Below the pieces are notes generated by a model that saw nothing but the letters and a program-made list of their open reading frames with translations, searched no databases and was not told the origin of the DNA. This document shows positions 1 through 64,000 of a stretch of 64,000 bases of DNA, one piece after another (positions within the stretch are counted from its first letter, which is position 1; each line of letters begins with the position of its first letter). Source of the DNA: Lingula anatina (lineage: Eukaryota; Animalia; Brachiopoda); the NCBI GenBank assembly GCA_051362555.1, contig CM120649.1:17560567-17624566 (forward strand). Reading direction: 5' to 3'. The translations under genes and the position numbers were made by a program.

Positions 1-2031
1 ATTTTTAGGCAAACGACACGGATTTGAAGGCAAACTTGGCTGCTTGATGATCTACAACACGTCTGCTAATAGCTCAGACTGGATCAAGAGGGCATGGGGC
101 TTCTGCAATGCATCACGAGGTTTTATTTTTATAAACGTTATTATGATCGTTTATAATTTCGTAAGAATATTATCGGTAAATTTGTTACACTGTCAGTTCC
201 TTTTAACTTTCCACCTGTTTGTCTAGCGTAAGTACTACATGTGTTTGGCAGGTGAGGTGCGTGTTTAGCTGACAGTAGATTTAGTAATTAATGATGTTCA
301 TTATTGTGTTGGGTGTAATAATGGCAAATCAAAATATGTGAGGACACGAAGGGATAACACAGTGCTTGACGTTTAAAGTTTGGAAATTTTCAAATATGTT
401 ACTACGTAAATTTCTCAGTGCTGTATTACGGGCAGCTAGCGAAGTTAAAATATGTGGACTGAAGATAAATTGTCTCGTTGATAAAGTCCTAACTAGCACA
501 CAGCATCTTATTACCTTCAGCACCAGCTATTCCGATGTGCACCTTGAAAGAAGAGACACGTCCACCAACAACCCAACCAACACCCAAAACAGAGGTAGAG
601 ACAAGTCTGCCAACAACCCATCTAACACCCAAAACAGAGGTAGAGACAAGTCCACCAACAACCCATCTAACACTCACAACAGAGGTAGAGACAAGTCCAC
701 CAACAACCCAACCAACACTCACAACAGAGGTAGAGACAAGTCCACCAACAACCCAACCAAAACCCACAACAGAGGTAGAGACAAGTCCACCAACAACCCA
801 ACAAAAACCCACAACAGAGGTAAAGACAAGTCCACCAACAACCCAACCAACACCCACAACAGAAGTAGAGACAAGTCCACCAACAACCCAACCAACACCC
901 ACAACAGAAGTAGAGACAAGTCCACCAACAAACCAAACAACACCCAGAACAAATGTAGAGACAAGTCCACCAACAACCCAACAAAAACCCACAACAGAGG
1001 TAGAGACAAGTCCACCAACAACCCAACAAAAACCCACAACAGAGGTAAAGACAAGTCCACCAACAACCCAACCAACACCCACAACAGAAGTAGAGACAAG
1101 TCCACCAACAACCCAACCAACACCCACAACAGAAGTAGAGACAAGTCCACCAACAAACCAAACAACACCCAGAACAAATGTAGAGACAAGTCCACCAACA
1201 ACCCAACCAACACCTACAACAGAAGTAGAGACAAGTCCACCAACAACACAACCGATACCCACAACAGAGGTAGAGACAAGTCTGCCAACAACCCAACCAA
1301 CACTCACAACAAATGTAGAGACAAGTCCACCCACAGTCAAGCCAGCGCCCAAGTCCACGTCAGAGGCAGAGAAAAGTCCATCAACAACGGAAGCCACAAC
1401 AACATCAAAGGTAGAGACAACCACGCCTTCATTCCAACCATGTCTCAAGCCACCTGCACCACCCCATGCCAGGATAGCAAGTAATGTGTCCGACGAGCAA
1501 AGAGAGGGAGTCGTTAATATCACCTTGGTGTGTGAAGAAGGTTTCTTTTTCCCTGACGGCACAGTGAATAGATCAGTGAGCTGTGTTCCTGGTAAAGGAT
1601 GGAAGAATTTACAGGGTTGTGTAGGTACGCCATTTTGCTGTATTGGTAGTTTCTTCACGGATAAGTCCACTGCCTTGATTCATAGTGGTGCAGAAGTGTA
1701 TTTGCTTCTCATTGACTGTTGGCGCTCTTCTGTTTTGATCATGTACAGCGAAGTAATGATACATCCTTATATTTCAGAGACAATCCCAGAAGTAAAACCA
1801 AAACCAAAAGGCCAAAGATACCCACCGAAGGAGGCTCCGCTTACCGTTGTTGTTCCAACCGCAACTGTTGCCATAAGTGTTTTAGTAGGCCTCGTCGCAT
1901 TGGTTGTTGTGTCTGATCTCCCAATATTGTACAGGCACGGGAGGATGGCGGTGCGCAGAGTGCGTGGTTGGTTGCGACGATTTAGGGGAAGACGAACAAA
2001 TGTCGAACCTGCGCCACGGTTGCTTCGTTAA
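1..2031 (+). CDS. 3' part of a type I membrane protein: LamG/ConA-like domain end, Thr/Pro mucin stalk, CCP(sushi) domain, TM helix, basic tail. Exons <1-119, 521-1624, 1778-2031
   Basis: The first exon reads FLGKRHGFEGKLGCLMIYNTSANSSDWIKRAWGFCNASR, similar to the LamG end of the minus-strand paralog. Phase-1 GT-AG junctions at 119/521 and 1624/1778. The CCP has C-x-PPAPPHA...CEEGF...C...W...C. Hydrophobic VAISVLVGLVALVVV is followed by an Arg-rich tail. Confidence 0.8.
560..1335 (+). repeat. Coding minisatellite, 45-bp unit (15 aa, TTEVETSPPTTQPTP), about 17 copies, with a 225-bp higher-order duplication
   Basis: agaggtagagacaagtc recurs at 591, 636, 681, 726, 771 and onward. The variant unit cacccagaacaaatgtagag occurs at ~941 and ~1166. 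Confidence 0.95.
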
Positions 2032-4049
2032 TCTTAAATGCACATAATGAACGTTAAACTTTCAAGTGGAGACAGAATGTGGTTGAAAGTTAATAATATA
2101 TATTTTACAAAACTTCTGCCCTGCTTAACATTATCTTTTCTAAATTTCTGGCATGGGGTTTTTGGAGTTACTTAATTTTTTTGAGTATTAGTAGAATGCC
2201 ATTATAACTTTATTTGTATTAGTGTATTATGATATAGCGAGCAGAACACACATACAGAAGTATATAATTTCAAATAGAAGCAAAATTTATTACAGTGTTA
2301 GTGCAAAATTCATTCACTTATCCTCAAAACATTATATGCAAATTCACAAATGTCGTTTATTAAATTTCCCCAAGTAATTGCCTTAATGCCCTCTTTACAA
2401 CCCCATGGTTTTTCAAACGGTTTCTGATATAAGTTCGCACTCACTGCTGATTCGATTCTCCTTTTGTATTTTACCACACTGAGACGTTCATTTTTCACTT
2501 TTCTGTTTGACCTTCCCTTTTGAGTAACCAACATATGGGATGATAGTCTAAACCGAACACTGGTCGAGCACTGACAAGTGATTGTTTATTTTCTCATTCG
2601 TTTTGGCCATTGTTTATTATTATTTTTTTTACAGTGTCACGTGTTAAGGGATTTGGCGTAGAAAGAAATATATTGCAGCTTTAAACTTTACATTTTTACA
2701 GGTAATACACACGACTACTGCCCTTAATCAAAACAGGAATCCCTTCGTGCCTCATTAAATTTACATGAAAATCCATCTAATGTAGAAAAGTCATGGCATC
2801 GCCTGTGCCGAAGTTTCACACTGATTAGTGCATCAGCTTGCTTCTTTTAAAATAGAAGACTCATGTAGTCGCACCCCTTACCAAATTAAGAAAAGATCTG
2901 TCTAAGGCAAACAGATTACATATTGTTAAAACCAGTATGCTTTAACTGTACAGTGTTCACTTTTTATTTTAAACATGTTTATATTAAAATAATCTTTGGT
3001 GTTTGGATAATTACGGAAGATTTTTCTTTCTTTCTTGTATTTTGATCAAGTTTTTGAGATTGATATATAGTTTTTTTGTGTGTTCTGGTGTAAAAGTGAC
3101 GCCTCAAGTGTTTTTTGTCTTTCTTTACTGTTAATATATTTATTTGAGAAAGAAATTTTTTTAATGTGATGTTTTGAGATTTGTGGAGGATTCATTTTTA
3201 GTAGTTTGATTTAAGTGATAGGTTTTTGTTAAATCTAACACCTTTGTATTCTGGTGTGACGGTGAACTCCAAATTGGTTCTACTTCTTCCTTGTAAAACC
3301 TCTAGTTATTTAGATAAAGGATCTTTAGATTTTTAAAATAATATTTTGATTGTTATATAATTGGAGGATACATTTTTTGAAAACAATTTAATGAATTTTA
3401 TATTTGATTCTAATGTAAAACAGTCAAAGCTATTGATTTAACGTTTGTGATTAAAGTTGTCATTGAAAGTTAAATAGTTGATGCTTTGGCCACTACGAAA
3501 GTTTGTTTTGTATTTCAATACAGTTTTGCAAATTTTATTTATTCATTTGCTTTTGTGTGACAGTGAGAGCGAGTAGTTTAATATTGATCTTGAGGGTAGG
3601 TTTTTCCTTATTGATATCATTTTTATTCTGAAGTAGAACTTATTGTTGTAATTCTTAAAAATCTTTTGTACTTCAAATACTTTGACCTGTCAGATATTCA
3701 TTATACTGATACTCATCTTAATACAAGATATTTGATTCATATATTTATATGTGAATGTTGAAACTTTGGTGAAGTAAAATGTAATTGAAATGGAAGATCA
3801 ATCTTTTGTCAACCTTATACATGTATATTCGCTGTTTTGTACTTCAATGGAATTCGATGTTTTAATTTTGTATGAGAAATACCTTTAAAGTGCAGGTTTA
3901 TGCTTATACATGTATTTTGTTGTCGTAAAACAAATTGATTAAACTATCATTTCAAAAATGTATAATTTGTCTCTTTTTGTTTTTGTAATTCGAGGTATTT
4001 CACCTTAATTACGATTCGGGCTATCATACTCAGACTCATTGAGAGAACC

Positions 4050-4720
4050 CATTTGCCAATACATGTAAAATGCATACGCATTAGTAAGCCATCGGATCAT
4101 TCTGCAATACAAGCTGTACAAACGTAAATCGCCCTTAATAAAATAATACAGAGCGCAAGACCGTAACGGCATTCTAAAATCAGCATTTTAACATTTCAAC
4201 AAGTCTGTCGAAGCCCTTTCATGTCTTATTTTCTTTAAAAAGCCTCGATGCTCACCTTAACCAATTTATCTCCAAGAAACAAAAATGTTTTCTTTGTCTT
4301 TATAACCATACAGTGTGGAATCCAATGTTAATTATTAATAGAATGGTGCCTCATCCTTACTGCTCGTTCAGCGTGGTACATGTCACTCATCAAGTAACCA
4401 TCTATATACACAATCAAGGTTGTGACCCTGGCACTTGCCCCCAACAGGTTTTCAAGGGAAAGTGAAGGTATGGCAAATGTTTGTCTGTATCAATTTCTCG
4501 AATCAAAGGTGACTATTGCGTTTGGTTCTAATGGCCTGCCTCAAGACTCCTGTACATAAGTATACTGAGTTTTAATGTTTCGGTGCCTCAGTTCACTAAC
4601 ACAAGCAAGTCTTCCTAGAGCAACTGTTATATCTCTTACAATTCAACAGAAACCCACTGCCCCATAGCTTACATAATAACACCAGTCCTACCAACTTGCA
4701 TTGAAATTTGTCACTGTGTA
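4050..4720 (-). mobile_element. Possible highly decayed LINE (RTE-like) endonuclease fragment
   Basis: Broken minus-strand frames give ELRHRNIK...QES, SSKDEAPFY and FLFLGD, loosely resembling APE-endonuclease motifs. Many stops and frameshifts. Confidence 0.3.
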
Positions 4721-5118
4721 CTTGGTTTAAACTATAAGAAATTCACTAACTTGTATTAAAGGGCGAAAAATGAATACATAAGTAAATAGAAAAACAATAT
4801 AACTCCTTTATGGAGATTTAAAAAAATATAATCAATTTTTTAATCATAAACTCTTTTAATAAATGGAAAATGAGCACTAAAGAACGACACAAATGTGAAA
4901 CCACTAGTGTTTTTACCGTTACGCCAAACCACCAAAATTTGAAATATATCGAATTCACTCAACTGCTTTGAAATACAAAAAGTATGCCGATATGCGTTTC
5001 AGAGGAAAAACGAGAGTTGAAAAAACTACACGTTTATTATTGACAGTTAGACTAACAAACTATACCCACTCAATGAGTAGGGCGTGGATATATACAAAGT
5101 AGGCAACAGGAGGTGGAG

Positions 5119-8100
5119 CTAAAACTGTAAATTCATGTCCACTACTGACATTGACATATGAGCTTTAAGTGTGAGATAATACACTGTCACCCGAGTGATA
5201 TATGCCATGAACACCTCGAGCGTCAGCGGTTGGGTTGTTGGTGGACTTATATCTGCCTCTGATGTACATATTGGAATGGCTAGTGCTGAGGGGAAAAGTA
5301 TATATTATTAGCTTGTTACGCCTTCATCAACTAGAAACGTCAAGCACTATATCATCTAGGCACACCCTCGCATGGTTTTGATTCATCCTTATAACGTCCA
5401 GCACAATAAAGAACACCCATTACTAATTTCCTGTTAACGTTACATACACCTTACCTACCGGGTTGCTTGTAGCACTTTCGCTAGACAAACAGGTTGACAG
5501 TTTAAAGAACTGACTTCGTATCATATTTTTTGTGAAATTAAAACCCTTTACCTCCACACCTCAGTGGTCTCCCGGACCAAGTCAAATTTCCCAGACATCT
5601 TCTTTGTGTGTCTCCACACAGACGCCCATAGTCAGGGAGACACCTGTATCTCACTACTGAACCCATAGTGAAGTTCCCTGAAAATTTTGCGCTTATCCCG
5701 TTTTCGGGTGGTGGACAACCTGGAAGAAGAGACAACAGGGCAGGATAAATGTCATACAGGGCGCTTTTACTCTTGGATTTCCAATGGAAATTTTTCCATT
5801 TTCTTTAACTTCTTTTTTTACATATTTAACTTTACGGATTACTTTATCCAAAACGTTGAGAAATCACGATCTATTACTGGCTTTAGACTTATAATTTTTA
5901 TTTTTATGCCGCTGAGCTTATCCGGAATTCTCTTACTTTGGATAACAAGGATTAACTATTATATTCCTCTACAAGTTTGATTTGGTAAAAAAGATTTTGA
6001 TGGCTTGTTTTATCTTAAAGTGAACTTTACCTACTGAGTATTGTCATATACATTTTAAGTGAATAGGAACTTTGTGTTTTATTGATCTTTATATAAATGA
6101 ATGTACGATTTTGGATGATACTTCAATCTGAATACCAATTAAAATTATTTTGTCGATACACCAGAACATTATCAACAGTAAATGTCTGCAGAGCATGCCC
6201 GTGGAGATGCTTACTATACTGTTGCTCTAAATGGTTGTCACACCGTCACGAATTTGGCTTTTTAAAAATGGCATAGCAATGTCTATGTTCATATTTTGGA
6301 TTCCGTCTTCCCTAATCAATGCAGTTTGACAATACCCAGGTCAAATATGAGCACATGTCAACGGATGGCAGCTCCGAAGTTAAGTTAAGGTGTGAGGGGT
6401 ATGCGAAAAGAAGTTACTACTGGCTTTAAAGGGATATTTTTGCCTTCATACAAAGTGGATTGTTGGGGAAGATGAGATCTGACCTCCACCAAACTTCAGA
6501 GAAAGCCGTGCCAGATCTGACTGACTCTGAACATAGGGATCAGATAGCTGCAGTCAATAAAACAAAATGGTCTCATGAAACCCGACACTGCCAGAGGACT
6601 TGTTTCAAGGTGAACTGTTGATAGAATACACACACTGCCCGCTTGGTTACCGCTTTTTCTAAGTGAAGTCAATATTCTGTTGCCAAAAGCCCTGATATGA
6701 ACCCGACTGATTATCTTCGAGATAGTTACAAATAGGTTTCCTATTACATGTGCCATATTTAATACTTACTTAAATTTGCCTTTTCTTTGCATCTGTTCCA
6801 AGCTTCATTAACACATTGCAGATCAACGGCTGTGTCAAACAGCTGAACGCAGGATAGTCGTTCATTGAAAACACGATCGTCTTTTTTTCTTTTACCAATC
6901 ACTAAGCCCATGCCTGTTTTTAGTCGAAACTGTCCCAATGTGGAAGTTATTTTGTTAAAGACATGAGAATTCAATCTTCCAAGCCCAATCATGGCACTAC
7001 CAGTGGCATAATCGTATTGCACAATAACTTTGTGCCAAGTGTTGACAGTGAACGCATCTGATAATTTAATTGTGTGGCTTTTCGATGATAAACCATGAAG
7101 ATTGACGTACAGTGTGTTCCACTCGGGAAACAGCCAGACATGGGAACCCCTTGCTTCTGACTCTGTACTGGTATACTCAAACAGACCACAAGGACGTTGT
7201 TCTTCAGGATAGATTAGGAATATCAGAGTAAAACCTCTCACGGCCAATCCAGGATTCCCGGGCACCACCATATGTGATCCATTGACTCTAGAAAAACGTA
7301 GGGCATGAGCGCTTCCGTACGGACCGGAAGCTGGCGTTATATTATAGAGGGTGCCATTGTGACAATTTCCACTCAGGTCGGCGCCAAGACTGTTTGCATC
7401 AAGTGGCCAGAAAGCTGCTGGCTTTACATCCCCTAGAAGATAAAATCATCTCACGTTAAAACACAACGAATCATTGCTTTTATATACAGGGTTATAAGTA
7501 ATTATGCTACAAATGAGCTTGGTAAATGAATACATGTAGTCAGATTTTATAATGCCTTTAGTTTTCCCTTACGAAAACTTCCAATATGAGCCCTGTAGGT
7601 CTCTATGGGACTATTTGGGAATTCTGCAGGACGTTCTTAAGAATTCCCTTGTAGGGCATATGACCCACAAGACTCTGTAGGATTACCTATTGGGTCGTAT
7701 AGGACATTACTGGATGTCATACATGTATATATACATATGCGACCGGTCTAGCACGGAAATTGTAGCCTTTAGGCAATTGTCACTCTCGTAAATCATTGAA
7801 ATAACCACTTAGTGTAAAACATTTATTTGCTAGGATAAAGAAGGCTCTAGCTGGAGTAAAAGTTACTGAACGCCACCTTACATTGTATATACTGGTACCG
7901 GGGGGTACACGTCTGTTCATGGTGTGTTGGGACATATGCACTGAGTAGAAAAAATTTCAGGTCATCATTTATTTCGAAATGGTCGAATGGAACCGAGATT
8001 TAATTACTATGCCCCTGCAAGGACGACGCGTGGGGAGGCATGTGAGAGGCAGCGAGACCATGATAGGATTAAGCGGTCTTCCTTTCATGTAGAATCCGCC

Positions 8101-9269
8101 ATATTGGAGCTTCGGACCAGTTGATACTCCGATCTTCTATTCTGAATGGCCCCTTATATGAGAAACAGAAAGCTTCAAGTACAGAATTTGAAAATCGAAT
8201 AATAAATCTACGTTCTCAGAGTAAATTTTCTGTCGTCGTAAACTCTAACCATTTTCTTAATTTGAGTAGGCACTTTGAGTGTAAGGCGAATGTTTTGAAG
8301 ACTAGGAAATATTCTTTTCATAACGTGATAAGGGAGGTCATTGTCTTTTATTAGAACTCTCTGAAATTAAACACAAGGAATCATACAGAAAATAAGCAGA
8401 TTGGCTGTTTAGTAATACTGTGCATATATGTATGTGCTGGTATTCCCATTGTGAACTCAGGTTCGAAGAATGTACGAACGAACCGCCCATTTTGCCGGGA
8501 AGAAGTCCTCTCTTGGAGGCACATGAAGGCTTTTTTTTTTGTAAAATATACGCTTCGAATTTGCTGGTTTCGGGCCTTTACATTCCTACTAACTGTAGAA
8601 TTGCCTAGAGGATCGTCTAATCTCTGGATGGTCCCTCTTTTGCCATCATTTAAAAAAGAGACTGCGAGGATATGTTAAAGTATTACGTCTCTAAACACGT
8701 GTTCACCCTCGGTCTCCATAGTCCAAAACATGGGCAAAGTGACCACAAGGGCCCCTTAATACTGGTACTCTCTACCAGAGCCACAGATCCATTTTTTCCT
8801 AAAACTCACAAAAAAAAAAAAAAATAAATAAATAAATAAATAAAAAATAAAAATAGATAAATAAATAAAATAAATAGGCCTACTTGGCTATTTTTATGAT
8901 AATTTTTTTTTTGCAATCTCCCACAAGAATTTTTGTTTTGAAATAAATTTTCACCATCAGCTGGCTTTCTATATGTGACATGCAACCTGCCATGTTTATA
9001 TACATTTGAATAAATTAAAACTTACTTGTAGATACATTTTAATTAAGCAGATATGCAAATCACATACATGCAAATCTAACTATCAGTACTATTAATGGTT
9101 CACTACACATATCTCCGTCAGTATTCTACAATTTTTGGAGAATTCGAAATATATATAGGCCCTACTGACCGCATGTTTCACTGTCTACAGGTACGTGAAG
9201 TCCTACTGTCAATGATATCATCAATTTAATAGAAATCTTGAAGATCATGTAAGAGCTGTAATGCGCCAT
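5119..9269 (-). CDS. Secreted LamG/ConA-like lectin-fold + CCP(sushi) protein, ~365 aa. Exons 9269-9170, 7432-6770, 5719-5552, 5285-5119
   Basis: Signal-peptide-like exon MAHYSSYMIFKISIKLMISLTVGLHVPVDS. The 663-nt phase 1-1 exon begins DVKPAAFWPLDANSLGADLSGNCHNGTL...ALRF and contains NTWHKVIVQYD (Laminin_G_3-like). The 168-nt phase 1-1 CCP exon reads CPPPENG...GSVVRYRCLPDY...RRCLGNLTWSGRPLRC. All junctions are GT-AG and in phase; the last exon is the least certain. Confidence 0.75.
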
Positions 9270-12023
9270 AATCATTTTTAGTATGTGTTTAGTCCGTGTT
9301 CTTCACTTCAATATTTCCCTTGAATTTCTCAGAATAACCAGATATTTAAGGGGTTCGTTCGGAAGTGCTTTTGTAGGCATGTTTTCATGGGCTCTGAACC
9401 ACCCTGGTGTACGAGAATCTACGAGATCCAACGTCGTCATGGTTATAAAAAATAAAACAGATTCTAAATTCAGCATGTTGACGCCGTTACCTAGTAGCTG
9501 CCAAACAGTCTCAATGTGTACGTTTTAAAATGGAGCAACTGAGGTGTCATTACATCTATGTATAGAGTGTCTGGACATTTTGACGTGCATCGAACCATTT
9601 CAAATTACAATATCCTGTGTAAGATGTGCTGACTGCTTGGTGGGTGACGCCATAGATAGGCCAAAATCTCCTCAGTCCTATTGTTTTACCCGTGGTAGTT
9701 GTCACATGTAGGAGGAGAAATGGGTATGATTTATGGCGATATCACGACGCACACGCCGTGAAGATAAATAGCGACAGTCGGGTGGTGGAGATGTTCCTCA
9801 GGGAAGTCTACCGTCTACCGGAACACTGGAGCAAGACAGAGAGGTTGATGGAATCGGTATGCTATAAAAGTGTACATTTGGTCAAATAGTCTTTTCCCGT
9901 TTCTAATATATGAAATACTTAACTTAATATTAGTAAAATAAAAATAAACACTTTAAAAGCACTAAACTTCTTTCTGTTGCTTCATTCACAATATCACTGG
10001 ATTTTTCAGATGGGCTGGCCAAGCATTAATCGTCAATTTCGCTACGGTTCCCGACGTACATGTAACTATGTACAGGTAAGTAAGTAAGATATCATCATGC
10101 TTATTTGTAGTTGACTCTAATACGTTCCCAGCGTTCATGTAATATGGTTCGTGTTTTTTTGCGTGGTAGATATAAGCCCCTAATTACGATGGCCTTTAAA
10201 CAAAGGTATCATTTCACCTCTTTACTGAGCAAGTCAAAAGTAAGCATTTCAAGAAAATCTCTTTGCACCGATTTGTATACTTACTTTTGTGAAAAAATAG
10301 GCGTTAAAATGGTATTGATAGCTGTTAAGATGAAGGAGACCTATTTGAAATACTATATTCTCACCACCCCCCCTAAAGGCTGCTAATACGTCATCAGCTC
10401 GAATGTTCAGATTCATCGCAATGAATACTTGATGCGACGGCATTACTGGTACCTCAAAGCACAATATCTTATTCCGCATTATGTATCGAAAAATGAGGAG
10501 GGAAAATCAATACGTGTCGAGTCTTCCGTTAGTGGGTAGAACGTAGCCCAAAAGGTAATACATATAAATAAATAAGATAAACTTGATTACTGACGTGTAG
10601 ACATTGAATGTCCCCGCACTTCCTAGTATTGCAAAGAGCACCTTGATCGTCCTCAGTGAACCCCTTCTCATGATACGTATGGGAATTATGGATCCAATGT
10701 GTAAAGTCATTGCAAATAGTATTCATAATAACAGCATAAAAATCGATCAAATGTTACACTACCTGTAAAATCCCCAAATCCCGAAAGGTGTTGATATTTA
10801 AAAACAGCTCTCACACCTAGCACAATTTATTCAGTCTTTAAAACAACTGTCACACCTAGCACAATTCAGAATACAAATTAAATGCTACACTTTGAACAAC
10901 CCTTCCTTTAGCAACTGTCATGAAGTGGGGTGTCACCCCGTTGACCCAGATATCAACCAGTTGGCCAATGAGTTCTGGTCGATCTACAGTGACAGTGAAA
11001 TGAAAGAGCTGGTATTTTGAGAATCATTCTGTGTCGCCACAGTTTCGGTGACAAGTAATGGGCTTAAAATACATTGGATAGAATATATCCTTGGCCATAC
11101 AGTAGTTAATGAGGTCTCTCTAAATGTAAAATCGCCAATAGACCAAGCCTGATTGAACAAGTACATCATCAACAGAACCGTAAATAATGATAATTATTAC
11201 AATGAACCACCAAATAAAAACGATGTAAAATATAATTATATAAACGTCCACTAACATATCCACACAATGTCACGCGCCATGTGACCTGTCTCAATTTTTA
11301 AAACAAGCACTGTTTGTACTGACGGTAATGTCTAGTCTAAACTGAATGCACATTTGTGTAGATGTGTTTGATCTTAACAGGTGCTGTGACAAAGGCGCCA
11401 TTTACACAAACTCCTTAACCGCGTGTGTGTTGAATGACAAGACCGAAACTTAGGATATTGTTAAACCGAACACGTGATAGGTTTTAAATACTGACTTGTT
11501 CAACAGCGCCACCGCTAATTCCAACAGGAGCTTTACAGTTTTGATTCCGCCGGTAGTCTACATTTACAGTCATCTCTTTTGTTCTGCAGACATTCATGAT
11601 TAAGTCATTGGCTGCACTTTGACGTTGATGAAGTACATGTTTCTGTATACATACGTTCAGGTATTTTTATCTACCCGCTGATTACAGGGACCTATAAAAT
11701 GATATACAAAATTTAAGTTTAGGTGCTACAATAAAATGTGTAAGAGACTATATCTACTAGAGCACCCTGTGTCCAGAATGTACATTGTATCCATGGCTCC
11801 ACTACACATTCACAACGCGTGGCTGTTGTATTTTGGTTATGCTCTGATGTCAGTCCGAGTAATGGTGGATTCAGTTTCATTCAGGAGGGGAGATTTTTAT
11901 TATTCAGTTATACAATGTAACGCTTCTGAAGTCTTTTATTTCCAACGATTTTAATACTAGGTGGGAACCTTTTTTCAAGCGACCAATGTATTTAATAGGC
12001 ATGTGCACATACAATTTGTATAG

Positions 12024-12024
12024 A

Positions 12025-12063
<39 letters not shown>

Positions 12064-12070
12064 GGGGGAG
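12024..12070. repeat. Poly-G tract (~45 nt)
   Basis: Seen directly. It sits where the paralogous unit has (CA)n/poly-A (~24040-24085). Confidence 0.9.
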
Positions 12071-12925
12071 GCGCAGAGATTACCCAGACAGAAACCTTCT
12101 TATAGGTAAAAATAAAAGTGTGTTGATAAACTTTCAGCCATAAAAAGATTCAATTGGGTAATTCATAATGAGGTCTTCACAGCGCGAGTTAGAATTAGGA
12201 AGAAGGCTTAACGCTTTAAGACATTTATAAACAGCCTGGGTTACATTCAAATACATGTAAGATTAGATGTTGATATAAAGATTTATTGGTTTGCACACTT
12301 GTACACCCTTGGGCCAGATACTTTAGTAGCATCATTAAATAATGTCCTTGATTTAATTGTTGCGCCATAAAAAAACATTGAGCATGCAATCACAACACAA
12401 ACATTACGTGCTGTATGTGAAACATCCATTGCCAAGGGATATAGACTATGCTCTTTCTTTCAAGTTGATAGTGTTCCAGGTTTTATTTTTCTCTTTCGGA
12501 AAATGTGAGATCTGTTTCAATGTTGTTTCTGTGAATCATTGCTACTTCTTAAATTTCAATATCTGAACCTGGCCCAATACAGACTACACTGTAAAAAACT
12601 CATGTAAATACGGGTACATGTACTTACTGAAACAATAAAACCCTTGTATTGATAATTAAAAATAAAATTTCAAATCAGTTTTCATTACCTTGTTGCTTTT
12701 GAGATAAGTAAAGAACAAAATCCAAAGTTATCAATATTTGAAGAAGAAAGGAAGAACTAGTGGCCAATCCCAAGTTTACGTTTATCTTCATATATGAGGT
12801 ACCTGTACTGTATATCGATTCCTCGATTTTAAAGTAATTTTCATTACTTTGTTTTTTAAAGTTTGGTTAAACATTGGTTAAATAAGAAATAATTGAAATT
12901 CTGTCAAAGGCATTTACTAAAATAC

Positions 12926-13627
12926 TGTAGCGCTGTCTCCCTTTAATACGAATCTGGCTTCCTGCACTTATGGGAAGCAACGGGCACGGTGTCTTAACTC
13001 GGCCCTCAAGAAAAGCTGGATCACCACGGTCTAGGCTCGGCTGTCTCGGCTGCATCGATTGGACACCCGGCTGGTCGGCTGTCTCCTTTGTCTCGGCTGT
13101 CTCGGCTGTCTCCCAGACTGGGCGGTCGTCTCGGCTGGAGACCCGCCTGGAAAGCAAAATCCCTCTATTGCAGTGACCGCATATACCTCGGTTAAAAGCC
13201 TCATTGGCGTGTTACCATGTACACCATGCAGAGAATCCTCCAGTAACTACAATGCTTCGCTGCTAAGAGGCTTAGTAAGGGTGACGCTGGTAGCATTTGA
13301 GTGCTGCATTCTGCTTTTGCACCCCCTTTTATACGGGTGTGTGCCATGTTCGATTTTGAGTAAAATTAAGGCATTCTTCAGTTCGCAAGTTACTAAAATT
13401 CAGCCGGCCAGCAAATGGTGTTCTTATCAGCACTATTGTCAGCACGATATAACTGAAAGATTATTTAAATCAATTAAAATAACTGTTAATTGTCCTCCAA
13501 GTAAAGTTAATTACTCATTTTAGTTACATTACGTAACTTCATGTAATCGAGTGGTATAGGCGGCCAATTTTTTCCATTTTAACAAATCTCAGCAGGCACT
13601 GGGTCTAAAAGTACGTCAATCGTTACA
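12926..13627. mobile_element. Solo LTR (~702 bp), copy in unit 1
   Basis: TGTAGCG...CGTTACA termini. Absent from the unit at ~30370 (aaaataccatcc). 4-bp TSD ATAC, one side mutated in each copy. Confidence 0.8.
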
Positions 13628-13980
13628 AAACCATCCATATTTACTTTACTTATTGAAATGCATCATACTACAGTATATTGAAGGATAGGTTATAAAACTC
13701 GTAAAATCTTAGAAACCTCAGAGATATATGTCTATAAACTAATATCTTCCCATTGATTTTCCGTAAAATGTATAATGAGCCTTGATCCCATGTAATAGGC
13801 GTCTTCACAGATAAGAGGTCAAAATGTTGTAAGAACAGACAACATTCACCAACAGATAAGAGGTCAAAATGTTGTAAGAATAAACAGCATCCACCAGACA
13901 AAGTACAAATCCTGATCTGGCCCACATTGAACTTGGCGGACAGTTAAGACGTGGTCAGATTTATGAACAGTCTGTAAGAA

Positions 13981-13990
13981 TATATATAAA
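13981..13990 (+). promoter_or_regulatory. TATA box of three-finger gene copy 1; equivalents precede every full exon-1 copy
   Basis: TATATATAAA lies ~50 bp upstream of ATG 14038, with positional equivalents at ~25869, ~29195, ~30670, ~31443, ~35576 and ~36654. Confidence 0.6.
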
Positions 13991-14037
13991 CCTTCCGTCA
14001 GTTTAACGCGTTAACACTCACGTAAGAAACAGCAATA

Positions 14038-15240
14038 ATGATGTTACGTGTGTTTCTGTATTTGAGTTCTGTTGGACTTGTCTTTTCGTCTACATCTTTC
14101 AGTCCACTCCACTGTTATGACTGCAACTTTAAAACTTTCACAGACGGTAAGTGATAGTTTACTTCTTTTATATTTTTAAAGAAGAAGCATGTGTCATCTC
14201 GTTAATGAGCAAAAATGTGCACTGGCTTGGTAGTTGGATCATAAACGACAATTATCAAACACAAGCTGAAAGACTCATAACGTTTGCTTACGGCCAACCT
14301 GGGCGCCGCATTTCGAAAGCATCGAGAATAGCGACCGAACGCAAGCGTCTGTATTCCATAACTCGGGATTTACTCGCCCCATTTAATAGCCTCGAAATAA
14401 AAGGTGACATTGCTATTCGCAATTCGTGATGCTTTCGAGTTACGGAGCCCTGGACGTAGTCCTTCTTCAGACTGATGTCCAGATTGACCGCAAGGTAATT
14501 GTATGGATTTTTTCGGCTTGTGTTAGATAATTTTTATCATTGAAATAACATCTCATTTTATCCATTTGTTCATTTTTCATTCCTTTGACTTTTCGCATTA
14601 ATTCCAATATATTACTGCAAAATATACCTTGTATTTGGTTTCCGCCTATAGGCGATGTGTATTTATTCATTAATAATCATTTGATATTGGGAAATTTATA
14701 TCGGCAAATGATATATATACACTCGCGCACACAAGTCGCCTTGTGGTATTAGTTTATTACTCAAACGCTATAAATATATATATATATTCTCTTTGTTTTG
14801 TTGAAAGGTTATGGACTCAAGGCCACTCACCAAGCCTGCGTTGAACCAGAAAAAGATGGCCACCTCCTGGCAAAAGTAAAGTGTGACACTGCTTGTTTTA
14901 ACAGACTTGACGAGAACGGCTGTAAGTATAAGGATCTCTGCATCAATCATTAAGAAATAACGAAACCTTAACGGGTTGTCTAAATCAATATTATGAAAAG
15001 GTGACAGCAAGCCCAATCGTATATGTTTCGTCTTCGTGCATGTGTAAAAGAGAGAGATGCCTATCATATGAAGCTTTGATCATATCCTCAAATATTTCAG
15101 TCGTCTATAGAGGATGTTACGCCGGGAATTTCGGCGTGGACTCCAGCCAAGACGGTTGCAGTTTTCAAGTTGGGGCCACTTGGTGTTTTTGCCGTATGTA
15201 TCTCTGCAACACTGGACTGAATTTCACACTGTTGCCGTGA
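14038..15240 (+). CDS. Secreted Ly6/uPAR (quiver/sleepless-like) three-finger protein, copy 1, 120 aa. Exons 14038-14146, 14808-14921, 15101-15240
   Basis: Spliced product MMLRVFLYLSSVGLVFSSTSFSPLHCYDCNFKTFTDGYGLKATHQACVEPEKDGHLLAKVKCDTACFNRLDENGFVYRGCYAGNFGVDSSQDGCSFQVGATWCFCRMYLCNTGLNFTLLP. It has a signal peptide, 10 Cys, a CYxC start, RGC, and a CFC...LCN end. Phase-1 GT-AG introns. Confidence 0.88.
14302..14449. mobile_element. PIF/Harbinger-type MITE (148 bp) in intron 1 of copy 1
   Basis: TIRs ggcgccgcatttcgaaagcatc / gatgctttcgagttacggagcc with a CTG TSD. The empty site ggccatcctggacgtag is at ~29511. Confidence 0.8.
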
Positions 15241-15880
15241 CTGTACCGTAACCCTGGATTTAAACAGATGGAACTTTTTTTTGGAATTTTCAGGATTGCA
15301 TATTTGAATGAATTCCGCAATCTTGTAAACTTATACACTTGAAAACTGCTGAAAACTGCTCGAAATTTATGAAGACGTAAAACAATGTTGTCCGGGAGAC
15401 CGTGACGCATGCAGAAAAGTTGTCTAATACTAACACGGATATGTATATGTGAGACAAAATATCAAGATGCATATCAACTGACTATTTTTCTCAATTCAAA
15501 ATTTACACTTCTGCTTGCATATGTTTGATTTCCAAAAGTTAATAAAATAAATGACAGATAATTAAATAACAAGTTTTGTTTTGTTTAAATATTTCCCCTT
15601 TTTTTCGAATTGTATAAGGACTGTGCTTAGACGACGACTGGTACTTCAGTTAAACGATATAGCTGAGAACAAAAATTTACACATAGTCAATGAACCTCAT
15701 GTACACAAAACCCCTCAACTGAAATTATAATACTGTGGCAATGAATAACCCAAATTTTTCTTTCGGTGTATTAAACTCTCCTATGAAATAAGCCCTTTTG
15801 TAAAAGGAAAAAAGAGGTTTTTGACTTAGGTGAAATTAAAATCGACTTCTCTCATGTCTGGATGTGAATATCGAGAGTGA

Positions 15881-15920
<40 letters not shown>

Positions 15921-17814
15921 GTCATGATGGTGATGATAATATTGTAACGCGACGCGGCCGTCCGCCTCGAGTCGGCGACGACACCCCGACGCGGTGTGGG
16001 ATTGATGTTGCCTGTACCTTGGGGAAAGTCTATCCCCAACCTTCGGAAATAAAAAAACATGTATTACATTTCCAATATGATTATTAAATCTCCAAACATT
16101 GAATACAAAAATTCATGCAATATAAACGTGACTTATGGCCACAATAGTTCATGCATTTTCAAGTATCCTTTGACGTGACTTATGGTCATTAAAGTTCATA
16201 AATTTCAAATGTTGCGCGCGACGACAGCATCTGGGTAGTAAAACGAAGACAACGAAGACATTTCTGGTAGCGTCGTGGCTTGCGTAGTCTTCTTATGGGT
16301 AGCGCAGCGGTTCCCGTAGATCGCGTATCTTCTCATATGGATTATCGTACGTGGTCAATCTTATGGTAGCGTCGTGGCTCGCGTACTCTTCTTATGGGTA
16401 GCTCAGCGGTTCCCGTAGATCGCGTATCTTCTCATATGAATTACCGTACGTAGTCTTCTTATGGTAGCGTCGTGACTCGCGTAGTGTCACTCATCTCCGT
16501 GGTGCTGTCCGTTCTGTAATTCTCTTTTCAAGATGATGTCCTCATGGTAGGGAGTTCATACCGCATCGCACGGCCGCAGTCGCTAGGGGAATCCAAGTCA
16601 GCTCTCGGTGTGCACCCTCTCCCGACAGCCCGATTCCAGCTTCACCAGCTCTGATGTGGATGCGGCGATACTCTCTACCAGAAATGCGCAAGGGTGCGGG
16701 TCAAGTGATACCAACTCAATACTGACAATCTTTCCGGTCACCAGTGACGAGGGCGCGGGGGATCGCCGCGGCCTTCAAACCAATCAGTGGAGATCTTGGC
16801 GGCGCTGAAACCCTTTGACTCGGGACCAGTGATCGTTGGCACCGAAAGAGCAAGGTTAATCTTCGCATATCACAAGCCCACATTTTCCACTCCCTGAGCA
16901 CCGTCTGTTCCGTGTGAAATCTCCGAACTCGCATGGGCGGGGACGGGGGTTCGCAGGGAAGCACCGTAAGGGATCGGCCCGCTACGGCCTTACGTCCCGT
17001 GGCAGGGGTTGGACAATCTTCACCACGTCTCCGTTTCTAAGGTCACAGTCGGCTGGCATCCACTCGACTCCTCCGGATGGACACACTGAACTAAAGAAAC
17101 AAAAGCAAAATCTGCCCCTTCACACGGGGTAACTCGACTCCCTTCACACGGGAGGAACACTCTTGGGCTGGAACTCGGCATCAGACCCAAGTGGACGTCC
17201 GCTCTACTATGGCGCCCCGGACCCGGCCGGCTTTTCACCCGGGGTCGTCATACACAATAATTGCAACATCCTTGGCACAGCTCTACCAAGGGGTCCCAGA
17301 CCGTTATGCTGCATAAGCCCATGGCCCGGAAGACACTGAAGAGGTTCCGCCCAGCCAACTGTTAACTCAAAGAAACTCAAATCACGTTGATTAGTAACCT
17401 TAACCGGAGAGTAACTCTCCCACTATGCACTGTGCTAAACACTGATTATTCAACTATGAAATTTACTTCTTACAATGGTTTTATATCTTAGCATTGCCTA
17501 CACTAGCTAGAGAAATTTAAAGAGGTCCCTAACTCCCTCTGAAAGACTCACTATGCCGACCTTGTCTATCCATAGCCGACATAGCTCGCCGGCGTGCATA
17601 ACATTATTTCCTTAAAAACCGCCCTCCCGTACACAGTCTTTAAACTTTAGATAAATTCGGTTAAATCTCTTCCCCCATATACTATCGTAACAACTTATCT
17701 TTCGTACACTGAAATCCTACCCCCATATACCAGTGTAACACTGAACACTGATTCCATTAGCAGATAACTCGCTGTAGTTAAACTAAGCTTAATTATAAGT
17801 GAGAAATATGACCC

Positions 17815-18372
17815 TACGACGTTATCCCTAAAACAACCAACATGCCTTAACTATGACTGAAATGACGTGGTCACTAGATGACAACATGGAATGACTGACG
17901 TTGTCTCTGACAACGACATGACGTTGTCCCTAAAAGACAACCTAACTTAACTATGACTGGAATGACGTGGTCACTAGATGACAACATGGAATGACTGACG
18001 TTGTCTCTGACGACAACATGACGTTGTCCCTAAAAGACAACCTAACTTAACTATGACTGGAATGACGTGGTCATTAGATGACAACATGGAGTGACGGACG
18101 TTGTCTCTGACGACAACATAACGTTGTCCCTAAAAGATAACTTAACTTAACTATGACCGAAATGACGTGGCCATTAGATGACAACATGGAGTGACAGACG
18201 TTGTCTCTGACGACAACATGACGTTGTCCCTAAAAGACATGTACAACCAAACTTAACTATGACTGGAATGACGTGGTCACTAGATGACAACCTAGTATAA
18301 TTGACGTTGTCTCCGAGGACAACATGACTTAACTATGACTGGAATGACGTGGTCATTTTATGACAACATGGA
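17815..18372. repeat. 100-bp tandem repeat (~5.5 units) inside the LTR; second copy at ~21582-22139
   Basis: ttaactatgac at 17847, 17947, 18047, 18147, ~18252 and ~18329. Confidence 0.92.
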
Positions 18373-19172
18373 ATGGTTAGAAAGGAAAATAAGCGAAAAT
18401 GAAATGATAAATAAAAACTGTCCTACGCTTAGCCTTAACTACTCACTGCTGTCAAGGAATGGACGGCTGTGAAAATAACGAACTTAAATAGTTACTGCTG
18501 TCAATAAAACAACTGCAGTAGCAATAACAAACTTAACTAGTCTGTGTCCATAATCGGACTCAGTATAAACTGTTCTAGTTAGTAATGAAAACTGGGGCTA
18601 CATGGGAATAAAGTTTCCGTAAAACTTCTACGTCAATCTAGCAACGGTTATAATCTACCGTTCAATCTACCAAACATTTAAATCTCTAAAATAAGACCCC
18701 CCCTAAAATATATGAGAAGAAAATGGAGCGGGCTAGCCCCTAGGGGCTGCCCTGACGCTTACTGATAACTCTCTTCTTAGTCCGGTCTCAGTCTGTACTT
18801 GAATCTGTAAAAACGCTCTCACTTTACTCGAATCTGTAAAACGCCCCCTTTCACACAGCGCGCCACTCTATTTATACTCTGACGCGGCGACGTCATCAGT
18901 CGCGCGAAGCACGAGCTTCGCGTACGGCGTAGGTCAGCATGAAGTGGCATCATATATGGCGGCTTCCATGCATCGTCGATGCACTGTATCGGTCGTTTTG
19001 TCATCTTTAGATTAAAGTTTCTTGCAATTAACGGAAATAACTGTAGTAGGGGGAATCAAATAAAGGTGGAGGGCAGGTACGTAACCGCTAACCCTTCCCA
19101 AGTGAATTTCTGAAAAGATTAGGTGAAAATGTTGTATTGGAATGCAAAACGGAGGGGGGGGGGAACGTTACA

Positions 19173-19190
19173 CTGCCCCCAACCTTTTAA
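19173..19190 (-). other. Polypurine tract of the LTR element
   Basis: The minus strand reads aaaaggttgggggcag immediately before the TG of the 3' LTR. Confidence 0.65.
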
Positions 19191-19690
19191 ATTTGATTCT
19201 CCTGAATCAAAGTAAGGCTTAGTTGCGGACGATTTAACGCCTCCCATCTGGATACCATCTTTAATCCCTTTCCAACAGTAGGGGCTCGTTGGTACGTCTG
19301 GGGCACCGGTCGCTGGGCTCTCAGGAAAACGAAGTTTCTAGTGGCCTGGCTGCCCTGACCTTTGGATAGCTCGCCTCGCCCTCCACCCTCAGGGGAGCTG
19401 AGAGCTTTGGGCAACTTGAGCAAGACAGAGTGACACCAAGAGAGGAATGGGGAAACTCCCGCCTCACACTTCATTTCATGCCATCTTCATCTATGGTTTC
19501 GAATCGTCATTCTAGACCGCACGTGCGCCTTCCCGTTGGGTGGGTTTTCCCAGGTCTTCTCCACAGCCTCGATCTGCAGTATGGCTTCTGCTATTCATTT
19601 CCATTGTTTGAAATTCTGAGATTAAAGAAATTGATTCAGTAATTTTGTAATCGCAAGCTTACATGCTTTAATTCCGAAGGTAATTGGTAC

Positions 19691-19708
19691 ATCCCACCGC
19701 TGCCACCA
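19691..19708 (-). other. Primer binding site complementary to the 3' end of tRNA-Leu
   Basis: Plus-strand ATCCCACCGCTGCCACCA equals the 3' 18 nt (including CCA) of metazoan tRNA-Leu(AAG/UAG), recalled from memory. It lies 1 nt from the LTR. Confidence 0.85.
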
Positions 19709-22699
19709 ATGTAACGCGACGCGGCCGTCCGCCTCGAGTCGGCGACGACACCCCGACGCGGTGTGGGATTGATGTTGCCTGTACCTTGGGGAAAGTCTAT
19801 CCCCAACCTTCGGAAATAAAAAAACATGTATTACATTTCCAATATGATTATTAAATCTCCAAACATTGAATACAAAAATTCATGCAATATAAACGTGACT
19901 TATGGCCACAATAGTTCATGCATTTTCAAGTATCCTTTGACGTGACTTATGGTCATTAAAGTTCATAAATTTCAAATGTTGCGCGCGACGACAGCATCTG
20001 GGTAGTAAAACGAAGACAACGAAGACATTTCTGGTAGCGTCGTGGCTTGCGTAGTCTTCTTATGGGTAGCGCAGCGGTTCCCGTAGATCGCGTATCTTCT
20101 CATATGGATTATCGTACGTGGTCAATCTTATGGTAGCGTCGTGGCTCGCGTACTCTTCTTATGGGTAGCTCAGCGGTTCCCGTAGATCGCGTATCTTCTC
20201 ATATGAATTACCGTACGTAGTCTTCTTATGGTAGCGTCGTGACTCGCGTAGTGTCACTCATCTCCGTGGTGCTGTCCGTTCTGTAATTCTCTTTTCAAGA
20301 TGATGTCCTCATGGTAGGGAGTTCATACCGCATCGCACGGCCGCAGTCGCTAGGGGAATCCAAGTCAGCTCTCGGTGTGCACCCTCTCCCGACAGCCCGA
20401 TTCCAGCTTCACCAGCTCTGATGTGGATGCGGCGATACTCTCTACCAGAAATGCGCAAGGGTGCGGGTCAAGTGATACCAACTCAATACTGACAATCTTT
20501 CCGGTCACCAGTGACGAGGGCGCGGGGGATCGCCGCGGCCTTCAAACCAATCAGTGGAGATCTTGGCGGCGCTGAAACCCTTTGACTCGGGACCAGTGAT
20601 CGTTGGCACCGAAAGAGCAAGGTTAATCTTCGCATATCACAAGCCCACATTTTCCACTCCCTGAGCACCGTCTGTTCCGTGTGAAATCTCCGAACTCGCA
20701 TGGGCGGGGACGGGGGTTCGCAGGGAAGCACCGTAAGGGATCGGCCCGCTACGGCCTTACGTCCCGTGGCAGGGGTTGGACAATCTTCACCACGTCTCCG
20801 TTTCTAAGGTCACAGTCGGCTGGCATCCACTCGACTCCTCTGGATGGACACACTGAACTAAAGAAACAAAAGCAAAATCTGCCCCTTCACACGGGGTAAC
20901 TCGACTCCCTTCACACGGGAGGAACACTCTTGGGCTGGAACTCGGCATCAGACCCAAGTGGACGTCCGCTCTACTATGGCGCCCCGGACCCGGCCGGCTT
21001 TTCACCCGGGGTCGTCATACACAATAATTGCAACATCCTTGGCACAGCTCTACCAAGGGGTCCCAGACCGTTATGCTGCATAAGCCCATGGCCCGGAAGA
21101 CACTGAAGAGGTTCCGCCCAGCCAACTGTTAACTCAAAGAAACTCAAATCACGTTGATTAGTAACCTTAACCGGAGAGTAACTCTCCCACTATGCACTGT
21201 GCTAAACACTGATTATTCAACTATGAAATTTACTTCTTACAATGGTTTTATATCTTAGCATTGCCTACACTAGCTAGAGAAATTTAAAGAGGTCCCTAAC
21301 TCCCTCTGAAAGACTCACTATGCCGACCTTGTCTATCCATAGCCGACATAGCTCGCCGGCGTGCATAACATTATTTCCTTAAAAACCGCCCTCCCGTACA
21401 CAGTCTTTAAACTTTAGATAAATTCGGTTAAATCTCTCCCCCCATATACTATCGTAACAACTTATCTTTCGTACACTGAAATCCTACCCCCATATACCAG
21501 TGTAACACTGAACACTGATTCCATTAGCAGATAACTCGCTGTAGTTAAACTAAGCTTAATTATAAGTGAGAAATATGACCCTACGACGTTATCCCTAAAA
21601 CAACCAACATGCCTTAACTATGACTGAAATGACGTGGTCACTAGATGACAACATGGAATGACTGACGTTGTCTCTGACAACGACATGACGTTGTCCCTAA
21701 AAGACAACCTAACTTAACTATGACTGGAATGACGTGGTCACTAGATGACAACATGGAATGACTGACGTTGTCTCTGACGACAACATGACGTTGTCCCTAA
21801 AAGACAACCTAACTTAACTATGACTGGAATGACGTGGTCATTAGATGACAACATGGAGTGACGGACGTTGTCTCTGACGACAACATAACGTTGTCCCTAA
21901 AAGATAACTTAACTTAACTATGACCGAAATGACGTGGCCATTAGATGACAACATGGAGTGACAGACGTTGTCTCTGACGACAACATGACGTTGTCCCTAA
22001 AAGACATGTACAACCAAACTTAACTATGACTGGAATGACGTGGTCACTAGATGACAACCTAGTATAATTGACGTTGTCTCCGAGGACAACATGACTTAAC
22101 TATGACTGGAATGACGTGGTCATTTTATGACAACATGGAATGGTTAGAAAGGAAAATAAGCGAAAATGAAATGATAAATAAAAACTGTCCTACGCTTAGC
22201 CTTAACTACTCACTGCTGTCAAGGAATGGACGGCTGTGAAAATAACGAACTTAAATAGTTACTGCTGTCAATAAAACAACTGCAGTAGCAATAACAAACT
22301 TAACTAGTCTGTGTCCATAATCGGACTCAGTATAAACTGTTCTAGTTAGTAATGAAAACTGGGGCTACATGGGAATAAAGTTTCCGTAAAACTTCTACGT
22401 CAATCTAGCAACGGTTATAATCTACCGTTCAATCTACCAAACATTTAAATCTCTAAAATAAGACCCCCCCTAAAATATATGAGAAGAAAATGGAGCGGGC
22501 TAGCCCCTAGGGGCTGCCCTGACGCTTACTGATAACTCTCTTCTTAGTCCGGTCTCAGTCTGTACTTGAATCTGTAAAAACGCTCTCACTTTACTCGAAT
22601 CTGTAAAACGCCCCCTTTCACACAGCGCGCCACTCTATTTATACTCTGACGCGGCGACGTCATCAGTCGCGCGAAGCACGAGCTTCGCGTACGGCGTAG

Positions 22700-23389
22700 G
22701 GGCCGGTTTCACAAAGCAGTAGTTAGTTAGCGATCGGTAGTTAGCCTCTCGCTAGTTAAAGTGCCGTTTCACGAAGCAGTCGCTAGTTCTCTCGCTCGTT
22801 ATTTTCTCGTTGTTACCATGGATATTTAACGACTGGTCAGACCAGTCGCTAACTCTAGAGTTTCATCGTACGCATGCGTATTGAGTGAAATAAAAAGGTT
22901 GCTTAGTTACCGTTGTCTGTCGTTTGTCTTTGTATCCAATATGGCGGCTACTTTTCTTGCTATCCGTACCGCCAGACGGCAACGTAGACTACGACGTTTT
23001 CATGAAAGGCAGAATCTATTAGAATATACACACGATGATGCAATTTACGAGAGGTTGTGCCTAGCTGTGACAAAAAGAGCGGCAAAAAGGTGGTGGAGAT
23101 CCTTCTTTACGACGTCCTCAAAGCAGACGTTCTTATGCATTTTCAGCCACCAAAAATTGGAGAGTTAGTGCTTTCGTGACACTTTTACGCAAGAGTTCCA
23201 CTTCCGGCAGACGGTTTCGAGACTACGGTGAGTAACGAGAAAACTAACGACCGAACTTTACGACTGAACTTAGCGATGAGTTAACGACTGCTTCGTGAAA
23301 CACCCCTCGAAAATCGCTAAGTTTGCTCGTTAGCGAGGTAGTTCAGTAGTTAGTTGTTCTAACTAACTACTGCTTTGTGAAACCGGCCC
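22700..23389 (+). mobile_element. PIF/Harbinger non-autonomous element (~690 bp) inserted in the 5' LTR only
   Basis: About 30-bp TIRs gggccggtttcacaaagcagtagttagttag / ctaactaactactgctttgtgaaaccggccc. Absent at the equivalent site ~18930. Internal MAATFLAIRTARRQRRLRRFHERQNLLEYTHDDAIYER resembles a HARBI1-type transposase N-terminus. Confidence 0.88.
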
Positions 23390-24036
23390 CAGGTCAGCAT
23401 GAAGTGGCATCATATATGGCGGCTTCCATGCATCGTCGATGCACTGTATCGGTCGTTTTGTCATCTTTAGATTAAAGTTTCTTGCAATTAACGGAAATAA
23501 CTGTAGTAGGGGGAATCAAATAAAGGTGGAGGGCAGGTACGTAACCGCTAACCCTTCCCAAGTGAATTTCTGAAAAGATTAGGTGAAAATGTTGTATTGG
23601 AATGCAAAACGGAGGGGGGGGGGGGGGGAACGTTACACTATCCTTTCTTTAGACGCAATTCCCAGATATATTTATTAGATTGGTATTTGTAAAGTAAAAT
23701 CCAAGTTAAAGAAAGAGAGAATTTTCATTAACATTTTGTTTCTTTACACAAAGGTCCGTTTCGTCAATTACATAAAAGGATCGAAATCTCAGTTGTGAAA
23801 TTCCCGTAACCTTTTTATATGATTACAAAACCTATGAATGTGCGCTGTAAGCAAAGACCTTTAATAAGAACTCGAAATATCGAAAGGAGAAAAGAGGAGC
23901 AGAATCACGTGTTGAACATTTGTGCCAAGTTAGACATTAGTACTACAAAATGCAGCGTTTGGCCAATTTTTGGTCCTTAACAAGCCTACCAGCAATTCAT
24001 TTAATGGGCATGTGCACATACGATTTATGCAGACAG

Positions 24037-24085
<49 letters not shown>

Positions 24086-24857
24086 CGTCACAGATCGCCT
24101 AGACCGACCCCTCCTAATAGGTAAAAGTAACAATGTTATGAATAAACTTAAGGCCATGATACGAATTCGCTGAATAATTCATAATGAACTATTTAAGGCA
24201 TTTATAAACAGCCCGCGTTGCATTCACGTAAGATTAGATGTTGATATGAAGATTTATTGGTTTGCACACTTGTACACCCTTGGGCCAGATATTTCAGTAG
24301 CATCATTAAATAATGTCGTTGATTTAATTGTTGTGCCATAAAAAACATTGAGCGTGCAATCACAACACAAACATACCGTGCTTTATGTGACACAGCCATT
24401 GCCAAGGGATATAGACTATGCTCTCTCTTTCAAGTTGATAATGTTCCAGGTTTTGTTTTTCTCTTTCTGAAAATGTGAGATCTGTTTCAATTTTGTTTCT
24501 GTGAATCATTGCTACTTCTTAAATTTCAATATCTGAACCTGGCTCAGTACAGAGTACACTGTAAAAATAGAAAAATCCATGTTAATACATATAGTTACCG
24601 AAACAATTAAACCCTTGTATTGATAATTTAAAATAAAATTTCAAATCAGTTTTCATTACTTTGTTGCTTTTGAGATAAGTGAAGAACAAAAACCAAAGTA
24701 ATCACTATTTGAACAAGAAAGGAAGAAATAGCGCCCATTTCCAAGTTTACGTTTATCTTCATGTATAAGGTATATAGACTCCTCACTTTAAAAGTAATTA
24801 TGACGTTGGTTAAATAAGAAATAATTGAAATTCTGTCAAAGGCATTTACTAAAATAT

Positions 24858-25560
24858 TGTAGCGTTCTCTCCCTTTCATACGAATCCGACTCTCTGCACT
24901 TATGGGAAGCAACGGGCACGGTGTCTTAACTCGGCCCTCAAGAAAAGCTGGATCACCACGGTCTAGGCTCGGCTGTCTCGGCTGCATCGATTGGACACCC
25001 GGCTGGTCGGCTGTCTCCTTTGTCTCGGCTGTCTCGGCTGTCTCCCAGGCTGGGCGGTCGTCTCGGCTGGAGACCCGCCTGGAAAGCAAAATCCCTCTAT
25101 TGCAGTGACCGCATATACCTCGGTTAAAAGCCTCATTGGCGTGTTACCATGTACACCATGCAGAGAATCCTCCAGTAACTACAATGCTTCGCTGCTAAGA
25201 GGCTTAGTAAGGGTGACGCTGGTAGCATCTGAGTGCTGCATTCTGCTTTTGCACCCCCTTTTATACGGGTGTGTGCCATGTTCGATTTTGAGTAAAATTA
25301 AGGCATTCTTCAGTTCGCAAGTTACTAAAATTCAGCCGGCCAGCAAATGGTGTTCTTATCAGCACGATTGTCAGCACGATATAACTGAAAGATTATTTAA
25401 ATCAATTAAAATAACTGTTAATTGTCCTCCAAGTAAAGTTAATTACTCATTTTAGTTACATTACGTAACTTCATGTAATCGAGTGGTATAGGCGGCCAAT
25501 TTTTTTCCATTTTAACAAATCTCAGCAGGCACTGGGTCTAAAAGTACGTCAATCGTTACA
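24858..25560. mobile_element. Solo LTR, copy in unit 2
   Basis: Near-identical to 12926-13627, with TG...CA ends and a right flank ATAC. Confidence 0.8.
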
Positions 25561-25925
25561 ATACCATCCATATTTACTTTACTCATTGAAATGCATCATA
25601 CTACAGTATATTGAAGGATAGGTTATAAAACTCATAAAATCTTAGAAACCTCAGGGATATATGTCTATCAACTAATATCCTCCCATTGATTTTCCATAAA
25701 ATGTATAATGAGCCTTGATCCCATGTAATAGGCGTCTTCACAGATGAGAGGTCAAAATGTTGTAAGAATAGACAACATTCAGCAGACAAAGTACAAATCC
25801 TAATCTGGCCAACAATGAACCTGGCGGACAGTTAAGACGTGGCCAGATTTCTGAACAGTCTGTAAGAATATATATAAACCTTCCGTCAGTTTAACGCGTT
25901 TACAGTCACGTAAGAGACAGCTACA

Positions 25926-27138
25926 ATGATGTTACGTGTGTTTCTGTATTTGAGTTCTGTTGGACTTGTCTTTTCGTCTCCATCTTTAGGTTCACTCCAC
26001 TGTTATGACTGCAACTTTAAAACTTTCACAGACGGTAAGTGATCGTTTACTTCTTTTATATTTTTAATGAAGAAGCACGTGTCATCTCGTAAATGAGCAA
26101 ACATGTGCACTGGCTTGGTAGTTGGATAATAAATGACAATTATCAAACACAAGCTGAAAGACTCATAACGTTTGCTTACGGCCAACCCGGGCGCCGCATT
26201 TCGAAAGCATCGCGAATAGTGACCGAACGCAAGCGTCTGTATTCCATAACTCGGGATTTACTCGCCCCATTTAATAGCCTCGAAATAAAAGGTGACATCG
26301 CCATTCGCAATTCGTGATGCTTTCGAGTTACGGAGCCCTGGACGTAGTCCTTCTTCAGACTGATGTCCAGATTGACCGCAAGGTAATTGTATGGAATTTT
26401 TCGGCTTGTGTTAGATAATTTTTATTATTGAAATAACATCTCATTTTATCCATTTGTTCATTTTTCATTCCTTTGACTTTTCGCATTAATTCCAATGTAT
26501 TACTACAAAATATACCTTATATTTGGTTTCCGCCTATAGGCGATGTGTATTTATTCATTAATAATCATTTGATATTGGGAAATTTATATCGGCAAATGAT
26601 ATATATAAACTCGCACACACAAGTCGCTTTGTGGTATTACATTATTACTCAAACGCTATAAATATATATATATATATATATTCTCTTTGTTTTGTTGAAA
26701 GGTTATGGACTCAAGGCCACTCACCAAGCCTGCGTTGAACCAGAAAAAGGTGGCCACCTCCTGGCAAAAGTAAAGTGTGACACTGCTTGTTTTAACAGAC
26801 TTGACGAGAACGGCTGTAAGTATAGGGATCTTTGCATCAATCATTTAGATAAAATAACGAAACTTTAACAGTTTGACTAAACCAAGGTTATGAAAAGGTA
26901 AAAGCAAGCCCTACCCGTATATGTTTCGTCTTTATGCATGTGTAAAAGAGAGAGATGCCTATCATATGAAGATTTGACCACATCCTCCAATATTTCAGTC
27001 GTCTACAGAGGCTGTTACGCCGGGAACTTTGGCGTGGACTCCAGCCAAGACGGTTGCAGTTTTCAAGCTGGGGCCACGTGGTGTTTTTGCCGTGTGTATC
27101 TCTGCAACACAGGACTGAATTTCACACTGCTACCGTGA
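25926..27138 (+). CDS. Secreted three-finger protein, copy 2, 120 aa. Exons 25926-26034, 26702-26815, 26999-27138
   Basis: Same exon sizes (109/114/140), intact splice sites, all 10 Cys. Confidence 0.88.
26190..26337. mobile_element. Harbinger-type MITE in intron 1 of copy 2
   Basis: Duplicate of 14302-14449. Confidence 0.8.
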
Positions 27139-27781
27139 CTGTACCGTTACCCTGGATTTAAACAGATGAAACGTTTTGGAAATTTTCTGGATTGCATATT
27201 TGAATAACATCCGCAATCCTGTGAACTTATAAACTTGAAAACTGCTGAAAACTGTTCGAAATTTATGAAAACGTAAAACAATATGGTCCGTGAGACCGTG
27301 ACGCATGCAGATAAGCTGTTTAATACTACATGTAACACGGACATGTATATGTGAGACAAAATCTCAAGATGTATATCAACTGACTACTTTTCTCAATTCA
27401 AAATTTACGCTTCTGCTTGCATATGTTTGATTTCCAAAAGTAAAGAAAATAAATGACTGATAAAATGACACGTTTTGCTTTGTTTAAATATTTTCCCCTT
27501 TTTTTCGAATAGTATAGGGACTGTGCTTAGACGACGACTGGTACTTCAGTTAAACGATATAGCTGAGAACAAAAATATACATAACGTCAATGAACCTCAT
27601 GTACACAAAACCCCTCACGACTGAAATTATAATATTGTGGCAAAGAATAACCCAAATTTTTCTTTCGGTGCATTAAACTCTCCTATGAAATAAGCTTTTG
27701 CATAAAAGGAAAAACGAGTACATGACTTAGGTGAAATTAAAATCGACATGTCTCATGTCTGGATGTGAATATCGAGAGTGA

Positions 27782-27824
<43 letters not shown>

Positions 27825-29251
27825 GTCATGATGATGATGATAAACTTATACCCTTTCTTTAGACGCAATTCCCAGATATATTTAATAGATTAGTCTTTGT
27901 TAAGTAAAATCCAAGTTTAAGAAAGAGAGAATTTTCATTAACATTTTGTTTCTTTACATAAAGGTTCATTTTGTCATTTACATATAAAAGGGTCGAAATT
28001 TCAGTTGTAAAATTTCCGTATCCTTTTTATATGATTACTAAACCTATGTATGTGCGCTGTAAACAAAGACCTTTAATAAGAACTCGAAATATCGAAAGGA
28101 GAAAAGAGGGGCAATATCACGTGTTGAACATTTGTGCCAAGTTAGACATTAGTACTACAAAATGCAGCGTTTGGCCAATTTTTGGTCCTTAACAAGCCTA
28201 CCAGCAATTCATTTCATAGGCATGTGCAGACAGGAAAAAGAAAACCACACACACAAAAACGTCACAGATCGCCTAGACCGACCCCTCCTAATAAGTAAAA
28301 GTACCTGTAAGAATGTTATGAATAAACGTAAGGCCATGATACGAATTCGCTGGATAATTCATAATGAACTCTTTCAGGCATTTATAAACAGTCCGCGTTG
28401 CTTTCACGTGAGATTAGATGTTGGTATGAAGAATTATTGGTTTGCACAGTTGTACACCCTTGGGCCAGACACTTCAGTAGCATCATTAAATAATGTCCTT
28501 GATGTAATTGTTGCGCCATAAAAAACATTGTGCATGCAATCACAACACAAACATACCGTGCTTGATGTGACAAATTGCCATATTGACTATGGTCTCCCTC
28601 CCCAATGTTCAAGTTTTTATTTTTATTTTTTCGGGAAAATTGAGCTTTTTTCAATTTTGATTCTGTGAATTTTGCTACTTCTTAAATTTTACCATCTGAA
28701 CCTGGTCCGATACAGAGTACATTGTAAAAAAACCCTGCAAATACAGTTATTGAAACAACATAATCCTTATATTTATACTTAAAAAATAAATCAGTTTTTA
28801 TTACCTTGTTGCTTCTGAGATAAGTGATGAACAAAATCCAGAGTAATCAGTATTTTAAAAAGAAAGTAAGAAATAGCGCCCATTCCTTAGTTTACATCTG
28901 TCTATGGGGTATATCGAATTCTCACTTTTAAAGTAAATAAGACACTGGTTATCAGTATCGTAAACATCTTGTAAACCTCAGAGATATATGTCTATAAACT
29001 AATATCCTCCAATTTATTTAGCATAAAATGTATAATGAGCCTTGATCTTATGTAATAGGCGTCTTCACAGAAGAGAGGTCAACATGTTGTAAGTATAAAC
29101 AACATCCACCAGACAAAGTACAAATCTTGATCTGGCCCACAGTTAACCTGACAGACAGTTAAGACGTGGCCAGATTTCTGAACAATGTGTAAGACTATAA
29201 AGAGTCTTGCATAAGTTAAATACTTTAACACCCACTTAAGAGACAGCTGCA

Positions 29252-30100
29252 ATGATGTTACGTGTGTTTCTATATTTGAGTTCTGTTGGACTTGTCTTTA
29301 CTTCTGCAGGTCACAGTCCACTCCACTGCTATGACTGCAACTTTAAAACTTTCATATACGGTACGTGATCGTTTTCTTCTTTTATATTAATGTATTAATG
29401 GATAAGCATATAACATCTTAATGAGCAAAAATGTGCATTGGCTTGGTAGTTGGATCATAAATGAAAATTATCAAACACAAGCCGAAAGACTTTCATACCG
29501 TTTGCTTACGGCCATCCTGGACGTAGTCTTTCATCAGCCTGATATCCAGCCAGGTTTGCCGTAAGGTAATGGTATTATTTTTTCAGCTTCTGTAAGATAA
29601 TTTTTATTTATGAGATAACATCTCATTTATGCAGATGGATTTGTCTCTTCGTCTTTTGGTCACAGTCCACTGCACTGCTATGACTGCAACTTTAAAACTT
29701 TCGGATACGGTACGTGATCGAATTATTCTTTTATAATCGTGATGAATAAGCATATAACATATAAATGAGCAAAAAGGTACTTTAGCTTGGTAGTTGGATC
29801 ATTAATGAAAATTATCAAACACAAGCCGAAAAACTTTCAAACGGTTTGCTTACGGCCAACCTGAACGTACATGTAGGCCTTCATCAGGGATGATTTTTTC
29901 GGCTTCTGTTTGATAATTTCATTTATGAAATAATATCTCATTCCTTCCGGTCGTTTATTTTTTCCTTTTTCCTTAATTCCGTTGCATGAACACAGCATAC
30001 ATTGTATTTGGTTTCCGCCTATAGACGGTGTGTATTTATTCATCAATAATCATTTTGGTGTTGGTAAATCTTTATCAGTAAATGATTTATACACGCGCGT

Positions 30101-30136
<36 letters not shown>

Positions 30137-30264
30137 CGTCTAATATACGTATTACAACCAAGCCTCACTCAAATGCTGAGAATATTCCCATCCTTTGTTG
30201 AAAGGTAATGAACTCAAGGCCACTCACCAAGCCTGCGTTAACCCAGAAAAAAATGGCCACCTCC
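29252..30264 (+). pseudogene. Partial three-finger copy 3: intact exon 1 (29252-29360), duplicated 3' part of exon 1 (29635-29709), 5' half of exon 2 (30205-30264)
   Basis: Exon 2 breaks after ggccacctcc and joins upstream promoter-region sequence. No exon 3. Confidence 0.75.
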
Positions 30265-30728
30265 CATTCCTAAATTTACGTTTATATATGAGGTATATCA
30301 ATTTCTCAATTTTAAAGTTATTAAGACATTGATTTTGATAAGAAATAATTAAAATTCTGCCAAAAGCATTTATTAAAATACCATCCATATTTATTTTACT
30401 GAATTAAATTAATCATACTACAATATATTGAAGGATAGGTTATAAATCTCGTAAAATCTTGTAAACCTCAGAAATATACAACTATAAACTAATATCCTAC
30501 CTTTGATTTTACATTAAGTGTATAATGACCCCAGATCTTATGTAATAGGAGTCTTAACAGATGAGAGGTCAAAATGTTGTAAGTATAAACAACATCCACC
30601 AAACAAAGTACAAATCCTGATCTGGCAGACAGGTAAGACGTGGCCAGATTTTTGAACAGTTTGAAAGACTATATAAAACCCTTCCATCAGTTTAAAACAC
30701 GTTAATACTCACGTAAGACACAGCCACA

Positions 30729-30837
30729 ATGATGTTACGTGTGTTTTTATATTTGAGTTCTGTTGGATTTGTCTTTTCGTCTCAAGGTCACAGTCCACTC
30801 CACTGTTATGACTGCAACTTAAAAACTTTCAGATACG
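30729..30837 (+). other. Orphan three-finger exon 1 (copy 4) with its own TATA box and intact donor
   Basis: MMLRVFLYLSSVGFVFSSQGHSPLHCYDCNLKTFRY then G|GTACGT. The intron is truncated at ~31200, where the next promoter block begins. Confidence 0.8.
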
Positions 30838-31498
30838 GTACGTGATCGTATGCTTCGTTTATAAGCAAATAACATATAAATTAACAAAAAGGTACATTAG
30901 CTTGGTAGTTGGATCATAAATGAAAATTATCAAATACAAGTCGAAAAAATTGAGAACGGTTTGCTTACGGCCAATCAGGATGTAGGCCTTCATCAGTTTG
31001 ATGTCCAGGTTGGTCGTAAGGCAACGGTATGACTTTTTTTCTGTTTGATAATTTCATTTATGAAATAAAACCTCACTTCATCCAGTCATTATTTTTTCCT
31101 TTTCTTTAAGTTTATGCGTACATCCCATGGTATTAATACAGCACACATTATATTTGGTTTCCGTGTATTTATTCATGAATAATGATTTGGGTGTTAGTAA
31201 ACTAATATCCTCCCATTGATTTAACATAAAATGTATTATGAGCCTTGATCCCATGTAATAGGCGTCTTCACAGATGAGAGGTCAAAATGCTGTAAGTATA
31301 AACAACATCCACCAACAGATAAGAGGTCAAAATGTTGTAAGAATAAACAACATCTACCAGACAAATACAAATCCTGATCTGGCTCACAATTAACCTGGTA
31401 GACAGTTAAGACGTGGTCAGATTTTTGAACAGTTGGTAAGACTATATAGAGCCTTGCATTAGTTAAAGACTTTAACACTCACGAAAGTGACAGCTACG

Positions 31499-32522
31499 AT
31501 GATGTTAGGATTGTTTCTATATTTGAGTTTTGTTGGACTTGTCTCTTCATCTCGAGGTTTCAGTCCACTCCACTGTTATGACTGCAACTTTAAAACTTTT
31601 ACATACGGTATGCGATCGTTTTCTTCTATTATATTCTTAATGAAGAAGCATGTGTCATCTCGTAAATGAGCAAAAATGTGCATTGGTTTGTTAGTTGGAT
31701 CATAAATAAAAATTATTAAACACAAGCCAAAAAACTTTCATACCGTTTGCTTACAGCCAACCTGGACGTAGTCCTTCATCAGACTGATGTCCAGGTTGGC
31801 CGTAAGGTAACGGTATGGAAGTGTTTGGCTTTTGTTAGGTAATTTTTATTTGTGAAATAACATGTCATTTTATCCAGTCGTTTATATTTTATTTCTTTTT
31901 TTACATTAATTCCATTGCATTACTACAACATACATTGAATTTGGTTACCTGCTGTATTAATTCTTTAATAATCATTTGGTTTTGGTGAATTGACAACGTT
32001 AAATGATATATACACACGTGTACACACGTCGCCTTGTAATATTACATTATTACTCTAATGCTAAGAATATTCTCACCCTTTCTTTGAAAGGTAATGGACT
32101 AAAGGCCACTCACCCAGCCTGTGTTGATCCAGAAAAAAATGGCCACCTCCTGGCAAAAGTTCCGTGTGACACTGCGTGTTTTAACAGACTTGACGAGAAT
32201 GGCTGTAAGTTTAGGGATATCTGCATCAATCATTAAGATGAAATAACGAAACTTTAACAGTTTATTTAAACCAGTTTTATTAAAATCAAGCCCTACTCGT
32301 ATACATATTTAGTCTTTGTGCATGTGTAGAAGAGAGAGATGCCTATCATATAAAGCTTTGACCATATCCTCAAAATTTTCAGTCGTCTACAGAGGCTGTT
32401 ACACCGGGAACTTCGGTGTGGACTCCAGTCAAGACGGTTGCAGTTTTCAAGTTGGAGCCACGTGGTGTTTTTGCCGTGTGTATCTCTGCAATACTGCACT
32501 GAATTTTACATTGCTGCCTTGA
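31499..32522 (+). CDS. Secreted three-finger protein, copy 5, 120 aa. Exons 31499-31607, 32091-32204, 32383-32522
   Basis: Intact 109/114/140-nt exons with 10 Cys. More diverged (MMLGLFLYLSFV..., HPACVDPEKNGHLLAKVPCD). Confidence 0.86.
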
Positions 32523-35500
32523 CCGTACCGTAACCGTGGATTTAAAAGAGATTAAACGTTTTTGAAATTTTCAGGAAGTTGTATTTGAATAAATTCCGCA
32601 ATCTTGTAAACTTATAAACTTGAAAACTGAAGAAAACTGTTGGAAACTCAAGAAAACAAATCAGTACACTGTCTGGGAGACCATAACGCATGCAGAAAAG
32701 CTGTTTAATACTAACACGGATATTTATATGAGAGACAAAATTTCAAGATGTATATCAACTAATTACTTTCTAAATTCAAAATTTACGCTTTTGCTTGCAT
32801 ATGTATGATTTCCAAAAGTTTATGAAATAAATGACACAACAAAAATGACACGTTTTGTTTTATTTAAATACTTAGTTAAATGTGATAGCTGAGAACAAAA
32901 ATATACACAACGTCAATGAACCTCATGTACACAAACCCCCTCACGACTGAAATTATAATATTGTGGCAAAGAATAACCCAAATTTTTCTTTCGGTGCATT
33001 AAACTCTCCTATGAAATAAGCCCTTTTGTAAAAGGAAAAAAGAGGTTTATGACTTAGGTGAAATTAAAATCGACATCTCTCATGTCTGGATGTGAATATC
33101 GAGAGTGGATTAATAATAATAATTATAATAATAATGATGGTCATAATGATGATGATAACCTTTCTTTAGGCGCAATTCCAGATATATTTGATAGAATAGT
33201 CTTTGTAAAGTAAAATCAAAGTTAAAAAAGAGCGAATTTTCATTAACATTTTTATTTCTTTACACAAAGGTCATAAATTCATAGTTTCATAAATTACAAT
33301 AAAGATTCGAAAACCTAGGGTCAATAAAAGTTGTAAAATTCTCTCTACTTGCTTACATGATTACTAAACCTATGTACGTGGGCTGTAAACATAGACCTTT
33401 AATAAGAATTTGAAACATCGAAAGGAGAAGAGAGAGGCAGTATTACGTGTTTGCCCCCCCCCCCCTCCCCAGATACATGTACTACAGAGATACTTTAGAG
33501 TTAATTGGAAATTATGTACATTCAAACTTTTTTTAATTTATAAGCTATGTATTAAAAAAATAATTTAAGAGGTCATTGTTGATGATCAGAAATGCATTGA
33601 AGTGGTAGTGAAAATAACAATATGCAAGGAACGCTGACCAAAATGTTGTGTGACTCCTGAATTCCGTAATATGTCTTGAATTTCACGTCGTTTGAAAACC
33701 CCATCTTAGCTTAGTGCAGTGCATATACATTTTGGTGATTAAGCCTAGAAACTTCTTGTTACAAAGGATCAAAATAGACAAACTTCCCCTTATTTATAAA
33801 AATAAAGATTCAAAAAATAGTAAATTCTAGTATTTCTATGAATTCTTAGTCGGGTCACCAGGATCCAATGCAACTGACATTTTATACATTTGATAACTTA
33901 TTGCGAGTACAGTGACTAAACTCAAATATATGAGAGAACTATTATAATTAGGTATTTACCATATACCTTCTTTCGTGGTGATTACTAATATTTTGAATTA
34001 TCTGAATTGGTCTGCTGTCTTATCAAATTTGATTGCGATATATGTGCCTGGGTCACACCCGTGATTGTGTGTATGGATAGAAGTGGTCTACGTAGACTGC
34101 ACATTAACCATGAGTGCTTTTAAAATATTAATGTTAGTAAAATATTGATCGCCGGAAGGAATGTGGTTTCTAAAAAAAAAAAAAAAGACATTGTTTAATG
34201 CTTGAATTAAAAATGTGATTTTGTAAGATTATACAAATTATTAACAATTGTTCAAGCGGGAGGTTGCCACGTGACCTCTCCCAGGGGATTCCCTTGGTAA
34301 GATCATTATTCATAATCTCCAACAAGATCAAATCTGGGACAGAAAAGTGAGTGGAAGCTGGCTGTATTTGTACTTTTTTGTTTGGAATGTCACCAAACGT
34401 ACATTTTACACGTGATCACTGACCTTTCAGCACTGTCAATTTATCTCAACTAAAGGTCAAAAATCAAATGAAGTTGCTCAGAGAGAAAAGCAAGTTCCGA
34501 AAATACAAAATAATTTTAAAACAGAATTGGATTAATGAAATTGCAAAAAAATCAAATAATAATACAACAATATTGCATCTTTGGGAGAAATACTCTTACG
34601 GTTTTACAGTTTTAATTCATGGTTAAAATTGCTTTTTGTTATAGAGATAGCTAAAATCTGACACAGCAGTATAAGTGGAAATTACAGTCAGCTCTTTAAC
34701 AGATGTTTTGCATTTACCTTTTTCATGTGAGCAATGTATTTGATGGACATGTGCACATACGAATTATGCAGACAGGAAAAAAACAAACAAAAAACGTCAC
34801 TGATTGCTTAGATCGACCACTCCTAATAGGTAAAAATAACAATGCTGTGAATACACTTTAGGCCATTATACGAATACGTTGGATAATTCATAATGAAGTC
34901 TTCACACCGCGAGTTAGAATTTAAAAAGCAGCTTGACGGTTTAAGACATTTATAAACAACCCGCGTTGCCATTACGTAAGATTAGATGTTGATATGAAGT
35001 TTTACTGGTTTGCACACTTGTACACCCTTGGGCCAGATACGACAGTAGCATTATTAAATAATGTGTTGCGCCGTAAAAACATTGAGCGTGCAATCACAAC
35101 ACAAACATTACGTCCTGTATGTGACACATTGCCAGGGGATATAGACCATGCTCTTTCTTTCCAGTCGATTATGTTCCATGTTTTATTTTTCTCTTTCGTG
35201 AAATTTGACATCAATTTTGTTTCTGTGAATCATTGCTACTTCTTAAATTTCAATATCTGAACCTTGCCCGATGTAGAGTACACATGTAGTTTTTGACACA
35301 ATATAACCTTTATATTTATAATATAAAATTTCAAATGATCATTTATTACTTTGTTGCCCTTTGAGATAATTGATGAACGAGATCCAGAGTAATCAGTAAA
35401 TAAAAAGGAAAGGAAGGAATAACACCCATTCCTACGTTTACGTCTTCACAGATGAGAGGTCAAATGTTGTAAGTATAAACAACATCCACCAGACAAAGTA

Positions 35501-35631
35501 CAAATCCTCATCTGGCCCACAGTTAACCTGACAGACAGCTTAGACGTGGCCAGATTTCTGAACAGTTGGTAAGACTATATAGAGTCTTGCATAAGTTAAA
35601 TACTTTAACACCCACTTAAGAGACAGCTGCA

Positions 35632-35740
35632 ATGATGTTACGTGTGTTTCTATATTTGAGTTCTGTTGGATTTGTCTTTTCGTCTAAAGGTCACAGTCCA
35701 CTCCACTGCTATGACTGCAACTTTAAAACTTTCAGATACG
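35632..35740 (+). other. Orphan three-finger exon 1 (copy 6)
   Basis: Intact 109-nt exon with TATA and donor. No exon 2 or 3 before the next promoter block at ~36455. Confidence 0.8.
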
Positions 35741-35773
35741 GTACGTGATCGTATTCTTCTTTTATAATCTTAA

Positions 35774-36110
35774 AGGGATAATAACTCTTCGTATGAAATC
35801 TGTATTTCACAATAAAAACATTGTGAGTGACTCATAAAAATATACTATATTCTGTTTTCCCACAAAAACGGCTGTTATAGCTATTATTCTGATATCTGAG
35901 CTTGTCTTTAGACCACGTGACCTCCATTGATGGCTATGCTCTGTTAAAATCTCTTAAGAGATTTTAACAAAAAAACAAACTTTTTAGAAAAAAAACAGGG
36001 ACTAACTTTGAATGTAAAAATGGATTCATTAACCATTGGTAAGTATGGGAAAATTGTTGTTTACTCCAGGAAAATTCATTTTTTGGCCGAAACGAAGAGT
36101 TATTATCACT
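35774..36110. mobile_element. TTAA-specific MITE (337 bp) with Kolobok-like termini
   Basis: TIRs agggataataactcttcgt / acgaagagttattatcact with TTAA on both sides. The empty site ataatcttaatgaataag is at ~36842. AG...CT ends fit Kolobok rather than piggyBac (CC...GG). Confidence 0.8.
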
Positions 36111-36712
36111 TTAATGAATAAGAATAAAACATATAAATGAGCAAAAAAGTACATTAGCTTGGTAGTTGGATCATAAATGAAATTAGAAAACACAAGCCGA
36201 AAAACTTTAGAATCGTTTGCTTACGGCCAACCTGGACATAGGCCTTCATCAGTTTGATGTCCAGGTTGGTCCTAAGGCACGGGATGACTTTTTTCTGTTT
36301 GATAATTTCATTGATGAAATAAAATCTCACTTCATCCAGTCATTAATTTTTTCCTTTTCTTTAAGTTTATGCGTAAATACCATTGTAATAATACAGCACA
36401 CATTATATTTGGTTTCCGTGTACTTATTCATGAATAATGATTTAAGTGTTGGTAAACTAATATCCTCCCGTTGATTTAACATAAAATGTATTATGAACCT
36501 CGATCCCATGTAATAGGCATCTTCACAGATGAGAGGTCAAAATGTTGTCAGTATAAACAACATCCACCAAACAAAGTACAAATCCTCATCTGGCACACAA
36601 TTAGCCTGGCAGGCAGTTAGGACGTGGCCAGAATTGTGAACAGTCTGTAAGACTATATAAAACCTTCCATCAGTTAAACTCGTTAATACTCACGTTAATC
36701 ACAGTTAAAGTG

Positions 36713-37455
36713 ATGTTACGTGTGTTTCTATATTTGAAATCTGTTGGGCTCGTCTTTTCGTCTCATGGTTTCAGTCCACTCCACTGCTATGATTACAACT
36801 TTAAAACTTTCAGATACGGTACGTGATCGTATGCTTCTGTTATAATCTTAATGAATAAGCACGTAACATATGAATGAGGAAGAGGGTACATCAGCTTGGT
36901 AGCTGGATCATAAATGGAATTTATCAAACACAAGCCGAAAAACTTTCAAACGGTTTGCTTACGGCCGACCTGGACGAATAGGCCTTCATCAGACTGATGT
37001 CCACGTTGATCGTTGATCAGTTTGATAATTTCATTTATGAAATAATATCTCATTCCTTCCAGTCGTTTATTATTTTCACCTCCTGACAAAAGTACCGTGT
37101 GACACTGCGTGTTTTAACAGACTTGACGAGAACGGCTGTAAGTATAGGGATATCTGCATCTATCATTTAGATGAAATAACGAAAACTTAACAGTTTGTCT
37201 AAACCAGTTTTATGAAAAGCAAGCCCTGCTCATATATATATTTAGTCTTTGTGCATGTGTAGAAGAGAGAGATGCCTAAGGTGTGAAGCTTTGACCATAT
37301 CCTCAAATATTTCAGTCGTCTACAGAGGCTGTTACGCCGGGAACTTCGGCGTGGACTCCAGCCAAGACGGTTGCAGTTTTCAAGTTGGGGCCACGTGGTG
37401 TTTTTGCCGTGTGTATCTCTGCAACACAGGACTGAATTTCACACTGTTGCCGTGA
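36713..37455 (+). pseudogene. Three-finger copy 7, damaged: exon 1 36713-36818 (first ATG>GTG, Cys2>Tyr), 3' half of exon 2 (~37077-37137, no acceptor), intact exon 3 37316-37455
   Basis: Direct comparison with copies 1, 2 and 5. Confidence 0.8.
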
Positions 37456-39944
37456 CTGTGCCGTAACCGTGGATATAAAACAGATAAAATTTTTTTGAGA
37501 TTTAAAAGATTGTGTATTTAAATAAATTCCGTAAACTTGTAAACCTGAAAACTGGTGAAAATTGATGAAAACTGGCGAAAACTTTGATAACCTAGAAAAC
37601 TGATAAAAAAAGCAAAACAATATGGGCCGGGGAGACCGTCACGCTGAACTAAATAAATGCACCGTAACAGGGCGGAAGTTCAAATATACATTGATAGGGC
37701 AAGTCATTTGACACATATCTACACATCTCCTTGGACAATTTACTCTGACCTAGCAGTTGCACGTGTACACACCCAGCCTGTTACCCAAATAAATACAAGT
37801 ACAAATATGTATATAAACACGTGAGTTACTGTAGTACATATTGTGTATTCCAAGGGTTATCAAAGTTCTTGGTTGCAAAATGGATTATCTAAATATTAAC
37901 ACTAATTGCATAAAAAAAATTAAAGCCATGAACTAGACGTAGGCCTACTGGAAAAATGTTTATTACCAACACGAATATATACAATATACATAATATACAG
38001 TATGTGAGATGATATTGTATGTTACCTGTTAACGACAAGAACATTTTGAGCAAATTTTGATGTAAATAAAATCAAATGTGAGTTACCCAGTTTGGTTGAT
38101 ATAGTTCCAAATTTCGTAGTAGGCCTATAATGCATCAACACAGACGGTAAATTTCAGTTTTCTATAAATTCTTAGTTGGGTCACCGTGTTCCAGGGCAAC
38201 TTACATTTCATACCTTATAAATTAAGTCAAAAATATTTGAGCTAACCATTAAAAAGATGTTGATCATACCTCTTGTTGTGGCCATTACTTTCATTTTCAA
38301 AGATGTCAAAGATCGGGATTGATACAATGTATGCTGGGTTATAAAACCAGATTGCGATAGATGTGCCTGGGTCACAACCGTGATTGTGCGAATGGATCCT
38401 TACTCTCGGACTGGCGAGGATATGTTTGCGACATGGTAAGCGAGTGATTAAAATTGAATGTCGGGAGGCTTTTGATTACAGAATAATTTAATATTATCAT
38501 TTTGTAAAATTATACAAAATGAATAAATAAATCACCCTTTTAAAGGGAGAATGCAACGTGACCACGCCTACACTTTGGGGGATTCCCCTTGGAAATGCCA
38601 TTCGTCATATATGAGAAATGTGACAGGAGATGTTCCATCTACCAAACATTTCAAACATTTACTTCGGAATATCGCTCTGACATACATATCACACCTGTTT
38701 ACTGACTTCAAGCATTAGGTAAGATATGGAAATTCACTGTTATTTTACTTAAATTAACAGGTAAACAACAGTAGATATCTTTCGTAGTTATCGAATATGT
38801 TGATCAAGCCTGTGACCCAGTTTACTCGAGGTCGTAGTACTATCAAAAAGATAAATATTGGTAGATAGAACGTGGCCTTGAAATATGTATGTACTGTAGT
38901 TATACAAAAGGTCGTAAAAGACTTCATTTTGTGCGTTTCGTACACAAATACTGGGTTTTTGCTTGAGAACTGCTCGCATTAGGGATACGAAACATCTGGA
39001 ATTCCCAGCGTCATTAGAAAAATATATGATATGTCCGATAAAATATAAGGAAGTATTATAGTGATTTATTTCAATAATGTGGTCAAGTTCCAGATGATGA
39101 TACAAATTTTATATTTTATTCGGTTTATTTTATACAACTAGCAGTGTATAGTTTCTCTTTGGAAACATTGTCTCTATTTATACGTGTTGCCAAGTAAACA
39201 CAAGCGGGACTTTCCCTTCGTCTAGTAGTACTAGGTGTCCCTGTGGGAAGGTTCAATAAACTAGCTGTGCCTGTTAACTATAATGTAGGAGTGTATGAGT
39301 ACAGTTGTAGGTACATGTAGACTGTGAATGTGAAGGTATGTGCCAACCGTTATTTTGAACAGGCTTTACAATGGAGGCCTTTTTACATCCCAGCATACAG
39401 AAATTCGCTGTTATTTTACTTCAACTGACAGCTAGGTTTACAACAGTAGGTAACTTTCGCAATTATCGAATATGTTGTTTAAGCCTGTGACCCAGTTTAT
39501 TCGAGGTCGTGGCACTCCTGTACTGAACTATTATCAGAAAGATAAATATTGGTAGATAGAGCGGGGCCTTGAAATATGTATGTACTGTAGTTATACAATA
39601 TAGGTTGTAAAAGGCCTCTGGTTGTGTGTTTCGTACACAAATACTGTACTTTTGCTTGAAAACTACTCGCATTAGGGATACGAAACATCTGGAATTCCCA
39701 GAGTCACTAGAAAAAAAAATATGATATCTCCGATAAGAAAAAAGGAAGTATTATAGTGATTTATTTCAATTTTGTGGTCAAGTTCCAGATGATAATACAA
39801 ATTTTATATTTTATTCTGTTTATTTTATACAACTAACACGTACCAGTAAACAGTTTCTCTTTGGAAACTTTGTATCTATTTATACTTGTTACTAAGTAAA
39901 CACTAGCGGGACATTCCCTTCATCATCGCTGCCAAGTAGTACTA

Positions 39945-41332
39945 CACACACTGGACAAAAGAAGTGTCACCCCTACTGAGCCAATACTATGGGGGAGATA
40001 AATGACTGTGGAATGATATGCTCCTGGTATCATTTTATTAACATCAAATTTCACAAAAAATCACAAAATGAGAACAAAATATACATTCTACCAAAATATG
40101 CAGTTTCAAGTCCAAAATTAGTACTTAGTGGCATAGCCACGTGACCTAATAATAGGTGCCAGTCTACGAAGCAAGGTTTCATGTAATTGTCTGATGCGTT
40201 CAGGACTTATGTTGGCCCAAGCATGAAACACTGAATAAAACAGAGTTTCTCTGCTGGTTAGACGGGCATTTGTGAAAAGTTTTGACGTATCATTCCACAC
40301 ATTTTCTATTATGTTTGCATCCGGACTCTGGGCAGGCCACATCACCCTGCGAATGTCCTGTTGGTCAAACCAATCATCAACTGCTCTGGGCCTGTGACAA
40401 GGAGCATTGTCATCCTGGTGAACAAATGAATAATTCCTGTCACCAAACATGTTAGTAATAGATGGTAGCAAGCCTGACTCCAAAACATCGATATATTTCT
40501 AGTGATTCATGTTTCCATTAACCACTATCAATTCGCCCAAGCCATGGATGCTGATGCAGTCCCACACCATGATGAATATGCTGCTCCGGGTTCGAAAATT
40601 CAGTGCATGTGGTTCAAATGCTTTACCAGCAGTTTGCCAGCATTTTACCCGTCTGTCATCAGAGGTCAGACCAAAGCGACACTCATCAGAAAAAAATATA
40701 TAGGACCAATTGTCATGAACTGTCCAGTTCCAGATCCTGTTGACCCTAGTTTACTCTACGTTGCCTGTTTTGTAACGATATAAGAGGTTTCAGTCTTGCT
40801 ACCCTGCTGTACACTCTCAGAGCATGTAACCGAATCCTAGCAATTTTCACAGACACATTCTTATGTGTGAAATTGTTCCACTGTGTTGTCAACTGACAAG
40901 CAGTGTCGAACTTTGACAACCTGGACATCAAAATCGGTCGTCGGTCTTCACGGCCAGTATTTTTTTCTTGAACGACCCATCAGAGGCAATTTGTCTCTTG
41001 ATCCAGTGTTTCTATACCGAGACCAGACCCTCTGCACGGTTCTGACTGAACAATTCAATTGTATCGATATTCTGACATTGCTTATATTCCGCCTCTTCAG
41101 GTTAATAACTTGCACCTATAACCGTTAGATAATTGCCTGTATCTTGCCATATTGGAGGAAGACAGGAATAACATTTGCTGTACATGTACAAGACCAACAA
41201 TACAATTCCATGGTATAGCGGTTTTATACTCATTAGTCACATTATAAGTAGACCAGGCATTATAAGTACCCAAGATCTGCCTACTTTTATTACTCTGAGG
41301 TAGGGGGTGACACTTCTTTTGTCCAGTGTGTG
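39945..41332 (-). mobile_element. Tc1/mariner (DD34E) DNA transposon, 1388 bp
   Basis: TIR cacacactggacaaaagaagtgtcacccc at both ends with TA TSD. The empty site gtactaggtgtccc is at ~39228. Confidence 0.95.
40118..41150 (-). pseudogene. Tc1 transposase, disrupted by frameshifts and stops
   Basis: Starts MARYRQLSN; contains YIFSDECRF, HQDDNAPCH...(34 aa)...SPDANIIENVW; ends RGYATKY. Confidence 0.9.
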
Positions 41333-44300
41333 TAGGTGTCCCTGTGGGAAGGTTCAATAAACTAGCTGTGCCTGTTAACTATAATGTAGGACTGCATGAG
41401 TACAGTTGTAGGTAGATTGTGAATGTGAAGGTATGTGCCAACCGTTATTTTGAACAGGCTTTACAATGGAGGCCTTTTTACATCCCAGCATACAGAAATT
41501 CGCTGTTATTTTACTTCAACTGACAGGTTTACAACAGTAGGTAACTTTCGCAATTATCGAATACTGAGTATGTTGTTTAAGCCTGTGACCCAATTTGCTC
41601 GAGGTCGTGGCACTCCGTGGTACTGAACTATTATCAAAAAGATAAATATTGTAGACAGAATGTAGCCTTGAAATATGTATGTACTGTAGTTATACAATAG
41701 GTTGTAAAAGTCCTCTGGTTGTGCGTTTCGTACACAAATACTGTACTTTTGCCTGATAACTGTGCGCATTAGGGATACGAAACATCTGGAATTCCCAGCG
41801 TCATTAGAAAAATATATGATATATTCGATAAGATATTAGGAAATACTATAGTGATTTATTTCAATACTGCGGTCAAGTTCTTCGTCTCCACAGATGAAAC
41901 ATTTTTATATATTATACCGCTAGCGTACAATTTGTACTTAGTTTCTATTTGGAAACATTGTATCTATTTATACGTGTTTCCAAGTAAACACTAGCGAGAC
42001 TTTCCCTTCATCACCGCTGCCTAGTAGTACTACAGGTAGGTGTCCCTGTGGGAAGGTTCAATAAACTAGCTGTGCCTGTTAACTATAATGTAGGACTGCA
42101 TGAGTACAGTTGTAGGTAGATTGTGAATGTGAAGGTATGTGCCAACCGTTATTTTGAACAGGCTTTACAATGGAGGCCTTTTTACATCCCAGCATACAGA
42201 AATTCGCTGTTATTTTACTTCAACTGACAGGTTTACAACAGTAGGTAACTTTCGCAATTATCGAATACTGAGTATGTTGTTTAAGCCTGTGACCCAATTT
42301 GCTCGAGGTCGTGGCACTCCGTGGTACTGAACTATTATCAGAAGTTAAATATTGGTAGATAGAGCGGGGCACTGAAATTTGTATGTACTGTAGTTATACA
42401 ATATAGGTTGTAAAAGACTTCATTTTGTACGTTTCGTACACAAATACTGTACTTTTGCTAGAGAACTGCGCGCATTAGGGATACGAAACATCTGGAATTC
42501 CCAGCGTCACTAGAAAAAAAAAATATGATATCTCCGATAAGATATAAGGAAGTATTATAGTGATTTATCTAAATAATGTGGTCAAGTTCCAGATGATGAT
42601 CGATACAAATCTTATATTTTATTTTGTTTATTTTATACAACTAGCACGTAAAAGTGAAAAGTTTCTCTTTGGAAACATATATTGTATCTATTTATACGTG
42701 TTGCCAAGTAAACACAAGCGGGACTTTCCCTTCGTCCCCACTGCCTAGTAGTACAGTACTAGGTGTCTCAGTAGCAAGGTTAGCTAAAGTTGAATAAACT
42801 GACTGTGCTTCTAAACTTTAATGTAGGAGTGTATGCGTGCAGTTGTAGATACATGTAGAGTGTGGATGTGAAGGTTTATTTTACACTAAATATTATGATG
42901 TGCCAACCGTTATTTTGAACAGATTTTATAATGGAAGCCTCTTTCACATCCTAGCATTCTATATGCTGAGAATGACATTTGTGTGAAGCCTTATAGAGTC
43001 ACTCTTATTTCAATTTATCATATAATTTTAATCAAACAATTTATCACATGACATTGACCTTTTGTTTATCTTATTTTTTCCATATTTATTTATTTATTTA
43101 TTTATTTCCATATACTTTATGAGAGTTTCCATATACTTTATGAGATTGAGAGAGATGTACCTAACAGTAGTAGAGGTCAAAGCTGTGACCGTGAGTGCAC
43201 GTACATGTTTACTTTATGGGAATTATTTGTACCATGTAATACAAATGCTTTATATTTGAAAGAACAATTAATGGATGAAAGCTGGTTTATTAAAAAAAAG
43301 AAAGTCAAATTTTAAAGATAAGTAAACTTTGAATTCCAATTTGAAACATTCCGCACACTGTAAAAGCACTGTTAAATCTGAGGGATAGCACGTGGCCCCT
43401 CTTGAGCTCTGTTGGGGGATTCCCCCTGGAAATACCATTCGTCATCTTGGACCAGATCAAATCTGCGACAGGAAGGTGAGTGAAGGCTGGGGATATTTCA
43501 TCCATTTTACCTAGATTATTTCCCAGATGTACATTTTTACGTGTTAACTAACTTCCTAGGGTTGATAAGATATGGAACCCACTGTAGTTTACCTCAACTG
43601 TATAATAATAATAAGCTGTTGTACAAAAATTTGCGCTGCTCGCATATTAGGATGCGAAACATCTGGAATTCCCACCTTCAGTAGGAAAAATGATCCCTCA
43701 GATAGGCTATAGGGAAAGACTTAGGTGATTGATTTCAATACTGTGATAAAATCCTTCGTCTCCAGATGATGCACATGTAGTTGCTCTGTTTTATTTTTCC
43801 ACTTTTAAGATCGATGGCACAGTTACCATTAGTTTCTCTTTAGAAATATTATGTCCAAAACAAGTAAACACAATGGGGACTTCCCCGTTATCACCGTGGC
43901 CCAGCTTTGATAGGTGTGTCTCGGTAGCAGCTTCGTGTTATGATACATATAAATATGAACAGATCAACGTACATATCAACAACATTTTACTCCGGAATAT
44001 CGCTGTGACGTTCATATCACACGTGTTTATTGACTTCAAGCATTAGGGAAGATATGGAAATTCACTGTTATTTTACTTCAACCAGCAGGTTAAAAACAGT
44101 AGATAACTTTCGCCATTATTGAATATGTTGTTCAACCTGTGACCCAGTTTACTCGAGGTCGTGGCACTCCGTGGTACTGAACTATTATCAAAAAGATAAA
44201 CATTGAAAGATAGAGCGGGGCACTGAAATATGTATGTACTGTAGTTATACAATATAGGTTGTTAAAGACCTCTGTTTGTGCGTTTCGTACACAAATAATG

Positions 44301-44339
44301 TGCTTTTGCTTGAGAACTGCTCGCATTAGGGAACATCAG

Positions 44340-45216
44340 GGGCCCATATATCTCGAAAGCTTCTCTATGTTGCGAGCGGGCACGGGCATGGCGATTCCGC
44401 ACTATTAGCGAGTGCGATTACACCCACCTGCTATCTCGAAGCCTTAACAAACGTAACGCAATTGTAACCTCAAACTCTACTAAAATCCGATTGCCGCATA
44501 AAGTGAAGACGTCATAACACAATTACAAAAATTTTTTTTTTCACTTTGACGCTAATCAAGAGGTTGTTTTTATTTATAGGAATATCATAATTACAAATAC
44601 TGATATTTGAAGTGTTTGACACCAATTAAATGTCAAAAAACAATTTAATAAGCGAATCTTGGACTGACACAATTACTGACACATTGGTGAGTAGTGTTCA
44701 GTCTCACAATAATAGACATTGAGGAAGGTCACGGTGCGACCGAATGCTTTGTTTCTGCTTTTTCATTTTGTGTAGAAAATGACACTTTTAAATTTATGAT
44801 TATTATCAATAGACTACACAGATTAATTACATTCATCAGAAAATATAAAATGATGCATAAAATGTTTAATTTTGTAAGTTTTATTCAAAATAAAACGTAA
44901 CTTAAGCATTCTTCACGTGAATATTTGCCGTAAGTTTTTCTATCGGAGGTACCGAGTGATTCAATCTATTATAAGCTTCCATGTTTTGGTATGTGTTTTG
45001 TTATATGCTATCGAAAGACACATTAAAATGACGAATTATGCATACGCAGAGGCCATTGCGACTAGTTTGTATCGCCGCAAAAATAGCCTCGAAACTAATG
45101 GTGATTTCGCTATTAGCGCACGGTCGAGCTTTGCGAGGCTTTCGAGAGATGGGATAGCGAGGAATCGCCATGCTTGCGCCCGCTCGCCAAAAGCAAAGCT
45201 TTCGAGATACGGGGTC
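44340..45216. mobile_element. PIF/Harbinger-type non-autonomous element (~880 bp), related to the 148-bp MITEs
   Basis: Imperfect TIRs (...tatctcgaaagctt / aagctttcgagatac...) flanked by CAG/CTG inside the unit motif gaaacatctggaatt. It shares aatagcctcgaaa...ggtga...gctatt with the MITE at ~14385. Confidence 0.75.
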
Positions 45217-46029
45217 CTGGAATTTTTCCACTGTCATAAGAAAGAGATATATGAACTGTCCGATAACATATATGAGGAAATACTGTAGTGATTTATTTCA
45301 ATAGGCCTACTGTGGTCAGGTTCTTCTTCTCCAGATGATACAACATTTATCATGTTTAATTCTATTTATTTCATACCGATAGCACGTATATAGTTTTTCT
45401 CTGAAAACATTGTATCTATTTATACGTGTATAGACAAGCGGGACTTTGCCATCATCCCCGCTGCCTAGTAGTAGGGGCCTACTAGGTGTCCCAGCAGTAA
45501 GGTTAGCTAATTAAGAATATACTGGCTGTGCTTGTTAAGTGCAATGTGCAGTTGTAGGTAGATTGTGAATGTGAATGTGAAGGCTTGTTTTCCACAAAAT
45601 TTTGATATGTGTCAGCGGTAATTTTGAACAGGGTTACGACAACGGACGCCCTTTTACAGCCTAATATTCCATACGCTGATAATGACATTTGTGTGAAGCC
45701 TTACAGAGTCACTCTAATTTCAATTAATCAAATAATTTCATTAAAAACTGTTAATCATTTTCGAAATTTATCACAAAACATTGACCTTTTGTTTATTTTA
45801 TTTGTCCATATTTATTTATTTATTTATATTTGGTCGGGGTGAAAGGTGAAGAAAATCTCCCTCTGGCAATTACCATGTAAAGGCATTTCAAAATATGCAT
45901 TACCTGTTTATCTGTGTCTGGTGCTTATCATGTGAATATAGAAAATGGATAATAACCATTCCAGGTGGACTGTGCAAACCACGCCTGCAGTAAGAGGTCA
46001 CTGTGTTTCCAACATACAGTCTCATAAGA

Positions 46030-49000
46030 ATGTACCCACTCCACAGGGCTGCAAAGAGTGGTGATATCAACAAAGTGCGGGGACTGTTAGAGACTGGAGC
46101 ATGGGACGAGAGGACGGAGGAATGGGGTGTAAGTTTGCCTGTCTTGAGATCAATAATGAAAAGTAGTTGCTCTCATACTACTTGATAGCTTTATGGAATA
46201 TAATTAGTCATTAAAATTAATATAATAAAATAAGGTATATGTATACGTGCTATTACAGAATGCATTTATAAATACCGAGTATATAACAGGTATTGCATTG
46301 AATAGAAGCTTTTTATATATCAGCTGAAAAACGATAAGCTTCATCTCCGATGTATTATAAACACCCCGTTTTCAAACACCGTCATAAAATAGACCTCCTC
46401 TACACTGCGATAATTATGGTGTTGAACGTCTGACATAAATCCTGGGGAACACTAATGTTGAATTAATTAGTAAATTGATCAATTAGATAATTTATTTATT
46501 ATGCTAATGCCGTGATAGGATATGAAAACAGTAGCTTCGGAGTAGTCATACTCCTTTTCATAACGCTGCTTATGGTGTAGACGCAACGTCGAATTTAGTC
46601 TTACCTGATCGTAAGGAAAAAACTACGGGCACACTTCTTAATGGTTTATATTTATTTATTCATTTATGTCACTGACATGTCGTAATAATGGTCCAATGAC
46701 ATAATCGTGGACCTAAAAACTTCTGCATCTTTAGGGTGGTTGGGCACCTCTTCATTTTGCTGCTGAGGGTGGTCACAGCGATGTAGCAGCTCTACTCATT
46801 CAGCACGGAGCTGATCCCTGCAGTACAGACGGGGTAGGTATATACATTTTATTTGAAATATATATGTTACATATGACAATGCATGAAACAGTTCTGACAA
46901 ATACACGCATCAAACGCCACGTCCACTTAATACATAACCAAAACGCCACACTCACTAACGCTGTCTGTATGCTGCTGTTAACATGGCAGTGTAGATCTAG
47001 AGATAGATGCACAACTAGAGGAGAGATTATATATATATACCACAAACATTTCCAACCCTATATTAAAACTGCATTTTATTTAATTTCATTTTAATATCAA
47101 ATTTATACATCGTTATTTTGTCTTTATGGTATATCGTTCATACGAAAACACTGTTCATCTTCAGGAGGGTAGTACACCTCTTCATAAGGCTGCTGAGGGT
47201 GGTCACAGTGATGTAGCAGTTCTACTCATTCAGCACGGAGCTGATCCCTGCAGTACAGACTGGGTGGGTATTTGTATTTTATTTGAAATATTTGTTATAT
47301 ATTGTAATGCATGAAACATAGTTCTGCCAATTACATGTATCAATCACAATGTCCTCTTAAATATAAACAAAACTCCACAATCACTGTCAAGCTGTCAATA
47401 TGCTGCTGTTATAAACATGGCAGTGTAGATCATGTAGACTGTTTCACAAATAAGTCAGAGATTACACCACAAACTTTTCAACATTTAATTAAAATGCATT
47501 TTATTTCAATATCAATTATACATCATGACTTTGTCTTTGTGGTATATCGTTAAAATGAAAATATTTGTATATATTTTTAGTTTGGACGTACACCTCTTCA
47601 TAAGGCTGCTGGGGGTGGTCACAGCGATGTAGCAGCTCTACTCATTCAGCACGGAGCTGATCCCTGCAGTACAGACGTGGTAGGTATATATATTTTATTT
47701 GAAATATTTGTTATATATTGTAATGCATGATACATAGTTCTGTCAATTACACGTATCAAACACAATGTCCTCTTAATATATAACCAAAACGCAAAACTCA
47801 CTAACGCTGTCTATATATATGCTGCTGTTATAAACATGGCAGTGTAGATCATGTAGACAGTTTCACAAATAAGACAGAGATTACACCACAAACTTTTCAA
47901 CATTTAATTAAAGCGCATTTTATTTTAATATTAATTATACATCATGACTTTGTGGCATATCATTAAATTGAAAGCATTGTGTATGTCTTTAGTGGGGTCG
48001 TACACCTCTTCATTATGCTGCTGGGGGTGGTCATAGCGATGTAGCAGCTCTACTCATTCAGCACGGAGCTGATCTCTGCAGTACAGACAGGGTAGGTATA
48101 TGTATTTTATTTGAAATATTTGTTATATATTGTTATGCATGATACATAGGTCTGTCAAATACATGTATCAAACACAATGTCCTCTTAATATAACCAAAAC
48201 TCCACAATCACTATCGAGCTGTGTTTAATATGCTGCTGTTATATACATGACAGTGTAGATCATGTAGACAGTTTCACAAATAAGACAGAGATTACACCAC
48301 AAACTTTTCAACATTTAATTAAAGCGCATTTTATTTTAATGTAAATTTTGCATCATGACTTTGTCTTTGTGGTATATCGTTAAAATGAAAACATTGTATA
48401 TGTCTTTAGCGGGTACGTACACCTCTTCATTACGCTGCTAATGGTGGTCACAGTGATGTAGCAGCTCTACTCATTCAGCTTGGAGCTGATCCTTGCAGTC
48501 CGGACGAGGTAGGTATATATATTTTATTTGAATATATGTTACATGTTGCAATGCATGAAACATAGTTCTGCATATTACATGTATTAAACACAATGTCCTC
48601 TTTTATTAAAATGTATAATCAAAACCACACTCACTAACGCTGTCCTATGCTGCTGTTATAAACATGGCAGTGTAGATCATGTAGACAGTTTCACAACTAG
48701 AAGAGAGATAACACCACAAACTTTTTCGACATTTAATTAAAATGTTTTATGTTAATATCAATTATACATCATGACTTTATCTTTGTGGTATATCGTTAAA
48801 ATGAAAACATAGTATATGTCTTTAGTGTGGACGTACACCACTTCATGACGCTGCTAAGGGTGGTCACAGCGATGTAGTAGCTCTACTCATTCAGCACGGA
48901 GCTGATCCCTGCAGTATAGGCTGGGTAGGTATATGTATTTTATTTGAAATATTTGTTATATATTGTAATGCATAATACATAGTTCTTCTAATTACATGTA

Positions 49001-51215
49001 TCAAACAAAATGTCCTCTTAATATATAACCAAAACGCAACACTCACTAACGCTGTATATAGGCCCTATATATGCTGCTGTTATAAACATGCCAGTGTATA
49101 TCATGTAGATTGTTTCACAAATGAGACAAATATTACACCACAAACTTTTCAACATTTTATTAAAATTCATTTTATTTAAATATCAATTATACATCATGAC
49201 TTTGCCTTTGTGGTATATCGTTAAAATGAAAATATTTGTATGTCTTTAGTGTGGACGTACACCTCTTCACTACGCTGCTGGGGGTGGTCACAGCGATGTA
49301 GCAACTCTACTTATTCAGCACGGAGCTGATCCCTGCAGTACAGACAGGGTAGGTATATGTATTTTATTTGAAATATTTGTTATATATTGTAATGCATGAT
49401 ACATAGTTCTGCCAATTACATGTATCAAACACAATGTCCTCTTAATATATAACCAAAACTCAAAACTCACTAACGCTGTCTATATATATGCTGCTGTTAT
49501 AAACATGGCAGTGTAGATCATGTAGACAGTTTCACAAATAAGACAGAGATTACACCACAAACTTTTCAACGTTTAATTAAAATGCAATTTATTTTAATAT
49601 CAGGTATACATCATGACTTTGTGGTATATCGTTAAAATGAAAATATTTGTATATGTCTTTAGTGGCGATGTACACCTCTTCATAACGCTGCTGAGGGTAG
49701 TCACAGCGATGTAGCAGCTCTACTCATTCAGCACGGAGCTGATCCCTGCAGTACAGACTGTGTGGGTATATGTATTTTATTTGAAATATTTGTTATATAT
49801 TGTAATGCATGAAACATAGTTCTGTCAAATACATGTATCAAACACAGTGTCCTCTTAATATATAACCAAAACGCAACACTCACTAACGCTGTCTATATAT
49901 ATATACATATATTTATGCTGCTGTTACCTGTATAAACATGGCAGTGTAGATCATGTAGACAGTTGCACAAATAAGACAGGGATTACACCAAAAACTTTTC
50001 AACATTAAATTAAAATGCATTTTATTTTTATATTAATTATACGTCTAGACTTTGTCTTTGTGGTATATCGTTAAAATGTAAATATTTGTATATGTCTTTA
50101 GGGTGGACGTACACCTCTTTATAACGCTGCTAAAGGTGGTCACAGTGATGAAGCAGCTCTACTCTTTCAGCACGGAGCTGATCCCTGCAGTACAGATGGG
50201 GTAGCTATACATATTTGTATTTGTAATGTATGTTTTATAGTGCGATACATGAAACTTGGCTCTGCTAAATACATGAATTCATCGCCACGTCCACTTAACA
50301 TATAACCAAAACGCAATATCCGCTATCGCTGTCTATATATGCTGCTGTTATAAACATGGCAGGGTAGATCAAGAAATAGTAGCACATCTAGATTAAGAGA
50401 GATTGTGCCACAAACTTTGTCAAACTTTTATTGTAAATGCATTTTATTTCATTTCATTTTAACATCAATTATACATCATGACTTTGTCTTTATGGTATAT
50501 CATTTAAATGAAAATATGGTGTATCTTTAGCGTAAGCGTACACCTCTTCATGAGGCTGCTAATGGTGGTCACAACGATGTAGCAGCTCTACTCATGTTAT
50601 TTACTCATCTTTTAAAGATGGTTTTAGTAAATAAATAAATATAATACAGTTGAGTTGGACGCCTTTTTATTGAGCTGCTGCAGGTAGGGATAGTCACAGT
50701 GACAGATTGCATGGCATAAACAATGGAAAATTTAAACGTTTTTATAATTTTTTATTAGCATTAAAACTACATGTGCACAGAAAAAGGCTAACTCTGACAT
50801 CTAGAGTTACTGTTCCGTACTTTGACATATGTAAATGTACTGTACTGGTTCGTTTTATATTAAATTTCATTACAACATTCATGTGTGTATTGTAGTATGA
50901 TAAACTTACCAGTACATGTGTACCAGAGAGAAACCAGGTGTTGGCAACACTTTTAAAGAAATTCGAGAATCGACTAGTACAGGTGAGCATACTTTGTTAC
51001 GTTATGTTAACTATTTAAGACATCAGGTCTTTTATCCAGGGAAAGGGGTTGATATATCCCTGTACGTGTGCGTGTACAATTTTTTTTTTTTGAAAATTCA
51101 GCCAGGGGATGTCCGACCCCTCTTAATCTGCCAACACGTCGATATTTCGTTCTCCACACATACGTGTTGAGGACAGTTAAAGCAAATTGTACTATTTTAG
51201 AACGCAAAGTACTAC

Positions 51216-51246
<31 letters not shown>

Positions 51247-52474
51247 TCAGAACAGCGCATGCAAATTTTAATTACTCAAATTGCACACGTCCACTTGCGT
51301 TATATAATTATATGTAAGGTTATAAAACGAGTCGAGTGCACAAGTAAAGCGACTCCATTAAATTAATGTCTGGGGTTCATTATTGTGAACTGAACAACAT
51401 GGCATACAACTCTCAATATATTGGTTCCCTGCCCATCAATTGCAGGTTCTTTATTGGTGATTACCGTAGCCAGATATATCAATGGTTTTGTGAAAATTGT
51501 CACAATGAAATTTATTGAATCGAGTTCATGAAGATTTTAAAAAAATATATCCCATCATTATTGGCAAGAGTGTAGGATATCTAGATTAGTTTTAAATATT
51601 AAAGGTAATTGTAATCCTTTATTTTCATCCAGATGATATATTTGTCAATGTTAATTTAGTCACTGAACACTGTTCAAAGATATATGATATCTGTTACCCA
51701 AAAGAATGCATGCAATGCAGCAAATAAGGAGTTTGGGGCGAAGGTTGACAATATCCTTATACATTCTACAAACACTAAAATATTACTTAATTTTTTAGGA
51801 GTCGGCAGCTAACAAAAGCTCTGTGTTATAACTTTATCTTCCAGAACTTCATCCTCATCATGTCTTTGGAACATGTTGCCAGTACAATGAATATTGTTGA
51901 GGCTAGTACTCTTTTCAAAGAAGACATGAGTCGCCATTTCCCAAGAGAACGTCATAACAAGAAGTTAGAAATGTTGAGGAATTGGGCAGACGCTTATGGA
52001 ATTAAATCTCTCCAAGAGTTAAAGAGGAGATTGGCGGAGGCAGGTTGTCTAAACTTGGCTGGTGAGTGATAGATATCTGAAAATTATGAGTACATGTACA
52101 GGTACTTCCATTTACTTGTAGGAATATTTGCATGTTTACCACGGCATGTTTAAGTTTTTAAAGCAATACTAGTATATATATCACATACATTTAAATGTTT
52201 TAATTAAACATACAGCAGTCAAAGGAACACCCACTATTAATAGATATACCTGTTCTATAGCGGCGGCTGCAAAGCACTATGCTGAGATCGTCAAAGAGAT
52301 TATGGAAATGCCCGACGAATGCTACCAAGCATTTTGTCAAGATCCCATGTCACACCGACACATGATATCATCGGCGGCCTCTCCCACAGAACAGAGATGT
52401 GAAATTAGGTATATATGATGCACAAGTGTGTGTGTAAACGTGTGTGTTTATGTGCGCCCGCGCGCGTGTGTAAA

Positions 52475-52518
<44 letters not shown>

Positions 52519-53706
52519 CCCTCGCTGTACTCAGTTGTTATATGCAAGTGTAAGTTACACAAAAACACTCGTCCCTACGTGAAAGAGAAATTTCGTTTCT
52601 TTTACTAAATAATGAGACTTATATTGGTTTCAGTATGGAGACCGAGTCGTACCAATACGATGCATTTCTGGTACATAGTAGTGATGACGGAAAGACCGTA
52701 GGAGGAGTGTGTGAGCAACTCGAGGCACGTGGTGTCCGTTGTTGTTACGCTCCACGTGACTTCACTTATGGGAAGCCCATCCCAGCATCCACGGAAGACG
52801 CATTTGAAAAATCCAAATTCATCCTGGTGGTATTTTCTGAAAACTTCATGAAGAGCTCTTGGTGTCAGTACGAAATGCACATGGCGGTACAGAAGACGGT
52901 GGATTCACGTCAGGACGTCGTCATTCCAATCCTGTTGGATTTCCCAGAGGAGAACCTCCCGCTTGGGTTTAAAACCATGAAATATATTTCAGTTCGACAG
53001 CATGACTTCTTACCCAAACTTGTTCAAACTATTGAAGGTACGTAATTAACATGGCAATCGTTCTATGTACATTGTACTGGTAAATCCAGTTAACCAAAGT
53101 AACCAGATACTGTGTGATAGAATGTCATGGATATCATGGAGGGTGGGCGGGTCTTGCATCAGTGTAACGAAACTAAGGGTAGTATAAAATTAAGTCCGCC
53201 CTCCATTCAGTTAGAACGGTTAGGGTTAGCCTGGCCTAAATGGTTCAGTACCTAGGGCGAGGTTTACCTGTATAAATGAAGAAGAAGAGGTCTCTCCTAA
53301 TGGGGGACCCTCTGTCACGTTACACCGGTTTGTTTATAAACCCATTTTTGTCTTACTTAAGAAACTGATCTATTTCCTCCATCCTCTATATGCATTTGCC
53401 TTTATGAGGTCGTGCAGAAATTAACGGTAATACACCAGTAGTATAAACACTGTTTCTGTTATTATTATGAAGGTGAGCCGGCTGGTTTTGGGTTTTGGTT
53501 TTGTTAATAAATTCGTGTTTTTTTTTTCTTCAGGCTCCGGCACCGAGCCTCTTTACGGCCAGCTTCTGCTCGAAAATCAAACATTGAAACTAGAGAATGA
53601 AGTGCTGAAAGCGGAACTTGAAGACACGCGCCAACGATTGGCAGATTCCACCACTTTGGTCAAAAGACTTCAGGCGGCAATGCCAGCGACAGGAGTTCCC
53701 AGTTAG
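46030..53706 (+). CDS. Ankyrin repeat - Death-fold - TIR - coiled-coil protein, ~672 aa. Exons 46030-46128, 46735-46833, 47165-47263, 47581-47679, 47993-48091, 48410-48508, 48826-48924, 49250-49348, 49663-49761, 50102-50200, 50896-50982, 51845-52061, 52261-52408, 52634-53037, 53534-53706
   Basis: Ten 99-nt phase-0 ankyrin exons (TPLHxAAxGGHSDVAALLIQHGADPCSTD) and a capping exon. Death-like KLEMLRNWADAYGIKSLQELKRRLAEAGCLNLA. TIR YDAFLVHSSDD...RDFTYG...SENFMKSSWCQYEM. Heptad tail LLLENQTLKLENEVLKAELEDTRQRL. All junctions are GT-AG and phase-compatible; the 51845 acceptor is the least certain. Confidence 0.85.
46700..50600 (+). repeat. Tandem exon+intron units of 412-439 bp (10 units), one ankyrin repeat each
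   Basis: Exon starts at 46735, 47165, 47581, 47993, 48410, 48826, 49250, 49663, 50102 and 50531. The introns are mutually alignable. Confidence 0.95.
50531..50705 (+). pseudogene. Truncated (50531-50595) and decayed (~50650-50705) ankyrin pseudo-exons
   Basis: RKRTPLHEAANGGHNDVAALL ends abruptly without the usual donor. LSWTPFY*AAAG..SHSD follows a cag acceptor. Confidence 0.65.
53160..53327. mobile_element. Small MITE-like element in the last intron
   Basis: Inverted ends cagtgtaacg / cgttacaccg with internal ggttagggttag. Confidence 0.45.
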
Positions 53707-54631
53707 AACATACAGCTAGAAACGTGGTGCAGAAAACTTCTGTGGATTATGTGTGGAATAATTACGCTTAAAGTGTCCTCAGATTTCTGTACTCAATTTA
53801 ACCTCATTTGTGATTTACATAATTCCCAGCTGCCTCTGTCTCTACATGCAGCGCAGGTTCATCAGCCCTATAGAGCACGCAATGCTGGTCAGCCGGATCA
53901 TAGGGAAATATGTACATGTGGTTCGATCCTTGTACCTTAAGTTTTTCAGACACTTTGTTCGAAAGTTTGTCCATAAATCAAAGTATGATTTGGGGACGTT
54001 TTCAAGTTCGTACACTGCTGTTCCTTGGGCAACTGTGCATTGGGTTCTAGTCTGAGACCGATTTCACGCAAAACGAAAGTTAAGACGTCATCTTCAACAT
54101 CAAATTACATGTACTAGTAGTTGTCTGACATTGCCTATGTAGCAAAGCTTGTAAGATTATATTTTTAATGGAGTAATCGCTTTTGATTTCCCTTTCCGCT
54201 TGGATTATTTTCAGCTTTTTATTGAGAATATTTGATTGTGTATGTTGATTTTATCATAATAATGATAAAACAGTAATTTACAGTAATTGAGTAAATTAAT
54301 TATTTTGATGTTTAGTCTCTTTAAAGACCACATTATTTGGATTGGTCTATAACTATATACGTTTTATGGATGTCAATAATGCAGGCTCATTTGATATTGC
54401 CTTTTAGTTTATATTTAACCTCATTTGTGAATACAAGTTTAGTACGAGTCCAAATGAAGTACAGTTGTTAGATGTTAGGATAGGATGAGTGTGTTGTTCT
54501 TAAAATTCAACGTCATCTGATTTGTTCATCTTTATTCAGTTTTCACCCATAACTAGTTCTGTTGACATTCCTTTTGTTTCCAAGATGATTTCATGTTTAC
54601 AACAGATTATGTTGTACAGAATGAATATTTT

Positions 54632-55132
54632 TTACCTCCGCCAAGGAGGAGGTTATGTTTTCGCCCCTGTTTGTCTGTCTGTCTGTCTGTTTGTTTGTCG
54701 TCAACATAACCCAAAAAGTTATGGACCGATTTTGATGAAATTTTCAGGGTAGGTGGGAAATGGGTTAACTTAGAAGTGATTAGTTTTTGGTGGTGATCCA
54801 GATCATTAATCAATCAATAATCAAAAACCTACATCAACATAACTCAAAAAGTTATGGACCGATTTTGATGAAATTTTCAGGGTAGGTAGGAAATGGGTTA
54901 ACTTAGAAGTGATTAGTTTTTGGTGGTGATCCAGAACATTAATCAATCAATAATCAAAAACCAATCATCAACATAACCCAAAAAGTTATGGACCGATTTT
55001 GATGAAATTTTCAGGAACTGTCAAAAGTGGGCCAAGGAACAGATGATTAGTTTTTGATCCGGATCAATAATCAATAATAATAAAAAATTGCTGCCTTGAC
55101 GGAGGTCTGTGCTCTCGGAGTGATTTTCTAGT
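54632..55132 (+). mobile_element. Non-autonomous Helentron/HINE-like element
   Basis: 5' ttacctccgccaagg with a subterminal inverted copy ccttgacggagg, a (GTCT)n microsatellite, ~134-bp internal tandem repeats (54701, 54834, 54968), a 3' short hairpin and a CTAG end. Confidence 0.75.
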
Positions 55133-56655
55133 GTTAACAAAGAATAAAAAGAGTTGTGCAAAAATTTATTTGCAAAAGTTTATTCACATATAAGGGATAA
55201 AGTAACATATCTGAGAAAAAGGATATTTTATAATTGCTAGTATATATAATCACATCCAGAATATACATAGAGAGACAGATGGCTGATAAAAATATACAAG
55301 AACATATTTTGGAAAAAACATACATTTCTCAATATCTAGAGTATATAAAATGCTTACAAAAAGCTATCAGACATTTCAAAGTGCAACATATTTGTCATAT
55401 ATATATTGAATAAATGAAAATACTCCATTACACAGAGACAAAAGCTTTCTTTATTTGACATCGTGAATATATAACAAGAATAAATAGGGAAAATAAGAAT
55501 TTATGAACTAAAATAATGTAACTCACTTATAATGAGGACGCTGTAATCCACAAATACAGAATTGCTAACGAGTACCACAGACATGTGTATTTCAAAAGAT
55601 ATCAAACTGAAGAAAATCAAATTTCAATGTTTCAAGGTAAATGCAAATATCTGACTTTTAGATAAAGGACTCAAACAAACAGAATGACATTGTAGCCTCT
55701 ACTCTTGATTAAAAAAGGAAGAAAACTGCAGTAAAACAGTGTGAGATTGTGTCTGTATATTATCCCTTTCACCATAAATAAATAAAGAAATAAATGTCAT
55801 GACAGACAGTAAACCCAGAATTAAAGAAATATTATCAGCTGTAGAAGTTTGATCAAAAGGATCCAATCATCAGCTGTAGAGTCCTTGTTTTAAGTATAAC
55901 ATACTACACATATTATGATTCAAGTCCAGTCTGAGAAAAATGTCAAACTACATGATATTTTTAAATCTCCATTTGGAGGCCAAACCCAACTGCAGGATCA
56001 GAGAGGACTTATCACCTCCTGGCTAGGTCCCAACAACTAGACTGGGCACATCAAACACATGCTGGTGGTAATACACACACCTCATTGAAAATAACAACTC
56101 ATAAAATCTTACTGGAATGTCCATAGCAACTGGTTTTTCCAAAGTTTCTATTTACAACCCATCAGGCTTCCTCCTCCCTCCCCAATATGAAAGAATGTCT
56201 CATTAAAGAAATGCAGGAGATTGTTTTGCCAAGAAAAAAAGGAATACTTCACTCACAGACTTTTTCCTTATCAAATTCTTCACTATCTTAAAATCGCTTT
56301 TTTACCGCAGAGAAATACAATGAAAAATCACATTTTTTTCCAAAGGTAAACATATTATGTACATATTAGAAATAACATACAAATGTACCATCATATATAC
56401 CACTAGATTGAGCCAACAAGTGTGCTCAAAGATACCAAGACAAAAATAACTGAGAAATAAAATTATAAAATAAAATAAATGGACAAAAAAATGATATCAT
56501 ATATTCAAAAATAATTGAAGTAAAATGTAAAGTATGTCATTTTCTCTACAAATGGAATCTCCACTGCCTTTGCATTCAACAGACTTCTCTACTCTTCACA
56601 AACCAAGTCGGTGAACCTCCTCTATTTTAGTCTGATAATGTCAAGGTCACAGCAG

Positions 56656-57927
56656 CTACCAATACAGCGGCATGAACATCATCGAGCCCAGTGCAGCTCC
56701 AGCAACCATCCCCAGGGCCACGTCACTGCCGTCTATGCTGTTTCTTCTTCTGCGTCTGCATCCATCTACAGGATAATAATTTCCGTCTACGTACACTACT
56801 TGCTGCTGTCCAGAGTGTTGAACTGAAATAACCAATAAAAATGTACAACATCCTTTCCATCTCTCAAAATAAATGGTCTTTGTCAGTAGCTTTCTGTCTA
56901 AATTTGTTTTATGACTAAAAATGGTTATTTTGTAATCTGGCAATCAATGGTTTTGTTGGTTATCAAGAGGCATATTTTTCATTTTCATTTTCTTTAGCTT
57001 AAAAAAAAAAAAGATATAAAATAAATTTTTTAATCAGCTGAAAACCTGTTTTAAACCATTTGTTTCAAACCAGCCTGCAAACGGCTTCAAACCAGTCTCA
57101 CGCCACCTTTACACAAAAACTAAAACCAGCTTTTTAATCATCTTAAAACCTCCTATAAAGCAGTTTAAAACCAGCCATAGACCTGCTAACAGCCCCAGCC
57201 TTATTACCTATGGGAGGTGGGTTTGACCCATAGTAAACTTGGCCAGGATAACTATATGCTACTTGCTGGCGTGGATATGGAGTGGAACCCGCCGTCATTT
57301 GCTGTTGGGGATATGTAGTAGAAGCCGCCGCCATTTGCTGTTGGGGATATGGAGTAGAAGCCGCTGCCATTTGCTGTTGTGAATACCCAGCACCACTGGA
57401 CATGTTCTCTTGATACACATGTACATATGGAGGCGCTGAAGCCAAGGTTTGGGGTTGGGAGTAAGGGAACTGTCCCCCATTTGTTCCTGTAGTACCAACT
57501 GCTTCAGAATATGTGGGTGGGGCATCCTTGGCGCTCCTTGTAGTCAGGACTCTGGCCTGTTCTAAGGCTATCTTCCAGGCACTGGAAAATATAGTGGCAT
57601 AAAACTCAACATTGAGGGTTATTGTCTTTTTTTTCGTTAATGAATCAAATAAATTAAGGATTATTGTTTTTTTTTTTGTTTTTTTATAAACGGATCAACT
57701 GAATTAACATTATATATATTATATAAGCACTGGAAAACAGTGTCATACAACTCAAGGTTGAGGATTCTCGTCTTTTTTTTATATAAATGAAGCAACTGAA
57801 TTATCACTATATTATATAAGATTTATTTTCATCTGTTACAGGATGAGGTTGATAAATTTGTTTTTAAGTAATAATGATAATTACAGTACTGCCTCTTCCC
57901 CCGATATGTTTGTTGCTTTGTTTGTAA

Positions 57928-57964
<37 letters not shown>

Positions 57965-58864
57965 TACGTCATATCATCTAACGTATCAGCACACAGTTGG
58001 TAAGTGTTATTGCCTCTTCCGACAATCTTCAGCAGACACTCTTTACCAGTGCCCTCTGGGGGAGTGACACCACACTGAAAATAGTTTTAAATCAATTGGT
58101 TCACTAATCAAGAAATTAATGTGCAATAAAGTATCTCTTTTTTTTTTCAATAACCTACATCTAAAACAGACTACCAGTTTTCAATGATTTTCACACAATT
58201 TTTTTCAAAGTCGGTCAGACTAATTAGTTGTTCTCAGCAAAAGTTTTGTGTATGTAATATTCCTTGGTTTAACTTATCCAGTAATTAGTGTGTGTGTGTG
58301 CATGCGTGCGTGCGTGCGTGCGTGTGTGTGTGTGTACACAACTGTGCCCCATACCTGTTCTCCAGACAGAATAGCCAGACATTCTATCTTCATCACCAGA
58401 GTCCACTCCGAGTAATGGCTGTCGGCACTCTCAAACATTTTCAAGTCACCATTTTGATAGAGGACAAACCAGTTACGTTTCCACCTTCGCAGAATTGAAC
58501 CTAAGCAGAATAATTAATGTATCATTACATAAACCAATGAGTTCTGTTGCCAAAATAGGTATACCTTGGATGTGTTATCTTCTGATAAGTGGCAAATGAA
58601 ATGAAACTTTATTCATAATCATTTTCAAATGAACATCAAGCTAATCATTTGAATTTAATTTTTAAAAACACAAACTTGAGACATATGATGACTTAAATCA
58701 TACCTTACAACAGTAAATTTTTATGACAAATTTTTGAGAGTGAAACTGGTAACTACAGTAGTATTGTACATGTTTGGCAATCATAACATGAAAAACATTG
58801 AGGAAGCAGATAACTTACTCTGTCTTTGAAGCCATCCTGCTTTTACAATGTTGAAATCTGCCAT
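56656..58864 (-). CDS. PLEKHB2: Evectin / PH domain-containing family B protein, 279 aa. Exons 58864-58819, 58500-58355, 58074-57968, 57581-57208, 56822-56656
   Basis: The PH domain reads MADFNIVKAGWLQRQSSILRRWKRNWFVLYQNGDL...PPEGTGKECLLKIV...LCADTLDDMTAWKIALEQAR. It has a PPTY motif and a C-terminal DVALGMVAGAALGSMMF anchor typical of PLEKHB1/2. All phases fit. Probably co-orthologous to PLEKHB1 and PLEKHB2. Confidence 0.9.
57262..57385 (-). repeat. 36-bp coding repeat (QQQMAAASTPYP x~3.5) in PLEKHB exon 4
   Basis: Seen directly in the translation. Confidence 0.85.
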
Positions 58865-59040
58865 GAGCAGTTAACATGAACAGTTCAACCCAATCTAGAA
58901 TGAACAGATTACGGTAGTGTGAACAGTGTATATAACTATGAATGTACAAATTACGACAGTAGTTCATACATGTACATGTGCATGCATATAAATAAAATAA
59001 CATGATTTCAGACTACAGTCTATAGGCTGTATAGTCAAAT

Positions 59041-59065
59041 CAAGGAGTTATAATATAACTCCTTG
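59041..59065. mobile_element. 25-bp palindromic mini-insertion with a 7-bp TSD
   Basis: gtcaaat-CAAGGAGTTATAATATAACTCCTTG-gtcaaat. Confidence 0.65.
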
Positions 59066-60283
59066 GTCAAATTAACTACAGTGCTGGTAAAGTTTACATG
59101 ATATAGACTATAGACAAATATGTCTTGTTTAACATGTACTAGTACATGTACAAACTACAGTACACTGTTAGAAGAATGCTAACACTTGTTACAATTTAAT
59201 TTATAATTCAGTTATTTACGTTTATCTCCGACTGAGGGTGAACACTTTCTGGTAGTGGTATAAGAACGTGAAATAATACTGTACTGTATAAATACTGGCA
59301 AATTTTACATTATGTCAAAATTTATGGTACTCATTTTTGACATGAACTTAGCAGTGATCAATACTAACTAAACATTTACTTTTAAAAACCTCTCAACTCT
59401 TTAAATAACTGGTTACTCACTTTAAAATGTAAGCTTATATGTCAAATCGTTGTGTTTACAGTTACGAGATGAGCGACACATCAGCTTCCTAGATGCGCAG
59501 AACTTTTAGTACACCGTGATGTGGATAGGTGGCGACTCTATGCAGGAAAAGCTGTGTAATATGCTGCGAGTGGGGTCGAGAGGTAACCAAGGTTTCTATT
59601 CTGTCGCCTTTTTAACAGTTAAGTGGTGAAAGTTTGGTATTTTAATCTGGTGCCACTTCTTCTTCGTTTGTTTGAGCATTGCAAGGGACTTACAACTCTA
59701 TAATTTACAGGTAGTAACAGCATTCACTCACAGGGTTAAACTGCACACTAGCCGGACATTGTCTGATAAAACAGTAATTTTATTTTCCCGCTTGAACTTC
59801 AAGCTTGGTCGCCAACGACGTTTTGATTTTGTCATTTTTACAGATATCATACTCAAATGAATTCAGTTATGGCCAGGGATAATAGCTTTCTTTGTTCTCC
59901 TAAGGCCTAATTTGTCTTGCATTGTTTGCAATTGCATAAACGGACGCATACACTTCGACAGGGGGCCTGCCAATGCATTTCACAAGCCTACAAAGAGATT
60001 TTCCCAGCCACCCCCTCCTTCAGAGAGTACAAGATGAAAGTCTTCAAATTATTATGTCTTTTGTTGGCAAATTTTGACAGCAATTCGGCTCCGATCATGA
60101 TTTTTATCATTTTTGCAGGAGTGAGGGCATTTACTCCCCCCCCCCTTCCCCCGTAAAGTTTCTAGACTTGTGAAAATGACGTCCCCTTAGTTAGGCCTTG
60201 AACATCAAATGCCCAGATTTTGTGACAGTAGTACTTCCATTCCAGTATATTTCTAGAAAAGGTTGCTGGAGGCTGCATGTAGT

Positions 60284-60514
60284 ATAGAAGGGTAGGAATA
60301 CCCCCCCCCCCCCCCCCCCTTAATCACCCATCACTAAGAATGAAAACAGCTCAATCACCAATAACAAAGTTACATGTATATTCAGGTCAATCACCAATCA
60401 CTAAAAATTCCTGAATCATGTTTCACTCTGAATATTGGGCTCAAATAGTGCATCACGCTAAAAAAAACAAGGCCAATCACGCGGAACACAAAAGGTATTC
60501 CCTACCGTCCTATA
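60284..60514. mobile_element. Small MITE-like element
   Basis: Imperfect TIRs tatagaagggtaggaatacc / ggtattccctaccgtcctata. Confidence 0.45.
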
Positions 60515-60635
60515 CATGTATGACCTACATTGTACTGTGGCACATCATCCAAATACATGTACTTCATGTCCAAGTTCAGTGTGGATTGTAATATACTTTA
60601 CCTTGCACTCTTTTAGGACACTAAATTTAGGAGTA

Positions 60636-61307
60636 ATGCAGAGGACGTCCCAACAAATCCCAGGTGATGACAGTGACAGTTCAGGTGATATACCTTTGTC
60701 ACAGCTGCGCACACCAAGAACACAACAGAAAGACCCCCCAGGAGATCCATACAAAACCCCAGGGGTGACTCCCAGGGCCTCGGACAGAATAAAAAGCCGA
60801 AAAGCCCAGACATTTGTAATGCCAAACAAGAGGGATGTGTTTGACAAAATTGAAGTCCCTTCCAATGGCAAGTGCTCATCTTATGAGCACCTGAAACCTC
60901 GTCGGATTGTGAATGATTTTATACGAGTAAATCATCGCTATAATTTTGATCCGGACTACACCAGTGGTGAGGATTCGTCACTGGATGGGTTTCTGGCCGA
61001 AAATAATTCAGAAGAAGAAGAAGATGAGGAGGATGATGAAGACACTTTTCGACACAGTAATTCCAAGAAGAAAAAGAATTGTGGTTTACAGAAGAGAAGA
61101 ACTTCAAGTTTTTCATCAGTTAAATCGGGTGATAAAACCGACACGGGTTCAAAATTTAAAAGAATCAGAACAATTGCGGACGATTCCAGTGACGAAGATG
61201 GTCAAAATGCAGATGACAGTGATTCTGATGTTCCTGTGAAAAAAGTGCGAAAGTTTTCCCATGGTGGTTCAGTGTCAGGCGTCATAGATGATGACAGTGA
61301 TGACTGA
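60636..61307 (+). CDS. Acidic/basic low-complexity protein, 223 aa, probably nuclear; function unknown
   Basis: Open frame after the acceptor ttttag at 60616, with D/E/S tracts and KKKK / KRIR / KKVRK clusters. Candidate non-coding first exon with a donor at ~59582. Confidence 0.65.
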   Translation: MQRTSQQIPGDDSDSSGDIPLSQLRTPRTQQKDPPGDPYKTPGVTPRASDRIKSRKAQTFVMPNKRDVFDKIEVPSNGKCSSYEHLKPRRIVNDFIRVNHRYNFDPDYTSGEDSSLDGFLAENNSEEEEDEEDDEDTFRHSNSKKKKNCGLQKRRTSSFSSVKSGDKTDTGSKFKRIRTIADDSSDEDGQNADDSDSDVPVKKVRKFSHGGSVSGVIDDDSDD

Positions 61308-61992
61308 TATGCAATCAATGAATATTAAATTCAACGTATACCTGTATAAAGTGTTATAAAAATAAGCTGTTAATACTCCATTTCCAGTTCTTTCTTTCCT
61401 TTTCTTTCATCCTTTGTTTTTTTTGAAACCAGTAGATTTGAACATAATTTTACATCTTAGCTGCAAAGTCTTTGCTGTTATACCGCATGTGATCATATGT
61501 GAAAATTTGTTTAAAATTTAAAAGAAAGTGGGAACCATTTTGTATGTGAAATAATTATTCTAATTTGTAAAAAGTCATTGTTACAATAGCAGCTTCTCAG
61601 ATTTCTAATTGGAAAAGGTTAATAAGATATTTAATTAATTTTTTGAAAAATGCCAAAAAATTAATGAGAAAAAGCTTAGCAGTGGGTGGGATCATATACA
61701 TAGCACAGTTTTATTTATCCAAGACTTAAATATTTACTGAAAGTTTCAAGTAAAAAAAAACTTTTTAATGAGAAGCTGAAATATGTTTTCACCTCAAATG
61801 ACAATAATTTGATGTACTAAGAGAAGTACTTATATTGTCAATCAGGTTTTCATAGACCGGTTTGACAGTGAAAATGTATTGTCCAATGGGGAATACCCGC
61901 TTTAAGGGTCTGCCGCTAGATGGCGTGGGGGTGAAAGCAGTCCTTCTTAAATCTCGCAGAATCTCGCTCACGGCTTTACACCAGAGTTTAAC

Positions 61993-62920
61993 ATGGAGCG
62001 TGTGCACGCGTCGCTGACAGTGGACCAACTCAAACGCAATTTACTTGAATGTGGTGCCATAACATCTGGATGAAAATGTGAATTGACTGAAAGGTATGTG
62101 TTTTCTTTTCATTTAGTGCTTGAAAAACAAGAATGCTAACTATTTTCCTTGAAAAAAATCGAACATTAGTCGAGGTGTGTGTGTCAAATCTGACATGTTA
62201 TGTACATGTAGACTACTGTAGGTACGAGTAGGCCTACGCTCATATTTTGTTTTAGTAGCACGAAAGACGAAGATTTTTTATACTTAGTAAATGTACTTAT
62301 TTTTTTTCTTTATAAGGTTACCCAAAGAAGGCCCATATATTGGGGGCAAAGCCTGAAACTGTCGATTTCAGGACCCCCAGGACAGCCAACTTCAAGAGCA
62401 GGATAAAATGATTACTTCAGGAATCTTACCCGTCACTTCACATCAGCGGCAAAGATTGATGTAGCCACCAGTTATGCCTACCCTAAAGCTGACTTACAGG
62501 CGGCTGTGATGGACAACAACTATTGCCAAGTGCCATGAAAACAATAATGCATGGATAGAGGGAATGATGTAAGTGAAAACAGAGGTCTAATATTAAGAAT
62601 CAGGCCCAAATATGAGAAAGAATTATCAAACTAGGTGATGTGTGACATCATAGAAATATAAAATTGTATCTTAACTATTTAATGCTGTAACCATCTACCA
62701 TGCTTTAATGGGATATGACTATTTCAGGTTGAGGAACAAACAGCGAAGGACACTGAGCATAGCAAGTTACAACAAGGAAAGAGCGCAATCTGACACAAGG
62801 AGAGACAATGGCGGATCACTGCTTCCAGATTTGGAGAGATAATGTCAGCTACAGAGAAGAAGTATATGAACAAACTGTATGAATAATTGTTGTGTCCAAA
62901 ACCATTGCAGACACATGACA
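61993..62920 (+). pseudogene. Decayed SAP-domain + YqaJ (lambda exonuclease-like) gene, probably from a DNA transposon (ISL2EU- or Kolobok-type)
   Basis: Exon 61993-62093 reads MERVHASLTVDQLKRNLLECGAITSG*KCELTER (SAP). The exon from 62728 reads QQGKSAI*HKERQWRITASRFGEIM (YqaJ motif WxxxRxxRITASxF). Confidence 0.7.
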
Positions 62921-63399
62921 GTTGGACCCGGACCCGATTTCCCCTTTTTGGAATGTTTATCTCGTGCACGAATCTGGGCCTAAAGAAAACCCGCGAATAC
63001 TATACTAAGTTAGAAGGCCAGATGTTCATTACAAATCGCCCATTCTGCTATTTTGCTGTGTTTACATTCAAAGATCTGTTTGTGGGGTTGATTCATTCTG
63101 ACGCTGGATATTTTTCTACATGTATTTTGCCCAGGATAACTTTTTTTAATGAAAAACACTATAGGAAGTATGTGTCAACCAGTTTATAGAAAGTACCCCT
63201 GTATGAGATGGTTTTAGCTGCAATCATAATTTTGAAGTGCAATTTTAAAAAATGTTTTCACTAAAATGAAATAATTTGGTGGTGCTATATTCTTTACAAA
63301 AAGTACTTATGTGTTTATGCTGTTTTTAATAATATTTAACTGTAATGAAAAAAAACCCATGATGCTATTTTGTAAAGTATTTTAGCGGGATGAAATAAA

Positions 63400-64000
63400 T
63401 TGCTAGTTGTATTTACAGCAAATAATTTGGTTTTTCTGCTTTTTAAAGAATTTTCAAAGTGATGACATAATGTGGTGGTTCTCTCCAAGTAATATAATTC
63501 ATAAGTACTATTTTGTAAAAAGGAACAAAAAACTGTTAATTTGTAAAATGTTTGCTTTCTTTAATTTTTATTTCTTAAACTGTTACAAAAAGTTTTCCAT
63601 ACCTACAGTAATCCATTGGCTGAGAAATTGCAGCTATATATTCAGGAAAGTTATAGCACAAATAAATTATCAAAGTATTATATGGTTTCATGGTTTTTAC
63701 TATGGACTGAATAATTATTTTGTTTAAATAAAATATTTGGTTTTGCTGCTTTTTAATGAATTTTCAGAGCGATGAAATAATATGGTGTTTCTACTCAAGT
63801 AAAACAATTCAGAAGTGCTATTTTGTAAAAAAAGAACAAAAAATGTTCATTTATAAAATGTTTTCTTTCTTTAAATTTTATTTCTTAAACTGTTACATAA
63901 AGATTTCCAAACATGCATTATTCCATTGGCTGAGAAATTGCATCTATACATGAACAAATAAATTATCTAACTATACCTAGTTTTATGATTCTTACGAGGT
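63400..64000. repeat. AT-rich ~310-bp tandem repeat (2 or more units)
   Basis: atttggtttt...ctgctttttaa.gaattttca at ~63424 and ~63734, with continuing similarity. Confidence 0.8.

Follow-up and report, generated by a model that had tools for sequence, protein, structure and literature searches.

We consider it probable that the array of tandem ankyrin exons described here forms the ligand-binding portion of a gene that is intact and likely encodes an intracellular sensor of non-self, and that the binding face owes its germline diversification to selection on five codons in each repeat together with exchange between the 420-bp units. The array lies within a stretch of 64,000 nt of the genome of the brachiopod Lingula anatina that was analysed as a whole (the window). 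A fast-evolving intracellular sensor appears likely because the modules differ mainly at their predicted binding face. How invertebrates, which have no antibodies, keep pace with their parasites is a long-standing question, and it is the one that this gene addresses.

The gene model comprises 15 exons, all GT-AG, with a coding length of 2,019 nt (672 aa) and no internal stops. From its N-terminus it encodes an N-cap, nine ankyrins, a C-cap, a predicted death domain of divergent sequence, a TIR and a coiled coil, and no signal or membrane segment is apparent in the 672-aa model. The preliminary description of this DNA had placed the array on a TIR protein, and the TIR exon indeed belongs to the same open model, scoring above the Pfam cut-off. 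The joints 3' of the death-domain exon are based on splice signals and homologs, the read data covering the part up to 51150. The features are the following:

46030..46128, + strand: first coding exon, ATG and N-cap ankyrin, 99 nt, phase-0 donor GTAAGT (in-frame stop upstream of the ATG; Pfam Ank weak, E 0.074; RNA depth)
46735..46833, + strand: ankyrin exon 1, 99 nt, phase 0-0 (RNA depth)
47165..47263, + strand: ankyrin exon 2 (RNA depth)
47581..47679, + strand: ankyrin exon 3 (Pfam PF00023 above cut-off; RNA depth)
47993..48091, + strand: ankyrin exon 4 (RNA depth)
48410..48508, + strand: ankyrin exon 5 (RNA depth)
48826..48924, + strand: ankyrin exon 6 (RNA depth)
49250..49348, + strand: ankyrin exon 7 (RNA depth)
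49663..49761, + strand: ankyrin exon 8 (RNA depth)
50102..50200, + strand: ankyrin exon 9, donor GTAGCT (read depth almost nil)
46834..50530, + strand: the nine introns that separate the ankyrin copies, homologous, 313-340 nt each (sequence mosaic between units)
50531..50595, + strand: broken tenth copy (acceptor intact; homology stops after codon 21; cognate donor missing)
50650..50700 (about), + strand: degenerate ankyrin remnant with in-frame stop (25-31/48 nt match the exons; RNA depth zero in bin 50614-50795)
50896..50982, + strand: C-cap exon, 87 nt, phase 0-0 (acceptor from RNA joint 46840 to 50917, 14 letters between; homologous stretch in the relative P0106)
51845..52061, + strand: exon with the core of the divergent predicted death domain (loose RNA read ends behind 50982 continue into 51845; Fas/FADD matches via P0106)
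52261..52408, + strand: exon with the last predicted death-domain helices and linker (homologs P0081 and P0106, E ~1e-19 among 152 proteins)
52634..53037, + strand: TIR-domain exon (PF13676 73.7 bits, cut-off 28; WCxxE Glu retained; BB-loop Pro replaced by Tyr)
53534..53706, + strand: final exon, with a predicted coiled coil and the stop codon (Pfam coiled-coil matches weak, below cut-off; homologous tails in Lingula relatives)

Two other placements were rejected. A phase-2 join of copy 10 to an exon at 50913 disagrees with the RNA, by which the acceptor of the C-cap exon lies at 50896, and 51799 as the first position of the death-domain exon disagrees with the 51845 that the RNA gives.

Ten ankyrin copies were found on the plus strand (starts 46735, 47165, 47581, 47993, 48410, 48826, 49250, 49663, 50102 and 50531) and none, reversed ones included, on the minus strand of the 64,000-nt window, which contains no second copy of the gene either. 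The units are 412-439 bp long, and Tandem Repeats Finder gave a period of 416 with 9.1 copies and 83% matches, at a score of 4610 that is far above chance. Copies 1-9 are all (9/9) stop-free exons of 99 nt in phase 0-0, preceded by AG and followed by GT, and their splice sites are near-identical. Introns placed between repeats are likewise a feature of vertebrate ankyrin genes. That these are ankyrin repeats is clear from exon 3, which scored 39.3 bits with PF00023 (Pfam cut-off 21.1). Introns diverge by 14.4% on average and by 10.0% among introns 2-8, introns 1 and 9, at the edges, being the most diverged. Collapse or expansion of the array by the assembly is unlikely, because the units are 6-22% different from unit 3. 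Of the ten exons claimed originally, nine stand as full 99-nt phase-0 exons, while the tenth is broken behind its codon 21 and is followed by a remnant that contains a stop. In copy 10 the first part matches at 51/56 nt and the part beyond at 5/34 nt, and the cognate donor is absent; it is therefore a broken copy, likely to be skipped or spliced at a cryptic donor.

The codons that change fast within each repeat are 33, 1, 3, 8 and 11, and the readings of codons 1-3, 8, 11 and 33 given in the preliminary description were recovered exactly. These codons had also been assigned to the ankyrin binding face, and the published numbering, from which our own concave-face assignment is taken, agrees. 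The specificity positions in section 23 of PMC8415598 are codons 1, 3, 8 and 33 in the same numbering, and the positions given as randomised in PMC4308713, on the ANK-N5C library (2, 3, 5, 10, 13 and 33), are window codons 33, 1, 3, 8, 11 and 31. Codon 12, an x in the DARPin motif invoked at the time, is GGT in 10/10 copies. The designed scaffold has a framework Gly at codon 2, which is altered in 3/10 of the window copies, and convex-face positions such as 16, 23, 26, 27, 29 and 30 show zero change. Plain identity (not T-REKS Psim; published cut-offs for high internal repeat conservation of the fungal HIC NLRs 0.7 and 0.85) was 0.88 in the framework, 0.32 at the variable positions and ~0.78 overall.

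Amino-acid change is in excess at codons 33, 1, 3, 8 and 11. Nucleotide diversity was 0.442 at codons 1, 3, 8 and 33 and 0.087 elsewhere (permutation p 0.00015 over 40,920 sets). Estimated over three trees, omega was 4.8-7.8 for the set published a priori and 0.42-0.56 for the framework; the variable codons evolve faster than neutral. Codons 8 and 11, which are distant from the splice sites, gave values of 4.6-10.7, and a site mixture model placed codons 1, 8, 11 and 33 in the selected class with posterior >0.99. The homologous introns provide a built-in neutral yardstick, as well as a record of exchange. When a neutral exon was simulated on the intron tree, four such codons appeared in 2/3,000 runs, although this test weakens if exons mutate faster than introns (p 0.045 at 1.5-fold and 0.36 at 2-fold), and its amino-acid-count forms gave p 0.045 and 0.37. 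We have also simulated a harsh null (omega 1, 1.8-fold rate, rate variation, free exchange), in which the observed 2dL of 28 was reached in 6/643 simulations and a value of 20 in 27/643. The chi-square p-values thus overstate the signal, 228/643 of these simulations being significant at the nominal 5% level, and the p for selection, from nine short exons of one haplotype, is near 0.01 under this null.

Conversion or exchange of units, also suggested earlier, is supported by a home-made PHI-type test, with p 0.004-0.005 for introns 2-8. All nine units gave p 0.013-0.22 over four settings, and whole units 2-8 gave 0.0046 and 0.061. The introns are mosaic, and DNA exchange between units is therefore indicated.

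The segment between the array and the TIR is predicted, with moderate scores, to belong to the six-helix death-domain superfamily. The top PDB match of its profile was the Fas death domain (E 0.0093). The AF2 model of the corresponding segment of P0106 (pLDDT 91) found as the best of 48,161 chains the Fas/FADD entry 3ezq_B (rmsd 3.1, 89 aligned), at a Z of 9.0 that lies below the caution line of the structure-comparison tool for helical folds; many death folds ranked below it. Pfam Death matched neither the window exon nor any of 10 aligned family members, Foldseek with the death-like model gave no match at E 0.001, and the ESM Atlas returned nothing above 0.76 for the death-like exon. The segment is either too divergent for Pfam Death or a separate subfamily. 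The TIR is above the Pfam cut-off with PF01582 as well (58.4 bits against 21.3), and its nearest PDB entries are TLR TIRs (best E 5.6e-18; MyD88 best E 7.6e-5). It keeps the WCxxE Glu, which would be the catalytic residue of a SARM1-type NADase TIR but is found in TLR2 also. The BB-loop Pro is missing from it and from the TIRs of two further Lingula anatina proteins, P0002 and P0008. In the closely related P0106 and P0081 the TIR is eroded and the WCxxE motif absent.

The window gene belongs to a multigene family. P0002 (47.6% identity over 733 columns) and P0008 have the same layout and vary at the same ankyrin face. For P0002, a single-sequence AF2 model shows helix pairs at a spacing of 33 residues, with pLDDT ~90 in the repeats and poor quality beyond them. 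Among the Lingula anatina RefSeq models, XP_013395417.1, XP_013388856.1, XP_013396261.1, XP_013405319.1 and others share with the window gene the domain order (ankyrins, death-like segment, TIR, coiled coil), a homologous death-like segment and tail, and variable repeat positions, under automatic names only (ankyrin-3, uncharacterized). The window repeats cluster with those of XP_013395417.1 at 100/100, and 76% of bootstrap trees put the window repeats on one side of a branch. A close ortholog was not found among them, the best of their TIRs being 50% identical to that of the window. Word-index protein searches gave weak negatives, with no match for the TIR exon and P0002 alone recovered with the P0002 tail, and none of the metagenome contigs searched contained a 24-nt exon pattern. 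We found no title or abstract that describes the ANK-death-TIR family; Gerdol et al. 2017 (TIR proteins) and 2018 (Lingula immunity) may already include ankyrin-TIR proteins. The preliminary description overlooked the multigene family, the predicted death domain between array and TIR, and the broken copies.

The family is transcribed, and its transcripts are spliced in frame, with the frame preserved at 12/12 listed joints. The RNA came from 4 runs chosen by matching species label, from animals not matched to the assembly. The 408 reads fall mainly on exons and chain ankyrin exon to ankyrin exon; in the three stranded runs the first mates map to the minus strand. Only 2/408 are at least 99% alike to the window, so that the expression shown is that of the family, and the reads stem almost entirely from paralogs or other alleles. 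Exon-1-like and exon-2-like sequence is brought directly onto the C-cap exon by the joints 46840 to 50917 and 47261 to 50928/50930, seen in two runs, and several other joints run backwards. The long joints were rejected as a proof of skipping, alleles or paralogs fitting them as well.

These reads bear on a reading, unlikely in our judgement, in which a splice library is added to germline change, one allele giving many receptors per animal by skipping subsets of phase-0 exons. The uniform 0-0 phase and the near-identical splice sites of all nine exons would allow it, in this haplotype copy 10 has to be left out or spliced cryptically, and PMC11378527 reports that brown-algal ROCO genes splice their one-repeat exons alternatively. 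However, phase symmetry is also produced by simple tandem duplication, and the reads that join exon-1-like or exon-2-like sequence to the C-cap exon are 88-99% alike, with other letters in the C-cap and N-cap, so that alleles and paralogs are an equally good explanation; the backward joints are impossible as skips, and the placement of reads among near-identical exons is ambiguous. Similarly improbable is the wider proposal of a class of NTPase-free cytosolic receptors (ankyrin array, death fold, TIR) whose exons would be recombined both in the germline and by skipping, giving each animal a DARPin-like repertoire wired to Toll or cell-death signalling, with codon 11 switching an internal in-frame acceptor.

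We give little credence to a role as decoy, allorecognition factor or tunable adaptor, in which the ligand of the array would be a self or symbiont protein that evolves fast, and Toll signalling would be dampened by the death-TIR part. The lost BB-loop Pro and the eroded TIRs of relatives speak for it, and fungal genes under the same repeat regime work in allorecognition, according to PMC13449251; against it, the window TIR clears the Pfam cut-off by a wide margin, retains WCxxE and has TLR TIRs as its nearest PDB matches. The variability itself might come from surface positions free of constraint in a unit that was amplified recently, with local mutation hot spots and gene conversion mimicking selection, which we regard as very improbable. 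Synonymous change is also raised in the variable codons (pS 0.33 vs 0.11; pN/pS within them 1.38), CpG touches codon 3 in 6/9 and codon 8 in 5/9 copies, and ~1% of harsh-null runs reach the observed statistic. On the other hand, codons 1 and 8 are above every 3-nt window of the 315 intron columns, codon 11 is CpG-free in 9/9 copies, and the fast positions coincide with a set specified beforehand and are found again in paralogs, convex-face positions such as those given above being invariant.

Under the germline reading that we favour, unequal crossing-over and gene conversion between homologous introns would keep the framework alike while changing the number and order of repeats, and the same recombination may leave broken copies at the 3' edge of the array. 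Most crossovers would give new beta-turn pairs and no frameshift, because about three quarters of each unit is intron between codon 33 and codon 1. The putative ligand would be fast-changing, most likely a parasite or microbial protein, and its binding would cluster the protein through the coiled coil and TIR. The predicted death domain could then recruit IRAK/Pelle- or FADD-type partners, so that the sensor would be fused to its own MyD88-like adaptor.

MyD88 itself shares with the window gene a death fold followed by a TIR. The window gene has in addition an ankyrin array in front and a coiled coil behind; its TIR is nearer to TLRs, by search scores rather than a TIR tree, and the modelled death fold of P0106 appears nearer to Fas/FADD (the Z of 9.0) than to MyD88 entries (Z 4.3-4.5). 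Dscam picks one exon per cluster. Such a mutually exclusive choice was not seen in the window family, where ankyrin-to-ankyrin joints are seen, and the model has no signal or membrane segment; the Dscam analogy drawn at the outset is poor, even if tandem duplicated exons on a recognition protein are described for arthropod Dscam in section 15 of PMC11378527. For the Ectocarpus ROCO-LRR and NB-ARC-TPR genes, PMC3341825 and PMC11378527 describe exons that each encode a single repeat, a binding face under diversifying selection, and inactivated exon copies in introns. The window gene has one repeat per exon in one phase (9/9) and inactivated copies (copy 10, the remnant at 50650). It differs in having ankyrin, not LRR or TPR, with ROC-COR and NB-ARC not found in the model and no reversed copies in the window; splice variants are reported for the algae in PMC11378527, whereas apparent skips in the window family might equally be allele or paralog signal.

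The fungal NLR analogy holds well. For Podospora, PMC4986451 and PMC13449251 report near-identical ANK, TPR or WD repeats that evolve in concert, with positive selection at a few positions of the concave face of the ankyrins. Positive selection on concave-face positions and exchange between repeats are shared between the fungal HIC NLRs and the window gene. In the former a NACHT or NB-ARC is central, while the window model, P0002 and P0008 have neither a match nor room for one; the window sensor is N-terminal and its effectors are a death fold and a TIR; and each window repeat is its own exon, with the introns homogenised as well. Repeat-number polymorphism is shown for Podospora, and the window is known from one haplotype. 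The repeat-shuffling, face-diversifying design of fungal NLRs and brown-algal receptors appears here in an animal family, on an NTPase-free death-TIR chassis. With DARPin-type libraries (ANK-N5C; PMC4308713) the array shares an N-cap, identical frameworks, a C-cap and the randomised positions. It is natural, has a handful of variants per haplotype and varies at codon 2 too, and its evolution has varied five ankyrin positions that are also the ones randomised in protein design.

Scanning of both strands recovered the ankyrin exon ten times, always on the plus strand, from 46735 to 50531, in whole repeat units of 412-439 bp (period 416, 83% matches). The array observation is real, and the variable codons listed in the preliminary description proved exact on re-scan. 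Nine of the ten copies that it had counted are full exons (99 nt, AG/GT borders, phase 0), and the last is broken: its homology ends past codon 21 (51/56 nt match before, 5/34 after) and no cognate donor was found for it. Donors of the ankyrin exons (46834-49349) read GTAGGT in six of nine cases and GTGGGT in two, with an extra GT four bases further whose use would shift the frame; none of the twelve listed RNA joints used this second GT. The gene model containing the array (2,019 nt, 672 aa) consists of the N-cap exon, nine ankyrin exons, the C-cap and four further exons, with no internal stop, GT-AG borders at every intron and matching phases.

Features flanking the array
46030, plus strand: start codon ATG in the N-cap exon
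50650, plus strand: degenerate ankyrin remnant with a stop, 3' of copy 10
50896-50982, plus strand: C-cap exon

Since the first residues of the model belong directly to the N-cap and no obvious signal or membrane segment was seen by eye in the 672 aa, the protein is likely cytosolic. The TIR (52634-53037) scores above the Pfam cut-off, has TLR TIRs as nearest solved structures and retains WCxxE, with a Tyr at the position of the TLR2 BB-loop Pro, a position that also differs in its relatives. No Pfam death-domain match was obtained for the segment between array and TIR. A profile of it (10 sequences) gave Fas as top match (E 0.0093), and the AF2 model of this segment in the relative P0106 (pLDDT 91) had a Fas/FADD death-domain entry as best of 48,161 chains (Z 9.0, rmsd 3.1, 89 aligned); Foldseek by itself found no significant match for that model. 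On the Fas profile and Fas/FADD fold matches, the segment is taken as a predicted divergent death domain.

The TIR search yielded 9,522 matches, and the top 150 of them were taken further. With a profile built from the window, ankyrin repeats were found in six of the 152 proteins compared (drawn on those best 150 of 9,522), and all six are from Lingula anatina, as is a seventh protein, P0154. One of these relatives, P0002, is alignable along the entire gene model (47.6%). Annotated repeat number ranges from 1 to 14 in automatic models that may be incomplete. In a tree of 42 repeats those of the window join P0002 (100/100), separate from P0008-type repeats, with low resolution inside the window and P0002 group. 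Eroded TIRs occur in P0106, P0081 and P0007, the last with two in tandem. In P0151, the death-like plus TIR region of the family is fused with transposon, SET-like and reverse-transcriptase-like parts (by eye), probably a prediction artefact.

Elsewhere in the window, a direct duplication of 2,991 nt (15943-18933 and 19710-22700, 99.93% identity) containing 99-nt and 100-nt tandem repeats is either a very recent event or an assembly artefact. Related dispersed repeats form a dense patchwork at 12100-37600 (70-91% identity). In the ORF at 493-2031 a 45-nt Pro/Thr-rich unit is repeated 17 times, ahead of a short module containing Cys and a run of hydrophobic residues; this ORF had no Pfam match and would encode a mucin-like membrane protein. 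On the minus strand lie an exon-like ORF with a weak Laminin_G_3 match under the cut-off (6762-7445) and a DDE_3 transposase fragment (40121-40498).

The variability of the array is concentrated at few codons. Pairwise pN was 0.454 at the six codons singled out in the preliminary description (1-3, 8, 11 and 33) versus 0.048 in the rest; pS within the six was likewise high (0.33), and pairwise differences were 0.144 for introns and 0.111 for framework synonymous sites. Codon 12 is invariant across the window copies and codon 2 changed in three of ten; P0002 and P0008 are also variable at codons 1, 3, 8, 11, 12 and 33. The available text of PMC8415598, whose numbering is that of the window, places the concave face at 32-12 and specificity at 1, 3, 8 and 33; diversity at these a-priori codons was 0.442 versus 0.087 elsewhere (p 0.00015). 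The library positions 2, 3, 5, 10, 13 and 33 randomised in PMC4308713, as its accessible part gives them, equal window codons 33, 1, 3, 8, 11 and 31. The match is close, in agreement with the earlier proposal of binding-face variability.

A purpose-written codon model put omega at 5.7-6.6 when run on the intron tree; the exon and star trees gave 4.8-7.8. The fitted synonymous rate was near that of introns (0.87-1.05), and a site mixture picked out codons 1, 8, 11 and 33. The model's nominal p-values (1e-5 to 1e-10) make the evidence look stronger than it is. In simulations of a harsh null (omega 1, faster and uneven rates, free exchange), the 2dL of 28 from the main fit was reached in 6 of 643 runs and the 5% line passed in 228; with the coarser optimiser of that script the real data gave 40 and the simulated maximum was 45. 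A neutral exon simulated on the intron tree had four codons as variable in 2/3,000 runs, rising to 4.5% of runs at a 1.5-fold and 36% at a 2-fold exon rate. These harsh-null simulations, and the match to positions named beforehand, support positive selection at about the 1% level; mere relaxed constraint at the variable codons is the alternative we hold least probable.

Central introns are closer to each other (10.0%) than edge introns to the rest (about 17-24%). In a home-made PHI-type exchange test, introns 2-8 had p of 0.004 and 0.005, whole units 2-8 had 0.0046 and 0.061, and settings with all nine units ranged over 0.013-0.22. Taken with the broken 3' copies, this pattern fits unequal crossing-over and conversion.

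Nine RNA runs were picked by species label and four mapped to 45700-51150 at 88% likeness, with 6-25% of each read (16, 10, 374 and 8 reads). Transcription of the family is borne out by depth that tracks the exons, with few intronic reads (in X1 and X4), and by joints that keep frame in all twelve listed with letters (36 more exist); only 2 of 408 reads are at least 99% alike to the window. First mates of exon reads lie on the minus strand in three stranded runs, consistent with a plus transcript, and loose ends past 50982 continue into 51845. An exon of 99 nt follows from nine of the listed joints; the rest point to 93, 102 or 66 nt or a register change, and one of the twelve is a substitution within an exon. 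N-cap and C-cap reads include several variants, and junction residues absent from the window suggest an expressed pool wider than this haplotype. By sequence likeness, almost all mapped reads derive from other alleles or paralogs. One joint (47674 to 48858; X7, five to six reads) runs from an exon end to codon 12 of the next, so that 33 nt, with the beginning of the TPLH helix, drop out in frame. In exons 1, 2, 6 and 8 a pyrimidine-rich stretch is followed by a codon 11 whose last two bases are AG, and this variable codon may thus supply an internal acceptor; the joint could just as well stem from a genomic deletion in a paralog.

That splicing generates a receptor repertoire by exon skipping is permitted by the design, and the broken copy would need skipping or a cryptic donor, but seeming skips, exon 2 to C-cap among them, do not count as evidence of alternative splicing because other alleles or paralogs explain these reads equally well, and we regard such a repertoire as unlikely. 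The gene product is most likely a cytosolic sensor, a decoy or allorecognition role being very unlikely. The ankyrin stack of such a sensor would bind a fast-changing ligand, coiled coil and TIR would cluster, and the death fold would recruit death-fold partners downstream. Point changes at five codons would supply germline diversity, together with whole-unit exchange, mostly via the intron dividing the beta-turn.

No description of this family was found in the literature searched, which left out the two likeliest Gerdol papers, nor in the available portions of PMC5094078, PMC8195603, PMC8662601, PMC6321704 and PMC8683736. The gene is not MyD88, and the suggested analogy to Dscam did not hold. 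The one to fungal NLRs did, their repeats evolving under the same regime according to the accessible parts of PMC4986451 and PMC13449251, and brown-algal ROCO and NB-ARC-TPR genes share its exon layout (PMC3341825 and PMC11378527, in the text available). Both of these, however, have an NTPase that the window gene lacks, and it therefore belongs to neither class.
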